From the IMG/VR virus record IMGVR_UViG_2767802105_000001, positions 1 to 64,000 of that record: a stretch of DNA of 64,000 nucleotides. One strand, written 5' to 3'. The first letter of the stretch is position 1. Each line of letters begins with the position of its first letter. Under the pieces are notes generated by a model. The model did not search any database. It was not told the origin of the DNA and saw only the letters and a list, made by a program, of their open reading frames with translations. The stretch is from a virus (lineage: Duplodnaviria > Caudoviricetes). The position numbers and the translations under genes were made by a program. Of the stretch, positions 1-64,000 are shown in pieces.

Positions 1-264
1 ATGGCCATTGATCCGGATGCGGAGATCGATCACGAGGGGCCCGTTACCCCGTACCGGCAGCTCGCCGAGATCCTGAAGGCGCGGATCGCCCGGGGTGACT
101 GGGCGGAGGGGCGGCCGATCGCGTCGGAGAACAGTTTGGTGCAGCAGTACGGGCTGGCCCGGACGACGGTGCGTCGGGCGATTGCCGCGCTCGTTGAGGA
201 GCGGGTGGTGTGGACGGTGCAGGGGCGCGGCAGCTACGTCGGTCAGCCGCCAGCCGAGAGCTGA
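1..264 (+). CDS. GntR-family winged-HTH regulator (HTH only)
   Basis: YRQLAEILKARI...SENSLVQQYGLARTTVRRAI...GRGSYV is a typical GntR HTH. Confidence 0.9.
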   Translation: MAIDPDAEIDHEGPVTPYRQLAEILKARIARGDWAEGRPIASENSLVQQYGLARTTVRRAIAALVEERVVWTVQGRGSYVGQPPAES

Positions 265-266
265 GG

Positions 267-659
267 TCAGGCGTCCATCTCGGGGTGTCCGTGCCGGATG
301 GCGAAGCCCTGTCCTGCCTTGGCGGTGTTGTCGCAGTAGCAGCACAGCATGTCGGAGGCGAGCCGGTGGCCCAGTTGCCCTTGTAGCTTGCGCGAGCAGT
401 CGTGGCAGGCGTAGCCGTAGGCGTGCGGGGCGTAGTAGGCGCCTTGCCAGTCGCCGACGATGGGGCGGGGCCCGCATGCGCAATAGAGCTGCCGACCGGT
501 TTGCTGGTCGACCCAGTGGACTCGGTAGAGGTACTGGGATGGCGGCGAGCAGGCGCAGACCTCTTGTGCGTACCTGCCTGCCCAGCGGTCCTCGGTTTCG
601 ACGCGCTTCGGGTTGGGGCAGTGGGGCAAGGCGCGCACCGGCAGGTCCACATCGGTCAT
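267..659 (-). CDS. Cys-rich hypothetical protein
   Basis: ORF from ATG 659 (MTDVDLPVRALPHCP...) with several CxC/CxxC motifs. Confidence 0.55.
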   Translation of the reverse strand: MTDVDLPVRALPHCPNPKRVETEDRWAGRYAQEVCACSPPSQYLYRVHWVDQQTGRQLYCACGPRPIVGDWQGAYYAPHAYGYACHDCSRKLQGQLGHRLASDMLCCYCDNTAKAGQGFAIRHGHPEMDA

Positions 660-722
660 GCGGCCAGGATGACAGACACCGATTCGTAGCCGCCTGTCAG
701 ACCTCGCCGATACGATCGGCTC

Positions 723-902
723 ATGTCCTCCACTCCTCCACCCTCGGGGCCAGCACGGTCTGCTGCGGCCGTGGATGCGGAGATCCGCGCCCTTCTTCAG
801 GCGACGGGCGGCTGGTTGTGGGGGCCGACGCGGGCCCGGTACGAGGAGCTGCGGGACGAGTGGGTGGCCGCCGTCCGCGACGAGATCACCACAGCGGCGT
901 AG
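723..902 (+). CDS. Small hypothetical protein (59 aa)
   Basis: ATG 723, MSSTPPPSGPARSAAAVDAEIRALL...EWVAAVRDEITTAA, followed by a hairpin terminator; below ORF-track cutoff. Confidence 0.6.
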   Translation: MSSTPPPSGPARSAAAVDAEIRALLQATGGWLWGPTRARYEELRDEWVAAVRDEITTAA

Positions 903-910
903 AGTGCGCG

Positions 911-947
911 ACGAAGCCCCGGCCACTAGACCTGGCCGGGGCTTCGT
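911..947. terminator. Bidirectional hairpin terminator
   Basis: ACGAAGCCCCGGCCA-CTAGACC-TGGCCGGGGCTTCGT perfect stem between convergent genes. Confidence 0.8.
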
Positions 948-960
948 CTTGCCGTTTCGG

Positions 961-1845
961 TCAGCTCTCCCAGCCGACCGCCTCGACGCCGGACTGGTAG
1001 CCGCGTCCAGGAGTGACGACCCCTGTGGGTGCCCAGCCGTCTTCGATGAACTTGCGGGCTACGTCGCCCGGCACCCAGCGGTTGCCGCGCTCCGGGTCGG
1101 ACATCCACCCGGCCAGTTCGTCGGCCGTAGCAAACACAGGACTGACCGGCGAGCCCTCGCTGACGGTTTCCCAGAGCTGCCAGCCGTCACCCGTCGGCGG
1201 CTCAGTCGGCTCCCAGGCTTCAGCCTCAGCGCGTTGCCCTTCGTACCTTTCCAGGCTGGCGTGACCCTTGCAGGTCGGGCAGGTGTCGGCGACGCCCTCA
1301 CGCTCGCAGCGAGCCTTGATCACGACGTGTGCGTTGATGCTGTCGTGGCCCATGCCGCCCAGAGACCACTCGTTGACCTCGGCGGCCGTGGGCATCACGG
1401 GCGGGACCTTGGGCTGCCATCCCTTGCCGGGGACGACGTAGTGGGTGAAGTCGTAGAGCCGTCCGCCTGCCACGAGGGCGTCGACGTCGTCTTGTGAGAG
1501 GTGATGCGACCACCCCGCGTTGAAGAGGTCGGCCAGACGCTGGGCCTCTCGTGTGAGCGCCGCGTCGCCCGTGCCGTAGAAGTCCGGTGCGTTACTGAGG
1601 TTGCGCTCGGCGAAGGCTCGCACCGCCGGGCTGTCGTGCCGCCACGGTGTGGATCCCGTGCTGGCCGGGTCGAAGGGGAGCTTTCCGTACCAGAGGTCGT
1701 ACAGGTTCTGGGCCTGTGGTGAGTAGCCGTTCTCGCAGTCGGGGCATGGCGTCCCGTCGAATCGATCAGGGCTCAGGAAGCCTTCCCAGACCTTGTTGAG
1801 CGGCCAGTCGAAGTCGACCGGCACTCGGCGTACTTCTCGTCCCAT
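961..1845 (-). CDS. Phage hypothetical protein with CxxCxG motifs
   Basis: MGREVRRVPVDFDWP..., CPDCENG and CPTCKG, C-terminal GWQLWETVSEGSPVSPVF; GAGGTG SD upstream. Confidence 0.85.
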   Translation of the reverse strand: MGREVRRVPVDFDWPLNKVWEGFLSPDRFDGTPCPDCENGYSPQAQNLYDLWYGKLPFDPASTGSTPWRHDSPAVRAFAERNLSNAPDFYGTGDAALTREAQRLADLFNAGWSHHLSQDDVDALVAGGRLYDFTHYVVPGKGWQPKVPPVMPTAAEVNEWSLGGMGHDSINAHVVIKARCEREGVADTCPTCKGHASLERYEGQRAEAEAWEPTEPPTGDGWQLWETVSEGSPVSPVFATADELAGWMSDPERGNRWVPGDVARKFIEDGWAPTGVVTPGRGYQSGVEAVGWES

Positions 1846-1849
1846 CAGA

Positions 1850-2161
1850 TCACCTCTTCTTGTGGGGCTTGGCTTCGTGGTTGCGCACACTGGCCGGGGC
1901 TCCGGCGTAGCCGCAGCCTAGGGAGCATTCGATCCAGCCGGACGCCAGTGCGGCGGCACGGACGGACACTTCGGTGTCGGGCCCGAAGTTGTTGTCGGCG
2001 AGCAGGCGGGCAACGGAGCCGCCGTGCCGGGCGGCGATGAATGCCGCTTCGGCGATCTTGTCGTGGCCTCGGGCGAAGAAGCTGCCGATGCCGGTCTCGG
2101 CGCCGCAGCCGCACCAGCAGGTGCCGGTAGGGAGGAGGCGTTGGGGTGTCTCGTCGGTCAT
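1850..2161 (-). CDS. Small Zn-binding hypothetical protein
   Basis: CWCGCG...FARGHD and CSLGC...H motifs. Confidence 0.8.
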   Translation of the reverse strand: MTDETPQRLLPTGTCWCGCGAETGIGSFFARGHDKIAEAAFIAARHGGSVARLLADNNFGPDTEVSVRAAALASGWIECSLGCGYAGAPASVRNHEAKPHKKR

Positions 2162-2162
2162 G

Positions 2163-2197
2163 CAACCAAGATAGCCAATCAAGAACGGCAATCAAGA
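2163..2197. repeat. Three 9-bp direct repeats CAAYCAAGA with 13-bp period
   Basis: Copies at 2163, 2176, 2189 abutting the start codon at 2161. Confidence 0.7.
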
Positions 2198-2275
2198 TGT
2201 ACGTAGGGAAGATACGCCCCGACACGTAGACAGCCCCCACCCAGACGGGGCGGACCGCCGACGTACTATCCCCGG

Positions 2276-2503
2276 GTGGCACACACCTTCGAAGATCTTG
2301 TGACCCTGGAGCGGCTGGCCGAGGAGGCGCACGCCGCCTACACCGCCGCCCCCGGCGATGACACCCGCGCCGCGTGGCTGGCCGTCGCCGACGCGTTCCA
2401 GGCCGCCGTCGTCGAGCATGCGGCAGCCGAGGGCAAGAGCCGGTACGAGGTGGAGATGGCGGCGAAGAAGACCGTCCGGCACCCGGAGACCGAGGCGGCC
2501 TAG
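2276..2503 (+). CDS. Hypothetical protein
   Basis: 75 aa ORF with high-GC3 codon usage. Confidence 0.75.
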   Translation: MAHTFEDLVTLERLAEEAHAAYTAAPGDDTRAAWLAVADAFQAAVVEHAAAEGKSRYEVEMAAKKTVRHPETEAA

Positions 2504-3078
2504 AGGTCCCGGTCACGGTGGTCAGGGGAGGTGAGCGCGTCTACCTCGCTCCTCCAGTCCGCGCCATAGCAGCGAGGGCAAGGCGGGGTGACCATCAGCA
2601 GCTTGCATTCCTCGCTGCTGAAGAGTCGTTGCGCGCCACAGATGCCGCACCAATGCGGGTGCATCGGGCGCGGATCATCGCATCCGTCACCGGGTTGTCC
2701 TGCCATCGGGCTCCGCCTCCTTTGCGTGTGGGCTGTACAGCAAGAGCATCCCCAAAGGCATCTCAAAGCGGCAGGCCCCGCCTGCGTGACCAGACGGGGC
2801 CTTCAGCCACAACAAACCCGACTTGCTCGTCGGATCGATAGGGCGAGTCTACGAGGGGCCGCTGACAGTGCCGGGGCGTCGCGTCGACAGCACATACACG
2901 CCCGAGCTAGGCAGTGCAGCGAACCCAGCCTTCCACCGCTCGGCAGCCTCCCGGCCGCTGGGCTGCACGGCCCGCAGCAACGGGACTGGGGTGCCGCCGT
3001 GGCGACGTTTGACCTGCCGCAGCGCGCGGGCGGCAGACGGGTACGGGCGGACGCTCATCGCACCAGCATGGCAGACGA

Positions 3079-3276
3079 TCACCGCCCGTCCGGCCACTCC
3101 GTCAACGTCTCCCCCGTCTCCTCGTCCACGAGGGTGACGCGGGCGCCCGGCCGGTCACCATGCTCGCCGACCCAAGCCGTGAACTTGCGGCGGGCGATCA
3201 CCTCGCTCCCCCACCAGCCCTGGATCAGCGGCTGGCCGCCGGTCGTGACGGTCACCCGGTAGCGGCCGGCGGTCAT
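3079..3276 (-). CDS. Small hypothetical protein
   Basis: MTAGRYRVTVTTGGQPLIQGWW...TEWP; ATGA overlap with upstream LexA-like gene. Confidence 0.75.
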   Translation of the reverse strand: MTAGRYRVTVTTGGQPLIQGWWGSEVIARRKFTAWVGEHGDRPGARVTLVDEETGETLTEWPDGR

Positions 3277-3497
3277 GCGAGCCTGATCCCGCGCGGCTGG
3301 TGTGGCTCCCGCCGGATGGCACCCTTCGCTTCCAGTTCGCGGAGCTGGTAGTGCACCGACGATCCTGCGCGCAGGCCCACCGCTTCTGCGATCTCCCCGA
3401 CGGTGGGGGCCACGCCCTGGTCGGCGATGGTCTGGCGGATGTAGCGGAGGATCTCCTCCTGTCTGGCGGTGAGGTAGTCGACGCGGTGCCTGCTCAT
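3273..3497 (-). CDS. LexA N-terminal DNA-binding domain only protein
   Basis: LTARQEEILRYI...PTVGEIAEAVGL...SSVHYQLRELEAKGAIRR..PRGI matches LexA wHTH; no peptidase domain. Confidence 0.88.
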   Translation of the reverse strand: MSRHRVDYLTARQEEILRYIRQTIADQGVAPTVGEIAEAVGLRAGSSVHYQLRELEAKGAIRREPHQPRGIRLA

Positions 3498-3505
3498 GCC
3501 CCCAG

Positions 3506-3521
3506 TAGAAACCTTGTTCGA
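3506..3521. promoter_or_regulatory. SOS-box-like operator
   Basis: Reverse strand TCGAAC-AAGG-TTTCTA resembles actinobacterial TCGAAC-N4-GTTCGA; lies in the short divergent gap. Confidence 0.6.
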
Positions 3522-3543
3522 TTTTTGGTGCAAGCTGGGAGAT

Positions 3544-3882
3544 GTGACCGACCTGCCCCCGGACCTGCCCCGACTCCGCACCTTGGAGACGTGGCTCGCT
3601 CTCACCCTCGACCAGGTGCGGGCCGCCATCAGGATCGCCGAGCAGCGGGAGCAGGAGCAGCAGCGCGCCACCCGAGACCGGCCCCAGCCACCCGACTGGC
3701 TCCTCGAAACCGGCCTCAACCGCGACAGCCCGCCCGTCCAAGTCCACCAAGGCGACTGCTGGAACTCCGGCAAGCGCACCCGCGGCATCAGCCTCGACGA
3801 CGCCCGCCGCGCCATCACCGAAGGCGTCAAACCCTGCGACGTGTGCCGGCCCGACAGCGCCCTCGGCTTCCTGGACAGCTAG
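3544..3882 (+). CDS. DUF6233-like protein
   Basis: VHQGDCW...ARRAI..GVKPCDVCRPDSALG C-terminal Zn motif. Confidence 0.8.
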   Translation: MTDLPPDLPRLRTLETWLALTLDQVRAAIRIAEQREQEQQRATRDRPQPPDWLLETGLNRDSPPVQVHQGDCWNSGKRTRGISLDDARRAITEGVKPCDVCRPDSALGFLDS

Positions 3883-3959
3883 CGGTAGCCTCCCCGTGCG
3901 GCAGGCGCGTCATCTGACACCTGCGGGTGCGTGAGCGGCAGCTCTACGCCTGCCGCACC

Positions 3960-4859
3960 TCACGCACTCTTCCGCGGCTTCCGGGCCGTCTTCTTCGCCG
4001 CGGCCTTCTTCGCCGGCTGCTTCTTCGCAGTCCGCTTCGGCATCTCGTGCACGTCCGCATGCTCGGCGTTCTCGCCGCGGGACTGCTTCGCCTTCGACAC
4101 CGACTCGGTCAGGGCCGCCATGAGGTCGACGAGCTGCCCCGACTCGGCCGCCGGCTCCGGTGCGGCCGGGGGCTGGCGGTGCTCGCGCTTCGCCTCGATC
4201 AGCTCGGCGACGGCCTCGGTGTACGTGTCGCGGAACTCGGGGGCGTCGAGGTCGTCGCGGGTCATGGTGTCCATGAGGGCGAGCGCCCCGTCGATCTCCT
4301 CGTCGGTCAGCTCGACCGGGGGCGGGAGCAGCGAGGACGGGTCGCGGATCTCGTCGGGCCAGCGCATCGCGTGCAGCACGATCGCCTCCCCCCGCACCCG
4401 GAGGAGGCCGAGCCTTTCGCGGCCGGACCACGCGTACCGGGCTACCGCCACCCGGCTGCTGCGTTCGAGGGCCTGGCGGAGCAGCTTGTACGGCTTCGCG
4501 GCGACCTGCCCGTCCGGCGCCAGGTAGTAGCCGTCACCGATCCGAATCGGGTCGATCGCCTCCCACGGCATGAACGCGACGATCTCGATCGCCTTCGCCG
4601 TGGGCAGGGGCAGGTCCCGCAGTTCCTCGTCGCTGATGGGGACGACCTGGTCGCGGGCGATTTCGTAGCCCTTGCCGATCTCCGAGGTGGCGACTTCGCG
4701 GTCCTCCAGTTCGCACACCTTCCGGGTCCGCACTCGGGCCATGTCCTCCAGGTGCACCCGGTGGAAGTGGATGCTGTGGTCCTCGGTGGCCGACACGACG
4801 TGGATGGGGACCGTGACCAAACCGAAGCTGATGGCGCCGGACCAGATGGTGCGGGGCAT
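3960..4859 (-). CDS. ku: Non-homologous end joining protein Ku
   Basis: MPRTIWSGAISFGLVTVPI, YYLAP, VDLMAALTESV and basic tail. Confidence 0.96.
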   Translation of the reverse strand: MPRTIWSGAISFGLVTVPIHVVSATEDHSIHFHRVHLEDMARVRTRKVCELEDREVATSEIGKGYEIARDQVVPISDEELRDLPLPTAKAIEIVAFMPWEAIDPIRIGDGYYLAPDGQVAAKPYKLLRQALERSSRVAVARYAWSGRERLGLLRVRGEAIVLHAMRWPDEIRDPSSLLPPPVELTDEEIDGALALMDTMTRDDLDAPEFRDTYTEAVAELIEAKREHRQPPAAPEPAAESGQLVDLMAALTESVSKAKQSRGENAEHADVHEMPKRTAKKQPAKKAAAKKTARKPRKSA

Positions 4860-5007
4860 GACGAACCTCCGAGACAGCCCCGAGCGATGTCCAGCCTACG
4901 AGCAGTCCACCCGCACCGCCAGGCACATACCGCCACAGAACGGGTGAATGGGGGCACATGCCGGGGGCACCCCGACCAGGAATCCCCCACAAGGATCGGA
5001 GCCACCC

Positions 5008-5259
5008 ATGATCGTCAAGAAGCTGCATGAGAAGGGCGTCAAAAGCGAGCACGCCTACCTCGCCGCCTTCGCCTCCATCGGCCTCACCGTCGCCGCCTGG
5101 GCCACCAGCCTCAAAGTCGAACCCGGCGTCAACGTCGACCGCGCCGACCGGTGGGGTCTCTTTGTCGGCGAATGGGCACCCACCTTCTTCGGCCTCGGCC
5201 TTGCCCTCTCCCACTACGAACAGCACGACGGGACCCTCGCCCACACCCACGAGAGCTGA
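5008..5259 (+). CDS. Small membrane protein
   Basis: Two hydrophobic segments, ADRWGLFVGEWAPTFFGLGLAL. Confidence 0.8.
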   Translation: MIVKKLHEKGVKSEHAYLAAFASIGLTVAAWATSLKVEPGVNVDRADRWGLFVGEWAPTFFGLGLALSHYEQHDGTLAHTHES

Positions 5260-5356
5260 ACAAGCCGGAACCCGACACTGGCGCCCGTCCCTGGCTGAAG
5301 GGGCGGGCGCCGCCCCATTCGGCACCACTGTCAGTGCCACCAGGCAAAATGCGGCC

Positions 5357-5545
5357 ATGACCAAGACCAGCATGCAGAGCTACAGCTTCACCTGGACCGA
5401 CCCCGACGGCACCCCGCGGGCCTCCGCCGTCGCCTACGACCGGATCAGCGCCGACCACCGGCGGGCCGAACTAGAGGAGGCCGGAGCCAGCGACATCGAC
5501 GAGGTGCCCGTCAAGCCCGGGGAACTGCCCGCGGTGAAGGGATGA
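5357..5545 (+). CDS. Hypothetical protein
   Basis: MTKTSMQSYSFTWTDPDG..., followed by terminator. Confidence 0.65.
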   Translation: MTKTSMQSYSFTWTDPDGTPRASAVAYDRISADHRRAELEEAGASDIDEVPVKPGELPAVKG

Positions 5546-5551
5546 ACGCGA

Positions 5552-5587
5552 GAGACCCGCCTCGACGGGGGACGCGAGGCGGGTCTC
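5552..5587. terminator. Bidirectional hairpin terminator
   Basis: GAGACCCGCCTCG...CGAGGCGGGTCTC between convergent genes. Confidence 0.8.
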
Positions 5588-5608
5588 CGGTCAGTGTGGC
5601 ACGGGCGG

Positions 5609-7234
5609 TCAGGCGACGGGGCGGTCTTCCCACGGCCAGCGGGCGTCACGCCCCTGCTCCAGCAGCGGAATCATGCGGAACGCCTGATCCGTCAGCCCGC
5701 CGAACGTGTGCCGACCCGACTTCCCGGACGGCATGACGCCCGGCTTGTACCCGGCCATGTTCCACATGTAGACCGGCGTCGCCTTCGGCACGAGGTCGTC
5801 GATCGCCGTCTCCCGCATGCCGCCGTGGCCCAGCATGTTCGAAGGCAGCCAGCCCGGCCGGGTCTGCTCGTCGGTGACGATGACGATCCGGTCGTGCGCG
5901 AACCAGTGCCGCTTCACCGCGCTCGGGATGTCCGTGCCCCCGATCTGCCCGTACCCCTCGATCAGCTTCAGCACACTGCCGCCCCTCGGGACGGTCAGTT
6001 CCTTGGACTCGCCGCCGAACTCGACCAGCGTCGGCTTCTCCGCCCGCATCGCCAGCGCCGACCCGAAGACCGCGGCCTGCTCGGCGAGTGTGATGTCCGA
6101 CCGGTTCGGGGTGGAGAACCCGTAGCCCGGGAACATCGACGGCGACCGGTCCACCAGGATCAGCGTGCTGCCCTTCAGGCGCGGCACGTTGGACAGGGAC
6201 TGGCCGAGGGCCTGCTCCAAGGCGTGCGCCCACCGCAGCGACGGGGCGTGCTTGTAGGCGGCCCACCAGCGAAACGGGAACATGCGGGACCTGGCGACCT
6301 GCTCCGGGTCCGTGAACCGTGCGCAGACCTGGGCGGCCACCTCGTCGGAGACGCCGGCCTCGTCGAAGTTCCTGAGGTTCCTCGCCAGCGCCATCACCCC
6401 CATCGACGGGATGATCGCCTCCCATGCGGCCTTGTCCATCGGCCCCTGCAGCCAGCCTGCCAGCGCCTCCCACGTCATGCCAGCGTGCTTCAGGAAGTCT
6501 CCGGCGTCCGGCCGCTTCAGCAGGTCGCGCCGCTTCTGCACGTCCCACTTGGCGATCTCGTTGCGGGTGTGGAGCAGTTGCAGCGACTCGGGGATCGGCT
6601 TGTCGCGGTGATGCCTGCGGTCGATGGCGTGCTCGAACAGGTCGCCCTGCCACAGGGCCTTTGGAGCGGGGTGGACGAGTTCGATGACGTCGCCGAACCG
6701 GTAGCCCTTGGAGTCGGTGTCGTACTTGAGCAGAGTCCGCTCGGTGTACAGGGAGCCGAGCGCGTCCTCGATGCCCCGCTTGACGGGCTTGGGGATGCGG
6801 CGGCCGTAGCGGGACGTCCAGTAGCCGAGGAGCTCCCCCGGCTCGTCCGCGCGCTGGAGAACGGAGGCGATGACCTGCCGCGAGTGTCCGGGCTCCTGGG
6901 CGTCGAGACGGGCCCGGGTGAACTCGGCGGCACCGACGATGGCCGCGGTGCGCATGTTGGCCTCGCGGCGGAGCCAGCCGAGCAGGCCGGCAGTCCAGTC
7001 GGGGTCTTCGACGGCGAGCTGCCGGACGAGCGTCGTGTACCGGTCATCGCGGTCACCGCCCGCCTCGTAGAAGGTGTCGGTGCCGACCATGTTGGACACC
7101 GCCAACAGGTAGAGCTCGGACTTCTCGTCGCGGAGGTGGCCGAGGGCGCCCTCGTGAGTACGGGTTGTCTCCCCGGTAGTGGACACCGGCGATGAGACAG
7201 ACGGGCGGGTGCCGCGGGTGTTGAACCTGGTCAT
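5609..7234 (-). CDS. rsr: TROVE-domain Ro60 orthologue with C-terminal vWA domain
   Basis: TFYE, LRREANMRT, RADEPGE, LLKY, TWEAL, MALARNLRN, SRMFPFR, ILVDRSPSM (MIDAS), GGTD, IVIVTDEQ. Confidence 0.95.
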   Translation of the reverse strand: MTRFNTRGTRPSVSSPVSTTGETTRTHEGALGHLRDEKSELYLLAVSNMVGTDTFYEAGGDRDDRYTTLVRQLAVEDPDWTAGLLGWLRREANMRTAAIVGAAEFTRARLDAQEPGHSRQVIASVLQRADEPGELLGYWTSRYGRRIPKPVKRGIEDALGSLYTERTLLKYDTDSKGYRFGDVIELVHPAPKALWQGDLFEHAIDRRHHRDKPIPESLQLLHTRNEIAKWDVQKRRDLLKRPDAGDFLKHAGMTWEALAGWLQGPMDKAAWEAIIPSMGVMALARNLRNFDEAGVSDEVAAQVCARFTDPEQVARSRMFPFRWWAAYKHAPSLRWAHALEQALGQSLSNVPRLKGSTLILVDRSPSMFPGYGFSTPNRSDITLAEQAAVFGSALAMRAEKPTLVEFGGESKELTVPRGGSVLKLIEGYGQIGGTDIPSAVKRHWFAHDRIVIVTDEQTRPGWLPSNMLGHGGMRETAIDDLVPKATPVYMWNMAGYKPGVMPSGKSGRHTFGGLTDQAFRMIPLLEQGRDARWPWEDRPVA

Positions 7235-7235
7235 G

Positions 7236-7260
7236 AAAAAGCCCCTCACGTTGGAGGGGA
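7236..7260 (-). terminator. Intrinsic terminator-like hairpin overlapping the rsr ribosome-binding site
   Basis: Minus strand CCCCTC-CAACGT-GAGGGG-CTTTTT-C-ATG. Confidence 0.6.
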
Positions 7261-7271
7261 GGTCCAGCAGT

Positions 7272-7412
7272 GGGGTGCCCGAGATCGAGGTCGGCTGCGG
7301 AAACGTAGCGCTCTGGGCCGCTGAGCTACCAGCCCCGAAGGCTGGACGGGATTCGAACCCGCGTCTCTCTCTTAGCAGGAGAAGTATCCGCTGCCTGCGC
7401 ACCGGGCACCCC
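7272..7412 (-). ncRNA. yrlA: YrlA-type Y RNA (permuted tRNA mimic)
   Basis: Closing stem GGGGTGCCC/GGGCACCCC; T arm GCGGG-TTCGAAT-CCCGT precedes closed acceptor-like stem CCAGCC/GGCTGG and D arm GCTC-AGCGGCCCA-GAGC; immediately upstream of Ro60 gene. Confidence 0.9.
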
Positions 7413-7418
7413 CGATGC

Positions 7419-7496
7419 TGTGCCTCCCGAGATCAAGGACGGCCGCGGCGGCACTTTTCCAAAGAAGTAGCCGAGACCTGCGCACCGGGAGGTGCA
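7419..7496 (-). ncRNA. Second, short Y RNA (Ro-binding stem without tRNA-like domain)
   Basis: Shares CCCGGTGCGCAGG, CGGMTACTTCT and GCCGWCCTYGATCTCGGG with the YrlA copy; closed by CCTCCC/GGGAGG. Confidence 0.8.
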
Positions 7497-7547
7497 TGAA
7501 GTTGTGTTGAAGCGACTGTAGCCCATCGGGGTGACAACCGGCGGGAG

Positions 7548-8717
7548 TTACGTTGCCTCGCCATTCGAGCCAGGCCGGGCCAGTCTCAGCCACGGATTGT
7601 CTCGCCGGCTGATCGCCCGGTCTAGGTACTCCCGCTTGACGACGGCGGAGCCCTCCTTCCAGCGTCCTTGCCCCGTGGGGTCGCCGCCGGCGTCAGCGAT
7701 AGCTTGGGCGCCGCCGCGTCGGAGGCCGTGCGCCGTGATCTTCTCCCAGCCCTTGATTCCGGCTCGCTTGGCACGTTCGCGTACCCAGTCGTTGATGGCG
7801 TCGCCGGTGACGTGCTCGCCGCGGTCGGTGGCGCGGATTCGGGACTGCAGGCGGCCTTCGCGGGTGAGTGCCCGGAGGAAGGCGCCTTCGTGGACGCCCA
7901 GGCGGTGGAGGGTGTCGAGCCAGGCGCGGGTGGCGTGGACGGGGTCGATGTCGGGGTCGTCCCATGCGGGGATGAAGGTCTCCTCGCCCTTGGCTTCCTG
8001 GTCGGTTTTGGAGGAGGCGAAGTAGAGGGCAACGCCGTCGGTTTCGACGGTGACGTTGCCGATGGTGAGGTCGGCTAGTTCGCTGCGCCGGTTGAGGGCG
8101 CCGCGTCCGAGGAGGAGGACGGCGCGGTCGCGGATGCCGATGGGGTGCTGGGGATCGCAGGTGGCGACCATGGCGCGGATCATCTCGTCGGTGATGGCGG
8201 GTGCCTTCTTGACGCCGACGCGCTTGTTCCATTCCTTCTTGTACTCGTTGAGCATGCCGCGGGCTTCGGCGGTGCCGGGCTTCTTGTCGTCGGGCATCCA
8301 GGTGCGGATGGCAGACATGGCGACGCTGATGGCATTGGGGGCGCGGCCGTCGTCGATGAGGTGGGCGACGTATTCGACGTAGGTGGCGGTGGTGCAGGGC
8401 CGGTGTACGCGGCCTTGCGTCTCGCACCAGCGGCGGAAGAGGTCGCGCTGGTTGTTGTAGGTGCGGGACGTGTTCTTGGGCTTGGACTTGTTCTTGAGCC
8501 GCTCAGCGGTGGCCTTGCTGATGTAGAGGTCGCGTTCGGTGTAGGTGGGTTGGGCGGCTTCCGTGGGAAGCGGTTCGCCGGGGACGAGGATGGTGTGCCG
8601 GTCGACGAGCGTCCGGGCGGGCATCGCTTCGGCGTCTCCCGAAGCAATGGCGGGGAGGTGGTCGTCGTCCACCAGCTCGGCGTCGACAACCTCGTCAGCC
8701 TCGGTCACGGTCGCCAC
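7548..8717 (-). CDS. Cre-like tyrosine recombinase
   Basis: RDRAVLLLG..RRSEL, SKTDQ, HGLRRGG, GRW, REY catalytic motifs with Trp in the second-His position as in Cre. Confidence 0.9.
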   Translation of the reverse strand: MATVTEADEVVDAELVDDDHLPAIASGDAEAMPARTLVDRHTILVPGEPLPTEAAQPTYTERDLYISKATAERLKNKSKPKNTSRTYNNQRDLFRRWCETQGRVHRPCTTATYVEYVAHLIDDGRAPNAISVAMSAIRTWMPDDKKPGTAEARGMLNEYKKEWNKRVGVKKAPAITDEMIRAMVATCDPQHPIGIRDRAVLLLGRGALNRRSELADLTIGNVTVETDGVALYFASSKTDQEAKGEETFIPAWDDPDIDPVHATRAWLDTLHRLGVHEGAFLRALTREGRLQSRIRATDRGEHVTGDAINDWVRERAKRAGIKGWEKITAHGLRRGGAQAIADAGGDPTGQGRWKEGSAVVKREYLDRAISRRDNPWLRLARPGSNGEAT

Positions 8718-9181
8718 CCCTCCTGGTAGTCCGGGTGGTTGGCATGCACGGCCGCCAACTGATAGGCGAACTGGTCGAGACCGTGGCGGGTGAGGGCCAG
8801 CCCCTCTCGCACTTCCGGGTCCGGCTCTGCCTCGATTTGCTGAATCAGCTTCCGCCAGTTCGCGATCAAGAGTCGCTTGCCAGCTAGTTCAAGCAGGACG
8901 CGGTCCGGATCGAGGGCGGCACCTCTCATTCGGCTGGGATGGACGGTGTGCATGGCGGCTGGCCTCCATGACCCAACTTCGGCCAGACCGAGTCCCATAG
9001 CGGTCAGCCGCTCCACCGTGTCGCCTCGCTCTCGAGCGAGCTGAAGTCGGTGCCAGTCGTTGTGAATGCGCTCCATGCAATCGAGTGCACACGAGTGGCG
9101 TCGCGCTGCAACTTCATCTTCGTCGAGGCGGGCGTCGTTGAAGGCGGCGAGGGCAAGCAGTTGAGCTGTCGGCTGGGCCAC
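8705..9181 (-). CDS. DUF6221-like protein
   Basis: ARLDEDE..A, DPDRVLLELAGKRLLI, LAAVHANHPDYQEGWRP. Confidence 0.75.
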   Translation of the reverse strand: MAQPTAQLLALAAFNDARLDEDEVAARRHSCALDCMERIHNDWHRLQLARERGDTVERLTAMGLGLAEVGSWRPAAMHTVHPSRMRGAALDPDRVLLELAGKRLLIANWRKLIQQIEAEPDPEVREGLALTRHGLDQFAYQLAAVHANHPDYQEGWRP

Positions 9182-9199
9182 GGGAGTCCCTTCGAAGCA

Positions 9200-9227
9200 G
9201 GCGCGTATAAGGGAAATTATACTGGGC
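9200..9227. other. lox/dif-like recombination site candidate
   Basis: GGCGCGTATAA-GGGAAA-TTATACTGGGC; GTATAA/TTATAC inverted arms, asymmetric spacer, AT-rich island upstream of the recombinase operon. Confidence 0.6.
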
Positions 9228-9395
9228 TACCTCCGGTAACAGCCTTCGTCCCAGGGAAGTTGGAGACACCGCTCCGCTACGTCGAAGGCCCCACTCCGAG
9301 AGGAGCGGGGCCGCGATATTGCATGTTATCGAGGGTCGCCGGCATCCACGTGACAGCGGACAGAGGCGACTTGACGCCGCCGCTACCTTCAACGC

Positions 9396-9674
9396 ATGAC
9401 CACGTACCAGGGCCCGGCCACCCTCCTTGTAGAAGACGGCCGCAAGTTCGAAGCCGACGCCAACCTCACCAAGGACCAGTCCGGTGACTGGCGCGGCAGG
9501 CTCACCTTCCGCGACGTGCCCCTCATCCCGGTCCTGCTGAACATCCGGGACGGGCACGTACTCGTCGGAGGCCAGACCGGCGAGTTCGTGCGACAGGACA
9601 CCTCCGACTGGACCGCCACAGCCGGCGGCCCCCTGACCATCACCATCCTCGGCAGCGGCCCCGCCCCGTTCTAA
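9396..9674 (+). CDS. Hypothetical protein
   Basis: 92 aa ORF with high-GC3 usage, followed by hairpin 9681-9715. Confidence 0.75.
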   Translation: MTTYQGPATLLVEDGRKFEADANLTKDQSGDWRGRLTFRDVPLIPVLLNIRDGHVLVGGQTGEFVRQDTSDWTATAGGPLTITILGSGPAPF

Positions 9675-9806
9675 GCGCTACCGCGCCTCGCCAACGCTGC
9701 TCGGGCGAGGCGCGGCAGCAGCACACAGGGCAACGTTATGCGCTACCTCTGACTCCACCGTCGGGAAGGGGCTTCCCGGGTCAGGAGGTCGAGGGCCTGG
9801 AGCTGA

Positions 9807-10346
9807 TCACACGGCGGGTACGCGCCGGTCGTCCCACTGGAAGCGACCTTTGCCCGCGGCCCAGCTCAGGCCGTTGATCCCTACAGGCGGCAGGATCTCC
9901 GGGACGCCGGCGGCGTCTTGGCGGGGCCGGTGGAAGCGGGTCACCCACATGACGTCTGCGGTGCTGTTCCGGCAGTACTGCCCGGCCGGGACGTGGCACT
10001 TGGGGCACGCCGTCGCTGCGCACGCGTTCCAGGCTCGGCGCAGGGCCGCCTCAACAGCGGCGGGGTCGTGACCTGTCGGCTTCTTCGCGGCCAGGGTGAA
10101 GTACTCCATCGGCCGATGATGGCAGCCGGCCGTCCTGCCGGTCAGGCGGATGGGCCTCTGGCGCCTGAAAGCGGGACTGCGGTCGACGCCTGCGAGGGCC
10201 GGCGGAATCGGTCCGGCCGGTCGCGTCATGATGCGGCGTAGCTTGGCGACGACCTCGTCAGGCGGTTCGGGGGCCTCGGCTACACAGGCGCGGATGTGGG
10301 CGATGACGTCGTCGCCGAGGAGTCGTCGGCGTTCTTCTGGGGTCAT
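9807..10346 (-). CDS. Zn-finger hypothetical protein (possibly two in-frame genes; alternative start 10109)
   Basis: MTPEERRRLLGDD... N-part and CPKCHVPAGQYC...FHRPR C-part in one frame. Confidence 0.6.
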   Translation of the reverse strand: MTPEERRRLLGDDVIAHIRACVAEAPEPPDEVVAKLRRIMTRPAGPIPPALAGVDRSPAFRRQRPIRLTGRTAGCHHRPMEYFTLAAKKPTGHDPAAVEAALRRAWNACAATACPKCHVPAGQYCRNSTADVMWVTRFHRPRQDAAGVPEILPPVGINGLSWAAGKGRFQWDDRRVPAV

Positions 10347-10474
10347 GCCCTGCAACCGATGTGTCCGAAGCTCGGATGCGGCCCGCCACGTCACGGACCG
10401 GTAACCCGCACGCACAGTTCCCTCACATGTGGTCTACGGTGTTCCAGCGTTCAACCTTGGGGGGAATCACGCGC

Positions 10475-11119
10475 GTGCGCGCATCTGCGGCTACGGCCGC
10501 CCTGCTTCTGGCCGTTCTCACCGCGTGCGGTGGCGGCGATGGCGGTGATGCGGAGTCGTCGGCGAAGCCGAAGGCCGCAGCATCCAAGGAGCCGAGCAAG
10601 CCGGAGGTCGACTGCATGGACGAGTCGATCAGCCAGGCCGACTGGTTGGAGCACTGCTCCGACGAAGGCGCCGGCACTGGTGGCGACGGGACCGAAGGCC
10701 AGTCGACGGGCCTCAAGTTCGGCGAGTCGTACACCTGGCCGGACGGGCTGAAGGTGTCCGTCGTGGAGGCGAAGAAGTGGACGCAGTTCACTGACGAGGA
10801 CTACGCCGAGGACGATCCGGCGCTCACGGAGTTCCGGGTGAAGCTGAAGCTCACCAACGGCGGTGACACGGCCGTGAAACTGGACGACCTGTCGGTCATC
10901 GTCGAGGGGGCGACGAACGGCGGTGAGGCTTCCACCACGGGATTCGCGACGGACTCCCAGCCGCTGGAGGGCCGGCTTGCCGCTGGCGTGACTGCGACGA
11001 AGACCGACGACAACGCCCTTGAGACGAAGTACGGCACGAAGATCGTCGTGACGGTGCAGCGGTCGAGTGAGGACTTCGACCTCGAGTTCCCGGAGTTCGA
11101 GGGCGAGATCACGGACTGA
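10475..11119 (+). CDS. Lipoprotein
   Basis: Signal peptide ending LAVLTAC lipobox, low-complexity linker, beta-rich C-terminal domain; GGGGGA SD. Confidence 0.85.
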   Translation: MRASAATAALLLAVLTACGGGDGGDAESSAKPKAAASKEPSKPEVDCMDESISQADWLEHCSDEGAGTGGDGTEGQSTGLKFGESYTWPDGLKVSVVEAKKWTQFTDEDYAEDDPALTEFRVKLKLTNGGDTAVKLDDLSVIVEGATNGGEASTTGFATDSQPLEGRLAAGVTATKTDDNALETKYGTKIVVTVQRSSEDFDLEFPEFEGEITD

Positions 11120-11272
11120 TCGCATCGAGACGCCCCGCGGCCGGCCCAGTGCAGACTACGGGGCGTTGTCACGCCGGCTCTTCGATGACGTCCACGTCCG
11201 GCAGGTCGGTGTAGACCGGTTCCTGGAACGGGTGGGGTGAGAGCCAGAACGGCGTGGGCTCGTCGTTGTCGG

Positions 11273-11611
11273 TCACGGCTGGTCCTTGGCGGCCTGGGCG
11301 GCGCGGTGTTCCCGCTGCGCTTTGATCATCATGCGGGTGCGTTGCAGCATCAGTCCAGCGACCGCGAGGAGCAGCAGCGTGCGGAGGGTGCGGGCGACGA
11401 AGACGAAGCAGCCGTCGGGCCACACCATGACGAGGACGGTGTACAGGCAGAGCAGGCCGACGGCGGCGGCGAAGAACATCAGGTTGCGGCCGACTTCGGA
11501 CCTCCACCATGTCGCCCGCAGGTGGTAGGTGGCTGCGAACCCGGCGCAGGCGGTGAAGGCCAGCATCGACGCGGCCACGTTCACCCACTGGTCGATGCCC
11601 CAGGTGTTCAT
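11273..11611 (-). CDS. Membrane protein of lysis cassette (about 3 TM)
   Basis: Hydrophobic helices, WWRSEVGRNLM; last gene of lysis cluster. Confidence 0.8.
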   Translation of the reverse strand: MNTWGIDQWVNVAASMLAFTACAGFAATYHLRATWWRSEVGRNLMFFAAAVGLLCLYTVLVMVWPDGCFVFVARTLRTLLLLAVAGLMLQRTRMMIKAQREHRAAQAAKDQP

Positions 11612-11820
11612 CGTGTTGCTCCTCTGAAGGCGGCTTCGATCCGCTCGCGGAAGTGGTTCTCCTGCTGGGCGAGCCGCAGTTTGGCGACGACGGCTTCGAC
11701 GGCTGGCTGGCGGGCTTCGGCGGCTTGTCGGGCTTCGCGTGCGCGTTCCAGTGCTCGGTCGGAGGGGCGTTGCTCGCTTCGGTCAGAGCCGTGTACGAGG
11801 CGCTTGATCCATGCGATCAC
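11608..11820 (-). CDS. Small lysis-cassette protein
   Basis: Coiled ORF ending ENHFRERIEAAF, overlapping neighbours. Confidence 0.75.
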   Translation of the reverse strand: MIAWIKRLVHGSDRSEQRPSDRALERAREARQAAEARQPAVEAVVAKLRLAQQENHFRERIEAAFRGATR

Positions 11821-12103
11821 GGGCGTTCACCTCCTCCTCGTCCTGTTGCCCGGGTTGGGGTAGGGCGGTGAGGAGGTGTCCTCCGAGCTTGGCCATCTCG
11901 AGGAGTTCGCCGGTTTGTTCGTGTTCGATGCGGCGGGCGGCCTCGGATTCAAGGAATGCCTGACGCCATTTGTCCCTGTCGGCGAGGGCGTCTTCGTGGG
12001 TTTTGCGGGGGATGAGGCGGCCGGTTACGACGGACAGGAAGACCAAGATGAGCAGGCCGACTGCTCCCCCGTCGGCGACGTTGATGCCGAACAGCTCGCT
12101 CAT
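11783..12103 (-). CDS. Single-TM coiled-coil lysis-cassette protein
   Basis: TM then GRLIPRKTH...RDKWRQAF. Confidence 0.8.
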   Translation of the reverse strand: MSELFGINVADGGAVGLLILVFLSVVTGRLIPRKTHEDALADRDKWRQAFLESEAARRIEHEQTGELLEMAKLGGHLLTALPQPGQQDEEEVNARDRMDQAPRTRL

Positions 12104-12138
12104 CTTGCTCCTCCCCTGGTGCGGTCGTCACGGTGTGG

Positions 12139-12507
12139 TCAGGCTGCGGTCTTGACCGCGCTTCGTTCCTCGAGGCCCGTTGTCGACAGCGGCGGGGTGA
12201 CGATGAAGCGTTCGACGACGGCGAGGAGGGCGGCGATGGAACCCATCCAGAGGGCTTGCCGGTCGGCGGACCAGTCGAGGCCGAGGCCGACGAAGAGGCT
12301 CATGACGGCCTGGGCGGTCTGGAGGATGGCGGCAGCCCAGGCGCCGTTCTTGGCGACGAACGCGATGATGATGGCGACGACACCGGCGGCGATGGCGTTG
12401 ATCGCGGTCTGGACGCCGTCGGATACATCGAACTCGTAGCCGGCGAGCTTGACCGCGGCGGCGATGAGGCCAAGGAGCAGCGCGGGTTCTCTCTTGAGGA
12501 CGGTCAT
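12139..12507 (-). CDS. Holin-like protein
   Basis: REPALL start, about 4 TM helices, downstream of endolysin. Confidence 0.8.
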   Translation of the reverse strand: MTVLKREPALLLGLIAAAVKLAGYEFDVSDGVQTAINAIAAGVVAIIIAFVAKNGAWAAAILQTAQAVMSLFVGLGLDWSADRQALWMGSIAALLAVVERFIVTPPLSTTGLEERSAVKTAA

Positions 12508-12519
12508 GGTGGTGGCCTT

Positions 12520-12873
12520 TCAGACGGGTTGGGCGAGTTGGCGGCAGCCGATGACGGTGCCGCTCGCGTTGCGGACTTCGCGGTACGGGACGAGGAGGTC
12601 GCTGCGTTTCATGGCGAGGCCGAGAGCGACGGGCAGGGACACGATGTAGCTGAAGCCGTCCGCGCGGCCGGGCAGGTCTTGGGCGTGGGTGTACTCGACG
12701 AGTTCGACGGGGATGCCGTCGCGGTACTCGGAGGTGAGCGGGACCATGCCCAGTCGTGCTGGCGTCGGCTGGGGGTCGATGACGCGGCGCAGTCCGAGGT
12801 CGAGGTCGTCGAGGCCGTCGGGGCGGTCGTCGGCGTAGACCCGTATCGGGTGTGGCGTCAGGTTGAGGATCAC
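12520..12873 (-). CDS. Hypothetical protein between endolysin and holin
   Basis: ILNLTPHPI...YIVSLPV...RSDLLVP...VIGCRQLA; GTGA overlap. Confidence 0.8.
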   Translation of the reverse strand: MILNLTPHPIRVYADDRPDGLDDLDLGLRRVIDPQPTPARLGMVPLTSEYRDGIPVELVEYTHAQDLPGRADGFSYIVSLPVALGLAMKRSDLLVPYREVRNASGTVIGCRQLAQPV

Positions 12874-13820
12874 TCGGCGAGCCTGTCTGCGATCTTTTGG
12901 GCGACCTTCTCGGCGATGGCGTCGGCGAGGCCCGGGGCGGCGGCGACCTTGTCGGCGAGCTTGGCGATCTGCTCGTCGGTGAGGTCGACCGACTTGAGGG
13001 CGTCGACCTTCTTGTTCAGGGCGTCGACCTGGTTCTTGGTGCCGCGGAGGTAGGCGTAGGCGTCCTGCGGCTCGTTGGTGCCCTTGTACTGCCAGGGGGC
13101 GATGCGGCGGCTGTCGACGATGGTGTTGACCTTGGCGGCGATGTCGGAGAGCTGCTTGGCCTGTGCGCTGGTGAGGGACACGTCGTCCTCCGGGGGTGGG
13201 GTGGTCTTGCCGGCGGCGCGGGTGAGGATGGCGGCCATGGGCAGCAGGCCGGGGTCTCCGTGGTCGTTCTCGGGGACGTGCTGGTGCCCGCAGTGCCCGC
13301 GGTAGTTGGACCAGGCCGTGTTGCTCATGCGGACGCTGGAGTTGCCGTAGCTGGACGGGTACGCCTTGAAGGTCACGCCCGAGGTGAGCGGGATGCCGTG
13401 CTGTTCGTGGGCCCACTTCGCGAACTCGGCGAGGTCGCGGATGGCCCAGTCGGGCAGGTCTGGCGTGTACAGGTGCGGGGTGCCGCCCCACTTCTTGTGG
13501 GTGGCCGGGTCGCAGGTGCCGACGATCTCTACCTGCACGACGTTGAGCGTGTTCGTCTCGACGCCTCCGCTGCGGTTGACGAGGGCACGAGAGGAGACGT
13601 CGAAGTCGAAGTGCTGGTACCAGACCAGCCGTTTGGCTGCGAAGTCGGGCTTCGCGGTGAAGTTGGGGGCCGAGCTTCCGCCGTCGTAGGACGGCAGCGA
13701 GGTGCCTTCGGTGGTGTGCCAGACGACGACGTTGGACTCCATGGCGGAGCCGGGGTATTTCGAGCCGTACCAGTACGCCGTGGAGGCGCCGGGGTATCTC
13801 TGTGGGCCGGTGCGGGCCAT
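12870..13820 (-). CDS. Endolysin, N-acetylmuramoyl-L-alanine amidase type
   Basis: VWHTTEG, QVEIVG, GHQHVPENDHGDPG Zn-amidase motifs; GGAGG SD. Confidence 0.9.
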   Translation of the reverse strand: MARTGPQRYPGASTAYWYGSKYPGSAMESNVVVWHTTEGTSLPSYDGGSSAPNFTAKPDFAAKRLVWYQHFDFDVSSRALVNRSGGVETNTLNVVQVEIVGTCDPATHKKWGGTPHLYTPDLPDWAIRDLAEFAKWAHEQHGIPLTSGVTFKAYPSSYGNSSVRMSNTAWSNYRGHCGHQHVPENDHGDPGLLPMAAILTRAAGKTTPPPEDDVSLTSAQAKQLSDIAAKVNTIVDSRRIAPWQYKGTNEPQDAYAYLRGTKNQVDALNKKVDALKSVDLTDEQIAKLADKVAAAPGLADAIAEKVAQKIADRLAE

Positions 13821-13873
13821 GCGGCCTCCTGCTGCTCGTGTCGGGGTGCAGCGCACCAACGACGATTGACCTT

Positions 13874-13912
13874 TGAATCATAGGCCAACACCCACTATGA
13901 GCCTACGATTCA
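13874..13912. promoter_or_regulatory. Inverted pair GCCTAYGATTCA, probable divergent promoters
   Basis: TGAATCATAGGC (13874) and GCCTACGATTCA (13901), each containing a TAYGAT -10-like hexamer. Confidence 0.5.
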
Positions 13913-14038
13913 CAGGCAATCGGGTATCGTGCGGTTAGGGGAGTCACACCGGTCCTTGCCTCCCCTGCTGTGGCGGGCCCGGCCGTGCGGGTCCCGGCCC
14001 GCCACCCCAACCCGCACCCACCCGCACCGGAGACCGTC

Positions 14039-14950
14039 ATGAGCGAACCCTCTAGCCAACCCCTGTCGTATGCGGACGTGCTCGCGTGGGCAGTCGTCCT
14101 GACCCACCGGGCCAGGCAGGAGCGTGACGGCGTCAGCGTCCTCTTGCTGCCGTATCCGCCGTGCCCTACCTGCGGTGAGCCCGTGCACGAGGCAGAGCAG
14201 GTCGTAGCCGACGTCGACCGCCTGGCGCGGAACATCCGGCTCACCGTCCAGCCTTGCGGCCACGTCCACACGGCCAGCGACGACCACGTTCACCGCCTTT
14301 GGTTGCACATCCACGAGATGACGGCCGACGTCGCCAGCGGGTACCACGGCCACGCCGTCGAAGCCCGTCCGTGGACCACCGAGGAAATCGTTCGCGAAGC
14401 GCACGCCCGTGTCGCCGGTACAGCAACTGAGGGGGACAGCTACCCGGTGTCGTCTTCCGGGGGCGAGTCGGCACCCGACGAACTGGCCCGCCTTCGGGAG
14501 GGCCTGCACAAGTTCCGCTACGCCCTCGATTCCCGCGCCGGGCGTGAGACCACCACCGACTTCATCCGCGAGATGCTCGACGCGATGCTCACGGACCCTG
14601 GCGAGCCGTGCGACCGCGACCAGCAGTACGCGCGCGCCGAGCAGGCCGAGGCGACCGTCGCGCGGGTGCGAGCCGAGGTGGCCCGGATCCGCTCCATCAC
14701 GCCGACCTGGGGTCCGGTCGCTGACCTCATCGAAGCCGCCCTCGACGGTGCAGAGCGACCGAGGGAGCAGCGGGAGCGTCCCGCCCATCCCGACGGGACT
14801 CCGTACAGCTACTACGAGATCACCGCTGAGGGGTGGGGGTTCTGCGACGGCTGCGGCATGTGGTCGACGGCCAGCCAGGAACGCCCGCACCAGTGCCCGG
14901 AGACGCACATGCAGGGGCCCATCGACGGCAAGGAGGCCACCGATGCCTGA
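14039..14950 (+). CDS. Mosaic hypothetical protein
   Basis: CPTC...PCGH and CDGC motifs, first gene of plus-strand operon. Confidence 0.75.
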   Translation: MSEPSSQPLSYADVLAWAVVLTHRARQERDGVSVLLLPYPPCPTCGEPVHEAEQVVADVDRLARNIRLTVQPCGHVHTASDDHVHRLWLHIHEMTADVASGYHGHAVEARPWTTEEIVREAHARVAGTATEGDSYPVSSSGGESAPDELARLREGLHKFRYALDSRAGRETTTDFIREMLDAMLTDPGEPCDRDQQYARAEQAEATVARVRAEVARIRSITPTWGPVADLIEAALDGAERPREQRERPAHPDGTPYSYYEITAEGWGFCDGCGMWSTASQERPHQCPETHMQGPIDGKEATDA

Positions 14951-15098
14951 GCCTGAGGATCCGATCACGCAGCTCGCCGCTGCCGCCGTGCAGTTGCACG
15001 AGCTGTACGAGGCATACCTTTCCGCAGGGTTCACCGAGGTGCAGGCACTTGAGCTCGTCAAGGCGACCTTGGCCGCGAGCGTGGGCGGTGCCGGGTGA
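14943..15098 (+). CDS. Small hypothetical protein
   Basis: HELYEAYLSAGFTEVQALELV; AAGGAGG SD. Confidence 0.7.
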   Translation: MPEPEDPITQLAAAAVQLHELYEAYLSAGFTEVQALELVKATLAASVGGAG

Positions 15099-15631
15099 CC
15101 GGGCGTGGGCCGAAGGTGCGACTGGCGAACATCGCACGCGGGCCGAATGTGCCGGTCACAGTAGCGGAGTGGGATGCGACACCCGGCCTGCACGAGTGGA
15201 TCGAAGGCGAGATCCGGCAGCGGGAGGAAGCGGCCCGTGACGCCACCGCAGGGCCTTGGTTCGCGGAACACCCCGAGGCCTCATGGGGTGAGGAGAAGGA
15301 CGCGGAAATCATCGGCCAGGGCAAGCTGCTGGCCGTCCTCGCCTACGAGCGCAACGGCCACCTCAACGCCGACCACATCGCACTGAACGGCCCCGACTAC
15401 GTGCTGCGCCGGTGTGCCGCCGATCGGAAGATCCTCGCCGCACACCCGTACACCACCGACGTGCTCAACCCAAGCTACGGGCCGCACACCGCCGGATTCG
15501 GCTGCGAGACCTGCCACGACTGGGACGGCATCACCGAAGGACGCGGCAACTGCGACACCATCCTCGCCCTCGCCGAAGCCTACGGACTCGAACCCGCCGG
15601 CAAGACCGACGTGGAGGTCATCCGTGCCTGA
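15095..15631 (+). CDS. DUF6221-like protein
   Basis: AARDATAGPW, ADHIALNGPDYVLRRCAADRKIL, CETC, CDTILALAEAY. Confidence 0.8.
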   Translation: MTGRGPKVRLANIARGPNVPVTVAEWDATPGLHEWIEGEIRQREEAARDATAGPWFAEHPEASWGEEKDAEIIGQGKLLAVLAYERNGHLNADHIALNGPDYVLRRCAADRKILAAHPYTTDVLNPSYGPHTAGFGCETCHDWDGITEGRGNCDTILALAEAYGLEPAGKTDVEVIRA

Positions 15632-15827
15632 CGTGACAGTGAAGCTGTCCGACGGTGTCCGCGAGATCGCCGTCGAGATCACGGGCGCAGACGACGCGCT
15701 TCGGAGGGCCGAAGAGACCGCCATCCGCCTCTACGACGCCGCCGTCGCCGGCAGCCCTACCGATCGGCGCGCAGGCTTCGCAGGCTGGTCACCCAGCAGC
15801 ACCACCGAACGCAGCCCCGAGGAGTAA
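15624..15827 (+). CDS. Hypothetical protein
   Basis: GTG start with GGAGG SD, overlapping operon gene. Confidence 0.65.
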   Translation: MPDVTVKLSDGVREIAVEITGADDALRRAEETAIRLYDAAVAGSPTDRRAGFAGWSPSSTTERSPEE

Positions 15828-15830
15828 GGC

Positions 15831-16286
15831 ATGGACCTTCACGCCTGGATCGCCGCGCAGGTCGTCCACGTCGAGGCGCTGATCGACGAGAACGAGTTCC
15901 CGCCCAGCCAGGCGGAGGCCGTGAGATTGCGCTGCGAGGCAGACCGTCGTGTCCTCGCCCGGCACTGTTCCGTCGATGACGGCTACTCCGTGGCCTGCGA
16001 CGGCTGCGGATACGACGGAAGTTGCTGCCCTGCGCCCGCCACCGAGAACGTGAGCGACTGTCCCGAGCTGCTGGATCTCGCGCACGCGCACGGCATCACG
16101 GCCGAGATCCTCGCCAGCCTCGACCGACCCCGACCGCCTAAGCGGCAGCCCGTCGAACCCGGCCCGCTCGGGAATGCGGTCGCCGACGCGTGGGGCGCCG
16201 CACTACTCGCCACCCTGGCAGCCACACCGATCAGCGATGCGCCCGCCGCCGTGCGCGGCCCCAACTGGAAGGCGGACGCGTCGTGA
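15831..16286 (+). CDS. DUF6221-like protein
   Basis: LRCEADRRVLARH, CDGC, CPELLDLAHAHG. Confidence 0.75.
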   Translation: MDLHAWIAAQVVHVEALIDENEFPPSQAEAVRLRCEADRRVLARHCSVDDGYSVACDGCGYDGSCCPAPATENVSDCPELLDLAHAHGITAEILASLDRPRPPKRQPVEPGPLGNAVADAWGAALLATLAATPISDAPAAVRGPNWKADAS

Positions 16287-16672
16287 GCAGCAGCTACCAC
16301 GTCCTGTGCCTGTCCCACGACCCGGCGGTCACCGTGGGCGAGTACGGCCACCGACCCGAGCCGGCCCTGGAAGCGATCGCCGCGGGCATCGACGGGCATG
16401 CCGGGTGCGACCTCGCGGTCGGCCGCTACTCGTACCCGCTCGTCGAAGTCTGCTGCCCGGCCACCCGTGATCAGTCGGCCAAGCTGCGCTGCTGCCACGG
16501 CGGCCCCGTCTGGCTGGACCGGGACTGGCTGCGGCTCCTCGCCGCCGGCTATCAGACCACGGACCCGCTCGTGGAAGCCGCCGTCAGGAAGGTGTCCAGC
16601 CTCTGCTGGCCATGGGAACGCCTCCGGCGGCTGCGCGCGGAGCTGGATGTCGAGATGAGGGAGCAGCCGTGA
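16283..16672 (+). CDS. Cys/His-rich hypothetical protein
   Basis: SSSYHVLCLSHDPA...GRYSYPLVEVCCP; GTGA overlap. Confidence 0.75.
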   Translation: MSSSYHVLCLSHDPAVTVGEYGHRPEPALEAIAAGIDGHAGCDLAVGRYSYPLVEVCCPATRDQSAKLRCCHGGPVWLDRDWLRLLAAGYQTTDPLVEAAVRKVSSLCWPWERLRRLRAELDVEMREQP

Positions 16673-17034
16673 CGGGGAAGGATGCCGCCCGCTACGCCCG
16701 CTATGCGGAGGCTGTGAGCAGCATCGTGGGCTACCCGTCCGAGACGATGGTGCGTGCTGTCATGGCAGTGGCCGACGCCGAACTCGCCGAGCGGGAGACG
16801 CCCGATCCGCTCGTCGGACGGCTCGTCGCCTGCGCCGACCCCAGCACCGGCAGGGTTCTGGCTGTCGGCAAGGTCACCGAAGCCGACCGAGCCGACGGCA
16901 GTATGCGGCTCACGATCGTGCGGCACGCCGAGCAGGATGCGCCCTGCCCGGACGCCGACCCGGCGACCCTCCCGCCCGGCATGAACTGGCGCGACCACCT
17001 CGACGCCGCTGGAGGGCGCCATGACCGCACCTGA
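16669..17034 (+). CDS. Hypothetical protein
   Basis: GTGA overlap, VRAVMAVADAE motif. Confidence 0.65.
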   Translation: MTGKDAARYARYAEAVSSIVGYPSETMVRAVMAVADAELAERETPDPLVGRLVACADPSTGRVLAVGKVTEADRADGSMRLTIVRHAEQDAPCPDADPATLPPGMNWRDHLDAAGGRHDRT

Positions 17035-17284
17035 CACCGAGTTGCAAGCCGCAATGGACCGCCTCGGCCAGACGATCGCGCGCGCCACCCTGCGAGCCCT
17101 ACGCAGTAACGCCAGCGACTTCGCCCTCACCGGCCGTTGGCGCCCCGAAGCCCACCGGATCGTCTACCTGTTCGGCCGGGCGTACTGGTGGGACCGGAAC
17201 CCCGACGGCCGCCTGGCCTTGCAGCCTGCCGTGTGGATCAACGCTCCCGACCCACCACGAACCCCAACCGTGGCCCGTAGGTAG
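17021..17284 (+). CDS. Hypothetical protein
   Basis: GGAGGG SD, last gene of operon. Confidence 0.65.
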   Translation: MTAPDTELQAAMDRLGQTIARATLRALRSNASDFALTGRWRPEAHRIVYLFGRAYWWDRNPDGRLALQPAVWINAPDPPRTPTVARR

Positions 17285-17522
17285 CCCGGTACTGGTCCGG
17301 CGTCCACGCCCGACCCGTACTGAGGAACACGGGGTCCACGCGGGCGCCGCCCGTCGTCTCGTCGTCGGCGACCAGCACCCAGCCCACCAGCACTCCCCCG
17401 CCCGGCACATCGGTCACGTCAGTGCCGGGTGGTGCAGTCACGTCGACGCGCAGCCCGTCCACGGCGGGCAGCGTCCCGAGAATGCTGCCCGGCCCGTTCG
17501 TCTTCTCCGTCATGATCGGCAT
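17238..17522 (-). CDS. Hypothetical protein at end of tail operon
   Basis: Directly follows tail hydrolase gene. Confidence 0.7.
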   Translation of the reverse strand: MPIMTEKTNGPGSILGTLPAVDGLRVDVTAPPGTDVTDVPGGGVLVGWVLVADDETTGGARVDPVFLSTGRAWTPDQYRATYGPRLGFVVGRER

Positions 17523-17523
17523 G

Positions 17524-19179
17524 TCAGCTCGTCAGCATCGGCAGGATGACGCCCGCCATCGCGGCGAACCCGGCATCCGACAGGTGCACCCCGTCCGTGC
17601 CCGACGCGCCGGTTCCTGCCGATGTTCCCCAGTAGCCGAGGCTGTTCCAGTACTGCCAGGAGTTGCGGCCGATGGCCCACCAGTCGACGAACGCGCACCC
17701 GAACGCCTCCGCCAACGCCCGCCCGCGGATCGCGTAGTCCTGGTACTTGAAGTTCGTGACGTCGTGGGTGCCCAAGTGAGGCAAGGCGATCATGATGTCG
17801 CAGTCGCCGAGGGCAGCCCCCGTGTCCTTCACTGCCTTCAACCACTTCGTGACGTTCGTCGCCCACGCGTCGCCGGTCGTGTTCGCCGCCGCATCGTTCG
17901 GGCCCGCCGTGTAGATCACCAGGTCGCCGGGGAAGTCGACGCCGCCGTTCCACGTGGCGTTCAGGGCGGTGGTGGCGTTGTTGCCGTAGGTGTCGGACTT
18001 GGCTCCGGCCAAAGCGCAGTTGTGCACGATCACCCCGGACGTGTTCTCGCCGGAGACGCCGCACACGGACAGGTACTGGCCGGTCGTGGCGGTGCCGACC
18101 TTGAGGACCACGGTGTGCGTCGTGTTGGACAGGCCGGTCACGGTGGTGACCTGGATGGCGGCGGTGCCGGACGGCTGCGGCACGGACACGTCGGCGGCGC
18201 CGTCGATGGAGTACAGCATGGCGGGCCTCGTGCCCGAGCCGACCACCGTGTAGATCCGCACAGTCGTGCCGCGGGCCTTGAAGGTGAGCGTGTTCCCGGT
18301 GACGTCGCTGTAAATGTAGTTGGCGCCGGGCCCGTACTTGGAGCCGCCCTGCGTCCACGTGCCGGTCTGGGTGACGATCGCCCCGGCCGTGGTCCACGCC
18401 GCCAGGGCGGCAGCATCCCCCGCGGCGAGGATCGTCGACGACAGGGACGTCTGCTGGAGTCCGCTACCGCCGTCCCCGTACAGGGCTTGCAGGCTGCTCG
18501 CGAGGACGCCCGGCCACGACTTGGTGCGCGGGTTGGAGGCGTAGAAGCCCTGCGTCGCCGACCCGCCGAGGGTGACGATGCGGGCCAGGCCCGACCCCGC
18601 GGCAGCAGCATCCCGCTTGGCCCGCCAGAAGGATCCCCAGCCCGACGGGGTGTAGATCCCGAGATCGCTGCGGCCGATCTTCAGGTTCTCGCGGGCCATC
18701 CGCATGTTCGACACGTCAGCGAGGTTGCTGGACTTCTGCATCGCCCCGACCGGCGAGTACAAGGCGTCCGCCGCCGTCTTCGTCAGCAGCGACCCCCCGC
18801 CCGATACGGTCAGGTTCCCGCCGACGGACACGTCCCCCGTCACGTCCAGCGTGCCCGACACGGTACCGCCGGCCTTGTCGAGCTTGCTGTCCAGGACAGA
18901 GCCGACGTCGACGGCGGTCATGGCGTACCGGTGCCCATACCCGAAGTCGATGTACAGCGACGTGACGCCGTCGGGCCCGTAGAAGGCGACAGCGCCGTCG
19001 GCGTCCGCGGTGAGCGTGGTGATGGGGCTGCCGGTGAGGTCGGTCAGGTCCGAGATCTGGGTGCCGCCCGTGACCGCGGTCCACACGGTGCCGGTCGCGC
19101 CGGGCCGCACGAGGAGCTGGTTGCCGACGCGCTCCATCGCGTAGTCGGAGGTGCTCCCGCCGAACAAGTGCCTGGCCAT
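17524..19179 (-). CDS. Tail-associated protein with SGNH/GDSL hydrolase domain
   Basis: N-terminal MARHLFGG phage tail module; GGSATQG, GPNDA, DGVHLS blocks. Confidence 0.85.
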   Translation of the reverse strand: MARHLFGGSTSDYAMERVGNQLLVRPGATGTVWTAVTGGTQISDLTDLTGSPITTLTADADGAVAFYGPDGVTSLYIDFGYGHRYAMTAVDVGSVLDSKLDKAGGTVSGTLDVTGDVSVGGNLTVSGGGSLLTKTAADALYSPVGAMQKSSNLADVSNMRMARENLKIGRSDLGIYTPSGWGSFWRAKRDAAAAGSGLARIVTLGGSATQGFYASNPRTKSWPGVLASSLQALYGDGGSGLQQTSLSSTILAAGDAAALAAWTTAGAIVTQTGTWTQGGSKYGPGANYIYSDVTGNTLTFKARGTTVRIYTVVGSGTRPAMLYSIDGAADVSVPQPSGTAAIQVTTVTGLSNTTHTVVLKVGTATTGQYLSVCGVSGENTSGVIVHNCALAGAKSDTYGNNATTALNATWNGGVDFPGDLVIYTAGPNDAAANTTGDAWATNVTKWLKAVKDTGAALGDCDIMIALPHLGTHDVTNFKYQDYAIRGRALAEAFGCAFVDWWAIGRNSWQYWNSLGYWGTSAGTGASGTDGVHLSDAGFAAMAGVILPMLTS

Positions 19180-19198
19180 AGGTGTTCTCTCTTTCTGC

Positions 19199-20218
19199 TC
19201 AGGCGAGCCAGTAGGAGCCGTCGATCGTCAGGACGTCGCCGGTACGGATGTTCATCGGAAAGTTGGTCAGCAGGTTCCGCATGTCGGGTTTCGACGTTGT
19301 TGCGGAGCCGTTGGATACGGGGTACTGGAGGCGGGCGATCCGGCCCGTCGAGATCGTCGGGTAGAGGACCGCGACACCGCCGGCTGAGCCCTCACCGTTC
19401 TCGGAGCCCAGGAGCCACGTGAACAGGGCGCGGTGTACCGATGAGGCGGGCAGGCCGGGCGGGAGGGACACTTCGATGGGGTCTTCGTAGGCGGGCGGGT
19501 TCCCGGTGGGCTGCAGTTGGATGCTGAGGTCGACGCGTCGGCCGAATGCCTGGTAGCGGCCGTAGTTGAGGCTGCCGCTCCCCCAGTTGATGGTGGTTCG
19601 TCCGCCGTTCACGGTCCATACCGGGGTGTAGGTGGTGTCGTCGGCGCCTGCGGTTGCCATCCACCGCCACTGGGCGCCGTCCCCCGCGTAGAGCTTGCTG
19701 TCCTCGACGAGGAGCGCGTTCTTCTCCGGCGGTCGGCGCGCGCCGGGGATGCCGGGGACTGGGGGGCGGCTGGCGAGGTAGCGCTTGTCGATGACGTTGG
19801 CGGCGGTGACGACGGAGGATCCGGCGCCGACGGTGCACTGGGCGAGGGGGATCTCCCATACGCCGGTCTCGCTCTGCGTGAGGGTGGGGGCTGCGGTGCC
19901 GCCGGTCTTGTATTCGGCGGTGACCTTCTTCGCGGTCTGGTCGGCGCGGAGGATGACGTAGTCGACGCGTGCCGCGCCGCCCGCGTTGGCGGGCACAGGC
20001 AGGTTCTTGGGGGCGTCGAGGTGGTAGAAGAAGCCGTTGACCGTAGCCGGACCCGGGGCGACGGTGACGGTGGTGGTGCCCGAGCCTGTCACCTTCAGGG
20101 CGGTGCTGGAGGCGTCATCGGCGTGGACGCCGTCCAGGATGGCGCGGCGCACCATGCGGGACCACTGCAACTGGGTGGTGATCGGGGAGCCGGTGAACGG
20201 CGCAGAGAACTCAGCCAC
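19199..20218 (-). CDS. Minor tail protein
   Basis: VTVAPG.A.VNG, RVDYVILR, P.LTQ...WEIPLA. Confidence 0.85.
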   Translation of the reverse strand: MAEFSAPFTGSPITTQLQWSRMVRRAILDGVHADDASSTALKVTGSGTTTVTVAPGPATVNGFFYHLDAPKNLPVPANAGGAARVDYVILRADQTAKKVTAEYKTGGTAAPTLTQSETGVWEIPLAQCTVGAGSSVVTAANVIDKRYLASRPPVPGIPGARRPPEKNALLVEDSKLYAGDGAQWRWMATAGADDTTYTPVWTVNGGRTTINWGSGSLNYGRYQAFGRRVDLSIQLQPTGNPPAYEDPIEVSLPPGLPASSVHRALFTWLLGSENGEGSAGGVAVLYPTISTGRIARLQYPVSNGSATTSKPDMRNLLTNFPMNIRTGDVLTIDGSYWLA

Positions 20219-20219
20219 G

Positions 20220-21395
20220 TCAGGCCACCTTCCTGGTTTTGAGGCGCCCGACGTCCGTCTTGACCTGGGCGATGTACTTGTAGATGCGGGCCACTGCGCT
20301 GTCGCCGGTGCTGTCGCCGCCGACGGTGGCCTTCACTGTGGAGCCGGTGGTGGAGCTGGTGAGGGTGACCTCGCGGACGGTGTCCGTGTACCAGGCGCCG
20401 CCGCGTAGCTGGGCGGAGACGGTGTCGCCGACGTTGTAGTCGCGGCCGTAGCGGAGCAGCGGCAGGTCGATCGGTGAGATCGACAGCGACCCCTTCCCGG
20501 CACCGTTGGTGAGGGCCTCTTCGCCGGCCTGGTCCATCTGCGCGGTCAGGTCGACGGAGGCGGTGTCGACGCTGGTCCGGTCGACGAACTGCTCGAGGAC
20601 GAGGCCGGGGAAGAGGGGGTCGGCCCGGTCGTACACCTTGCAGACCCTCGGTGAGGTGCCGCCGCCTGCGACGACGATGGCGCGGGTGCAGGTCGGTGGG
20701 GTGGTGCTGTAGGAGGCGTCGGTGAGGTTGCCGAGCCCGAAGCTGAAGCGGGCCGTGCCGGAGCGGTCGGCGGGCTGGAACACCTGGAACTGCAGGCCGC
20801 TGCCGACCTGGACGACGCGGAAGCCGAGCCCCGCGGCCTCTGCGATGTCCTGAAGGACGGTGAGGAGGTTGTCGAACTGGTTGACCTCCCGGACCAGGGC
20901 GGGTCCGAGGACCGTATTCGGGGCGAGGGTGAGCAGCGGGTTGCGGCGGGAGGCGAGCGCGCCGGGGCCGGCGTTCAGGTTGACCAAGTTCCGCATGCCG
21001 GTCTCAACAGCTGCTACGTCGATCTTGTAGACGGAGGCGGATTGGGAGCCGATCGCCGCGGTTGGTGACGGCCAGCACGCGTACCGGGCGAGGATCTCGT
21101 CATCCGACACGGCGCCTACGGTGAGCTTTCCGCCGCCTGCGTCCGCCTCGGAGCGGGACCAGTCCACGGTCCGGATCGGGCCCGTGAGGATGGTCTCACC
21201 TCTTGGCGTTTTCGCGATCAGCCCGTTGCCTTCGACGAGCAGTGGCGCGCTCGGCGAGTCGGCGGCGATCTCCATGGTGATGGCGCCGATGGCGTTGTAG
21301 CGGGGCACAACCGTGAGCTGCGTGTAGTCGGCGACCTGCCCGATCCGCTGAAGCGTCGAGTTGCGGACGTAGACGCGGGGTGTGGTGGGTTCCAT
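20220..21395 (-). CDS. Minor tail protein (ReqiPepy6 Gp37-like)
   Basis: Position after distal tail gene, YGRDYNVGDTV motif. Confidence 0.85.
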   Translation of the reverse strand: MEPTTPRVYVRNSTLQRIGQVADYTQLTVVPRYNAIGAITMEIAADSPSAPLLVEGNGLIAKTPRGETILTGPIRTVDWSRSEADAGGGKLTVGAVSDDEILARYACWPSPTAAIGSQSASVYKIDVAAVETGMRNLVNLNAGPGALASRRNPLLTLAPNTVLGPALVREVNQFDNLLTVLQDIAEAAGLGFRVVQVGSGLQFQVFQPADRSGTARFSFGLGNLTDASYSTTPPTCTRAIVVAGGGTSPRVCKVYDRADPLFPGLVLEQFVDRTSVDTASVDLTAQMDQAGEEALTNGAGKGSLSISPIDLPLLRYGRDYNVGDTVSAQLRGGAWYTDTVREVTLTSSTTGSTVKATVGGDSTGDSAVARIYKYIAQVKTDVGRLKTRKVA

Positions 21396-21405
21396 GGCCA
21401 GCCCC

Positions 21406-22347
21406 CTAGGACGCCAGGTAGCGGGGCTGGTAGGTGAGGGTGACGCTCGTCGCCGACGTCGACCCGGCCACGACCAGGTTCAAGTCGTTCTCGCCTTCCT
21501 GCAGCGGCCACAGCTCGGACGCGTCAGACAGGTCGGGCCACAGGTTCGTCACGCCGTTGAGGAGTGCGGTCTGGCGGCGTTCGCGAGTGTCGATGACGAT
21601 CGTGTCCGTGCCAGAGATCGTTCGGGTCAGCTTGATCTCCTGCCCGGTGGTGTCGTTGATCAGGGTGATGCTGGTGGCGGGCCCCTTGATCGTCCAGACG
21701 GGGTAGGCGACGTCGTCGCCGACGTTGTCCACGGTGACCTCACCGAGCACCTGCGAGTCCCCCACCTGCACAGGCAGAATCGGGAAGAACTCGGCACTGG
21801 AGCCGGCGGAAAAGCTGTGGGTGACCTCGGTGCCGGTCCAGTACGGGGAGGGCACGCCGAAGGTGAGGGCGTTGATGCACCAGCGTTCCCCCGCAGCATC
21901 GAGGGACTCGTCGCCTTCGAGGCCGCCGGTGTAGTAGGCGCCGATGCTGCGGGTGGCCCCGTCCGGCTCGGTGAGGGTGAGGGTGCCCACGCCGCGTTTC
22001 GGGTTCAGGCTGTTGATCAGCTTGCGGCGGCGTTCCTTGTAGGCCTGTCGGGAGTCGTTGGCCCAGAACGCGATCGGCAGGGTGATCGTCTTGCCCTGTG
22101 CGCGGACGTCCCGTACCTCGTAGCCGTCGATGCCCGGTGACTCGTCGGTGGCGACCTGGTAGTCGGGCATGTCCAAGCCCTTGGCGCCGGGCTGGAGCAG
22201 CCAGCCGCGCTCCCAGTCGGAGAAGACCGTCACCACGCCCCGCGGGTCGGTGAACGACACCTGCGGCATCTGGTTGATGAGCGCGGGCCACGGCGGGCCT
22301 TGCTGCTCCTCGGGCGGGATGGTGACGGAGGGTACGAGGATCGGCAT
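21406..22347 (-). CDS. Distal tail protein
   Basis: Follows tape measure; NVGDDVAYPVWTIKGP, LWPLQEGEN. Confidence 0.88.
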   Translation of the reverse strand: MPILVPSVTIPPEEQQGPPWPALINQMPQVSFTDPRGVVTVFSDWERGWLLQPGAKGLDMPDYQVATDESPGIDGYEVRDVRAQGKTITLPIAFWANDSRQAYKERRRKLINSLNPKRGVGTLTLTEPDGATRSIGAYYTGGLEGDESLDAAGERWCINALTFGVPSPYWTGTEVTHSFSAGSSAEFFPILPVQVGDSQVLGEVTVDNVGDDVAYPVWTIKGPATSITLINDTTGQEIKLTRTISGTDTIVIDTRERRQTALLNGVTNLWPDLSDASELWPLQEGENDLNLVVAGSTSATSVTLTYQPRYLAS

Positions 22348-25300
22348 CAGCCCATCACCACCGTTCGGTGCAGCATCTCGTCCATGGCCAGGGCGTCGTT
22401 GACGCTCTTGCGTGAGGCGACTTCGCGGACCAAGGCGTTGTAGTTGAGGACGCGGTCGCCGCCGTTGCGGATGGTCTGGCTGTTCTGTACGCGGGCTGTG
22501 GTCGCTGAGGCTGTGGCGCGGACGGCGTTGGCCATGCGCAGGGTGGCCGCCTCAGCGTCGGGGACGGACGCTGCGACGCCCTGGGCGAAGCCCTGCCCGG
22601 TGAACCGGCCGAGAGCGTGAAGCACCCGTGACGGCGACTTGATCTTCAGGGACTGTTTGATGCTCGCCTGAACGGATCGGGCGAGGATCTGCATCTGCAG
22701 TTCGATCAGCTTCTGGGTGGACTGCAGGCCGGTCAGGTAGCCCTTGCCGGAGGCTGTGCCCGCGTCGTACATGGCGTCCGCGGCGCCCAGGCCCAGGCTG
22801 GTGGCGGCCTTGGAGATCGCGGACTGGGCGGCGTTGATGTCCTTGAGCTCGGCTGGCGTGGCGTCGACCAGCGCCTGGGCGTAGGCCGCGCCCTGCTCCG
22901 GCCCGGCGGTAATGATCTGCTGGAGGAGGGTCTTGTTCAGGCCCCGCTCCCCCAGCAGTTTGATGTTCGCCCCGAATTTTTTGAGCTGGCCGAGGCGGAC
23001 GTTCAGGCCGGCGAGGATGCCGCCCGCGTTGAAGGTGTTGCCGGCGCTGGGCAGGCCGGTCATGGAGGCGAAGGAGTTGGCGCCCTCGGTGGTGGTCTTC
23101 GCCAGTTCCTTCGCCGCCGTGATCTTGGCGGCGATCGCGTCACGCTGCTTGGACAGGGCCTGGAGTTTGGTGTTGGTCGTGGCGATCTGCTTGAGCAGCT
23201 TGTCGTCGAGGGTGGTCTTGACGCCCTTGAACGCGTTCTTGATCGCGGTGGCGACCTTGGTCATCGCCGTGTTGATGGCGGCGGCGGTGCCCGTCAACGC
23301 CTTCAGGAAGTCGCCGCCGACGGCTGCCGCGGTGGGCCCGGTGTCGATCTTCTTGCCGCCGACCTTGATGATGCCGCCGGAGGTGTAGCCGCGGGGCAGG
23401 CCACGCCGGATGCCGACGACGCCGCCGCGGGCGTAGCCGCCGGGCCGGTTGTATGCCTTCGACAGGGAGCCGTAGCGGGCCAGGGCGTACCGCATGCTGG
23501 CGTAGATGTTGGCCATCGGGTCGACGCTGACGCCGTACATGAACGGGCCGGTCTTCTTGTACTTTCCGGCATAGGCGGCGAACGTGCCCCGGATGACCTG
23601 CATCAACCCGACGGACGGGTGCCCGGCCTTCCAGTTGGAGTCCCACCGGTTGACCGCCCGCGGGTCGCCTCCACTCTCCTGGTTCATGCGGCGCAGCGTC
23701 GTCGACACCAGCGACACGGACTGGCGGAGATCGCCGAGGGCCTGGCGGACGACGCCGGTCCAGCGCTGGACGCCGGAGCCGCCCTCGCCGCCGGTCAGGT
23801 ACTTCATCGGGTCGACGGTTTTGCCGTTGACGCGGGCCTCGAGGTGAAGGTGCGGTCCGGTGACGTTTCCGGTGGCGCCGACAGAGCCGATGCGGGCACC
23901 CTGCTTGATGCCGTCACCGGCCCGGGCGACCATCGCCGACATGTGCGCGTACAGGGACTGCAGGCCGCCGCCGTGGGAGACGGTGACGTGCTTGCCGTAG
24001 GGGCCGCCGGACTGCACCTTCTGCACGGTGCCGTTGTCGACAGCGACGACCTTCGTACCGGTCTTCGCGGGGAAGTCCAGGCCGGTGTGCCGGCCGGACG
24101 ACCACATCGAGCCGCGCTGCCCGAACCGGGTGCCGTAGGGGGCGTTGACGGGTTTGATCCAGGCACCGGACGCTTCGGGAACGTCCTTGCCGCGGATGTA
24201 GTCGATGGTCTTGTCGATGAGGTTGAGGGGTGCTCCCGCGATGGCGCCGGGCCAGCCGCTCTTGTTGCTCCCCAGGGCTTTGGTGATGCCGGACTTGACG
24301 GGCTTGAAGGCCTTCTCGGCGAGGGTGGCGAGGCCGCCGCGGACGGCGTCTTTGCCCTTGTTGAGGGCGTCGCCGACGTGGGAGGCGATGCTGGAGCCGA
24401 TGGATTTGATGCCGCCGAGGATGCCGCCCTCGGCGAAGCCCATCTGTGCGCGGGCGACGGCGGGGTGGGTGCCTCGGATCGCGGCGGCGTTGAGGGCGTG
24501 GAGGCGGGCCCGCTCGTAGGGGTCGGCCATGACCTCCGACACGTACACGCCTTCGCCGCGGCGCATGGGCACGAGTTGGTCGTCGCCGTCGCGCCATGTG
24601 GACCAGCCGGGGAGGATGCCGCCGCGGGCGAAGCCCTTCGGCATTGCCATCTTCTTCAGGTCCGGCACGCCGGGGATCTTCGCTGCGGTGGCGTTCCAGA
24701 CGCCGACCACGCCACGGTTGTACACCGTCTCGATCCAGAATCGGATGGGCGTTTTCACCAGGTTTTGCAGGCCGGACCAGGCCTTGCCCAGGCCCTTGAC
24801 TGCTTCCTTGAAGGCGCCGGTCAGGCCGCCCGCGAACTTGTCCCAGCCCTCCTGGACGAGTCTCCAGGCGCCGGAGGCGATGGACCGGACGCGGCCCCAG
24901 AATGACTCCCAGATCTCGACGGCGCCGTTCTTCAGTGCCCGGAATCCGGCGACGACACCGTTCTTGATGATGGTGACGATGTCGCGGAGCCAGTTCCACA
25001 TCTTCTTGAACCAGCCGAGGGTGCCGTTGACGATGTCGGGGATGATCGAGTGGCCGAGCAGTTTGTCCCACAGCCAGTGGAAGCCCTCGAAGATCTTCTT
25101 GACGCCCTTGGTGAGGATGTCGACGAACCAGGTGATTCCGCCGATCACCTTGTTCATGATCGGGACGAGGAAGCCGATGGCTGCGGCGAGCACCTTCGTG
25201 AACAGGCCCGCCAGCTTGACGATCAACGGCATCAGTGGAGTGATCACCTGCATGGCCAGGGTGATCAGTGACAGGGCGAGCTGGGTGAGCGGCGGGATCA

Positions 25301-28166
25301 GCGGCAGCAGCGCCGGGAGGAGCTGCGCAAACATGGGTGCGAGCTGCGTGAACAGTTGCCCGAACAACTGGACTGCCGGGAGCAGGGCCATGATCACTGG
25401 GGTGAGGAACTGCACCACGCCAGTGATGACGGTGATCAGGTTTTCGCCGATCATCGCAATCAGCGGCATGATCGCCTTCAGGATCTCGGCAATCAGCAGT
25501 CCGATCGGCTGCAGCAAAGGCAGCAGCTTCACCGCCACATCGGCGATGACACCGATAACCTCCCCAATGATCGGCATCAGCGCCTCAACCACCGGCATCA
25601 GAGCCCGGCCAAGCTCCTCGAAGACTCGCGCCAGGATCGGCCCTAGTTTCTCCGCCAACTGCTGGATCACCGGGGACATTGCGGCCAGCACCGGCAGGAA
25701 CGCCTGAATCGCCGAGCCAAGCGCCCCCGCCAGCAGGCCGGCCACAGCGCTCAGCGCCGCGAAAATCTGAGTGAGGGCGGCCTGCACCTCGGGCAGCTCA
25801 ATGACCCGGCGGATCTCTGCGAGTGCTGCACCGATGACACCGAAGAAGTCGCCACCTGCGGCGCCCGCGGCCTTAAAGATCCCGGCGAAGATCCCACCCA
25901 GGTCGGCGAGGACACCGCCGAACTGGACGGCGACATCAAGAGCCGTGGAGATGGCCTCCTCGAGGCGGCCATCCTTGAAGGCGTCACCCATCTTGGCCAT
26001 GACGCGGTCCATGGCGCCGGCCAGGCCGCCGGTGATGCGGTCAAAGGCGGGCTGGGCGGCGACGCTCAGTTGGGCGAATCCGCTGGCGAGTTGGCCTGGA
26101 ACGCGGGAGAGGTCTCCGAGGCTTACGCGGATGCCGTCGAAGACTTGGCCGAGCGTGCCCGTCCTCTCCAGGTTGGACACGGCGGAGAGCGCGTTCTGTG
26201 CCATCGTGTTCAGCTCGCCTGCCGCGCCAACAAGCCCGGCGCGGACGGTGGGCAGGATCTGCCCGCCGACGGCTTGGAGGCGGGAGCCGAGGTTGGCGAA
26301 CAGGGCGTCCTGTACGTCGAGCTTCATCGCCCCCCAGGCAGGGGCCATCGCCTGCAGGGTGCTGACGAAGGCTTGGGCGTTCGGCGACAGTTTCGCCATG
26401 GCGTCGGCGAGTGCCGATGTCTGCGTGGTCGCTGTGGTCTGTGCTTCGGCGACCTGCCGTGCCGCGTCGGCTACGGCCTGCTGGGCGTCTGCGATCTGCC
26501 GCTGCCCGTCCACCTGCGCCTTAGCAACACCGGCCTGGGCGTCGGCGAGGGACCGCTCCCGATCGGCGACCTGCTGGGTGGCGTCTGCGATCTGCTGCTT
26601 CGCGTCGACGACCGACTTCGAACCCTCCACGCCGGCCTTGTTCGCCGCGGCCGTGTCCTTCTCCAGGCGGGACAGGGACACCCGCTGTTCTTCCAGCGAC
26701 TGAAGGGCGCGGTCGCGGGCCAGTTCGGCCTGCTGAATCTGGAGTTGCGTGGCGGTCGGGTCGGACCGGGTTTCCTGCAGGTCGAGTTCGGCCTGCTGTA
26801 CGGCGAGGGTAGCCTCTTCCTCGGACAGGCGTCCGGCTTTGAGCTGCTGGTTGAGGTCTTGCAGGTCACGGATGGCCTGCTGCCGGACTGCGGTCAGGTC
26901 CAGTTGGGCGCGGCGGGCGTCGCGCTGGGCGCGGGTGAGGTCGCGTTCGGCGTCGGCGACCTGCCGCTGTGCCTGCTCGACCCGTTCGGCGGCTTGGGTT
27001 TGAGCGTCCTGGAGGGAGCGTTGTGCGCGGGCCAGGGAGCGCTGCGCGTTCTCGACTTGCCGGGTCGCGGAGGCAGCCTTCGAAGCCTCTGCGGCGACGG
27101 GCTGGAAGGCGGCTTTTATGGCGTCTCCGACGCCCTTGGTGCCGATCTTGATTGCTGCGAAGCCGCCGATGAGCAGGCCCAGGGCTGGTGCGGCGGTCGC
27201 CGCGAGCGGACCCATTTGGGCGATCACGGAGCCGAGCGAGACTAGCGTCGGAATGGCACCGAGGGCTGCGATACGAACCAGGCCGATGCTGCCCGCCAGC
27301 GACGTCAAACCGCCACCGGACCCCCCTGAGGTGCCGAGCGTTCCCAGGCTGCCGGTGAGGGCCGTCAGGCCGATGGAGCGGACACGCACGTTTACGGTCC
27401 GGTCTCGTGTCAGGACCGCTAGCCGGGCCGCTGCCGCCGCAGTGTCGGCGTCAGCGTTGATGGTGACGCTGCGCCTGGCCGTCAGCGCGGCGAGGCTCGC
27501 CGCCCCCACTCGGGTGTCAACATCCGCATCGATGCGGACTTGGCGGCGCTGGGTGAGGTTGCGGATCTCGTTGGCTGCGACCCGGGTGTCGACGGTGGCG
27601 CGAATGTTGACGACCCGGTCGGCGCACAGTTTGTCGAGCTGCCGCTTCGCCCGGTCGTGCGCGGCCTGCTGGATCTTCGGCAGGACGTCGACAGTGCGCT
27701 GCCCGAGAAGACCGTTGAGCTTGGCCTTGGCTGCCCCCTCGTCGACTTCGACGGACACCTTGACTTTGCGTGGCTTGGTGAGCTTGGTGAGCGCGCTGGT
27801 TGCGGCTTTGTCGTCGAGTTCCGCGGTGACCTTGACGGTGCGCTTGGCGGTGAGCCTGTCCAGCTTCGTCTTGGCAGCGCGGGTGTCCAGCCCGATGTCG
27901 AGCTTGATCTTTCGGGGGGCGGTGAGCTTGTCCAGTTTGGTCTTGGTGCCGGCCGTGTCGAGGTCGAGGCCGACCTTCACGGTTGGCTTCAGCTTCGAGA
28001 CCGCGCCCCGCACCTTGCGGGTGATCGTGTCGGCGATGACGTCGCCGGCCTTGATGGCGCCAGGCCGGACGGCCTTGGGGAGGTCTTCCCGCATGGCGGT
28101 GCCGAAGCGGGACGTGTCGGGGATCAGTGAGACCCGGGTGCGTCCGACGACTGTAGGCTCCGCCAT
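22347..28166 (-). CDS. Tape measure protein with M23 peptidase and SLT transglycosylase domains
   Basis: 1939 aa helical; HTGLD...YAH...HLH (M23); QESGG..AVN.WD.N...GLMQ (SLT). Confidence 0.95.
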   Translation of the reverse strand: MAEPTVVGRTRVSLIPDTSRFGTAMREDLPKAVRPGAIKAGDVIADTITRKVRGAVSKLKPTVKVGLDLDTAGTKTKLDKLTAPRKIKLDIGLDTRAAKTKLDRLTAKRTVKVTAELDDKAATSALTKLTKPRKVKVSVEVDEGAAKAKLNGLLGQRTVDVLPKIQQAAHDRAKRQLDKLCADRVVNIRATVDTRVAANEIRNLTQRRQVRIDADVDTRVGAASLAALTARRSVTINADADTAAAAARLAVLTRDRTVNVRVRSIGLTALTGSLGTLGTSGGSGGGLTSLAGSIGLVRIAALGAIPTLVSLGSVIAQMGPLAATAAPALGLLIGGFAAIKIGTKGVGDAIKAAFQPVAAEASKAASATRQVENAQRSLARAQRSLQDAQTQAAERVEQAQRQVADAERDLTRAQRDARRAQLDLTAVRQQAIRDLQDLNQQLKAGRLSEEEATLAVQQAELDLQETRSDPTATQLQIQQAELARDRALQSLEEQRVSLSRLEKDTAAANKAGVEGSKSVVDAKQQIADATQQVADRERSLADAQAGVAKAQVDGQRQIADAQQAVADAARQVAEAQTTATTQTSALADAMAKLSPNAQAFVSTLQAMAPAWGAMKLDVQDALFANLGSRLQAVGGQILPTVRAGLVGAAGELNTMAQNALSAVSNLERTGTLGQVFDGIRVSLGDLSRVPGQLASGFAQLSVAAQPAFDRITGGLAGAMDRVMAKMGDAFKDGRLEEAISTALDVAVQFGGVLADLGGIFAGIFKAAGAAGGDFFGVIGAALAEIRRVIELPEVQAALTQIFAALSAVAGLLAGALGSAIQAFLPVLAAMSPVIQQLAEKLGPILARVFEELGRALMPVVEALMPIIGEVIGVIADVAVKLLPLLQPIGLLIAEILKAIMPLIAMIGENLITVITGVVQFLTPVIMALLPAVQLFGQLFTQLAPMFAQLLPALLPLIPPLTQLALSLITLAMQVITPLMPLIVKLAGLFTKVLAAAIGFLVPIMNKVIGGITWFVDILTKGVKKIFEGFHWLWDKLLGHSIIPDIVNGTLGWFKKMWNWLRDIVTIIKNGVVAGFRALKNGAVEIWESFWGRVRSIASGAWRLVQEGWDKFAGGLTGAFKEAVKGLGKAWSGLQNLVKTPIRFWIETVYNRGVVGVWNATAAKIPGVPDLKKMAMPKGFARGGILPGWSTWRDGDDQLVPMRRGEGVYVSEVMADPYERARLHALNAAAIRGTHPAVARAQMGFAEGGILGGIKSIGSSIASHVGDALNKGKDAVRGGLATLAEKAFKPVKSGITKALGSNKSGWPGAIAGAPLNLIDKTIDYIRGKDVPEASGAWIKPVNAPYGTRFGQRGSMWSSGRHTGLDFPAKTGTKVVAVDNGTVQKVQSGGPYGKHVTVSHGGGLQSLYAHMSAMVARAGDGIKQGARIGSVGATGNVTGPHLHLEARVNGKTVDPMKYLTGGEGGSGVQRWTGVVRQALGDLRQSVSLVSTTLRRMNQESGGDPRAVNRWDSNWKAGHPSVGLMQVIRGTFAAYAGKYKKTGPFMYGVSVDPMANIYASMRYALARYGSLSKAYNRPGGYARGGVVGIRRGLPRGYTSGGIIKVGGKKIDTGPTAAAVGGDFLKALTGTAAAINTAMTKVATAIKNAFKGVKTTLDDKLLKQIATTNTKLQALSKQRDAIAAKITAAKELAKTTTEGANSFASMTGLPSAGNTFNAGGILAGLNVRLGQLKKFGANIKLLGERGLNKTLLQQIITAGPEQGAAYAQALVDATPAELKDINAAQSAISKAATSLGLGAADAMYDAGTASGKGYLTGLQSTQKLIELQMQILARSVQASIKQSLKIKSPSRVLHALGRFTGQGFAQGVAASVPDAEAATLRMANAVRATASATTARVQNSQTIRNGGDRVLNYNALVREVASRKSVNDALAMDEMLHRTVVMG

Positions 28167-28181
28167 GTCAGCCTCCCTCCC

Positions 28182-28678
28182 CTATCCGTGTGCTGCGTCG
28201 AGCTCGGCGAGCCGCGCCCGCCACTCTTCGATCTCTGCCTGGTCGTCCTCCCGGGCTTGTGCCGGGGAGAACCCGTCCAGGTACTGCTCGGCCCGCTGCC
28301 GGGCCTGCTCCTTGGCCGCGTCGTCTGCCTCGTGGGCCTCCAGTACGGGCGGCTGGATGGGCTCCATCTCCGGCGGCCGGCCTTTCAAGTGGGCGGACCA
28401 GAGGATCCGGATGAGCATGAGGAGGGCGTTGTACTGGGCTGCGGCGAGGAAGGTGGCGGAGTCCCAGCGGCGTCCTTCCGTGTCGCCTGCGATGGCGGCC
28501 TTGGTGGCGGATTCCTCGGGGAGGGCGACGACGAGGTCGCGTAGTTCGGCCCAGTTCATCGAGCCCTCCCCCCACGACATGGCCCAGAACTCCTCTAGGC
28601 GACGGCCTGGGTAGTACCGCTGGAGGTCGGCGCGGAGGCTCCCGGCGTGCTGTCGGAGGACGTCGAGGAGCCACTGCC
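28182..28678 (-). CDS. Tail assembly chaperone, frameshift extension (-1 frame)
   Basis: Open -1 frame RQWLLDVLRQHAGSLRADLQRYYPG... continues into ORF 28182-28580. Confidence 0.8.
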
Positions 28679-29008
28679 TTCCCCCTCCGTCGTCCCGGCC
28701 TCGTCGGAGAGGTCTTCGACGATGGCCTTGAGTTCGCCGACGGTGAGCTTGCCGACGCGGACGAGCCGGTCGAAGGACTCGGGGGGTACGGCGACCTGGC
28801 GGAGGAGTCCGATGTTGGCGTCGCCGCCGTCCTTCTCGACGGCTTCGATGACTTCGACGGGCCAGTCGTCCTGGGTGGGCAGGGTGCAGGTCTCGTCCTG
28901 GCCGTGCTCGTTCTCGAAGACGATGTCGACGAACTGGACCTTGGCTGCGGCGGCACGCTGGGCGCGCATCTGCTGGAGGCGGACGACCTTGCGGTTGGGC
29001 TTGGACAT
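28595..29008 (-). CDS. Tail assembly chaperone
   Basis: Between major tail and tape measure genes. Confidence 0.85.
   Translation of the reverse strand: MSKPNRKVVRLQQMRAQRAAAAKVQFVDIVFENEHGQDETCTLPTQDDWPVEVIEAVEKDGGDANIGLLRQVAVPPESFDRLVRVGKLTVGELKAIVEDLSDEAGTTEGEGSGSSTSSDSTPGASAPTSSGTTQAVA
28679..28685 (-). other. Programmed -1 frameshift site GGGGGAA
   Basis: GAG GGG GAA near end of chaperone, with open downstream -1 frame. Confidence 0.8.
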
Positions 29009-29099
29009 GGCTGGGGTTCCTTCTGGGCGGGGGCGTGCAGGTGGTCCGTCGTGCCGCCCCCGCCCAAGGGATTGAGCGCGACGGACCACCAGTCGGGGG

Positions 29100-29699
29100 T
29101 TACGGCGTTTCGGGGGCGGGCAGCACCACGTCGGTGATCATGTGCTGGACGGACTGGGCTCCGCCCGGCGCGGCGAGCGCGGTGAACGTCATGCCGAAGT
29201 TCGAAGACTCCTCGGAGGAGTGCTTGACGGCCTCGCGGTCGGACACGCCACAGCGGGCGATCATGATGCGGTGCCGCTTCCCCGACATGATCACGTCGAG
29301 GCCCAGGGCGATCTCCACCGTGTCGTTCACCGACCCTGACCCGAAGGAGATGAACTGCCGCTTCGCCGCAGGCGTGGTCACGGCCGCCGTCGACGTCATC
29401 GCCGCCAGCCGCACCTGGTAGTACAGGCTCAGGTTGTAGGCGTTCGTCTCCCGGAACACCAGCTTGAACGTCTGCGTCCTCTTACGGGCGAGGTCGACGA
29501 CCGGGGCGTCCTCACCCCACGCGTCGAGCTGCGTCCGCTCCTCCTCCAGCGCCTCCTCCAGGCCGTCCGGGGTGATGAACCCCATGTCGGTGAAGTCGGC
29601 GCCCCACGGCTCCTCCGGCCCGGTCGGGAAGGTCGCCCCGACCTCGGCCCTGTACGCCTTGCCGGCTGTGCCGACGATGATGTTTGCTGCGTCGCCCAC
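29100..29699 (-). CDS. Major tail tube protein
   Basis: MGFITPDGLE...DAWG, FRETN; synteny. Confidence 0.9.
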   Translation of the reverse strand: MGDAANIIVGTAGKAYRAEVGATFPTGPEEPWGADFTDMGFITPDGLEEALEEERTQLDAWGEDAPVVDLARKRTQTFKLVFRETNAYNLSLYYQVRLAAMTSTAAVTTPAAKRQFISFGSGSVNDTVEIALGLDVIMSGKRHRIMIARCGVSDREAVKHSSEESSNFGMTFTALAAPGGAQSVQHMITDVVLPAPETP

Positions 29700-29709
29700 G
29701 GTGGGCCTC

Positions 29710-30141
29710 CTAGCTGGTCGATCGGGGTGGGCTGACGCTCATCCCCAGAGTCATCCCGACCCGCCAGAGGTCGGTGTTCGGGTCTTCGGGACGGTCCTGT
29801 GGGCCGGTCTCCTGGCTGACGCCGGTGACGATCCCGTCCGGGGTGGCCTGGCCGGGCAGCAGCTCCCACTCGGCGCACACGCGGCGGGCGAGCTGCATTG
29901 CCAGCGCGTCGGTGGCGGCGTAGCAGTCGACGGAGAACCGGGGGTTGTCCCGGCTGGCCGGGTCCGCCCAGCCGCGCATGTCGGCGACGCCGCCGATCCG
30001 CAGCACCCTGACGACAGGCAGTACCGCGGTGAGCGTCTTGCCCGCGGGCAGGACACCTGTGACGTGCACGCCATCCAGGGCGGCTGACAGCAGGTCGATG
30101 GCGACCTGCTTGCCGTCGGGGAGGACCAGCGGCGTCGCCAT
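29710..30141 (-). CDS. Tail terminator
   Basis: PVVRVLRIGG...FSVDCYA; synteny. Confidence 0.8.
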   Translation of the reverse strand: MATPLVLPDGKQVAIDLLSAALDGVHVTGVLPAGKTLTAVLPVVRVLRIGGVADMRGWADPASRDNPRFSVDCYAATDALAMQLARRVCAEWELLPGQATPDGIVTGVSQETGPQDRPEDPNTDLWRVGMTLGMSVSPPRSTS

Positions 30142-30142
30142 G

Positions 30143-30481
30143 TCAGGCCTTGGATCCGGCGGTGGTCTTGGTCGCGTAGTCCTGCAGCTCCGTCTTGGTG
30201 GCCTTATCGGCGTCGGCCTGCTCCATGCCGAGGTGGACGGCGTAGGTGCGCCACTCGTCGACCTTCGCCCCATCGGCGGGCCGCGGGAGCGGGCCGGCCG
30301 CGGCGGTCGGGGTGGTGGACTCACCCGAGGGGACGGGTTCGCCGACCTGCTCGGCGAAACCCTTCCAGCGGTGCACCTCGTCCGCCGGGACTTCGATCAC
30401 GTCTCCGGGCTTCTTGTCGCCCCGCCAGAACGTGAGCTTCATCTTCACGACGTCGCCGTCAGCCATGATCTTCTCCTTCAT
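30143..30481 (-). CDS. Head-region accessory protein with small helical repeat domain
   Basis: RP...KVDEWRTYAVHLGM...ATKTELQDY. Confidence 0.75.
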   Translation of the reverse strand: MKEKIMADGDVVKMKLTFWRGDKKPGDVIEVPADEVHRWKGFAEQVGEPVPSGESTTPTAAAGPLPRPADGAKVDEWRTYAVHLGMEQADADKATKTELQDYATKTTAGSKA

Positions 30482-30819
30482 CAGTGATCGCCGCCGGCAG
30501 CGTCAAGTGCGTGACCGAGCGTGTAGTGGGGGCGATGGATCGCACGGCCGTGGCGGTCCCGCTGCGTCGTGCCGTGCTCGACGTAGTAGGAGTGCGGGGC
30601 GTCTGCGTCGACGTGCCGGGTGCCGTCCTGGTCTGGCTGCTCGACGGCGTGGATGCTGTCGCGGAACTCGCCCGTGTAGACGGGCGCCGTGGCGATGGCC
30701 ACGGCCTCGACGCGCTTCATGCGTCCCGTCAGGTCGTCCTGCACGGCATCGTCGAGGGGCAGCTCGAACTCTATTGCCTCGGTGTCGATCTCTACGTCGA
30801 TCTGGACTCGGGTGGCCAT
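30481..30819 (-). CDS. HK97 gp10-like neck protein
   Basis: APVYTGEFRDSI...YVEHGT. Confidence 0.85.
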   Translation of the reverse strand: MATRVQIDVEIDTEAIEFELPLDDAVQDDLTGRMKRVEAVAIATAPVYTGEFRDSIHAVEQPDQDGTRHVDADAPHSYYVEHGTTQRDRHGRAIHRPHYTLGHALDAAGGDH

Positions 30820-31160
30820 CAGCCCGCCACCTCCCGCAGGTTGACGACCTGCCCGGCCAGCGGCCCGGCAGCCTGCGGGTCGGAGGGGACGCCGTCGACC
30901 TCCCACGTGCGGCCCTGCCAGGACACCCGCATCCACTCCGTCACCACGATCGGTGCGCGCGCAGGAAGGTCCAGGCGGGCCGTCGTCACCGTCTGGTCGG
31001 AGGCGTTCCTCGTCTCCGACGTGCCGGTAAAGTCGACGGTGCAGCCGGAGACCGGCGTCGGGTCGGCGTGCTCCCAGTCCCGCACCTTGGCGTTGTAGGA
31101 GCCGTCGATCAGCGGGGCGTCCAGCACGGTGACCGTCTGGCGGCCGATGTTGTACGGCAT
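30819..31160 (-). CDS. Head-to-tail stopper
   Basis: DW..A, GRTWEVDGVP, LREVAG. Confidence 0.85.
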   Translation of the reverse strand: MPYNIGRQTVTVLDAPLIDGSYNAKVRDWEHADPTPVSGCTVDFTGTSETRNASDQTVTTARLDLPARAPIVVTEWMRVSWQGRTWEVDGVPSDPQAAGPLAGQVVNLREVAG

Positions 31161-31540
31161 CAGCCCCACGTCCAGACGAAGCCATGGAACAAGCCGGACA
31201 CCTTCAGCACGTCGGCCGCGGACTGCGTCAGCCGCTGGCCGCTACCGCTGCTGTCGCCGTCCCGCGGTGCGCGCCGCGTGAACGACCGCTGCCCGGTCGA
31301 CATGGACTGCAGATCGTCCTGGGCGCCAGTCTCGTCGTCCCGGTCGATCAGCCAGTGGACCTGCCGCACACAGGCCCGCGACAGGACTTCCAGCACCTCG
31401 GGGTCGTCGCGGTCGTATGCGAGGCCGTACAGCGCCCTGTCGATCGCCGTGGACGCCCGCTCCAACAGGCGCACAGCATTCTCCGGCGCAGGCTCTGGGG
31501 CGAGCCACGCCTCCAGGTCGCTGACGGTCGCATACGCCAT
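31160..31540 (-). CDS. Head-to-tail adaptor
   Basis: MAYATVSDL...LLERASTAID...ACVRQV. Confidence 0.85.
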   Translation of the reverse strand: MAYATVSDLEAWLAPEPAPENAVRLLERASTAIDRALYGLAYDRDDPEVLEVLSRACVRQVHWLIDRDDETGAQDDLQSMSTGQRSFTRRAPRDGDSSGSGQRLTQSAADVLKVSGLFHGFVWTWG

Positions 31541-31543
31541 GGA

Positions 31544-32221
31544 TCAGCCCTCCGACCCGCTGTTGGCGTCCTCGTGGACCTGCACCCAGTCCTGCAGCTC
31601 CTGCTTGGTCGCCGCGGTCGCCTCGTCCTCGGGCATGCCGAGGGACACGGCGTAGGCACGCCAGTCGGCGACCTCGTCGGTGCTCTTCGGCCGGCTCACG
31701 TCGCTGCTGGAGTCGGTGCCCTCGGTGTCGACCGGCGGCTCGGTGCTCTCGACGGTGGCTACCTCGAGCGGTGCCGGCTCACCGTGGGCATCATTCGGGC
31801 GGCCGTCGACGGCGGCGTGATCGGGGCCTTCCACGCCTTCGCCTGCGTCACCGACGACGCCGGTGTCCACGTCTTCCACGGCCTCGACCCACTCGATGAG
31901 CTGGCTCTTGGTCATGGTGGACGCCTTGGTGGCGAGCAGACCGAGGGACACCGCGTAGGTAGCCCACGTACCCGCGTGGTCATCCGGCTCAGGACGGTCC
32001 GGGGCCAACCGCACGTTCCGGCCGACTCGGGTGGCAGCGGGCGCGTCCGCACCGTGCTGAATGACCTGCGGCTGCACGCTGCGGTCCGGGTCGAACAGCG
32101 GCTCGCCGTCCTCGACGAGGCGGAGCTCGCCACGGTCGACCTGGGCAGCCATCTCCGGCGCCAAGGGCTCGTCCAGGTGCAACCGCATGCCGCCCGCGCC
32201 GACGTACTCGCGGGCCACCAT
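31544..32221 (-). CDS. Acidic head accessory protein with two helical repeat domains
   Basis: WATYAVSLG...TKSQLIEW and WRAYAVSLG...TKQELQDW. Confidence 0.75.
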   Translation of the reverse strand: MVAREYVGAGGMRLHLDEPLAPEMAAQVDRGELRLVEDGEPLFDPDRSVQPQVIQHGADAPAATRVGRNVRLAPDRPEPDDHAGTWATYAVSLGLLATKASTMTKSQLIEWVEAVEDVDTGVVGDAGEGVEGPDHAAVDGRPNDAHGEPAPLEVATVESTEPPVDTEGTDSSSDVSRPKSTDEVADWRAYAVSLGMPEDEATAATKQELQDWVQVHEDANSGSEG

Positions 32222-32595
32222 CACAGGCTCCGGGCGAGCTTGAACGCGGTGATGGTGCCAGTGAAGCCGGACTCGAAGTCGATGTTGAGCTTGCCGCCGT
32301 GCTGCAGGTAGCGGGCCTCGGAGAAAGGGCCGATCCAGCGGGTGCCGGACGCTCCGACGGACACCTCGGTGTCGCCCTGGGTGCGCATCCATGCGGGCCC
32401 GTCCTTGCCACCTGCACGGACGGTGACCTTCTTGGCGGAGCCGGCCGAGTTGGCGACCCGCAGCATGGTGCGGGACGGGTCGGCAGAGTTGATGACGACA
32501 CCGTTGGTGACGAGAGTCGCGTCGATGGCGGTGCCAGTCGGGTCGGCGACATCGGAGCCGCCGAGAGTGGTCGGGGTGAGAGCAGTGCGCGCCAC
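32221..32595 (-). CDS. Probable capsid decoration protein
   Basis: Beta-rich 124 aa gene right after capsid, AGGAGG SD. Confidence 0.7.
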   Translation of the reverse strand: MARTALTPTTLGGSDVADPTGTAIDATLVTNGVVINSADPSRTMLRVANSAGSAKKVTVRAGGKDGPAWMRTQGDTEVSVGASGTRWIGPFSEARYLQHGGKLNIDFESGFTGTITAFKLARSL

Positions 32596-32643
32596 GATTC
32601 CTCCTGTAAGAGCGCGAACGAGAATCACGAAGAACGGGAGGGA

Positions 32644-33504
32644 TCAGGCCGAGGGGTCGACGTAGGCGACGGCGATGCCCTCGGGGCGCAGGAGCTTGGC
32701 GCCGTAGACGTGCAGGCCGCGGACGGCGTCGGCGATCGTCGACTCCAGGCGCAGCGCCTCGGTCTCGAGGATCTGATCCACGAAGGTGAGCGCGCCCGGG
32801 TAGCCGGCCTGGATGACCTGGGTGTCGCCGGACGGGTTCGGGGTGACGTTCGACTCGAGGACGTCGAATCCGGCGGCGCGGCCGACGATGCCGTTGCGGA
32901 GGCCCTGCTCGCTGCCGGAGGCGTCGACGCGGACGAACCGGTCGTCCTGCAGCAGCGCGCCGGTGAACTCGGGGCTGACGACGACGTAGCGGTCCATGGC
33001 GGGGACGTTGGCCCGGTTCAGCTTGGTCCGCAGCGGGATCAGCACCTTGTCCCAGGCATCCTTGGGACTGGTGGTGATGTTGATCGGAGAGCCGGTGGAG
33101 CCGACGACGTTCGACGGGGCGACGCCGGTGTACAGGCTGGCGACGTACCGGTCGGCCTGGGCGGCGAGCTTGCGTGCCGCACGCTGCGTGGTCTTGGCCA
33201 TCGGATTGACGGCGACCTGGGCCTTGTCGACGTCGTCGAGCTTGAACGCGAACGCGTCGCCCTGGTCGATGGGCAAGTCCAGGCCGGCGGTATCGATGTC
33301 CTCGTAGTTGATCGTGTCGCCGGACTTGTACGGGAAGATCGACGGGTCGCCGATGGTGACGATGCGGACCGACTGGCCCTGCGAGGTGATCTCGCCTTCG
33401 TAGTCGCGGTTGACGATCTGCGGCTGCGCGTAGACGAGGGCTTCATCCAGGCCCGTCAGGATCTGGGCGGACCAGATCTGGGGCTTGAACAGCGCGACGG
33501 ACAT
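32644..33504 (-). CDS. Major capsid protein
   Basis: FKPQIWS, VNRDYEGEI, AVRGLHVYGAK..RPE. Confidence 0.93.
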   Translation of the reverse strand: MSVALFKPQIWSAQILTGLDEALVYAQPQIVNRDYEGEITSQGQSVRIVTIGDPSIFPYKSGDTINYEDIDTAGLDLPIDQGDAFAFKLDDVDKAQVAVNPMAKTTQRAARKLAAQADRYVASLYTGVAPSNVVGSTGSPINITTSPKDAWDKVLIPLRTKLNRANVPAMDRYVVVSPEFTGALLQDDRFVRVDASGSEQGLRNGIVGRAAGFDVLESNVTPNPSGDTQVIQAGYPGALTFVDQILETEALRLESTIADAVRGLHVYGAKLLRPEGIAVAYVDPSA

Positions 33505-33514
33505 GGAGGCTTCC

Positions 33515-34318
33515 TTATCCGGCCTTACCGCTGAGGTAGCTGTCGAGCCGTCCTTCGGCGAGGGCCTTGGAGATCTGCGATGGGGTCATTCGGTCGACGT
33601 CCGCCTTGCTGAGCTGCCGCTTGCCGCCTGGCGCCCCGTCCATCGGTGCCCCGCCCGCGGGGGTGGGGTCCGGCCCCTTCGGCTCGCTGGGCGCCTTGGC
33701 CGCGAGCTTGGAGTTGCCGTCCACCGCTGTCTTCACGGCCTTGCCGACCTGCTCGTCGAAGTCGGCCGCGGAAGGGTCGAGCTTGGCGATGGCCTTGGCG
33801 AAGGTGCGTGAGTCGAGGAGGGCGTCGGGGTCGCCGCCGTGCTTCCCGGCCGTCTTGTAGACGGCGAGCTCCACCTGCGTCTGGCGGGCGGCTTCGCGGG
33901 ACGCCTTGGTCTCTCCGCGGGCCTCTTCCAGTTGCTGGGCGAGCTCTTCGGGGGTGGGCGGCTTCTCCTCGTCGGTCTCCAGCCCGAACGCCTTGGCCAC
34001 CCGCTTCATGAGGGTGTCCTGGTCGTCCTTGGCCTTCTTCTCCAGGGCTTCGCGCTTGGCCTTCTCGGCTGCGACGTCGCCGCGGAGGTTTTCGACGAGG
34101 CGCTCGAACTTGGCGGGGTCGAATTCGCCCTCGAACTTGGGGGTCTTCCCCTTGGGCTCGTCGGCGGGCTTCGGCTCGGTGGGTTCGGGCTTGGCGGGTG
34201 TGGCGGGTGCGGTCGGCTCTGGCGGAGTCGGCGCGGGGGTGCCTTCGGACGGCTGCGGGTTGGCCGGCTGGCTGCTCGGTTCCGCGGGCGTGTTCTCGGG
34301 CTGGGCGGGGGTCGACAT
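33515..34318 (-). CDS. Capsid scaffolding protein
   Basis: Pro-rich N-term, coiled coil, DPDALLDSRTF; precedes capsid. Confidence 0.88.
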   Translation of the reverse strand: MSTPAQPENTPAEPSSQPANPQPSEGTPAPTPPEPTAPATPAKPEPTEPKPADEPKGKTPKFEGEFDPAKFERLVENLRGDVAAEKAKREALEKKAKDDQDTLMKRVAKAFGLETDEEKPPTPEELAQQLEEARGETKASREAARQTQVELAVYKTAGKHGGDPDALLDSRTFAKAIAKLDPSAADFDEQVGKAVKTAVDGNSKLAAKAPSEPKGPDPTPAGGAPMDGAPGGKRQLSKADVDRMTPSQISKALAEGRLDSYLSGKAG

Positions 34319-34388
34319 CGGTGCCTCCTTGGGCGGCCGGTGCGGGTCGGCGATGCCTTGATCGCCTAAGCGTTGGCCATGATGTTAA

Positions 34389-34460
34389 CCCTGAACCTGC
34401 TCCAATGCTGCACAATCAAAGGCTAGAAGGCAAGATTCTCTTAGTTTCCAAGGTTCAGGG
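34389..34460. promoter_or_regulatory. Divergent late promoter region bounded by 10-bp inverted repeat
   Basis: CCCTGAACCT (34389) and AGGTTCAGGG (34451) flank a 52-bp AT-rich core. Confidence 0.55.
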
Positions 34461-34468
34461 GGGGTGGC

Positions 34469-35329
34469 ATGGACAGTAGCCAGATCGCCAACCGGGCACA
34501 GCAGCACCCCGAACGGCTCCGCACCCTCGAGCAGCGGGCCGTCGCCGACGCCACCCGCCCCCTCGCCCAAGCCCTCACCGACGCCCAAACCGAAGCCGTC
34601 ACCCGGTGGGTCCGTGAAACCGCCAGCCGCCAAATCCCCGACCGGCTCGCCGACCTCATCGACTGGGTCCGCGACCTCATCCGCCGCGCCTTCTCAGGCC
34701 GCGCCCGCCAAGCCCAAGCCGCCGCCGAGACCGCCGCCTTCAACTCCGCCCAGCAGGCCGCCCGGCACGCCTCCCTGCTCGCCTCCGCCATCACAGGCCA
34801 GCCCACCCCGCCCACCACCCCCGACATCGGAGCCAACGCCCAGGCCGCCACAGCCGGCATCCCCGCCGCCGTACAGGAGGAGCAGACGCACGCCCTCGCG
34901 CTCCTCACCACCGCCAGCCTCACCGCCATGGGACTCGCCGGCCTCAACTCCGCCTTCTCCCGAGCCCGGCGAGCCGTCGGCCGGATAGCGCGCGCCACCG
35001 CCGTCGCAGTCGGCAGTGCTGCCACCCATGCGGCCCGGCTCGTCGCCCGTGCTCTCGGCCCCGACATTCGCCTGCTGTGGGTGACCGAGCCCGGGGCCTG
35101 CGCCGCATGCCGCGCCTACGCGGGACTCCACATCCACCCCGGCGGCCAGTTCAAAGGCGGCCTCAGCCTCGACCCGCGGCGCACCGTGTTCGCCTCCGCG
35201 ATCGCCGGACCGCCACGCCATCCACACTGCCGCTGTGCCCTGGTCCCCTGGTCGCCGAAGTGGCCGATCACCGGTACGCCCCTGCCCGCCCTCCTGCGCC
35301 AACGCGCCCGCACCGACTGGAGGCCCTGA
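34469..35329 (+). CDS. MuF-like minor head protein
   Basis: WVTEPGACAAC...PPRHPHCRC. Confidence 0.85.
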   Translation: MDSSQIANRAQQHPERLRTLEQRAVADATRPLAQALTDAQTEAVTRWVRETASRQIPDRLADLIDWVRDLIRRAFSGRARQAQAAAETAAFNSAQQAARHASLLASAITGQPTPPTTPDIGANAQAATAGIPAAVQEEQTHALALLTTASLTAMGLAGLNSAFSRARRAVGRIARATAVAVGSAATHAARLVARALGPDIRLLWVTEPGACAACRAYAGLHIHPGGQFKGGLSLDPRRTVFASAIAGPPRHPHCRCALVPWSPKWPITGTPLPALLRQRARTDWRP

Positions 35330-35853
35330 TGCCCAGCGAAATCATGGGCGAGGACAAATGGCCCAAGCTCCGGGAGCTTCACGCCCTCGGCATGGGCCGT
35401 AACGAGATCAGCCGCGAGATGGGCATCACCAACTCGTGCGTGTCCCGCACCGCCGCCTACCTCGGTCTGACCTTCGACCGGTCGAAGATCCGGGCCGCAT
35501 CCGAGGCGCGCGCCGCAGACCTCCGAGAGCGGCTGTCCCTCCTCGCCGAGAAGCTCATGGATGTCGCCGAGGACTCGCTGCGCCGCGTTCACGAGCCAAC
35601 GATCGTCTACTCGTTCGGCGGCAAGAACAACGAGTACAACGAGCATGAGTTCCCCGAGGCGCCGCCGGCGGAGCGCGTCAAGTACATGACCGCGACAGCC
35701 ATCGCCATCGACAAGATCGGAAAGCTCCTCCCGCCCGAATCCGGCAGCGGCGCCGACGACGCCAAGTCCATGCTCGGCAAGCTCGCCGAAGGCATCGCCG
35801 CCCTCGCCAACCAGGACAGCGAGACGCCCATCCAGAACGGCGGGGACGAATGA
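35329..35853 (+). CDS. Probable terminase small subunit
   Basis: N-terminal HTH (LHALGMGRNEISREMG), helical, upstream of terL. Confidence 0.75.
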   Translation: MPSEIMGEDKWPKLRELHALGMGRNEISREMGITNSCVSRTAAYLGLTFDRSKIRAASEARAADLRERLSLLAEKLMDVAEDSLRRVHEPTIVYSFGGKNNEYNEHEFPEAPPAERVKYMTATAIAIDKIGKLLPPESGSGADDAKSMLGKLAEGIAALANQDSETPIQNGGDE

Positions 35854-35972
35854 CCAGTACTCCCCCAACAGCCGTGCAGATCGGTAGAATTGATCTCGAC
35901 AATCACATAAGAGACCCCCGCGACGGGTGCAACCGTCCGGGGGCGTGGCCGACACTTCAGAGGAGTGCCGAC

Positions 35973-36944
35973 ATGACCCAGCGTACCGACTCGCCCGGAT
36001 GCGCGGTGCAGGACTGCATCAAGGGCGGAAAGCTCACCCGTGGGCTTTGCGCGACTCACTACTACCGGCTCCGCGTACATGGAGACGTGCAGGCGCACAT
36101 TCCGATCAAGACCCTGGGACAGCAAGTCGAATGCCAGGTCGAAGGCTGCGACCGCCGTAAGCCTCTACGCCGGGGCTACTGCTCAATGCACTACCAGCGG
36201 TGGCAGCATCACGGCGATCCGATGTGGGAGCCTCCGAAGCAGCCGTCCACCTGCATCGTCGACGATTGCGGGGCAAGCCCCACGGTCGGCAAGGGGCTGT
36301 GCCGCAAGCACTTCAAGCGACTCCACCGCACAGGCAGCACCGCTGATCCTGTTAGGGAAGCCCGCACCCTCGGGCCGTGCAGCATCGATACCTGCTCGAA
36401 TGTGGAAGACCGGCGCGGCCTCTGCAGCATGCACTACACGCGCTGGCGGAAGCATGGAGACGCCACCATCTTGCTTCGCTCCTGGAACTCTCAGGCCGGA
36501 CTGACATGCAGTGAGAATGGCTGCGAGATCGCCGCGTCCACACAAGGACTGTGCCGTCGCCACTGGGTGGCCGCGTATCACGCCAAGAACCGCTCAGCCC
36601 GGAACGCTCGGATGCGGGAGCACTACCTTGCCAACCGCGAGGAGTACTACGCGAAGGCCAACCGGCGCCGTCAACGCATCGAAGCGAACATGGACGCCCT
36701 TGACCGAGCCCTTTCCGCCGACTACCGCCGCGCCATAGCGGCTGATGCGTGTGCGTACTGCGGCGGTCCGTCCTCTCAGGTCGACCATTACTTCCCCATC
36801 GCCAAGGGTGGAACAGATCACTGGTGGAATCTGCTCCGAGCCTGCGAGCCGTGCAATAAGTCGAAGGCGGCTCATTGCGGCACATGGTTCTTCTTGCTGC
36901 GGGGAGGCGGTCGTGAACCTGTCGACCTTGCCGATGTCGCGTAA
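35973..36944 (+). CDS. HNH endonuclease with five tandem Cys/His Zn-finger repeats
   Basis: Repeats C-x4-C...G(L/Y)C..H; CAYC...DHYFP...GG....NL..AC..CN..K. Confidence 0.9.
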   Translation: MTQRTDSPGCAVQDCIKGGKLTRGLCATHYYRLRVHGDVQAHIPIKTLGQQVECQVEGCDRRKPLRRGYCSMHYQRWQHHGDPMWEPPKQPSTCIVDDCGASPTVGKGLCRKHFKRLHRTGSTADPVREARTLGPCSIDTCSNVEDRRGLCSMHYTRWRKHGDATILLRSWNSQAGLTCSENGCEIAASTQGLCRRHWVAAYHAKNRSARNARMREHYLANREEYYAKANRRRQRIEANMDALDRALSADYRRAIAADACAYCGGPSSQVDHYFPIAKGGTDHWWNLLRACEPCNKSKAAHCGTWFFLLRGGGREPVDLADVA

Positions 36945-38169
36945 GCAGCTACGGTCAATCGCGCAATCAGCACGGCATCGCATCTCGATCTGGTCGGGAG
37001 CCATCCGGTCAGGCAAAACGATCGCTTCACTGATTGCATTCTTGATCGCGCTGGCGGTGGCACCATCCACGGGGTTGGTGATCATCGCAGGCAGGTCGCT
37101 GCAAACGATCGAACGCAACTTGATCGATCCGCTCCAGGACACCGCCCTGTTTGGGCCGTTGGCGCACCACGTTGTGCACACCCGCGGATCCACCACGGCC
37201 GTCATTCTCGGGCGGACCGTCCACCTCGTGGGTGCCTCGGACGCCCGAGCCGAGGGCCGGCTGCGTGGCGCCAGCGTCTGCCTGGCCCTCGCGGACGAGA
37301 TCACTCTGCTGCCGGAAGCGTTCTTCAAGCAGCTCCTCGGCCGACTCAGTGTGCCTGGGGCGCGGCTGCTCGGGACAACGAACCCGGACTCCAGTGGACA
37401 CTGGCTAAAGCGGGACTTCATTGACCGCGCTCACGAACTCAACATCGGCCACTGGCACTTCACCCTCGACGATAACCCGTCCCTCACTGCCCAGTACGTC
37501 AACTCGATCAAGGCCGAATACGGGGAAGGGACGCTCTTCTTCAAAAGGTTCATCGACGGTTTGTGGATCGCCGCGGAGGGTGCGGTCTTCGACATGTGGG
37601 ACGAGGAGCGGCACGTCGTCACCGCCCTGCCCCGCATGCACCGCTGGATCGGCGTCGGCGTCGACTATGGGACTCAGAACCCATTCCACGCAACGCTGCT
37701 CGGGCTCGGCGAGGATCGCCGCCTGTACGTCGCCTCCGAGTGGCGCTACGACGGTCGTCACCAGCGCAAGCAGCTCACGGACGCTGAATACTCCGAGCGT
37801 CTCCGCGGCTGGCTCGGCAACGTTCCTGGCATTGGCCCGGTCCGCCCGTCGTTTGTCACGGTCGACCCGTCCGCGGCCAGCTTCATAACGCAGTTGAAGC
37901 GGGACCGGCTCACCCCGACGCCGGCCCGTAACGATGTCCTCGACGGCATCCGCACCCTGTCCACGCTGCTCGCCGCGGGGAAGCTGCTGGTGCACTCCTC
38001 CTGCCGTGGATTGATCAAGGAGATGCCGGGCTACGCCTGGGACGACAAGGCGGCGGAGAAGGGCGAGGACAAACCCATCAAGGTCAACGACCACGGCGTC
38101 GACGCCCTCCGCTACGGCATCTTCACCACCCGCCCCCTGTGGCAGCGCCAGCTCGCCCTCGCAGCCTAG
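36913..38169 (+). CDS. Terminase large subunit
   Basis: GAIRSGKT Walker A, LADE Walker B, TTNP, VDYG, VDPSA, DHGVDALRY. Confidence 0.95.
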   Translation: MNLSTLPMSRKQLRSIAQSARHRISIWSGAIRSGKTIASLIAFLIALAVAPSTGLVIIAGRSLQTIERNLIDPLQDTALFGPLAHHVVHTRGSTTAVILGRTVHLVGASDARAEGRLRGASVCLALADEITLLPEAFFKQLLGRLSVPGARLLGTTNPDSSGHWLKRDFIDRAHELNIGHWHFTLDDNPSLTAQYVNSIKAEYGEGTLFFKRFIDGLWIAAEGAVFDMWDEERHVVTALPRMHRWIGVGVDYGTQNPFHATLLGLGEDRRLYVASEWRYDGRHQRKQLTDAEYSERLRGWLGNVPGIGPVRPSFVTVDPSAASFITQLKRDRLTPTPARNDVLDGIRTLSTLLAAGKLLVHSSCRGLIKEMPGYAWDDKAAEKGEDKPIKVNDHGVDALRYGIFTTRPLWQRQLALAA

Positions 38170-38181
38170 AAGGAGACCGTC

Positions 38182-39885
38182 ATGCCGCTGCCCCCGTCGG
38201 GAAACACCGCGTGGCCGCCGCCTGCCCTGGAGATTCCGCACGCCGACATGGACATGTGGCGTGCCTGGTACTCCGGCAACACCGACCATCTGGCCGCCGT
38301 GTATGGGGGGCCGACGAACTACCGCAGCAACGCCGTTGCCCGCCAGTTCTTCGAGGTCGACCAGCGGCATGCTGTCGGCGGCAGCGAGCTGCGCTCGTTC
38401 TGGGGGCAGGACGCCACCCCCGGCCAGCAGGCGGCGAAGCTGCACGTGCCGATCGCTGGGGACATTGCCGAGCTGTCGGCGAACCTGCTGTGGGCGGACG
38501 TTCCCACGGTGTCCGTGGACCTGGACTCCACGGACAAGGTGACGGCGCGGTCGACGCAGGCGCAGATCGGCCGCTACCTCGACGACCGCGGGCACGCCAA
38601 GCTGCGGGAGGCCGCTGAGCTGACTGCGGGCTTGTCGAATGTATACCTGAGGGTGGTGTGGGACACGACGCTGCGGCCCCGCCCGTGGACGGACGTGATC
38701 GCCCCGGAGGCGGTGGTGCCGACGTGGCGGTGGGGTGAGCTGGCGGAGGCCATCGTGTGGCGGGAGCTGGCCCCGCTCGTCGACGAGTCGAAGGTGTGGC
38801 GGCTGCTGGAGTTCCACACGCCGGGAGCGATCGAGTATGGCCTGTATGAGGGCGGCACCAGCACGCTGGGGATGCGGGCGGACAGCCTGGCCGCGCACCC
38901 GGACACCGAGTACCTGGTGGCCCGCACGGACAGCCGGGGCCGGCAGTCGACGGGCATCGACCGGCTGCTGATCACGCATGTGCCGAATGTGCTGCCGAAC
39001 CGGGTGTGGGACGGGGTGCCGAACACGGCGCCGCTCGGCCGGTCGGACCTGTCGGGGGTGGAGCCGTTTATGGACGCCCTCGACGAAACGTGGACGTCGT
39101 GGATGCGTGATCTGCGGCTTGGTAAGGCCCGGTTGTTGATCCCGCAGTCGATGCTCGACACCGACGGCCCGGGCACTGGCGGCTCCTTCAATCTGGAGGA
39201 GGAGGTGCGGGTGGCGCTGAACATGCTGGATGAGGGGTCGGCGAAGGATTCGATCACCGAAATCCAGTTCAAGATCCGTGTCGAGGAGCATGAGCGGACC
39301 GGGAAAGCCCTGCGCCGACAGATCCTCTCGAGCGCTGGCTACTCGGCGCAGTCTTTCGGTGAGGAGGGCACGGTCGCGACGACAGCGACGGAGGTGACAG
39401 CCCGCAAGGAAGAGTCGTTGACGACCCGCGGCACGAAGATCCTGTACCAGCGTCCGGCGTTGCTGGACCATCTGACGACGATGATGATGGTCGATGTGCG
39501 GCACTGCGGCGCGAAGGGTGTCGATCCTGCGGCGGAGTTGACGGCGTCGTGGCCGCAGGCGGTACAGCCTGATCCGGAGGCCACTGCGCGCACTCTGCAA
39601 CTGCTGGACACGGCGGGGGCAATCTCGACGTTCATGAAGGTGAAGATGCGGTCGCCGGAGCTGGACGACACCGAGGTGATGGCCGAGGTGCGGCGGATCC
39701 GCGACGACAAGCAGTCCACGGCCCCGGCCGGCGACCCGTTCAACACGGGCAGTGGCGGCGGGCTGGAGGAGCCGAACGATGAGGCTGACAGTGACGGTAC
39801 GGAGGCCGGCGCGGACGAGGGCCTGGACGAGACCGAGGACGAGGAAGGGGTGGGCGGGGGCTCGCATGGTCTGGCCGCGGCCTAG
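38182..39885 (+). CDS. Portal protein
   Basis: Follows terL; LGRSD, TATEV, acidic tail. Confidence 0.9.
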   Translation: MPLPPSGNTAWPPPALEIPHADMDMWRAWYSGNTDHLAAVYGGPTNYRSNAVARQFFEVDQRHAVGGSELRSFWGQDATPGQQAAKLHVPIAGDIAELSANLLWADVPTVSVDLDSTDKVTARSTQAQIGRYLDDRGHAKLREAAELTAGLSNVYLRVVWDTTLRPRPWTDVIAPEAVVPTWRWGELAEAIVWRELAPLVDESKVWRLLEFHTPGAIEYGLYEGGTSTLGMRADSLAAHPDTEYLVARTDSRGRQSTGIDRLLITHVPNVLPNRVWDGVPNTAPLGRSDLSGVEPFMDALDETWTSWMRDLRLGKARLLIPQSMLDTDGPGTGGSFNLEEEVRVALNMLDEGSAKDSITEIQFKIRVEEHERTGKALRRQILSSAGYSAQSFGEEGTVATTATEVTARKEESLTTRGTKILYQRPALLDHLTTMMMVDVRHCGAKGVDPAAELTASWPQAVQPDPEATARTLQLLDTAGAISTFMKVKMRSPELDDTEVMAEVRRIRDDKQSTAPAGDPFNTGSGGGLEEPNDEADSDGTEAGADEGLDETEDEEGVGGGSHGLAAA

Positions 39886-40049
39886 CGGCGGCGGACGCCC
39901 TTACGTGCGGGGAGCCGACGGTAGCGGACGATCTTGCCGCCCTTCGTGGCGTGGGCTTTCTGGCGGGCGTAGCGACGCAGTCGCGGGTTCGCGAAGAAGT
40001 AGCGCCACTGGGCCTTGCTCTTGAAGCCGGTGTGCCTTCGTCCCGGCAT
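39882..40049 (-). CDS. Small basic protein
   Basis: MPGRRHTGFKSKAQWRYFFANPRLRRYA...; GGAGGTG SD. Confidence 0.7.
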   Translation of the reverse strand: MPGRRHTGFKSKAQWRYFFANPRLRRYARQKAHATKGGKIVRYRRLPARKGVRRR

Positions 40050-40140
40050 GGGGTCACCTCCTTCCGGTGATCTCCCTACAGTCTGCCCACTGCACGTGTG
40101 AGGGCCCGCACTGGTCTGGTGCGGGCCCTCAGCGGGGCGG

Positions 40141-40293
40141 TCACTTCTGGGTGGGCGACTGTCCGGCGCCTTCGCAAGGCGGGGAGGTCTTCCGGCCGCT
40201 GACAGCCTTCTCCAGGTGGAGAGGCAGCAGGCCCTTCTCCGTCAGCGTGTACTGGCGGCGACAGACCGGGCAGATGCCGAGCGTGGTCATCAT
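40141..40293 (-). CDS. Small Zn-binding protein
   Basis: GICPVCRR...H...PCEGAG; GAGGA SD. Confidence 0.6.
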   Translation of the reverse strand: MMTTLGICPVCRRQYTLTEKGLLPLHLEKAVSGRKTSPPCEGAGQSPTQK

Positions 40294-40300
40294 GGTGTCC

Positions 40301-40540
40301 TCACTTCTCGGTGGCACGGTTGGCGCGGATGACGGTGAGGCAGTCGGGGCACCAGCGCTCGCCCGGCTTGTCCAGGCGCAGTGGCACGTCCTGCTTCGGG
40401 CCTGGCGCGACGATGCCCTCCGTCTCGCTGCACGCGATGGGGTGCCAGTCGCACTGCCCGTCGCAGCGGCCGACGGACTTGTGCCAGACCAAGACGGTCG
40501 TGCCGCCCTCGGTCCGGACTCGCTCCTGTGTTGCCAGCAT
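40301..40540 (-). CDS. Small Cys-rich protein
   Basis: WH...C...WCPDC; GAGGAG SD. Confidence 0.65.
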   Translation of the reverse strand: MLATQERVRTEGGTTVLVWHKSVGRCDGQCDWHPIACSETEGIVAPGPKQDVPLRLDKPGERWCPDCLTVIRANRATEK

Positions 40541-40707
40541 TTCGGTCTCCTCAGTTCTCGGTGGTGCGGTCAACGGGACGCATGGTCAGTCCTCGTCTCG
40601 GTCGAAGTGTGCGCGGTCGTAGCGGGCTGCTTGGGCGGGGGTTTCGTCCCACCAGTCGGCGGGAGGCCCCGGCTCGACCAGCGGCGGGTCGTCGGTGGGT
40701 GTGTCGG

Positions 40708-41007
40708 TCACGGCGTCATCTCCGCGAGCCTCCGCAGCATGGCGGTCTGGTCGCCGTGGCTGGTGAGGAACGCCCCGGTGGGCCCGTAGGCGGTGGTCCG
40801 GCTGGGCAGGTGCCGCTGCGTGTGCCCGTCGGCCGGGATGAGCAGCGAGCCCCGGAACGCGGCGTCGTCGGGCTGGCTGCCCTTGTACAGGCAGAGCCGC
40901 AGCATGCCGAGTTGGTCGACGCCGAGGACCAGGACGTGCCCGGCCGGGGTGGTGGAGTCGACGCCGGCCCAGCGGGCGTTCAGGTCAGCGAGCTTGATCG
41001 CGGTCAT
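40708..41007 (-). CDS. Hypothetical protein
   Basis: MTAIKLADLNARW..., ATGA overlap. Confidence 0.65.
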   Translation of the reverse strand: MTAIKLADLNARWAGVDSTTPAGHVLVLGVDQLGMLRLCLYKGSQPDDAAFRGSLLIPADGHTQRHLPSRTTAYGPTGAFLTSHGDQTAMLRRLAEMTP

Positions 41008-41201
41008 GGCTGCGGCTCCTGGTCTCGGCGGCGGGCTTGCCGCTGGGCGCACCTGTGGTCGGGCAGAGTGACGAGGGTGGTGGTGTGCATGAGGTGCCCG
41101 CAGTCGTCGCAGCGAGCGAAGCCGGTGATCTGCCACAGTTCGTCAGCGTCCATGCCAGTCGGTTCGAGCTCCAGGAACGCGGACCGGTTCTTGGGGGTCA
41201 T
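41004..41201 (-). CDS. Small Zn-ribbon protein
   Basis: CDDCGH...HRC; TGATG overlap. Confidence 0.6.
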   Translation of the reverse strand: MTPKNRSAFLELEPTGMDADELWQITGFARCDDCGHLMHTTTLVTLPDHRCAQRQARRRDQEPQP

Positions 41202-41368
41202 CAGACCTCCTTGGCGGCCTGCTCGGCGTTCTTCCGGTCTGCGATCTTCTGGGCGCCCCGGCGGGTGAAGGACGGGTAACGGCTGACCCCGGTGGTCGTG
41301 TCGAAGACGTAGTAGGCGCCGGGTCCGTGCTTCTCCACGACGAAGCGGGGCTGGGCGGGAGCGGTCAC
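41201..41368 (-). CDS. Small hypothetical protein
   Basis: MTAPAQPRFVVEKHGPGAYYVFD...; AGGAGG SD, GTGA overlap. Confidence 0.6.
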   Translation of the reverse strand: MTAPAQPRFVVEKHGPGAYYVFDTTTGVSRYPSFTRRGAQKIADRKNAEQAAKEV

Positions 41369-41628
41369 GACGTCCTCCTGGGCGTCTCCTCGCGGGCGGC
41401 GATGAGCGCCTCGCGGTGGTTCTCCATGGCGGCGTCCCGGTCCGGTGCACGCTTCGACGAAGAGTCGATGACGTACCCGCCGAGGAGCATGCCCCGGTGC
41501 CGCTTGTCCGGGCTGTCGTCGAAGATGGCGGTGTCGTAGTAGTCGGCGGCGATCCGAACCGTGGAGACGGTGAGCTGCTTGTCTCCGGCGATGACGGGCC
41601 GCTGGGCGACGATCGTGGGAGCGCTCAT
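41365..41628 (-). CDS. Hypothetical protein
   Basis: VSTV...YDTAIF...AMENH; AAGGAGGAG SD. Confidence 0.7.
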   Translation of the reverse strand: MSAPTIVAQRPVIAGDKQLTVSTVRIAADYYDTAIFDDSPDKRHRGMLLGGYVIDSSSKRAPDRDAAMENHREALIAAREETPRRTS

Positions 41629-41897
41629 CGCTCCTCCTTCGTGATCAGGGTTGGGATGTCGGCCCACCGCACGGCGAGCCCAGGATTGTGCGCGGCCAGC
41701 ACCTTGTTGGCGGCCCGAAGGCGGCCTTCGAGGAGCTGCCGGGCTTCCGTGTACTGCGGGCCGCGGCAGGCGGCGTACAGGCGGGCCGCCTCCGCGGCCT
41801 CCGCCACCGCCGCCCGCACCCGGGCCGGAAGCAGGCGGCCGGCCAGCAGGGCCACCGCATCCGGCACCGGAACCGGCAAGGTCGGGCGGGCGATCAC
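41625..41897 (-). CDS. Hypothetical protein
   Basis: Overlapping operon gene, ANKVLAAHNPGL. Confidence 0.65.
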   Translation of the reverse strand: MIARPTLPVPVPDAVALLAGRLLPARVRAAVAEAAEAARLYAACRGPQYTEARQLLEGRLRAANKVLAAHNPGLAVRWADIPTLITKEER

Positions 41898-42115
41898 GAC
41901 GGACCGTCGTCGAGGTCGCGTCCGTCCAGCCACGCCTCCAGGGTCGGGCTGCTGTCCTTGACGTGCTCCGCGGTGTCGTCGCCTGCGGCGTACTTCACCG
42001 CTTCCAGCACGAACTCGGCGACGTCCTTCTGGAACGCGTTCAGCAGGGTGTCAAGCTTGGCGGCGGTCTCGTCGTCGGTGGCGAACATGGCGTGGATGCT
42101 GGCGCGGGGGTCCAT
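41894..42115 (-). CDS. Hypothetical protein (may start at 42301)
   Basis: AGGAG SD before ATG 42115. Confidence 0.55.
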   Translation of the reverse strand: MDPRASIHAMFATDDETAAKLDTLLNAFQKDVAEFVLEAVKYAAGDDTAEHVKDSSPTLEAWLDGRDLDDGPS

Positions 42116-42302
42116 GGGGCTCCTGTCGGTTGATGCCGGGCCGGTCGGCTCGGGCCGGGTGGTGATGGTGTCGAGGTCGGCTGCGGGGTCGGCGAGCGCC
42201 AGGCGTTCCGCGGCACGCCGGTTGCTGGCCTGGAAACGGGCCCAGCCGTGCCGGGCCGCGTTCCAGCGGGCGAGCGTTCGACGGACCTCGGCGGAGGCCA
42301 CG

Positions 42303-42731
42303 TCAGCTCTCCCAGCCGCGGGCCACATCCAGGGCCCGACGGAGGGCGGACGCGAGCGGCATCCGCTGCCCCTCGGGGACGTGGACCTGTGGCTCGTCGT
42401 CAGCCTCCAGGTCCTCGGAGATGGTGAGCAGCATGCCGCCGCCCCCGAACGGGGTGAGCTGCGCCCACACGTCGTCCGTGTCGTAGGACCACATCCGGTT
42501 GCCGGTGAGCGCGTCGATCAGGGCGGGCATCTCCCGGCTGGGGATGCAGGCCTCGACGTCGAAGAACTGACCGATGGCGCCGATGCGGAGGATGACCTCG
42601 GCGAAGCCCGGGTCCTCTCGGAGGCCAGCGGGGACGACGGTCAGGGTGATCCCCCCGTCGTGGGTGGTGTAGGTCCAGGGCTGGGGGGTGAGGTCGGCGG
42701 TCACCGAAGCGATGGCGGTGTGGAAGTCCAC
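42303..42731 (-). CDS. Hypothetical protein
   Basis: AAGGAG SD, high-GC3 codon usage. Confidence 0.75.
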   Translation of the reverse strand: MDFHTAIASVTADLTPQPWTYTTHDGGITLTVVPAGLREDPGFAEVILRIGAIGQFFDVEACIPSREMPALIDALTGNRMWSYDTDDVWAQLTPFGGGGMLLTISEDLEADDEPQVHVPEGQRMPLASALRRALDVARGWES

Positions 42732-42753
42732 GGGTTCTCCTTGTGCTTGCAGG

Positions 42754-43092
42754 TCAGGCAGCAAGTGCGAGGCGGGCGGCGGCGAGCTTGAACTCCAGCC
42801 GGCGGGGGCGGTAGGCGGCGGCGATCAGGGCGACGGCGGCGGGCGTGTACCGCTGGCAGTCCCGCATGTGCCGGCCGCGGTGGATGCGGCCCGGGGTGCC
42901 GACGACACCGAGGCGGGCGGCGACCTTGCGCAACGTGCTGACCATGCTGCGGGCGTCACGCGGGGTGAGGCCCTGGGCGATGGCGTGCGAGGCGAGGGTG
43001 CCGGTGCCACGGCGGGCGATGCGGGCGGCGGCGCGGGTGGTGCGGGCGCGGGCCTTCAACGTGGCGCGGCGGATGCGGTTCGAGCGGATCAT
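42754..43092 (-). CDS. Basic hypothetical protein, first gene of leftward operon
   Basis: AAGGGGGAG SD, Arg-rich. Confidence 0.7.
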   Translation of the reverse strand: MIRSNRIRRATLKARARTTRAAARIARRGTGTLASHAIAQGLTPRDARSMVSTLRKVAARLGVVGTPGRIHRGRHMRDCQRYTPAAVALIAAAYRPRRLEFKLAAARLALAA

Positions 43093-43114
43093 GCGGTCTC
43101 CCCCTTGGTGCGAC

Positions 43115-43236
43115 TGCCAACTTTCTTGGCACTTCGATAGTGACACGACCACCACCCGGAGTGCAACATAGTTGGCATGACGAATCCCCGAATCGCTGCA
43201 TACTCAGTTGGCAGCGCGCTGCCTACCGAGTTGGCA
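43115..43236. promoter_or_regulatory. Four 17-bp operators, consensus TGCCAAC-N3-GTTGGCA
   Basis: TGCCAACTTTCTTGGCA 43115, GTGCAACATAGTTGGCA 43161, TGCATACTCAGTTGGCA 43197, TGCCTACCGAGTTGGCA 43220. Confidence 0.8.
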
Positions 43237-43260
43237 GCCGCACGTGAGATCATCTGGGAC

Positions 43261-43497
43261 ATGACGCCACGCCCCGACCCGCAGACCGAGGCCGTTTGGC
43301 TTCGCAAGCTCGACCGCGCCACGACCGCCCACGAGAAGGCGCGCGCCACGCTGGAGGAGCTGATCGCGGACGCCCGCACGGCTGGCGTCCCACTGATGAC
43401 GATCGCTAAGCACACGCCGTACAGCCGCGAGTGGGCACGAAAGATCGCCGACCGCATCGACAAGGAGCGAGCCGCCAGGACGGAGGGGCAGGCATGA
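43261..43497 (+). CDS. Small HTH DNA-binding protein
   Basis: ARTAGVPLMTIAKHTPYSREWARKIA HTH-like; divergent from 43092. Confidence 0.75.
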   Translation: MTPRPDPQTEAVWLRKLDRATTAHEKARATLEELIADARTAGVPLMTIAKHTPYSREWARKIADRIDKERAARTEGQA

Positions 43498-44030
43498 GGA
43501 CTGTCGCCGAGGTCGACGCATTCACCGCCGCCGCTCACGCCGGGCAGGTGGACAAGATCGGCGTCCCGTACATCGAGCACGTCCGCGCCGTGGCCGCCGG
43601 GCTCGCCCCGTTCGGCGACGAGTTGGTGATGGCCGGGCTGCTGCACGACGTCATCGAGGACACGGACGTGACCGCCGCCCAGCTGCTTGCCATGGGGGTC
43701 CCATTGCGGGTGGTCGGCATCGTCAAGGACGTCACCAACCAGCCTGGCGTGCCCTACGAGGAGAAGATCCGCCGGATCATCCGCAGCTGTGACGCCACCC
43801 TCGTGAAGATCGCCGACAACGCGCACAACAGCCACCCCGACCGTGCCGCCCTACTCCCCGAAGAGAAGCGGACGCGGCTCGCCGCGAAGTACCGGGCCGC
43901 ACGTGACGTGCTGTGGGGCGCCGCCGATGACCGGGACATCGAAGCCATCGTCACGATCGTCAACCCGGCACTGCTCGACGAACTCCGAGAGCGGCAGACA
44001 GACCAGGCCCAGGAGGCGCAGGATGGATGA
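43494..44030 (+). CDS. HD-domain small alarmone hydrolase (Mesh1/SpoT-HD-like)
   Basis: AHAGQVDK.G.PYIEH, LLHDVIEDT, VKIADNAHN. Confidence 0.88.
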   Translation: MRTVAEVDAFTAAAHAGQVDKIGVPYIEHVRAVAAGLAPFGDELVMAGLLHDVIEDTDVTAAQLLAMGVPLRVVGIVKDVTNQPGVPYEEKIRRIIRSCDATLVKIADNAHNSHPDRAALLPEEKRTRLAAKYRAARDVLWGAADDRDIEAIVTIVNPALLDELRERQTDQAQEAQDG

Positions 44031-44427
44031 TCTGGTGCAGTGGCTGCGTGTGCAGCTCGACGAGGACGAGCGGACCGCTCGGGCGGCCACGGCTGGTCCG
44101 TGGGAGCAGAGCGGCATCGGCGAGTACGGGTGGGGCGTCAGCTTCAGCGCCCCGGGTGCGGGTGTGGAGGCCGCCGACAGCGACCAGGGTCGGGCGGACG
44201 CCGACCACATAGCCGCCTGGGATCCGGCGCGGGTGCTGCGCGAGATCGACGCCAAACGGCAGGTGATCGCTCTACATCGGGAGCTCGAAGACCCGCAGGA
44301 GATGCAGGACTACTGTGCGACCTGCGAGGTCACCGGGAAGTATCCGGAGTACCCGTGCAAGACGCTGCGCCTGCTCGCCCTGCCCTACGCGGACCGGCCC
44401 GGCTACCGCGACGAGTGGCGGCCGTGA
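44023..44427 (+). CDS. DUF6221-like protein
   Basis: LDEDE..ARAATAGPW, DPARVLREIDAKR, LRLLALPYADRPGYRDEWRP. Confidence 0.85.
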   Translation: MDDLVQWLRVQLDEDERTARAATAGPWEQSGIGEYGWGVSFSAPGAGVEAADSDQGRADADHIAAWDPARVLREIDAKRQVIALHRELEDPQEMQDYCATCEVTGKYPEYPCKTLRLLALPYADRPGYRDEWRP

Positions 44428-44555
44428 CAGCCATCTACCTGCCGGACTCGGGCACCCTCCCGCCGTGGGTGGGCATCGTGGTCGCCGTGGCGGTGGTGCC
44501 GCTGCTCGCCTACCGGGCGTACCGACTCTGGCGGGCGTGGCGGCGACACCGGTAG
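44424..44555 (+). CDS. Small single-TM protein
   Basis: GTGA overlap, hydrophobic helix with basic tail. Confidence 0.55.
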   Translation: MTAIYLPDSGTLPPWVGIVVAVAVVPLLAYRAYRLWRAWRRHR

Positions 44556-44560
44556 CCGCA

Positions 44561-44609
44561 CACGACGAAGGCCCCGCCCGGATCGCTCCGGCGCGGGGCC
44601 TTCGTCGTG
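44561..44609. terminator. Bidirectional hairpin terminator
   Basis: CACGACGAAGGCCCCGC...GCGGGGCCTTCGTCGTG. Confidence 0.85.
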
Positions 44610-44614
44610 TGCGG

Positions 44615-45109
44615 CTAGCCGAGGCTGCTGGCGAACTCGCCACCCTCGGCTTCCTCCGCGGTGAGCTGGATCGTTCCGCGGTGGGACACCTCCACCTTGT
44701 AGAACTTCTCCCCCTTCGGAACGTCGGGTACGGAGACGTCGAAGATGCAGGAGCCGTAGCCGGCCTTCTCGCTGTCGCCGAGATGTCCGGTGGCGATGAC
44801 GTCACCCTTGGCGCCGTAGACGGTGACGCTGGTGCCGTTGCTGATGTCGTCGTAGCCGCCGGTGCCCTCGCAGGTGTCCCCGACGACGAGGGCGTTCTCG
44901 GTGAGGGCGAAGGCCCCTTCAAGGGTGAAGGTGGCGGGCTTGCTGGGCCCGGTGTTGGCGGTGATCGCCCAGATGCCGCCGACGACTCCGGCACCGATGG
45001 CGAGACCGAGGAGTCCGGCAGCGATCGGGCTGATCTTCTTGGCGGGCGCCGTGGGCGGGGCGGCCGGCGGGGGCGGCGCATCGGGCATGGGCGGTGTGGG
45101 CTGGTTCAT
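44615..45109 (-). CDS. Membrane-anchored protein
   Basis: Pro-rich N-term, TM, CEGTGGYDDI...C.F..V..VP...FY.VEV.HRG. Confidence 0.8.
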   Translation of the reverse strand: MNQPTPPMPDAPPPPAAPPTAPAKKISPIAAGLLGLAIGAGVVGGIWAITANTGPSKPATFTLEGAFALTENALVVGDTCEGTGGYDDISNGTSVTVYGAKGDVIATGHLGDSEKAGYGSCIFDVSVPDVPKGEKFYKVEVSHRGTIQLTAEEAEGGEFASSLG

Positions 45110-45243
45110 GATTCCCCCCAGGGAGTTGGTGCCTGACTGCATGATCTTCATTGCGGAGATGACGTGTAGATGAAGTGGCTGTTCCGTGACCCGAATCGGC
45201 GGATCGACCGCCGCCGGGGTGCCGGGCGGGGCAGACTGCTGTC

Positions 45244-45441
45244 ATGGCGATCCGGGTGAGCGTCCAGGCGGCGACGGAGGACGAGTGCGTCGAGGGCCTC
45301 GCCCGCCTGGTCGATGCGGGCTTCCAGCCGGTGATGATGCCCAGGCTCATGACGGACGACCGCTGGATGGCTCGGGCCGTCCCCACACCCACAGCGAAGG
45401 CCCCGGCCGCGGACGGTCGGGGCCCTGCCGTGCCTGGCTGA
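45244..45441 (+). CDS. Hypothetical protein
   Basis: 65 aa ORF. Confidence 0.55.
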   Translation: MAIRVSVQAATEDECVEGLARLVDAGFQPVMMPRLMTDDRWMARAVPTPTAKAPAADGRGPAVPG

Positions 45442-45750
45442 TCAGCCGGCCATGTCCCGGTACTCGTCGGCCATGTCGCCGACACCCACCAGGCACAGAG
45501 CGGCACGCTCCAGCAGCACCTGCCGCCGCCGGGACGGCTCACTGCTGGCCTCCGCGATCAGCCGGGCCGCAGCCTTCAACTCCTGGTGGCCGACGATCCC
45601 GGCCACCTCCAGATACCCGGCCACCGCACCGAGCTGACCAATAAACGTGTCCGGGTCGGTGGCAGGGGTGGGCTCGTGGGCGAGGTAGGCGACAGCGACA
45701 GCGTGCTGCCGGATGAGACCGTCGACGGTGACCGTGGCGGCGGGCATCAA
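45442..45750 (-). CDS. Hypothetical protein
   Basis: Operon context, codon usage. Confidence 0.65.
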   Translation of the reverse strand: MMPAATVTVDGLIRQHAVAVAYLAHEPTPATDPDTFIGQLGAVAGYLEVAGIVGHQELKAAARLIAEASSEPSRRRQVLLERAALCLVGVGDMADEYRDMAG

Positions 45751-45971
45751 AGACCCCGCCGTGCGGCCTTCTTGAACCGCTTCGGGAGCTGCTGCTCGGC
45801 GTCGATGACGGCCTGGTTGAGACGCTGGTACTCGCGGGTTTCGTGGGTGATTCCGGCGGCGGCTTCACGGGCGGTGTTCTCGGCGAGCGCCGCCTTGGCC
45901 CGCTGATAGGCGGCGACGCGCAGGTTCTCGTCAGCGTACACGTCGAGCTCGTTGCGGCTGGGCTTGGACAT
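45747..45971 (-). CDS. Hypothetical protein
   Basis: AAGGAG SD, GITHET.EY.RLN. Confidence 0.75.
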   Translation of the reverse strand: MSKPSRNELDVYADENLRVAAYQRAKAALAENTAREAAAGITHETREYQRLNQAVIDAEQQLPKRFKKAARRGL

Positions 45972-45991
45972 GCAGGTCTCCTTGGTGGTGG

Positions 45992-46195
45992 CTAGCGGCG
46001 GGGGTACTTGTGGCCGCGGGGCGGATAGTTGCCTGCTGCTGCGGCAGCCTTGTCGGTGACGAGGCCTTCCAGGACGACGTCCTGGAAGGCCTCACTGAGG
46101 CTGCTGTCGGGCGCCCGGTCGAAAGCCTGGTCGGCGGCATCGAGGAGGGCGCGGGTCCGGCGGTCGTCGTCACGGGGCGTTTCACGGCGCGGCAT
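45992..46195 (-). CDS. Hypothetical protein
   Basis: AGGAG SD before ATG 46195. Confidence 0.65.
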   Translation of the reverse strand: MPRRETPRDDDRRTRALLDAADQAFDRAPDSSLSEAFQDVVLEGLVTDKAAAAAGNYPPRGHKYPRR

Positions 46196-46203
46196 GGTTT
46201 CTC

Positions 46204-46725
46204 CTACTGGTGGCTGGTGTGGGCGTGGCGGGTGGCGCGGTCGAACGCGGCGAGGACGGGCCCGACGCTGGCCTGCTGGGCGTTCCACGACGGGATCGTC
46301 TCGGCATCAGCGAACTGCTGCTGGATGGCGTCGAGGACGGCGACGCACGCGTCGTGGGCGAGGTCGCGGTCACCGCGGGCTTCGAGCCGGATCGCCTGGA
46401 TGGGGCAGACGGCGCCCGACTCGTCGAAGACGGCGTCCCGGCACCAGCCCGCGGTCTCGATCCGGGCGCGGGCGCGGTGCAGCAGGTCCGCGAGCGGCGT
46501 CCGGTTCGGGCTGGGCGTGGAGGCCGGCTTGAGCGGCGGCGGCACGATCTCCGCGATGTGCGGGACCGGGTCGGCGCCCGGCAGGTGCCTGGTGCGGGCG
46601 GCGAACTCGTCCGCAGCCCGGTCGAGCATCACGTTCATACCGGCCTCAGCCAGCGCCAGGCGGGCGTCCAGGTCGAGAACGGGCGGGGCGTGCGGGCTTG
46701 CGGGCGCACGGGTGGCCGTGAGCAT
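46204..46725 (-). CDS. DUF6197-like protein
   Basis: GWCR......G.VC...AI...IPSWN.....V. Confidence 0.7.
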   Translation of the reverse strand: MLTATRAPASPHAPPVLDLDARLALAEAGMNVMLDRAADEFAARTRHLPGADPVPHIAEIVPPPLKPASTPSPNRTPLADLLHRARARIETAGWCRDAVFDESGAVCPIQAIRLEARGDRDLAHDACVAVLDAIQQQFADAETIPSWNAQQASVGPVLAAFDRATRHAHTSHQ

Positions 46726-46815
46726 GATGGGGTTCTCCTCGTCGATCTTCGGGTGGGCGTGGGGACCGGGGCGCCCCTGTGGCTGCCAGGCTGTGAAGGG
46801 GCGCCCCGGGCGGAG

Positions 46816-46977
46816 CTACTTGCCGCCGTGGGCGGTGTTGGCCATGACGCGGCTCATGGCGACGAGGTCTGCGTCGTCGCCGTTGAGGATCTCTGCAGTG
46901 ATCGTGTTGATCTCGTCGTCGTCGCCGCGCTTCCACGCATTGGCGAAGCGACGAACAGGCTCGGACTGGGCTGACAT
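46816..46977 (-). CDS. Small hypothetical protein
   Basis: AAGGAG SD, MSAQSEPVRRFANAWKRGD... Confidence 0.65.
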   Translation of the reverse strand: MSAQSEPVRRFANAWKRGDDDEINTITAEILNGDDADLVAMSRVMANTAHGGK

Positions 46978-47000
46978 GGGATCTCCTTCGGTTGGGGTGG

Positions 47001-47414
47001 TCAGACGCGCCAGATGCCGGGGCGTCGCCGGGTCTTCGGGTTCGACGCCTGCCGGGCCTGCTTCTCCAGGCCACGCAGCTCCGCCTCGTCGAGCACGCCC
47101 TCGTAGTCGCCGTTACCGAGCGGGCCGGCGACCTGAGGGGCCGGGTCGCCGAGGAAGCGGACACCGCGGGGCGGCTCGGTGTAGACCGTGCCGCAGCTGC
47201 TCAGCAGGCTGGTCGGCGAGTAGTGGCCGGTGGTCCAGTTGGCACTCCCCCAGGAACGGCCTGTGAAGGTGTGCTTGTTGTAGACGCGTTCGCTGCCGAG
47301 GCCCCAGTCGCGGCCTTCGGCGACCGTGTACACGGTGGTGCCCTTGCCGCGCCGGTCCAGGTAGCGGGTGAGGTCCCGGGCGCCCTTCTTCGTGGGCTCG
47401 AACTTCTCAGACAT
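47001..47414 (-). CDS. Hypothetical protein
   Basis: AAGGAG SD, 137 aa. Confidence 0.75.
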   Translation of the reverse strand: MSEKFEPTKKGARDLTRYLDRRGKGTTVYTVAEGRDWGLGSERVYNKHTFTGRSWGSANWTTGHYSPTSLLSSCGTVYTEPPRGVRFLGDPAPQVAGPLGNGDYEGVLDEAELRGLEKQARQASNPKTRRRPGIWRV

Positions 47415-47482
47415 GCGGTGATCTCCTTGTTAGATCTTGGGGTTGATTTGCGTGTTATGGGCGGTCTGTCAGGTGGTCGGCG

Positions 47483-47629
47483 CCCGGTCTGCCTACTGTT
47501 TGCGGCGGTTTGTCACCCGGTCGAGGTCGCGGGCACCCGGTCGGCCGACCAGGTCGAACCTGGTGGCGACCGGGCCGTATACCGGGGCATAACGTGTCGA
47601 GACCACCCCGCGACCGGGCCTCGACCGGG
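47483..47629. repeat. clt-like locus: clustered CGACCGGG octamers downstream of traB
   Basis: CCCGGTC(G) at 47483, 47516, 47536; CGACCGGG at 47567, 47611, 47622. Confidence 0.65.
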
Positions 47630-47638
47630 CGGTTTGCC

Positions 47639-49696
47639 CTACTTGTCGAGCGCCTCTGTGAGCTGCTCGAGGGTGTAGCCGTTCGGGTTGGTCATCCCAT
47701 CGATCGGGCCGAGCTTGCGGGTCCCGCCGGCCTCTGCCTCACGAAGGCGGGTCTGCAGGGCTGACTCGGTCAGCCCCTCGTAAGCGACCGGCCTGCGCGC
47801 CAGCAGCAGCTCCAGAAGCCGCACCGTCCGGGCTCGATCCACCCCGGCCTCCCTGAGGGCCGCGATGCAGTCGGCCAGCAGCACCTTGTTCGAAGGGGCC
47901 GCTTGCTCCGCCGTGCCGTACTCGGCCGCGAAACCGGTGAGAGTGCCGGCCTCCTTGCGGAGCTGGCGGCCACGCATGCAGATCTCGCGGAACTCGGGGA
48001 TCGTCATGAAGTCGGTCTTCAGCGTGACGTGTCCTTCTTCGCCACCCTGGTCGAGGACGACGACGCCCTTCTGGGCGTCAAGCAGCATGTGAGGCGCTGC
48101 GCCGGCGGCGACTGCGTCGTCACCGAGGACCATGCGGGAGCTGCTCGCACCCTTGACACGGAAGCAGGCGCGCTTGCGGCACACCTCGCGCAGCAGCGTC
48201 GGCACGCTAGTGGCGTCCGGGCGCTGGGTGATGAACAGGCCCATGCCGCCCACGTACCGGGAGACGCGCACGAACCGGGCCATCGTCTCGACCAGGACTT
48301 CCTTGCCGTTGCGTCCGCGGTCCTTGCTCTCCGGGTCGTCGTCCGTCTTGATCTTCATCATGGCGGCGGCGTCCAGGAGTTCCTGCAGCTCGTCGACGAT
48401 CAGCAGGGTCAGGCCGCGCTTCCACTCCTTGGCCAGCTCAGGGGTGAGCTTGCCCTCGGGGCAGCGCTCCGGGTTCTCCTCGGACAGCTGCTCCAAGCGC
48501 TCACCGATCTGCTGCATGTCGGCGATCAGTCCGTTCAGCAGGTCGAGGAAGGCGAGGATCTTGCCGGGGGTGTTCCCGGCGACGTAGGAGTGAGCGAACT
48601 GCTTGGTGCCGACCCAGTCGGGCCCGGCCTTGCCTGTGGCGACGTGGACGGTCATGTGAGGGTCGAGGGCCGCGGCGGCAGCTACGAGACGGGCCAGGAA
48701 GCTCTTGCCGTAGTCGGGCAGGCCTCCCAGCAGGATGGAGCACCACACCAGTTCCAGGGCGTGCCGGGCTCCGCGGGCGTCGATGCCCAACGGCACCCCG
48801 TACTGCCAGAAGTCCAGACGGTCCGCTGTCAGCAGCGGAGACGGGACCTTCTTGTCACCGTAGGGGTTGGCTTCGCTCGCCACCCACAGCACGACCTGCC
48901 CCTCATGGCCGTCCTCGGATGTGTCGGCACGCATCTCGATCTGGGACTTCTTCACCCGCATCGACGAGGCGAGCTCTTCAGCGCGCGAGGTCGCGGCGGA
49001 CGCCTTCATGCCGCGGGGCAGCTCGATTGTGGCTGTCCAGCCGGGGCCAGCCGGCTGGATGATGCCGACGACGTGCGTCTCGTCGCGCTGAGCTTCGGTG
49101 ATGACCCCAGCCTTGACCAGGGCGGTGACGAGGTCGGATTCCCCGCGGATCTGGGCTGCGTCCCGCGGGGCGGCCGGGTTTTGCGGCAAGTCGGTGTCGG
49201 GCTGCTTGCGGTCGCGGCCGTGGAAGGCGCCGATACCCCACGCGCCGAGCCCGGCGAGGAGGTCGAGCCACAGGCTGCCGGTGGCTGCGCCGAAGGTGAC
49301 GCCACCGGCAACGGCACCGGCCACGCCCGCGGTCTTGCCGGTGTAGTTGAGGCGGTGCCGCTTGTACTCGGCGCGGAGTTCGGCCCTCCGCTCCTTGAGT
49401 CGGGCTTCCTGCATGACGTCGCCGTCGGCTTCGCGGATGGCCCGGTTGGTGGAGGCGATCATCTGCGGGTAGTCGTCGTGGAACCGGTCGATCCAGCGGC
49501 GGCCGAGCTGCCGGTAGCCGCGGACGGTGTGCGGCAGCAGGACAACCCGGGCGACCTTGTTGGTGGTGTCGGCGACGGCGCGGGCGGACTCGGTCCACTT
49601 CTTGCGGTCGGCCGGCGCGTCTTTGAAGACGGGTGTCTCGGCGGGCGGCGGAACGAGGGCGAGTGTGGGCCGCTCGTCGTACAGCGGGGTGGCCAT
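47639..49696 (-). CDS. traB: TraB-type FtsK/SpoIIIE DNA translocase
   Basis: N-terminal TMs, GGLPDYGKS Walker A, LIVDELQE, ITQRP, MVLG...AAGAAPH, C-terminal wHTH ending NGY. Confidence 0.88.
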   Translation of the reverse strand: MATPLYDERPTLALVPPPAETPVFKDAPADRKKWTESARAVADTTNKVARVVLLPHTVRGYRQLGRRWIDRFHDDYPQMIASTNRAIREADGDVMQEARLKERRAELRAEYKRHRLNYTGKTAGVAGAVAGGVTFGAATGSLWLDLLAGLGAWGIGAFHGRDRKQPDTDLPQNPAAPRDAAQIRGESDLVTALVKAGVITEAQRDETHVVGIIQPAGPGWTATIELPRGMKASAATSRAEELASSMRVKKSQIEMRADTSEDGHEGQVVLWVASEANPYGDKKVPSPLLTADRLDFWQYGVPLGIDARGARHALELVWCSILLGGLPDYGKSFLARLVAAAAALDPHMTVHVATGKAGPDWVGTKQFAHSYVAGNTPGKILAFLDLLNGLIADMQQIGERLEQLSEENPERCPEGKLTPELAKEWKRGLTLLIVDELQELLDAAAMMKIKTDDDPESKDRGRNGKEVLVETMARFVRVSRYVGGMGLFITQRPDATSVPTLLREVCRKRACFRVKGASSSRMVLGDDAVAAGAAPHMLLDAQKGVVVLDQGGEEGHVTLKTDFMTIPEFREICMRGRQLRKEAGTLTGFAAEYGTAEQAAPSNKVLLADCIAALREAGVDRARTVRLLELLLARRPVAYEGLTESALQTRLREAEAGGTRKLGPIDGMTNPNGYTLEQLTEALDK

Positions 49697-49704
49697 GATG
49701 CTCC

Positions 49705-50817
49705 TCAGTGGTGGTGGCCGTTGGCGGCGGGGATTCGGCGGGGGGTGCCGCCTCGCTCGAGGGCTGCTTCGGTCTTGGCGATGGGGTGGAACGGGACCGC
49801 GTCGCCCTTGCTCCGGCGGTGCAGCGGAGGGGTCTTGCGGCCACCCTTCTGTGCCGCCTTCTGGGGCCTCTCAGGGGTGGGGGGTAGATCGGACGCGACC
49901 TGCGAAGATCCAGGCCGGTAGATGAGCGGTGAGGGGGATGGGTGGAGGCGTTCCAGGAGACGTCCGCGAGTACTCACCGGGGAGCCGTTCGCCTCGTCCA
50001 TGGCGGTCGTCAGAGACTGCCTCGACGCGAGCTGCTGGGCGTGCAGTGCGGGCGTCATTCCGGGCGTCGCGGTGCCGTAGAAGATCTCCCACGCGGCGGC
50101 GAACGCGGCCTCGAACTTGAGGGTCCCGAACGGTGCTGCCGACACGAGACGCTCGGCCAGGCGGACGACGTCCTTGTGGTCCTTCCAGCGCTTCCTCTCG
50201 TGCTTCGCGCGGGCCTTGTCGTCGCTGCGCCGCTTCCGCTCCGCCGCGTCGACCGTCAGCGTCGTCACCCACTGCCTCACTTCGAAGAACAGCGGGCCGA
50301 GGAGGGTGACGGCGGCAAGCCCCCAGCCGACTGCCGGGGCCGTGTGCCGCCCGTAGTCGTAGTTGATCCACGCGGCGAACCCCGCAGCGGTCAGGGCCAG
50401 CCCGCGGAGCAGCCACCGCACCCAGGCGGGGAGCTTCCGTTCGTCGGCGTAGGCGACGCCGGCGTTCATCACCCAGGCCGCGCCTTCCAGGGCGAACGGC
50501 AGGGGCAGCAGCATCACGGAGATCGTGACGAAGTGCATGACCTGCGCGGGCAGGGATGCGAGCGCGGAAGCGGCGACCAGGGCGAGGGTTCCCTTGCGGT
50601 ACACGTTGCCCGGGGTGAGGGTCTTCTCCCGGCGGGCGGCGCGGGCCTGACGGCGACTCGCCTTGTCCCGGCGACGCTGCGCTTCCTCTTCGCGGCGCTC
50701 CTTCTTCGCCTCGCGGGCTTCCTCACGGCGCAGCTTGGACTCGAACTCGCGGTCCTCGCGCCGCTGCTGCGCGTCGGCCGCCTTGTCGGCGCGGCGCTCC
50801 TCGAACCAGCTGCTCAC
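49705..50817 (-). CDS. Multi-TM coiled-coil protein, Spd/DUF2637-like transfer accessory
   Basis: Charged coil, about 4 TMs, adjacent to traB. Confidence 0.7.
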   Translation of the reverse strand: MSSWFEERRADKAADAQQRREDREFESKLRREEAREAKKERREEEAQRRRDKASRRQARAARREKTLTPGNVYRKGTLALVAASALASLPAQVMHFVTISVMLLPLPFALEGAAWVMNAGVAYADERKLPAWVRWLLRGLALTAAGFAAWINYDYGRHTAPAVGWGLAAVTLLGPLFFEVRQWVTTLTVDAAERKRRSDDKARAKHERKRWKDHKDVVRLAERLVSAAPFGTLKFEAAFAAAWEIFYGTATPGMTPALHAQQLASRQSLTTAMDEANGSPVSTRGRLLERLHPSPSPLIYRPGSSQVASDLPPTPERPQKAAQKGGRKTPPLHRRSKGDAVPFHPIAKTEAALERGGTPRRIPAANGHHH

Positions 50818-50839
50818 GGTGATCGATTCCTTCCGGGTG

Positions 50840-51040
50840 TCAGAGGGTGGCGTGCGTGCGGGCCGGACAGTGGCGGAGCCAGGTGATGACGGCGGCCAGC
50901 AGCCACGCCGAGGTGGGGACGGCGCCGAGGATCGCGCCGAACCCGGCGAACGTGGCCGTGACCGGGGCGATGGCGGCGGGCCACAGGCCGACGGTCAGCA
51001 GGTACAGGGCGAGCAGCACCCAGGCGATGATGCGGAGCAT
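50840..51040 (-). CDS. Small hydrophobic spread-like protein
   Basis: Hydrophobic 66 aa ORF in transfer cluster. Confidence 0.65.
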   Translation of the reverse strand: MLRIIAWVLLALYLLTVGLWPAAIAPVTATFAGFGAILGAVPTSAWLLAAVITWLRHCPARTHATL

Positions 51041-51085
51041 GGCGACCTCTCTCGGGGGTCGGTGCGGACGGTGGGGGTTCGGTTG

Positions 51086-51137
51086 GCGCCCTGGCCTGCT
51101 TTGAGGCGGTAGACCCGTGATCGGTCGGCCGGGGCTG
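51086..51137. ncRNA. Structured motif, copy B (unassigned)
   Basis: Three-stem fold with loop CGTGATC; similar to copy at 51754. Confidence 0.5.
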
Positions 51138-51142
51138 GCGGA

Positions 51143-51520
51143 TCAGCGGTCGACGACCGGCCTTTCCAGGTCGCGGTGTACGACGGAGGCGGTGACGTTC
51201 TCGTCGGCGAGGGCCGTCCGGATCGCCTCGGCCACTACCGCGGCCCGGTGTCGGCCGCCAGCACAGCCGACCGCCACGTTCACGGCCCGGCCGCCCGGCC
51301 CGTTGAGGTAGGCCACGACCGCATCAGAGATCGCCTCCACCAGCGCAGGGATGCCGGGCGTACCGAGGACCGCCTGGCGGACCTCGCTGTCGTGGGCGGT
51401 CATGTGGCGCAGCACCGGGGAGACATGCGGGTCCCGGAAGTGGCGGCGCAGGTCGAGGGTCAGGTGCGCGGCGGGCGGGGCGCCGTGCAGGTAGCCGAAG
51501 CTGGTGATCGTGGCGGTCAT
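51143..51520 (-). CDS. RapZ C-terminal-domain-only protein
   Basis: ITSFGYLHG, DLR..FRDP, VAVGCAGGRHR, VVHRDL. Confidence 0.88.
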   Translation of the reverse strand: MTATITSFGYLHGAPPAAHLTLDLRRHFRDPHVSPVLRHMTAHDSEVRQAVLGTPGIPALVEAISDAVVAYLNGPGGRAVNVAVGCAGGRHRAAVVAEAIRTALADENVTASVVHRDLERPVVDR

Positions 51521-51714
51521 CGGCGGCCGGCCTTCCAGCCAGAGCCCTGCGTCCAGCCGCGGCGCCGGGCCTCGGTGATCATGCCGTTCAGGTCCTCGTG
51601 GAGGGCGGCCTCCCGCTTGTGGTCACCGGAGTCCGCGGCTTCCTTCGCGGCGGTGGCGGCGAGGTCCATGCTCTGCTGGAGGTCGGCGTCGCTCGCCTTG
51701 GTGTACCAGGCCAT
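51517..51714 (-). CDS. Hypothetical protein
   Basis: GAGGAG SD, ATGA overlap with RapZ-CTD gene. Confidence 0.75.
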   Translation of the reverse strand: MAWYTKASDADLQQSMDLAATAAKEAADSGDHKREAALHEDLNGMITEARRRGWTQGSGWKAGRR

Positions 51715-51753
51715 CAGGGTTCTCCTCTTGATCGATTGGTTGACGGGGGTGCA

Positions 51754-51806
51754 GCGCCCCGGTCTGCGTTTGCGGCATAGGCCCGTGATCGGCCAAGCCG
51801 GGGCTG
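51754..51806. ncRNA. Structured motif, copy A (unassigned)
   Basis: Three-stem fold with loop CGTGATC; covaries with copy B. Confidence 0.5.
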
Positions 51807-51852
51807 GGGTGCCGGGACGCGGTGGGGGTTCCGCGCCCCGGCGGTGGGCGGG

Positions 51853-52092
51853 TCAGGCGGCGGCGGGGTAGTCGAAGCCGTCGAGCTCGGCGACCAGGTC
51901 GGCGTCCATCCCGGCCGCGTAGTCGCGCACGGCGGCCATGCGGGCCGGGTCACCGGAGCGGCGGGCGTCGGCGTACTCGGCGAACAGGTCGGCGATCGAC
52001 AGGGTCAGCGCGTCGGCGACGGTCGTGATCGTGCGGGCCTTCAGGCCGATCTCGGTGCGGCCCAGGTCGGCGGAGAACAGGTACGGAGACAT
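51853..52092 (-). CDS. Hypothetical protein
   Basis: MSPYLFSAD..., GAAAGG SD. Confidence 0.7.
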   Translation of the reverse strand: MSPYLFSADLGRTEIGLKARTITTVADALTLSIADLFAEYADARRSGDPARMAAVRDYAAGMDADLVAELDGFDYPAAA

Positions 52093-52271
52093 GGCGGTGC
52101 CCTTTCGGGTGCAAGAAGTGGATGGGGATGGGGTGGGGTGGAGGGCCGCGGCCGGCGGGACGGGGGGTTGACACCGCCGGCCGCGGCGGCATGGGGCGGG
52201 CAGTCAGCCCTGGGGGTGGGGGCGCGGCGGCCGAGTCGGCAAGGGCTCCTTCGCCCGCTCGTGCTCGGCCA

Positions 52272-52436
52272 TCACGCGGCCTGGTGCAGGTGGCGGCAGC
52301 GGTCCCGCCAGTCCAGGTGGACCGGGCACGTCACCCGCTGCTCGGCCGGGACCTCCCGGGCCGTCTCCTGGTACAGGCGCCGCAGCAGATCGTCGGAAGC
52401 GTCCGCGCGGATCGCGGCAACCGTCGAGTTCGCCAT
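52272..52436 (-). CDS. Small protein with CPVH..W...C..H motif
   Basis: TGATG overlap with upstream gene. Confidence 0.6.
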   Translation of the reverse strand: MANSTVAAIRADASDDLLRRLYQETAREVPAEQRVTCPVHLDWRDRCRHLHQAA

Positions 52437-52888
52437 CACACGCCGCCGACCAGGTCGAGGCGACCGGCGCGCTTCAGCTCGAAGTACAGGTCGGCCCGCT
52501 CGTCCTGCACGCCGTGCAGCTCCCGCCAGTCCGCCGGCGTCATGTAGTGCGAGTCCCGCACCGTCAGCCGGTCGATCACCGTCGACAGGGCACGGAACCG
52601 GGCGGCCTTCGCGTACATGGCGTCGACCAGGTCGAGCCTGCCCGCCTCGGCGAGGACGGTACGGGCGGCGGCCATGACGTCCTCGGCGTCGGCCAGCGAC
52701 CGCGCGTCCAGGTCCGACATGCGCCCGGACTCGGCGAGCCCGGCGAGCTGCGCGGCGTGCACGGCCGCCGTCTCGTACTCGGCAACCGCCCGCACGACCG
52801 GGAAGTGCGGCAGGGCGCGGGCCAGCGCGGCGGCGGCCTCCGGCGGCAACGGGGCGGTGGACGGGGCGGGGATGGTGGTCGACATCAC
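52436..52888 (-). CDS. Hypothetical protein with duplicated AGRLDLV motif
   Basis: AAGGAGG SD, internal repeat. Confidence 0.75.
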   Translation of the reverse strand: MMSTTIPAPSTAPLPPEAAAALARALPHFPVVRAVAEYETAAVHAAQLAGLAESGRMSDLDARSLADAEDVMAAARTVLAEAGRLDLVDAMYAKAARFRALSTVIDRLTVRDSHYMTPADWRELHGVQDERADLYFELKRAGRLDLVGGV

Positions 52889-53085
52889 GCGGCCTCCTTG
52901 GCGGCAGTCGGTGCGTCCGTCGAATTCAGGACGGACTCCGGGATGCGGAGGGCGCCGGTCGCGCCATCCCCGGGCGTGTAGGGCCGGCCGTTCCTGTAGG
53001 CCGGGAGATCTCCCTGGTGGATCCAGCGGTAGACGGTCGCGGGGTGCACTCGGAAGTGCGTCGCGACGTCCCGAACTCGCAGCAT
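52885..53085 (-). CDS. Excisionase-like HTH protein
   Basis: LRVRDVATHFRVHPATVYRWIHQGDLPAYR...LRIP. Confidence 0.85.
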   Translation of the reverse strand: MLRVRDVATHFRVHPATVYRWIHQGDLPAYRNGRPYTPGDGATGALRIPESVLNSTDAPTAAKEAA

Positions 53086-53259
53086 TGCGCCTCCGATCGA
53101 GTGCTTCGCATCTATCAGCAGACGTTAATAGCTTACGTATCTAGGTAGCAAGCCTCGCGGCATGGATCTGGCCAGAGATGACCCGACAGGCGTAAGCATC
53201 AAGGGATTAAGGTGGGGAGGTCAGCAGCCACAGACCCAACCGGAGAGGAGGCGCCAGAG

Positions 53260-53790
53260 ATGGCCGATAAGCAGCGGCAGTCGGACTCGCTCACCTACGT
53301 CGCACCACAGGAGAACGGGCAAGCCGACGCCTGGACCCAGGAAGCCGGACGACGAGGCGGCCAGCAGCTCGTCGAGGTCGCGGAAGTCACTCCGCCCGAG
53401 CCGGTAGCCACGGCACTACGCCTCTCCCCCGGAGAGTCGGCCATCGTCCGACGCCGGGCAATCTCACTGGACGGGGACGTGATCGAGCTCGCCGACTCGT
53501 ACTACCCGCCCGCCGTTGCCCGCGGTACCGCCCTCGCCGAGAAGCGGAAGATCAAGGGTGGCGCCCCGACCCTGCTGGCAGAGCTCGGCTACCAGGCGCG
53601 CCATGTCACCGAAGACCTGGAGTTCCGGGCCGCCGACGCTGCCGAACTCGAGGCGCTCTCCCTCCCCAAGGGGGCCAGCGTGCTCAGCCTGCTACGCACC
53701 ACCATCACCGACGACGGGAGTCCCTTCGAAGTGCAGCACATGGTCATGAAGGCGCCTCGCCGCCTCCACTACGAGATCGAGGTCGACTGA
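53260..53790 (+). CDS. UTRA-domain-only protein
   Basis: VATALRL, ELADSYYP, L.ELGY, FRAA...E...L; no HTH. Confidence 0.85.
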   Translation: MADKQRQSDSLTYVAPQENGQADAWTQEAGRRGGQQLVEVAEVTPPEPVATALRLSPGESAIVRRRAISLDGDVIELADSYYPPAVARGTALAEKRKIKGGAPTLLAELGYQARHVTEDLEFRAADAAELEALSLPKGASVLSLLRTTITDDGSPFEVQHMVMKAPRRLHYEIEVD

Positions 53791-53791
53791 C

Positions 53792-54556
53792 ATGCCCGAG
53801 CCGCACGAGGACAAGCGCCCCCTCGCCGAGCGCATCGCCGCAGAGATCAGAAAGCTGATCATGTCCGGCGACTGGGAGCCCGGTAAGCAGGTCCCGACCA
53901 ACGAGGCCCTCCGAACCCAGTACGAGACGTCCAACGTCACCATTCAGCGCGCCTTGCAGATCCTCAAGGACGAGAAGTTCCTCGAGGGCAAGACCGGCAT
54001 CGGCGTCTTCGTCCGAGGCGAACGAGCCCAGACGATCAGCCCCGCGCACTACATCGCCCCAGCCGAACCGGGTCAGCCGTACCGCTGGCTGACTGAGGCC
54101 ACCGGCCGTCAACAGCGCGGCAAGTACCGGATGCTCGCAGTCCAGGAGGTTGTCCCGCCGTCCGAGGTCGCGCGGGCACTGCGCCTCACGGATGGCGAGA
54201 CTGCGATGCTGCGCTCTCGCATCGGCTTCCTCGACGACCAGCCGGCCGAACTGGTGCATTCGTACTACCCGATCGAGCTGGCGCGGGACACACGGCTCGG
54301 CGACCGGCGCCTCATCCCCGGGGGCTCGCCTGCCCTGCTGGAGGAGATGGGCTACCCGACACGGTCGCAGGACGACGCGGTCGCCGCCCGGCCGGCGACA
54401 ACGGAAGAGTACGAGGCCCTGGAGATCCCGCGCGACGTGCCGGTGATCGAGGTCTTCCGCATCGTCTACAGCGACGATGAGAAGCCGATCGAGGTCACGC
54501 TCCTGACGAAGCCGGCCCACCGATTCAAGATGGGCTACCGCATCGAGATTTCCTGA
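53792..54556 (+). CDS. GntR/HutC-family repressor (Kor-like)
   Basis: GntR HTH (IAAEIRKLIMSG...TIQRAL...GIGVFV) plus UTRA; divergent from transfer operon. Confidence 0.9.
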   Translation: MPEPHEDKRPLAERIAAEIRKLIMSGDWEPGKQVPTNEALRTQYETSNVTIQRALQILKDEKFLEGKTGIGVFVRGERAQTISPAHYIAPAEPGQPYRWLTEATGRQQRGKYRMLAVQEVVPPSEVARALRLTDGETAMLRSRIGFLDDQPAELVHSYYPIELARDTRLGDRRLIPGGSPALLEEMGYPTRSQDDAVAARPATTEEYEALEIPRDVPVIEVFRIVYSDDEKPIEVTLLTKPAHRFKMGYRIEIS

Positions 54557-54696
54557 CGCAGCATCATCTTCCGCCCCCGGCCCGCAAGCTGGGGGCTTAC
54601 GCATGCCTGCGTCAGACAGCTTGATACCAAGACGAATAAGCTTTACGGTCGACTGCGTTGAGGGTGGCTCACGCCACACGCTCAGTTAGGAGCGGT

Positions 54697-55146
54697 ATGC
54701 CTGCATTGCCATCGCGTACAGCCGTCTACCGGCTATTCGACGCCGACGGAACCCTGCTCTACGTCGGGATGACCTACGCCCCAGAGCGGAGATTCCGAGA
54801 CCACCGAGCCAAGCGGACATGGTGGTCCCAGGTGGACGGCATCTCGATCGAATGGTTCACCACCCGCTACAGGGCCTCTCTGGCGGAGGCTAAGGCACTC
54901 AGGACCGAGCATCCCGTTCACAGCGTCCACCAAGCGGCGCCCTGGCGGGAGCAGCAGCGAGTTGACGCACTCGCGGTCTCCCCCGAGGCGCGACGCAACC
55001 GCTCGATCGGACTCACGGCCCACGCTGCCAGGGCGCGCTCCCTCTCGGCGCTCTGCAGGCAGGGGGTCCCGTACCGGGAAGCCCTGCGGCAAGCGCAGCT
55101 CATCCGGGAGCAGTACCTCGCGACCCACCCGTTCCACCGCCCGTAA
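54697..55146 (+). CDS. GIY-YIG nuclease-family protein
   Basis: AVYRLFD...LLYVGMT..PERRF..H, AE..A...E.P. Confidence 0.85.
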   Translation: MPALPSRTAVYRLFDADGTLLYVGMTYAPERRFRDHRAKRTWWSQVDGISIEWFTTRYRASLAEAKALRTEHPVHSVHQAAPWREQQRVDALAVSPEARRNRSIGLTAHAARARSLSALCRQGVPYREALRQAQLIREQYLATHPFHRP

Positions 55147-55553
55147 CGCGAACAGCCGGGCGCTCGCTTGGGTGCGGTTTTCAGTCGTTCGATCGGCATA
55201 GCTCGCGCCCGAGTTGCCTGCTGTGTCCGATCGGATGGTCCGTTGAATGACGAGCCGTGTGCACCTAGTTTGTCGGTTGCCTCTAGGAAACCGCGCAGGT
55301 CCCAAGCCCGTGACTTTGCACAAAAGTCCTGGCCAGGCAAGCTTTATGTGTCACGCCGGAAGCGATCTGGCTCGTCTGGCGTAGTCCAGGTAGGCCAGCC
55401 AGAAGTGATCGCAAACGTTGTGTCTCATCCGTGCCGGTCGGCTAGCTTCCTGAAGCACGAACGGCCGGGTGCATTGCCCGCACCCGGCCGTAGTTCGAAC
55501 AGCGGTTGCAGCCGCTGATCACCAACCCGCTCCTAGCAGAGAGAAGGTCTACG

Positions 55554-56018
55554 ATGACCTTAGTACATCGCAAAACGCGAACTGGCAACAGCACCCCCGT
55601 CTCGGCTCCTCGCACCTGGTCGTTCATCGACCGGAAGACGGGCGAAACCGTCGAGTACACGTGCATGCAGGGCTGCACCCTGGATCACTCGCACGAGATG
55701 GGCCGGCCCGTCTTCCGCGAGGACGTGTGGTGCTGGTTCTGGGACCAGCCGCTAACCCTCCCGGTGAATGAGAACGGCAGCCCGGAGGAGTTCCGGGTCC
55801 TGTCCACCGTGGTCAAGGTGGAGCCATGGGCGCCGCAGGTGGCGCACCGCCTGCCGTTCGCGGTAATCGAGCTGGTGGATGACCACTTCATCGACGGCCT
55901 GGACCCGGACGGCCTGGAGACGGTGATCAGCACCCTGTCGGAGCGGCTGGAGCAGATGCGGGCGACGCACCGCCGGCTGGTCGAGGCGCGGAAGGCGTAC
56001 CGGGAGCGGGCCGTCTGA
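55554..56018 (+). CDS. DUF6907-like protein
   Basis: CMQGCTLDH..., LDPDGL..V. Confidence 0.7.
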   Translation: MTLVHRKTRTGNSTPVSAPRTWSFIDRKTGETVEYTCMQGCTLDHSHEMGRPVFREDVWCWFWDQPLTLPVNENGSPEEFRVLSTVVKVEPWAPQVAHRLPFAVIELVDDHFIDGLDPDGLETVISTLSERLEQMRATHRRLVEARKAYRERAV

Positions 56019-56072
56019 CCGCTGCGCCACCCTGGCAGTTTGACGAGGGCCCAGCGGAACGTTGGGGTCTCG

Positions 56073-56393
56073 TCAAGCGGTTTGGGCGATTGAGTCTGTA
56101 ATGGCATCGCTAATCGCTGCTTTGATGCGCGCGATTTCGGCATCCTCCAGAAGTACGGCTTCCTGCGGGGCCCACATGGTCAGCGAGGTCGGGGCGATAC
56201 CTCGGGCTTCGTTGTCGCCGACTTTTCGCACCCACCCCTCCCAGGCGGGCAACTCGACGACGAAATGGGTCGCCAAAAGGTCCGGCTTCCATACTTGGAT
56301 GACTCTGGCCTGCACCTCTCCTGCACCTTCAGGAAGCAGGAGAGTGGCCGTGGGATACGGGAGGGGCATGTCGTACACGTCGTCCATGCGCAC
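56073..56393 (-). CDS. Hypothetical protein
   Basis: 106 aa ORF with lower GC. Confidence 0.5.
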   Translation of the reverse strand: MRMDDVYDMPLPYPTATLLLPEGAGEVQARVIQVWKPDLLATHFVVELPAWEGWVRKVGDNEARGIAPTSLTMWAPQEAVLLEDAEIARIKAAISDAITDSIAQTA

Positions 56394-56690
56394 TACCTAC
56401 TTGAGCGGCCACCTCAGCAGGGGGAGGCGCTCCGACGCTCAGCCATACGTGTTACCAGGTGGCGAACGCGTAGACGCCTGGCTCCCTCAGGTGCAGTCGG
56501 TGACCATGTGTTCACACTAGCGTTCGACTCGTCACGTCTCGTCCAGCACTTCACCCCCGGTCTTCCGACCGTCAGTGGCGCCCGATAGCGTGCTCTGACC
56601 GGGGGATGTGCCTGTCTGCCCGTAGGCCTGTCGAGTCGCGGCTGGGGGCGGCTCGTCTACGTTGGAGGGGCAGGCACTAGAGGGGACACC

Positions 56691-57143
56691 ATGGCGAGCG
56701 TGCAGGACGTGGCGGCGTACATCTTGACCAAGGATGGACCTATGTCCGCGATGAAGCTACAGAAGCTCTGCTACTTCGCTTACGGCTACCACATGGCGTG
56801 GGAGGACCGGCAGTTGTTCCCAGAACGATTCGAGGCGTGGGCAAACGGGCCTGTCGTCTGGGAGCTGTACGACCAGCACCGCGGCCGGTACCGGTTGGCG
56901 AAGGCGGACATCCAAGGTGACGCTGCGGCACTGGATGACGGCGAGCGGGACTCCGTGAACGTGGTCCTCGAGAACTTCCGCGCCTACGATGCGCACGAAC
57001 TGTCTGCGATGACGCACCAGCCGGGCCCATGGCTAGAGGCCCGGAAGCGAGCCGGCGTCACCGACTTGCAGCGCAGCAACGAGGAACTACGTGACGAGGA
57101 GATCGCCGATTTCTTCGGCGCGCTTGTGGGTCGCGAGGACTGA
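56691..57143 (+). CDS. Panacea/SocA (DUF4065) antitoxin
   Basis: MKLQKLCYFAYG, FEAWANGPV, LSAMTH..GPW. Confidence 0.92.
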   Translation: MASVQDVAAYILTKDGPMSAMKLQKLCYFAYGYHMAWEDRQLFPERFEAWANGPVVWELYDQHRGRYRLAKADIQGDAAALDDGERDSVNVVLENFRAYDAHELSAMTHQPGPWLEARKRAGVTDLQRSNEELRDEEIADFFGALVGRED

Positions 57144-57147
57144 TCAC

Positions 57148-57615
57148 GTGGCCAAGGGGGGCAAGGGGAAGAAGCTGCAGGTTCCGTCCGCCACGGTCTC
57201 GGAGGGGAAGCGGACGGGAAATCCTTCGTCGCTTCTGCCAGCCGCGGCGACGTCTTCCGAACGTCTCTGCTGGCGCTTCACCCACGTCGACCACGATGGT
57301 CGGTGGGGCTTTGACAGCATGGAATCGTCGGTTCTCTGCGAGGTGCTGCGCAAGCTCGCCGACTGTGAGTCGATGACTGTTGGCGAACTGCGGAAGAGCT
57401 GGCGGTTGTTCAAGGAGTACGACTTGCCAGGCGGCCTATGCAGGGAAGCACTCGACCGGCTGACGGCACTCCGCCGAGACGACATGACGAAGATCCATCG
57501 CCTTGAATTCACCGGGCTGCAACGTCTCTACGGCTTCCTGGACGGGAACGTCTTTCACATCGTCTGGTGGGATCCGCGCCATGAGGTCTACCCGTCGAAG
57601 CTCAAGAACACCTAA
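57148..57615 (+). CDS. Probable cognate toxin (RelE-like fold suspected)
   Basis: 4 nt after antitoxin; RLYG..DGNVFHIVWWDPRHEVYPS. Confidence 0.7.
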   Translation: MAKGGKGKKLQVPSATVSEGKRTGNPSSLLPAAATSSERLCWRFTHVDHDGRWGFDSMESSVLCEVLRKLADCESMTVGELRKSWRLFKEYDLPGGLCREALDRLTALRRDDMTKIHRLEFTGLQRLYGFLDGNVFHIVWWDPRHEVYPSKLKNT

Positions 57616-57618
57616 TAG

Positions 57619-57642
57619 AGGCCCCGGCTGATGCCGGGGCCT
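57619..57642. terminator. Hairpin terminator
   Basis: AGGCCCCGGC-TGAT-GCCGGGGCCT between convergent genes. Confidence 0.75.
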
Positions 57643-57649
57643 GAGCGCC

Positions 57650-58312
57650 TCAGCGCGCGGTTTCGTAGGTGACGGTTTCGTTGGGGCACTGGTCGGCGAG
57701 GGCCTGGAGCGCGGTCTGTTCGGCGGGGTCGATGGCCATCCGCCACCGGCCCTTCACGACCACCCAGTAGGTGAAGTATTCGCACCGGTTGGCTTCGGAC
57801 GGCGGCAGCCAGGTGGCCGGGTCCTGGTCGGCTTTGCTTCGGTTGCTGCGGGCGGTGACGGCGATGAGGGAGCGGGGGTCGCCGAGGTCGTTGGCGTAGG
57901 CCTCGCGTTCGGCGGCGGTCCAGTCGCCGGCGCCGGAGTCGTGGGCTTCGGCGAGGGGTACGCGGTGGTCGATGTCGCTGCCGCGGGCGCCATGGATGTA
58001 GGTGTCGTCGTAGGGGCTGTACCAGACGCCGCCGACCAGGGTGCACCGGCCGGTGATCTCTGGGGCTTCGACGGCTTCCTCGAGGAGGACTTCCGCCCTC
58101 GTGTTGCAGCCGTCTTTGTCGGCGTCGATCCAGTGTTTGAATTCGCTGCGCTGGTAGCCGTCGCGGGTTTCGGCTTTGACGGGGAGGCTGTCGAGGAGGC
58201 TGCGGACGGGCAGGGTGTGACTGGTGCCGGGGCCGTCGGGTGCGGCGTGGGCGGGGCTGATGAGGGTGGCGAGGGCCGCTCCGGTGGCGGCGAGGGTGGC
58301 GAGGATACGCAC
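57650..58312 (-). CDS. Secreted HNH/DUF1524-type nuclease
   Basis: Signal peptide (AHA), GY.R..F.HW, CNTR..VL, DIDH.VPL.EA..SGA, SNRSK.D.DP..WLP. Confidence 0.88.
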   Translation of the reverse strand: MRILATLAATGAALATLISPAHAAPDGPGTSHTLPVRSLLDSLPVKAETRDGYQRSEFKHWIDADKDGCNTRAEVLLEEAVEAPEITGRCTLVGGVWYSPYDDTYIHGARGSDIDHRVPLAEAHDSGAGDWTAAEREAYANDLGDPRSLIAVTARSNRSKADQDPATWLPPSEANRCEYFTYWVVVKGRWRMAIDPAEQTALQALADQCPNETVTYETAR

Positions 58313-58583
58313 GGGGCGCCCTTTCGAAGACGTGGCAGGTCACGATCTTCGTAGCGGCGTGGGAGTGATGAGGGCGACCGATCCGGCGGTACGTCACCCG
58401 CGGGTGGGGAAAGTCAGACAAACGCCGCCGACGCCAGAGGCAGCGGGCGGCGTGGGAGCAGTCGCACGTCTACCTCGCCTACACGGGGACGTTCTGACAC
58501 GACGAAAGCCCCGCCACCTCCAACACGGATGGGCGGGGCTGCGAATCTTCTAACCGACCGGGCGCCTGCTCCGGCTGGCCCGG

Positions 58584-58877
58584 CTAGCGGGAGCGGGTGG
58601 TTGGCAGATTCACGCTGCGGTCCTCAGGGTGCGGGTAGTACATCGTCGTCTCTCCGGCTTGGGGGTGGTCCCGGAAGAGGGCGTGGTCGAGTTCCGCCCG
58701 CGCCTGGTTGAGCGCCTTCTCGGCGGCCCTGAGCTTCCGGTAGGGCTCGCCCTCCACTCCGCTTCTCGGGTAGGCATTGGCGAGTTGGGTGACGCGGTGA
58801 ACGAGTTCGTTGTGGATGGCGGCGAGGGTGCGACCCAGTTCTTCGTGTTCTTCGAGGGTCAGTCTGGGCTTGGTCAC
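58584..58877 (-). CDS. Hypothetical protein
   Basis: KPRLTLEEHEELG...NAYP...YYP; AGGAG SD. Confidence 0.75.
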   Translation of the reverse strand: MTKPRLTLEEHEELGRTLAAIHNELVHRVTQLANAYPRSGVEGEPYRKLRAAEKALNQARAELDHALFRDHPQAGETTMYYPHPEDRSVNLPTTRSR

Positions 58878-58979
58878 TGGGTCTCCTGCATTCCGATGGA
58901 TGCCGATCTTGTTGATGTGACGGTACGAGCAGGATGGCCGTCTCGTCCGAACGTTGCACTCATTCAAGTGAGAGCTGGC

Positions 58980-59327
58980 CTATGCGGCTTCTTTCCTCTG
59001 CTGCCGCCGCCCGGCCCGGTAGGCGCGCTCCCCTTCGGGGCAGCCTTGCATGCAGGCCCACGGGTCTTCGCCGCGGCGGACGTGGGCGGCGAATCCGGCG
59101 TGGTCGCCGTGTCGTTCACGGCGGAGGATCCCGGCAAGGTGGGCGAGATGGACGGCGTGGGCAGACGAAGCGGCCCCGAGCTTGAGCAGGATCTGCTTGT
59201 TGATCGAGCCGACGCCGCCGAGGGTGATACCCAGATCGGTGCCGATCTGTGCCCACGACTGGCCGTCGGCTATCCGCTTGAGCACGTCCAACTGGCGCGC
59301 GGTCAGTGCCCGCATTGGTCGGGTCAC
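58980..59327 (-). CDS. LuxR-type HTH protein
   Basis: LTARQLDVL..IADG....IG..LGI....KLGA....HAV. Confidence 0.85.
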   Translation of the reverse strand: MTRPMRALTARQLDVLKRIADGQSWAQIGTDLGITLGGVGSINKQILLKLGAASSAHAVHLAHLAGILRRERHGDHAGFAAHVRRGEDPWACMQGCPEGERAYRAGRRQQRKEAA

Positions 59328-59524
59328 GGCTGCCTCCTGGCCTGGCTGGGCGGGGTGAGGCGTCCTTCGCGGATGGCTTTCTGCCGAAGGGCGTCTTCGA
59401 TGACGGCGGCGGGGATCATGCCGGGGAAGCAGTCGGCGAGGAGTCGCTCGGCGGTGGCGTTGATGTACTTGCGGCGGGTGGACGGCTTCGGCGGTAGGTG
59501 CTCGGCCGGCTTCGCTGCGGTCAT
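59324..59524 (-). CDS. Hypothetical protein
   Basis: GAAAGG SD, operon overlap. Confidence 0.65.
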   Translation of the reverse strand: MTAAKPAEHLPPKPSTRRKYINATAERLLADCFPGMIPAAVIEDALRQKAIREGRLTPPSQARRQP

Positions 59525-59576
59525 GGTGCTGGCCTTTCTCGGGCCGCCGCCCCGGGTGTGGGGCGGCGGCGGTGGT

Positions 59577-59837
59577 TCACGGTCGGGTGATGTGGAGGCG
59601 GCGCCTGCCGCCGCCGGGCTGCTGGTCGGGGATCACGCAGTAGCCGGCGGCCTGGAGTTCGAGCCGGTACTTCTCGAGGCCGTCGGCTTCGCCGGGGCCG
59701 TCGTGGAAGACGTTGACCTGTCGCCGGCCGGACTGCTCGGCGCGCCAGCCGGGCAGCCAGTCGTCGCCGGTCCATTCGGACGGCGGGTAGGGCTCGAGGA
59801 TGCGGGCGACAGCGGCGGCCCTGATCACGCCGGGCAT
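59577..59837 (-). CDS. Hypothetical protein
   Basis: TGATG overlap with MazG gene. Confidence 0.7.
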   Translation of the reverse strand: MPGVIRAAAVARILEPYPPSEWTGDDWLPGWRAEQSGRRQVNVFHDGPGEADGLEKYRLELQAAGYCVIPDQQPGGGRRRLHITRP

Positions 59838-60163
59838 CAGGCGGCCTTGGGGGTGCGCGACCGGGAGGCGATCTTCGCCAGCTTCGTGTTCAGGTGGGAG
59901 GCCGGGTCGTCCACCACCGAAGCCAGAGCGACCGCAGCGGTGACGATCACGTCGCAGAGTTCGTCAGCGACGTCCCCACGGTCGTGGGTGACGCCCTTCC
60001 GCGGGTTCTGCCCCTGGACGCCGATCCATGCCTGGGCAACTTCGCCGGCTTCCTCCGTGAGCTTCAGCATCCGCAGGGTGATCTCCTGCTGGCTGCGGCC
60101 GTTCTCGGAGTCGAGCCAGGCGACGAGCCCCTGGATGGTGGCCCACTGCTCGTTGCTGATCAT
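59837..60163 (-). CDS. MazG-like nucleotide pyrophosphohydrolase
   Basis: KLTEEAGEVAQA.IG..GQNPRKG...DELCDV. Confidence 0.9.
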   Translation of the reverse strand: MISNEQWATIQGLVAWLDSENGRSQQEITLRMLKLTEEAGEVAQAWIGVQGQNPRKGVTHDRGDVADELCDVIVTAAVALASVVDDPASHLNTKLAKIASRSRTPKAA

Positions 60164-60336
60164 GGGGTTCCTTTCGGTGAGGTGGTTGGTGGCGAGCGGT
60201 ATGTCGGTGATGGTGTGGAGTTGCACGGCGGTGAGGCCTTGGCCGCGGAGGTCGCGGAGCCGGGGATCGTCCGGGGTGGTGTCGTCGAGCTCTGGGTCCG
60301 TCCACAGCGGGTCGCAGAACGGGGGCGGGTCGGCGG

Positions 60337-60747
60337 TCATCGCGGGGCCTGGAAGGTCCACCAGCCGTCGTAGCCGGGCGGTATGGCCGGGTAGTTGGCG
60401 AGCATCGGCCGGAGGATGCCGAGGTGCTGCTCCATGACGGCGGGCTCCTGGGCTCCCCAGTAGCGTTCGCCGTCCCAGCGGCCAGCGCAGTCGCCGCCGT
60501 ACCGGCCGTCGTCGTGCTGTTCGAGGAACTGGCGGCCGTCGGCGGGCTCGGGGTACTGGAGGTCCCACAGGTCGCCGATGCAGGCGACGGTGACGCCGCG
60601 GCGGCGACGGAACCAGACGGCTTCGATACGACCGTCGAAGTAGTACTCGTTGCGGCCTTGCGGGGTTTCGGTCCGGCTGCCGCGGAGCGTGCCGAGGTCG
60701 ACGGCGTAGGGCTTGCGGCTGATGAGGAATCGGGCTTCGCGGATCAC
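60337..60747 (-). CDS. Hypothetical protein
   Basis: AGGAG SD, 136 aa. Confidence 0.7.
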   Translation of the reverse strand: MIREARFLISRKPYAVDLGTLRGSRTETPQGRNEYYFDGRIEAVWFRRRRGVTVACIGDLWDLQYPEPADGRQFLEQHDDGRYGGDCAGRWDGERYWGAQEPAVMEQHLGILRPMLANYPAIPPGYDGWWTFQAPR

Positions 60748-60887
60748 GGGCTACTCCTGATGATCGAAAGCTCTGTGCGCCTCTGTGAGGCTCTGGGGAG
60801 GGTTCTGGCATCGCGAGGGGCCGCCGGGCGGGTGCGGGGCGCTACAGCGGGCGTGCAGCACCCCGCACGGCAGTCACAGGGGCCGGG

Positions 60888-61835
60888 CTACGACTGCGCC
60901 CCGTCCTGCCGCGTCCCGGCGGCGGGCTGCTCGACGGTGTAGGTCGTGGTCGCGCGGACCAGGCGGCGCTGGGTGGGCGTGCCGTCCTTCCACTTCGGGC
61001 CGATCTTGACGGTGTGGGCAAGGTGGTTCACGGCGCGATCGCGGACGGCGTACCGGGTTCCGGGCACCCACTCATCGGCGACGGGGTCGTACAGCTCGGC
61101 AGCCCAGGTGTGTTCGGCGGGGTGTGCCTCGGTGGCTGCCGTCTCGTCGGCCACACGACGCAGCTCGGCCTCCGCCTGCCCGGCCCGCAGGATCTCCGCA
61201 CCGAGCTGACGCTGCACTTCGTCGACCTGCCGCTCCAGGACGATGACCCGCTCGGACTGTTCCAGCACCCGCTTGCCGCGCCGCTTGCACTCGACGCCGA
61301 CCTCGTCACGCATCTTCTGGGTGTGGTCCAGCTTCTTCTGCACCTTGGCCAGCTCGCAGCGCGGGCAGACGGGCTGTCCGTCCCGCATCGGCACGTCCAT
61401 GTCGTCGCGGCCGTGCCAGTGGAAGCCGCACGCCTCGTGGCTGTAGTTCGGGTCCAGCGGCGGCTCGGCGCTCGTGTCGGTGGCGTGGCCGACGGGCGCG
61501 GGCAGCACGGCCAGCACCGCGTCGGCGCCCTCGGCGGCGTCCCACTGCGGGTGGCCGAGGTCCATCAGGGCGTCGGCGATGCGGTCGCGGAGCGCGGCCT
61601 GGTCGGCGGACGGCAACGGCACGACCGGGGTGGCCCCGCGCGCCGGGTCGATCAGGTCAGCAGTGGCCAAGACGTGCTTCCCAGCGGCCGTGTCGACGCC
61701 CCACACGGCGGCGTCCCTCCGCTGCACGGCGGCCAGCTCCTGCGCGTGCAGGCACAGGGCGCCGTCGATCACATCCTCAGGCAGGCCGTGCCGGTACAGC
61801 AGGGCGCGGGCGGTCTCGGTGGTCTGGTTGGTCAT
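60888..61835 (-). CDS. Mosaic hypothetical protein
   Basis: GGAGG SD; CGFH...CPRC and coiled coil. Confidence 0.75.
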   Translation of the reverse strand: MTNQTTETARALLYRHGLPEDVIDGALCLHAQELAAVQRRDAAVWGVDTAAGKHVLATADLIDPARGATPVVPLPSADQAALRDRIADALMDLGHPQWDAAEGADAVLAVLPAPVGHATDTSAEPPLDPNYSHEACGFHWHGRDDMDVPMRDGQPVCPRCELAKVQKKLDHTQKMRDEVGVECKRRGKRVLEQSERVIVLERQVDEVQRQLGAEILRAGQAEAELRRVADETAATEAHPAEHTWAAELYDPVADEWVPGTRYAVRDRAVNHLAHTVKIGPKWKDGTPTQRRLVRATTTYTVEQPAAGTRQDGAQS

Positions 61836-61914
61836 CGGGTTCCTCCAGGACAGGACGGGATGGAAAGATCGGGGCCAGGCCCAGGGCGATAGGCGCGCCC
61901 CGGGCTGCTGGCGT

Positions 61915-62882
61915 TCACGCCGCGAGGGCGGGTGTGGCGTGGGCTGCGGCCATCAGCAGCCGGTGGCCGGCGGCGGTCTGCTGCGGGATGACGCCATTCC
62001 CGGCGATCCGCAGCAGCTCGGTGCGCGGTATCCCGGGCACGTCGGTGATCCAGCCAGCCGGCCAGCCCATCAAGAACTCGTAGGCCTCGGGGCTGACGCG
62101 CAGGTTGCCGCGCGCGTCCGGGGCCACCGGGGACGGCACCGGCCGTCCGGTGATGTCGGCCCAGCGGCGGACCGCCGGACCGTAGTCCCCCCCCCGAGCT
62201 CCGGCGAGTTCCAGTTCTCATCAAGGCGGACGGCGACACCGGGCAGGTAGTACACGCCCTTGCCGTCGCGCTGGTTGGGGCCCCCGTTCGGGCCGTCGGT
62301 GGCCTTCGGCGTGGGCAGCATCGGCAGCGGCGGGTACAGGGCCGCCGGGGCCGGGACTTCGATGGTGCCGCCGCTGCCAGGGACGGCGTAGCCGATCCAG
62401 CGGGGCCGGGTGTGCGGGGCACCAACCGCCGACGCTTTGGTGATCGTCCAGTACAGGTCGTAGCCCAGCTCGTTCAAGTTCGCCGCCACCGTCGGCAGCC
62501 CACGGCGCTTCAACGCGGCCACGTTCTCCAGGAACACCCGCGCCGGCCGGATCACCGATACGGCCTGGGCCACGTACCGCCACAGCCCCGACCGGGGATC
62601 GTCCAAGCCGAGGCGGTGGCCGTTGTTGCTGATGCCCTGGCACGGCCAGCCCACGATCAGCGTGTCCACGCCCGAGAACTGCTGGGCGGCCTCCCGGTAG
62701 TTGATCGCGTCGATGCCTCCCAGGTTCATGGCGCCCGGGAAGCGGGCGGCCATCACGGCGGAGGCGTGCGGGTTGTTCTCGGCGTAGGCGACCGTGCGGA
62801 TGCCGGTCTCGGCGCGGACGGCTTCCTCGAGCTGGCCGGAGCCGGAGCACAGGCCGATCGCTGTCGACGGGGTTGCGGTCAA
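61915..62882 (-). pseudogene. C5 DNA cytosine methyltransferase frameshifted at a G9 tract (62187-62195)
   Basis: GLCSGSG, GWPCQ, LENV, HTRPR in frame from TTG 62882; LMGWP and GNGVIP only in shifted frame ending 61915. Confidence 0.85.
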
Positions 62883-63001
62883 GGGTTCCTCCAGGTTGGG
62901 CCGCGTGTGCGGCGGGGGTTTCGACACCACCGGTCCCCGTGGCCGGCGGTAGGCTGCGGGCCAGACCCCGGCGTGGTTCGAGCACGCCGGGGTCGCCGCG
63001 T

Positions 63002-63274
63002 TCACGGGGTGGGGTGGGTCGCCGCGAGGCAGGCGGCGACGATCACGACGGTCGGGGTACCGCTCGGGAACTCGATGACGGTTCCGTTCGGGCATTCGAG
63101 GCCGGAGTCGTCGGACTCGTTGGTCAGCGCCCACAGCGCGCCGGACGGGTGCCGGAGCACTGTACGGGTCTCGTCGCACGTCCAACCCGCCGCTTGGAGG
63201 GCTTCGGTGACGTCGAGTCGGCCGTACCACTCGCCGGGCTCGGGCGGGCTGATGATCAGATGCAGGTCGGACAT
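63002..63274 (-). CDS. Hypothetical protein
   Basis: AAGGAG SD, MSDLHLIISPP... Confidence 0.7.
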   Translation of the reverse strand: MSDLHLIISPPEPGEWYGRLDVTEALQAAGWTCDETRTVLRHPSGALWALTNESDDSGLECPNGTVIEFPSGTPTVVIVAACLAATHPTP

Positions 63275-63297
63275 TGCTTCTCCTTCGGGTTGGCTGG

Positions 63298-63495
63298 TCA
63301 CAGCGACCAGAGGCTGGGCTGCATGGGCTGGAGCGGCAGTTCGGTCTGCCCCTCGCAGTGGACGGCCGCGGGTTCGGCCACCCGGGCAGGCGCCGGACGG
63401 GCCGGGGCCGGGTTGAGGCGGCGGAAACACACCGGGCCCAGGCCCGACGGCGACGGGCGACGCAGACGGCGGCCACACGCCGCGCGGCGGGACAT
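63298..63495 (-). CDS. DUF6011-like small protein
   Basis: CGRRL.....GLGPVC. Confidence 0.7.
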   Translation of the reverse strand: MSRRAACGRRLRRPSPSGLGPVCFRRLNPAPARPAPARVAEPAAVHCEGQTELPLQPMQPSLWSL

Positions 63496-64000
63496 CAGGC
63501 GGCCTCGGCGATCTGACCGCTGGACAGCGGCAGTCCGAACGCGGCGGCAATGACGTGCTCGGCCAGCAGGCAGGGCACGGCGTTGCCGATCTGTTCGAAC
63601 TGCTTGGTGCGGCTCCCCCGGAACGGGTGATCGGCGGGGAAAGACTGGAGGATCGCCGCGTCCTGGACGGACAGGCGGATGGTGTCCCGTCGTCCGCCGC
63701 GGTAGGCGGGCAGGTTGTCGGCGTCGACGATGCGGGTGCAGTCGATCCAGCGTCCGGCGTCGCGTTCGCCGTAGAGGGTGGCGCGGGCACCGGAGCCGCC
63801 GACGCAGGAGGGATCGGGCCCGCCGGCTGCGGTGCCGACGGCGACGGTGAGGGCGGGCCGGGCGGTCATGCCCCAGCCGATCGCGTCCGCCATGCTGATC
63901 CACGGCTTCAGCCCGAACACTTCCTGCACCTCGGTGACGCCCTTGCGGTACCGGTGGTGAGTCGGCTGCGGCAGCCGGGCCTCCCCGTCCAGGCTGGCGG
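63495..64000 (-). CDS. Second C5 DNA cytosine methyltransferase, C-terminal part (truncated by window)
   Basis: LSVQDAAILQSFP...QIGNAVP motifs IX-X. Confidence 0.88.
   Translation of the reverse strand, partial: ASLDGEARLPQPTHHRYRKGVTEVQEVFGLKPWISMADAIGWGMTARPALTVAVGTAAGGPDPSCVGGSGARATLYGERDAGRWIDCTRIVDADNLPAYRGGRRDTIRLSVQDAAILQSFPADHPFRGSRTKQFEQIGNAVPCLLAEHVIAAAFGLPLSSGQIAEAA

What the first reader, a model, noticed from the sequence alone, without database searches (positions are those of the whole stretch)
51069..51831. Two copies of an unannotated three-stem motif bracket a RapZ-CTD-only gene
Seen: GCGCCCTGGCCTGCTTTGAGGCGGTAGACCCGTGATCGGTCGGCCGGGGCTG (51086) and GCGCCCCGGTCTGCGTTTGCGGCATAGGCCCGTGATCGGCCAAGCCGGGGCTG (51754). 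Both fold into an outer stem plus two hairpins. The loop CGTGATC is invariant and its stem covaries (GACC/GGTC vs GGCC/GGCC). Mismatches read as G-U pairs on the plus strand, hinting at an antisense RNA. A 12-mer CGGTGGGGGTTC also occurs beside each (51069, 51820). Established: the RapZ C-terminal domain binds the sRNAs GlmY/GlmZ in enterobacteria. Inference: a small RNA-protein control system (processing, antitermination or antisense) gating the transfer operon; I do not recognise the motif.
Basis: partly seen in the sequence, partly recalled or inferred. Interest (0 to 1): 0.78.

Follow-up and report, generated by a model that had tools for sequence, protein, structure and literature searches.

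The report
tRNA-like spacers between mobile-element genes
The two repeats are real and belong to a so far undescribed family of small tRNA-shaped elements that sit between the genes of conjugative elements and phages of actinobacteria, probably marking where the long messenger RNA is cut or protected, and they are not specific to the RapZ-like gene.

Summary
Two ~52-nt direct repeats (51086-51136 and 51754-51805) flank a 65-aa ORF plus a RapZ-CTD-only gene. Rfam has no match.

All local genes are on the minus strand, and the repeats read in the gene sense. I found 16 distinct copies of this "A-type" in Streptomyces elements. Its three helices are 96.2% paired, and six pairs show compensatory changes.

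A-type is a rare variant of a larger family. The common "B-type" is a mini-tRNA: an acceptor-like stem, an invariant connector and a canonical T-arm with loop TTCGACT, then a purine and a C. B-type gave 141 model hits in 100 actinomycete loci and was 98.7% paired. It also occurs in Gordonia, Mycobacterium and Streptomyces phages, with 15 copies in phage VanLee.

The elements lie in intergenic gaps on the gene strand, next to many unrelated small genes. RapZ-CTD follows only 6 of 126 B-type copies, and 37 of 40 RapZ-CTD loci carry no element. RapZ-specific control and the antisense reading are therefore not supported.

Best mechanism, inferred and untested: tRNA-like punctuation of polycistronic mRNA by RNase P and RNase Z.

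The parts
51754..51805 (-). A-type element, copy 2. P1 (acceptor-like, 9 bp) pairs 51796-51804 with 51756-51764. P2 pairs 51791-51794 with 51780-51783, loop GATCACG. P3 pairs 51775-51776 with 51766-51767. The purine and C after P1 are at 51755 and 51754. The element ends 39 nt upstream of the ATG of the 65-aa ORF.
51086..51136 (-). A-type element, copy 1. It starts 6 nt after the RapZ-CTD stop codon and ends 45 nt upstream of the ATG of the 66-aa membrane-protein gene. P1 has one C.A mismatch, P2 is GACC/GGTC, and the P3 loop has 6 nt.
   Evidence: an orthologous copy lies upstream of the same membrane-protein gene in L003/L049 and L304
51820..51842 (-). Truncated third copy, holding only the 3' strand of P1 and the trailer that contains the 12-mer GAACCCCCACCG. 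It lies between the stop codon of the 79-aa gene and copy 2.
   Evidence: (D16)
51069..51080 (-). The 12-mer GAACCCCCACCG, which is part of the 3' trailer of copy 1.
51143..51520 (-). RapZ C-terminal-domain-only gene, 125 aa.
51517..51714 (-). 65-aa ORF with no family match. Its stop overlaps the RapZ-CTD start (ATGA).
   Evidence: the same ORF stands before RapZ-CTD in L003
50840..51040 (-). 66-aa hydrophobic protein gene, downstream of copy 1.
   Evidence: homologues follow A-type copies in L003, L050 and L304
51853..52092 (-). 79-aa ORF upstream of copy 2.
   Evidence: a homologue is present in L050
47639..50817 (-). Downstream genes of the same strand run: a 370-aa protein (49705-50817) and a 685-aa FtsK/TraB-like protein (47639-49696). 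The TraB call rests on a sub-threshold NCBIfam hit only.

Best explanation
The two repeats are cis-acting structured elements carried on the sense (minus-strand) polycistronic transcript of an actinomycete conjugative-element operon. They are a rare three-helix variant (A-type) of a widespread family of tRNA-like minihelices found in actinobacterial mobile elements.

Shown here: all variants share a closing helix like a tRNA acceptor stem (GCCCCGG/CCGGGGC in most). This helix stacks on a short hairpin with a 7-nt T-loop-like loop, so the 3' strand runs 12 nt from the loop to an unpaired purine, which is followed by a conserved C. That is the geometry of the acceptor/T-arm half of a tRNA.

Inferred mechanism: the host's tRNA end-processing enzymes recognise each unit. 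RNase P would cut at the 5' side and RNase Z or another 3' processing enzyme at the purine. The long mRNA would then be cut into gene-sized pieces with defined ends, as in mitochondrial tRNA punctuation or MALAT1/mascRNA, and a ~45-55-nt mini-tRNA would be released.

Which steps are shown: family membership, strand, position and structure. Which are inferred: transcription, cleavage and its consequences.
For: A-type structure. 16 distinct copies are 96.2% paired. Six of 15 pairs show changes on both sides (9 cells). 0 of 500 shuffles reach the observed value on four of five measures (2 of 500 on the fifth), and pairing collapses to about 50% when the 3' partners are slid by one column. An alignment of 13 copies made independently with MAFFT gives 95.9% pairing.

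B-type structure. There are 141 model hits in 100 loci. They are 98.7% paired, five pairs carry 53 compensatory cells, and 0 of 500 shuffles reach the observed value on four of five measures (1 of 500 on the fifth). The loop TTCGACT is present in 140 of 141, the connector ATGGTCG is almost invariant, and the base after the purine is C in 139 of 141. More compensatory stem variants occur in phages.

tRNA likeness. The best Rfam match of B-type, though sub-threshold, is the RNase P/Z-processed tRNA-like mascRNA (22.6 bits, E 0.064), aligned over the acceptor stem and T-arm.

Link between A-type and B-type.
- They have the same closing helix, the same purine-plus-C tail and the same 12-nt 3' strand.
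- Intermediate forms have loop ATCGAAT.
- They alternate in successive gaps of the same operons: L043, L046, L047, L048, L051, L052, L056, L203 and L298.
- The B-type model gives weak hits on A-type copies (E about 0.4).

Position and strand.
- Downstream coding is on the same strand in 82 cases, opposite in 6 and unclear in 49. Upstream coding is on the same strand in 40, opposite in 0 and unclear in 100.
- Elements start a median of 10 nt after an upstream stop codon (60 of 141) and lie a median of 89 nt before the next start codon (131 of 141).
- In phage VanLee all 15 copies are on the gene strand. In the 6-kb stretch I examined, 7 of the 8 copies lie in annotated gaps between genes and the eighth lies before the first annotated gene.

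A host-wide reader is plausible. The same loops are conserved in elements of Streptomyces, Nonomuraea, Streptosporangium, Herbidospora, Gordonia and Mycobacterium, which share no obvious element-encoded partner.
Against: - There are no expression or RNA-end data. No RNA run was available.
- The wobble test does not settle the strand for B-type. At the free T-stem positions there are 6 sense G-U cells against 12 sense C.A or A.C cells.
- In A-type the T-arm-like hairpin has only 2-3 bp. Its loop (CTCGAAA) has C where the tRNA T-loop consensus (recalled) has T at its first position, and 5 of 16 copies have a 6-nt loop.
- Single-sequence folds are not better than shuffles.
- No element ends in CCA as a rule.
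- In several B-type rows the base before the stem could pair with the purine after it. From recalled knowledge, canonical RNase P substrates tend to avoid this.
- Many copies stand in 5' leaders with no clear coding sequence upstream: upstream coding was unclear for 100 of 141. There, punctuation has nothing to separate.
- Alignments A5 and A9 are fitted to the models, which favours the modelled structure.
Confidence: 0.45

Rival explanations
1. Passive RNA hairpins. The elements act on the mRNA without tRNA enzymes, as decay barriers or stabilisers, translational insulators between cistrons, or U-less terminators or attenuators, in the way REP/BIME-type intergenic palindromes are thought to work.
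For: They are GC-rich helices placed right after stop codons. Other gaps of the same operons carry plain hairpins: window 52145-52187 is a 14-bp perfect stem, and there is a hairpin after RapZ-CTD in L003. In L044 the A-type copy is followed by a strong hairpin with a T-run before the next gene.
Against: A barrier hairpin does not need an invariant 7-nt loop, an invariant connector and a conserved purine-plus-C tail across genera while its stems covary. No terminator-like site with a T-run was found in window 50700-53300.
Confidence: 0.2
2. DNA-level sites. The repeats fold in single-stranded DNA or are bound as duplex, and serve as recombination or cassette-boundary sites (integron-attC-like or integrase pseudo-att sites), as REP-like mobile palindromes, or as binding sites for a transfer or regulatory protein.
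For: The arrangement is an array of small, highly variable genes, each bounded by a conserved oriented repeat. At the free T-stem positions, mismatches that would be G.T on the opposite strand outnumber sense G.T by 12 to 6. Elements of this kind integrate into tRNA genes (general knowledge, recalled).
Against: There are only 1-2 model hits per host genome, all in the element, and no chromosome-wide spread as with REPs. The elements occur both in phages and in conjugative elements, which share no recombinase that I identified. The T-loop consensus reads correctly only on the gene strand. The acceptor-like stem tolerates T.G on the sense strand in 28 cells against 1 A.C cell, although the 3' strand of most of these copies was fixed by the search pattern.
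Confidence: 0.12
3. The A-type RNA is the specific ligand of the neighbouring RapZ-CTD protein, forming a small RNA-protein switch for the transfer genes.
For: The RapZ C-terminal domain binds structured sRNAs in enterobacteria (established knowledge, recalled). In the window and in L043, L046, L047, L048, L051 and L052 an A-type copy precedes a small ORF plus RapZ-CTD, and a degenerate copy follows RapZ-CTD in L046, L047, L048 and L051. RapZ-CTD lies in 7 of 15 A-type loci against 21 of 111 B-type loci.
Against: Of 40 RapZ-CTD loci, 37 have no A- or B-type element. 8 of 15 A-type loci show no RapZ-CTD in the stretch held, some of these stretches being short. L050 is a syntenic element with an A-type copy and no RapZ-CTD. 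Most of the RapZ-linked A-type loci outside the window (L043, L046, L048, L052) are one closely related element, so the apparent enrichment is not made of independent observations. There is no match to GlmZ or GlmY.
Confidence: 0.07
4. Trans-acting mini-tRNAs. The units are excised and work as free tRNA mimics, for example as decoys or sponges for host factors that recognise tRNA acceptor/T-arm halves, rather than to shape the mRNA.
For: Loops, connector and tail are far more conserved than mere cleavage signals might require. Copy number is high in a phage, with 15 in VanLee. Copies in 5' leaders have nothing upstream to separate.
Against: No evidence of excision or accumulation. The anticodon arm is absent. 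No encoded CCA.
Confidence: 0.1

Closest known systems
Mitochondrial tRNA punctuation of polycistronic transcripts (recalled knowledge)
   Same: tRNA-shaped units sit between genes on the coding strand of a long transcript, typically one per gap. The expected readers are RNase P and RNase Z.
   Different: Here the units are not functional tRNAs, because they lack D and anticodon arms. The setting is bacterial mobile elements. Cleavage has not been shown.
MALAT1 mascRNA / MEN-beta tRNA-like element (Rfam RF01684)
   Same: It is an acceptor stem plus T-arm mimic embedded in a longer RNA. It is the best Rfam hit for B-type, though sub-threshold, aligned over both helices.
   Different: The score is 22.6 bits against a gathering score of 42.5, so B-type is not a member. 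mascRNA is eukaryotic, and there is no sequence relationship beyond the generic T-arm.
Non-tRNA substrates of bacterial RNase P, such as intercistronic sites in E. coli operon mRNAs and the phage P1/P7 C4 and P4 CI RNAs (recalled knowledge)
   Same: This is the precedent that bacterial RNase P cuts tRNA-like or minihelix-like features in mRNAs and in phage regulatory RNAs.
   Different: Those are single, idiosyncratic sites. Here there is a conserved, repeated family with a canonical T-arm across many elements.
REP/BIME intergenic palindromes and integron attC sites (recalled knowledge)
   Same: They are short structured repeats at gene boundaries, with conserved ends and covarying stems. attC sites bound small gene cassettes in one orientation.
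   Different: The elements here are not spread over the chromosome, with only 1-2 model hits per genome. No integron integrase or RAYT gene was noted nearby, but I did not search for either. The loop matches the tRNA T-loop.
GlmY/GlmZ sRNAs, the known RapZ ligands
   Same: A RapZ C-terminal domain gene lies next to structured RNA-like elements.
   Different: There is no Rfam match. The architecture differs. The elements occur mostly without RapZ-CTD, and RapZ-CTD occurs mostly without them.

Membership tests
tRNA gene (Rfam RF00005 / ARAGORN) | Full cloverleaf with D and anticodon arms, detected by tRNA models | tested here: not met
   There is no tRNA hit at the elements in the window, none in 10 element-bearing loci, and none in L046 at E<=10.
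tRNA-like minihelix (acceptor stem stacked on T-arm) | About 12 stacked base pairs closed by a 7-nt loop, then an unpaired purine | tested here: met
   In B-type, columns 39-50 form a 12-nt 3' strand, followed by a purine in 140 of 141 copies and a C in 139 of 141. In A-type, columns 43-54 form 12 nt, followed by a purine and then a C in 16 of 16 copies.
tRNA-like minihelix (acceptor stem stacked on T-arm) | T-loop consensus T-T-C-R-A-N-Y flanked by a G-C pair (consensus recalled) | tested here: inconclusive
   B-type has GGG-TTCGACT-CCC in 140 of 141 copies, so the feature is met. The window's A-type has CGCAAAC or CTCAAA, and most A-type copies have CTCGAAA. The central C-R-A is kept but the first T is not, and the stem has only 2-3 bp.
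mascRNA-menRNA (RF01684) | Score at or above the gathering threshold of 42.5 bits | tested here: not met
   B-type in L046 scores 22.6 bits, E 0.064. The window region gives no hit.
GlmY/GlmZ-type RapZ ligand | Match to the Rfam GlmY/GlmZ models | tested here: not met
   No hit at gathering thresholds or at E<=10 in 50800-52200.
   3 of 40 RapZ-CTD loci hold an element. RapZ-CTD is downstream of 6 of 126 B-type copies, in 21 of 111 B-type loci and in 7 of 15 A-type loci.
Intrinsic terminator | GC-rich stem followed by a T-run | tested here: not met
   0 terminator-like sites in 50700-53300. The tails after the elements are C-rich.
RNase P / RNase Z substrate | Cleavage at the first stem base and after the unpaired purine | not testable with these tools
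   This needs enzyme assays or RNA end mapping. No RNA run was listed.
REP-like dispersed palindrome | Many copies spread over the host chromosome | tested here: not met
   A-type gives 1-2 hits in each of 5 whole genomes. B-type gives 1-2 hits in each of the 17 positive genomes out of 151. Only part of the first-look candidates is scored per genome, so these are not exact copy numbers.
RapZ C-terminal domain protein (PF22740) | Pfam match above the cut-off, with no N-terminal P-loop domain | tested here: met
   93.4 bits against a cut-off of 27, residues 2-119 of 125. Only positions 161-278 of the full-length RapZ model are matched.

The most novel reading that the evidence does not exclude
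Actinobacterial phages, plasmids and integrative conjugative elements encode arrays of mini-tRNAs. Host RNase P and RNase Z would excise them from operon transcripts. The freed ~45-55-nt acceptor/T-arm mimics would then act in trans, for example as decoys for host defence enzymes that attack tRNA acceptor ends, or as sponges for tRNA-binding factors. On this reading the spacers between genes are themselves a counter-defence or host-takeover product.
Probability: 0.1. Interest if true: 0.9.

Novelty: new variant of a known kind. Interest (0 to 1): 0.78.

Why it matters
If the elements are processed like tRNAs, this would be the first described case of tRNA-style punctuation of polycistronic mRNAs in bacterial mobile elements. 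It would offer a simple rule for how phages and conjugative elements of Streptomyces, Nonomuraea, Gordonia and Mycobacterium set the ends and stabilities of their many small early or transfer gene messages.

It also adds a well-supported structured-element family, with strong covariation and invariant loops, that is absent from Rfam 15. It provides a compact, portable candidate processing signal for engineering actinomycete operons.

Finally, it corrects an attractive but unsupported idea that a plasmid-borne RapZ domain has a dedicated RNA partner.

Tried and rejected
- Rfam: no family at gathering thresholds in the whole window. The E<=10 scan of 50800-52200 gave only chance-level mir-632 and fiv_FSE.
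- Promoter and terminator consensus scan of 50700-53300: nothing on either count.
- Strict search for the window's loop core in the 40 RapZ-CTD loci: only chance matches. This was too strict, since the L003 copy differs by two bases, and I replaced it with covariance models.
- A loose A-type pattern on genome contigs returned 120 stretches from many phyla. I searched 57 of them with the A-type model and none scored at E<=0.01. L045, a gammaproteobacterial MAG, was also dropped as a chance match.
- A-type against PLSDB plasmids: no match.
- Sequencing runs: no RNA holder was listed. Read laying was not used, because the listed runs are kept as contigs and cannot show RNA ends.
- Resident tRNA as the source of B-type: in G001 the only matches to the T-arm/acceptor 3' pattern are the elements themselves. 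G002 has one genuine tRNA with the same acceptor stem. I did not pursue this.
- Wobble-based strand assignment for B-type: ambiguous.
- Papers: eight searches and one passage look-up found nothing on these elements. I saw only search listings and abstracts, plus one passage of PMC10732093 that was irrelevant. Subscription journals are not covered and no supplements were consulted.
- I made no structure or complex prediction, because the open question concerns RNA.
Full report
**What is in the window.** The region is high-GC actinomycete DNA. All genes around the finding lie on the minus strand. In transcription order they are:
- a 79-aa ORF (52092-51853);
- a 138-nt gap;
- a 65-aa ORF (51714-51517), whose stop overlaps the start of the next gene;
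- a 125-aa gene (51520-51143);
- a 102-nt gap;
- a 66-aa hydrophobic protein (51040-50840);
- a 370-aa protein;
- a 685-aa FtsK/TraB-like protein, supported only by a sub-threshold NCBIfam TraB hit.

The 125-aa protein is a RapZ C-terminal domain alone. It matches PF22740 at E 1.5e-26 and only positions 161-278 of the RapZ model. GntR/UTRA regulator genes and an HTH_17 gene lie just upstream. The tools hold the record as an 81-kb provirus, but this stretch looks like the transfer module of an integrative conjugative element. Homologues of the RapZ-CTD gene on Streptomyces and Kitasatospora plasmids are annotated "RNase adapter RapZ" or "P-loop ATPase".

**The observation.**
- The 11-mer core is exact only at 51114 and 51782 in the window. 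A core-plus-stem pattern hits only these two places in the whole record, and the reversed control gives none.
- The 12-mer "beside each copy" is exact only at 51069 and 51820.
- Alignment shows that the 12-mer belongs to the 3' trailer of the element. 51820-51842 is a truncated third copy, holding only the 3' stem strand and the trailer (also repeat D16).
- Single-sequence folds are not better than shuffled controls on either strand. Structure therefore had to be tested by comparison.
- Rfam has no family for the motif.

**Relatives of the window motif (A-type).** A pattern scan of species-representative genomes found nine Streptomyces loci and one chance hit. A covariance model built from nine copies found more:
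- 4 of 151 sampled Streptomyces genomes, including the one the sample was centred on;
- one of 100 B-type loci;
- three IMG/VR contigs.

This makes 16 distinct copies. All read in the sense of the flanking genes.

The three-helix model is 96.2% paired. Six of 15 pairs show changes on both sides. 0 of 500 shuffles reach the observed values on four of five measures (2 of 500 on the fifth), and pairing drops to about 50% when partners are slid by one column. That alignment is model-fitted, but a MAFFT alignment of 13 copies gives 95.9%.

The third helix is weak, at 2-3 bp.

On the 13-copy set the gene-sense strand has 9 G-U cells and 95.9% pairing. The opposite strand has 3 G-U cells and 92.8% pairing, and those 3 cells come from the two window copies. 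The antisense hint therefore does not generalise.

**The larger family.** Weak model hits in neighbouring gaps revealed a second form (B-type). It has an acceptor-like stem, a connector that starts ATGGTCG, a hairpin with GGG-TTCGACT-CCC, the 3' strand of the stem, then a purine and a C.
- This is the acceptor/T-arm half of a tRNA. Its best Rfam match, though sub-threshold, is the tRNA-like mascRNA. ARAGORN calls no tRNA there.
- A pattern scan returned 117 stretches. All loci it brought in (L178-L288, together with the already-held L043, L046 and L047) are actinomycetes: Streptomyces, Nonomuraea, Streptosporangium, Herbidospora, Spongiactinospora and Acrocarpospora. Many hold 2-5 copies per 8 kb.
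- A model built from 54 distinct copies found 141 hits in 100 of these loci.
- These hits are 98.7% paired, with 53 compensatory cells in five pairs and 0 of 500 shuffles reaching the observed value on four of five measures (1 of 500 on the fifth).
- The 7-nt loop, the connector and the C after the purine are almost invariant.
- The 20 hits that do not fit the search pattern carry further compensatory changes in both stems.
- B-type occurs in 17 of 151 sampled Streptomyces genomes, including the one the sample was centred on.
- The window's own record has none.

**Phages and plasmids.** B-type matches 15 phage records (Gordonia 9, Mycobacterium 5, Streptomyces phage Dagobah 1) and a Gordonia bronchialis plasmid. 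The matches fall almost always in unannotated gaps. In Gordonia phage VanLee the model finds 15 copies, all on one strand within 62-81 kb. In the 6-kb stretch I examined there are 8 copies, all on the gene strand; seven lie in annotated gaps of about 80-180 nt between small genes and the eighth lies before the first annotated gene. The phage copies have different stems (for example GCUCCG/CGGAGC and GCCUGG/CCAGGC) but the same loop and connector.

**Why A-type belongs with B-type.**
- Both have the same closing helix sequence, the same purine-plus-C tail, and a 12-nt continuous 3' strand between the small loop and the purine (A-type columns 43-54; B-type columns 39-50).
- Intermediate copies have the loop ATCGAAT.
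- The two types alternate in successive gaps of one operon. In L046, L047, L048 and L051 the order is A-type, small ORF, B-type, RapZ-CTD, then a degenerate third type; L043 and L052 show the same order as far as RapZ-CTD. In L298 the order is RapZ-CTD, B-type, small gene, A-type.
- That the short A-type hairpin is a degenerate T-arm is my inference. Its loop keeps the central C-R-A but not the first T.

**Context and the RapZ question.** By codon-position GC phase, coding sequence downstream of B-type copies is on the same strand in 82 cases, opposite in 6 and unclear in 49. Upstream it is on the same strand in 40, opposite in 0 and unclear in 100. An upstream ORF ends a median of 10 nt before the element in 60 of 141 cases. 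A downstream ORF starts a median of 89 nt after it in 131 of 141 cases, with a median length of 89 aa.

The 126 complete downstream proteins fall into many clusters:

| Cluster | Copies |
|---|---|
| unknown 95-aa family | 36 |
| DUF6284 | 20 |
| weak, sub-threshold DUF4097 match | 10 |
| 57-aa membrane protein | 8 |
| NUDIX | 7 |
| RapZ-CTD | 6 |
| singletons and small clusters | the rest |

Conversely, only 3 of 40 loci with close RapZ-CTD relatives hold any element: L003, L004 and L014. RapZ-CTD is present in 7 of 15 A-type loci and 21 of 111 B-type loci. Most of the RapZ-linked A-type loci outside the window (L043, L046, L048, L052) are one closely related element. The bracketing of RapZ-CTD in the window is therefore one instance of a general habit of these elements to sit in every sizeable gap of such operons.

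**Mechanism.**

*Shown:* this is a family of oriented intergenic elements. Their helices are maintained by compensatory change, and their unpaired parts are conserved across genera and across kinds of mobile element. Their shape is that of the tRNA acceptor/T-arm minihelix.

*Inferred:* a host-wide reader of that shape. The obvious candidates are RNase P and RNase Z, for which, from recalled knowledge, this minihelix is the minimal substrate. They would cut the polycistronic RNA at each unit.

*Against this, or still open:*
- there are no RNA data;
- the wobble test in the B-type T-stem is ambiguous, at 6 against 12;
- the A-type T-arm mimic is weak;
- many copies lie in 5' leaders.

The rivals are passive stabiliser or insulator hairpins, DNA-level recombination or binding sites, a dedicated RapZ-CTD ligand, and trans-acting mini-tRNAs. 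They are weighed in the fields above.

**Novelty.** I found no Rfam family and no paper in the eight searches and one passage look-up. These searches cover open-access papers and preprints only. The principle, tRNA-like units as processing signals, is known from mitochondria and from MALAT1. Its use as a repeated, conserved module in bacterial phages and conjugative elements appears to be undescribed.

Noticed in passing
window 52145-52187: A perfect 14-bp inverted repeat with a 15-nt loop lies in the 179-nt gap between the 55-aa and 79-aa genes of the same operon. It is a plain strong hairpin, not a tRNA-like unit.
   Followed up: partly
L044:4850-5230: Here an A-type copy sits in a long 5' leader. 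Upstream are a TTGACA box and two near-identical 14-mers. About 30 nt downstream is a strong hairpin with a T-run, just before a DUF6284 gene. The layout resembles an attenuator or a separate small RNA.
   Followed up: partly
L043, L046, L047, L051, L052, L054, just upstream of the A-type copy: A conserved palindrome of the form AGCGG-NCTAN-CCGCT directly precedes the element. L203 has GGTCTAGGTCTC further upstream. These may be operators of the neighbouring GntR-type regulators.
   Followed up: no
L290:1500-1575 (minus strand): This is a 76-nt tRNA with the same acceptor stem (GCCCCGG/CCGGGGC, discriminator A) as the elements. ARAGORN calls it tRNA-Leu(caa), although it has no long variable arm. 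The anticodon loop also reads TTCAAAA, so its identity is doubtful.
   Followed up: partly
window 53212-54556: Two adjacent UTRA-domain genes on the plus strand. The first (192 aa) has no GntR HTH match, and the second (254 aa) has both GntR and UTRA.
   Followed up: no
window 57650-58312 and 43431-44030: A GmrSD_C-type nuclease domain protein and an HD-domain protein lie close to the transfer module.
   Followed up: no
window 7337-7408: The only tRNA gene in the window is tRNA-Ser(gct) on the minus strand. Whether it marks an attachment site of the element was not examined.
   Followed up: no
L221:4100-5760: In Nonomuraea aurantiaca five B-type units are spaced 266-770 nt apart. Each precedes one gene (including a NUDIX hydrolase) of an operon that diverges from a GntR-like regulator. 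The first unit lies in the 5' leader.
   Followed up: partly
window 900-947 (minus strand): An ordinary terminator-like hairpin with the same GCCCCGG/CCGGGGC stem words follows a stop codon. It gave only a weak chance-level hit to the A-type model (E 1.3).
   Followed up: yes
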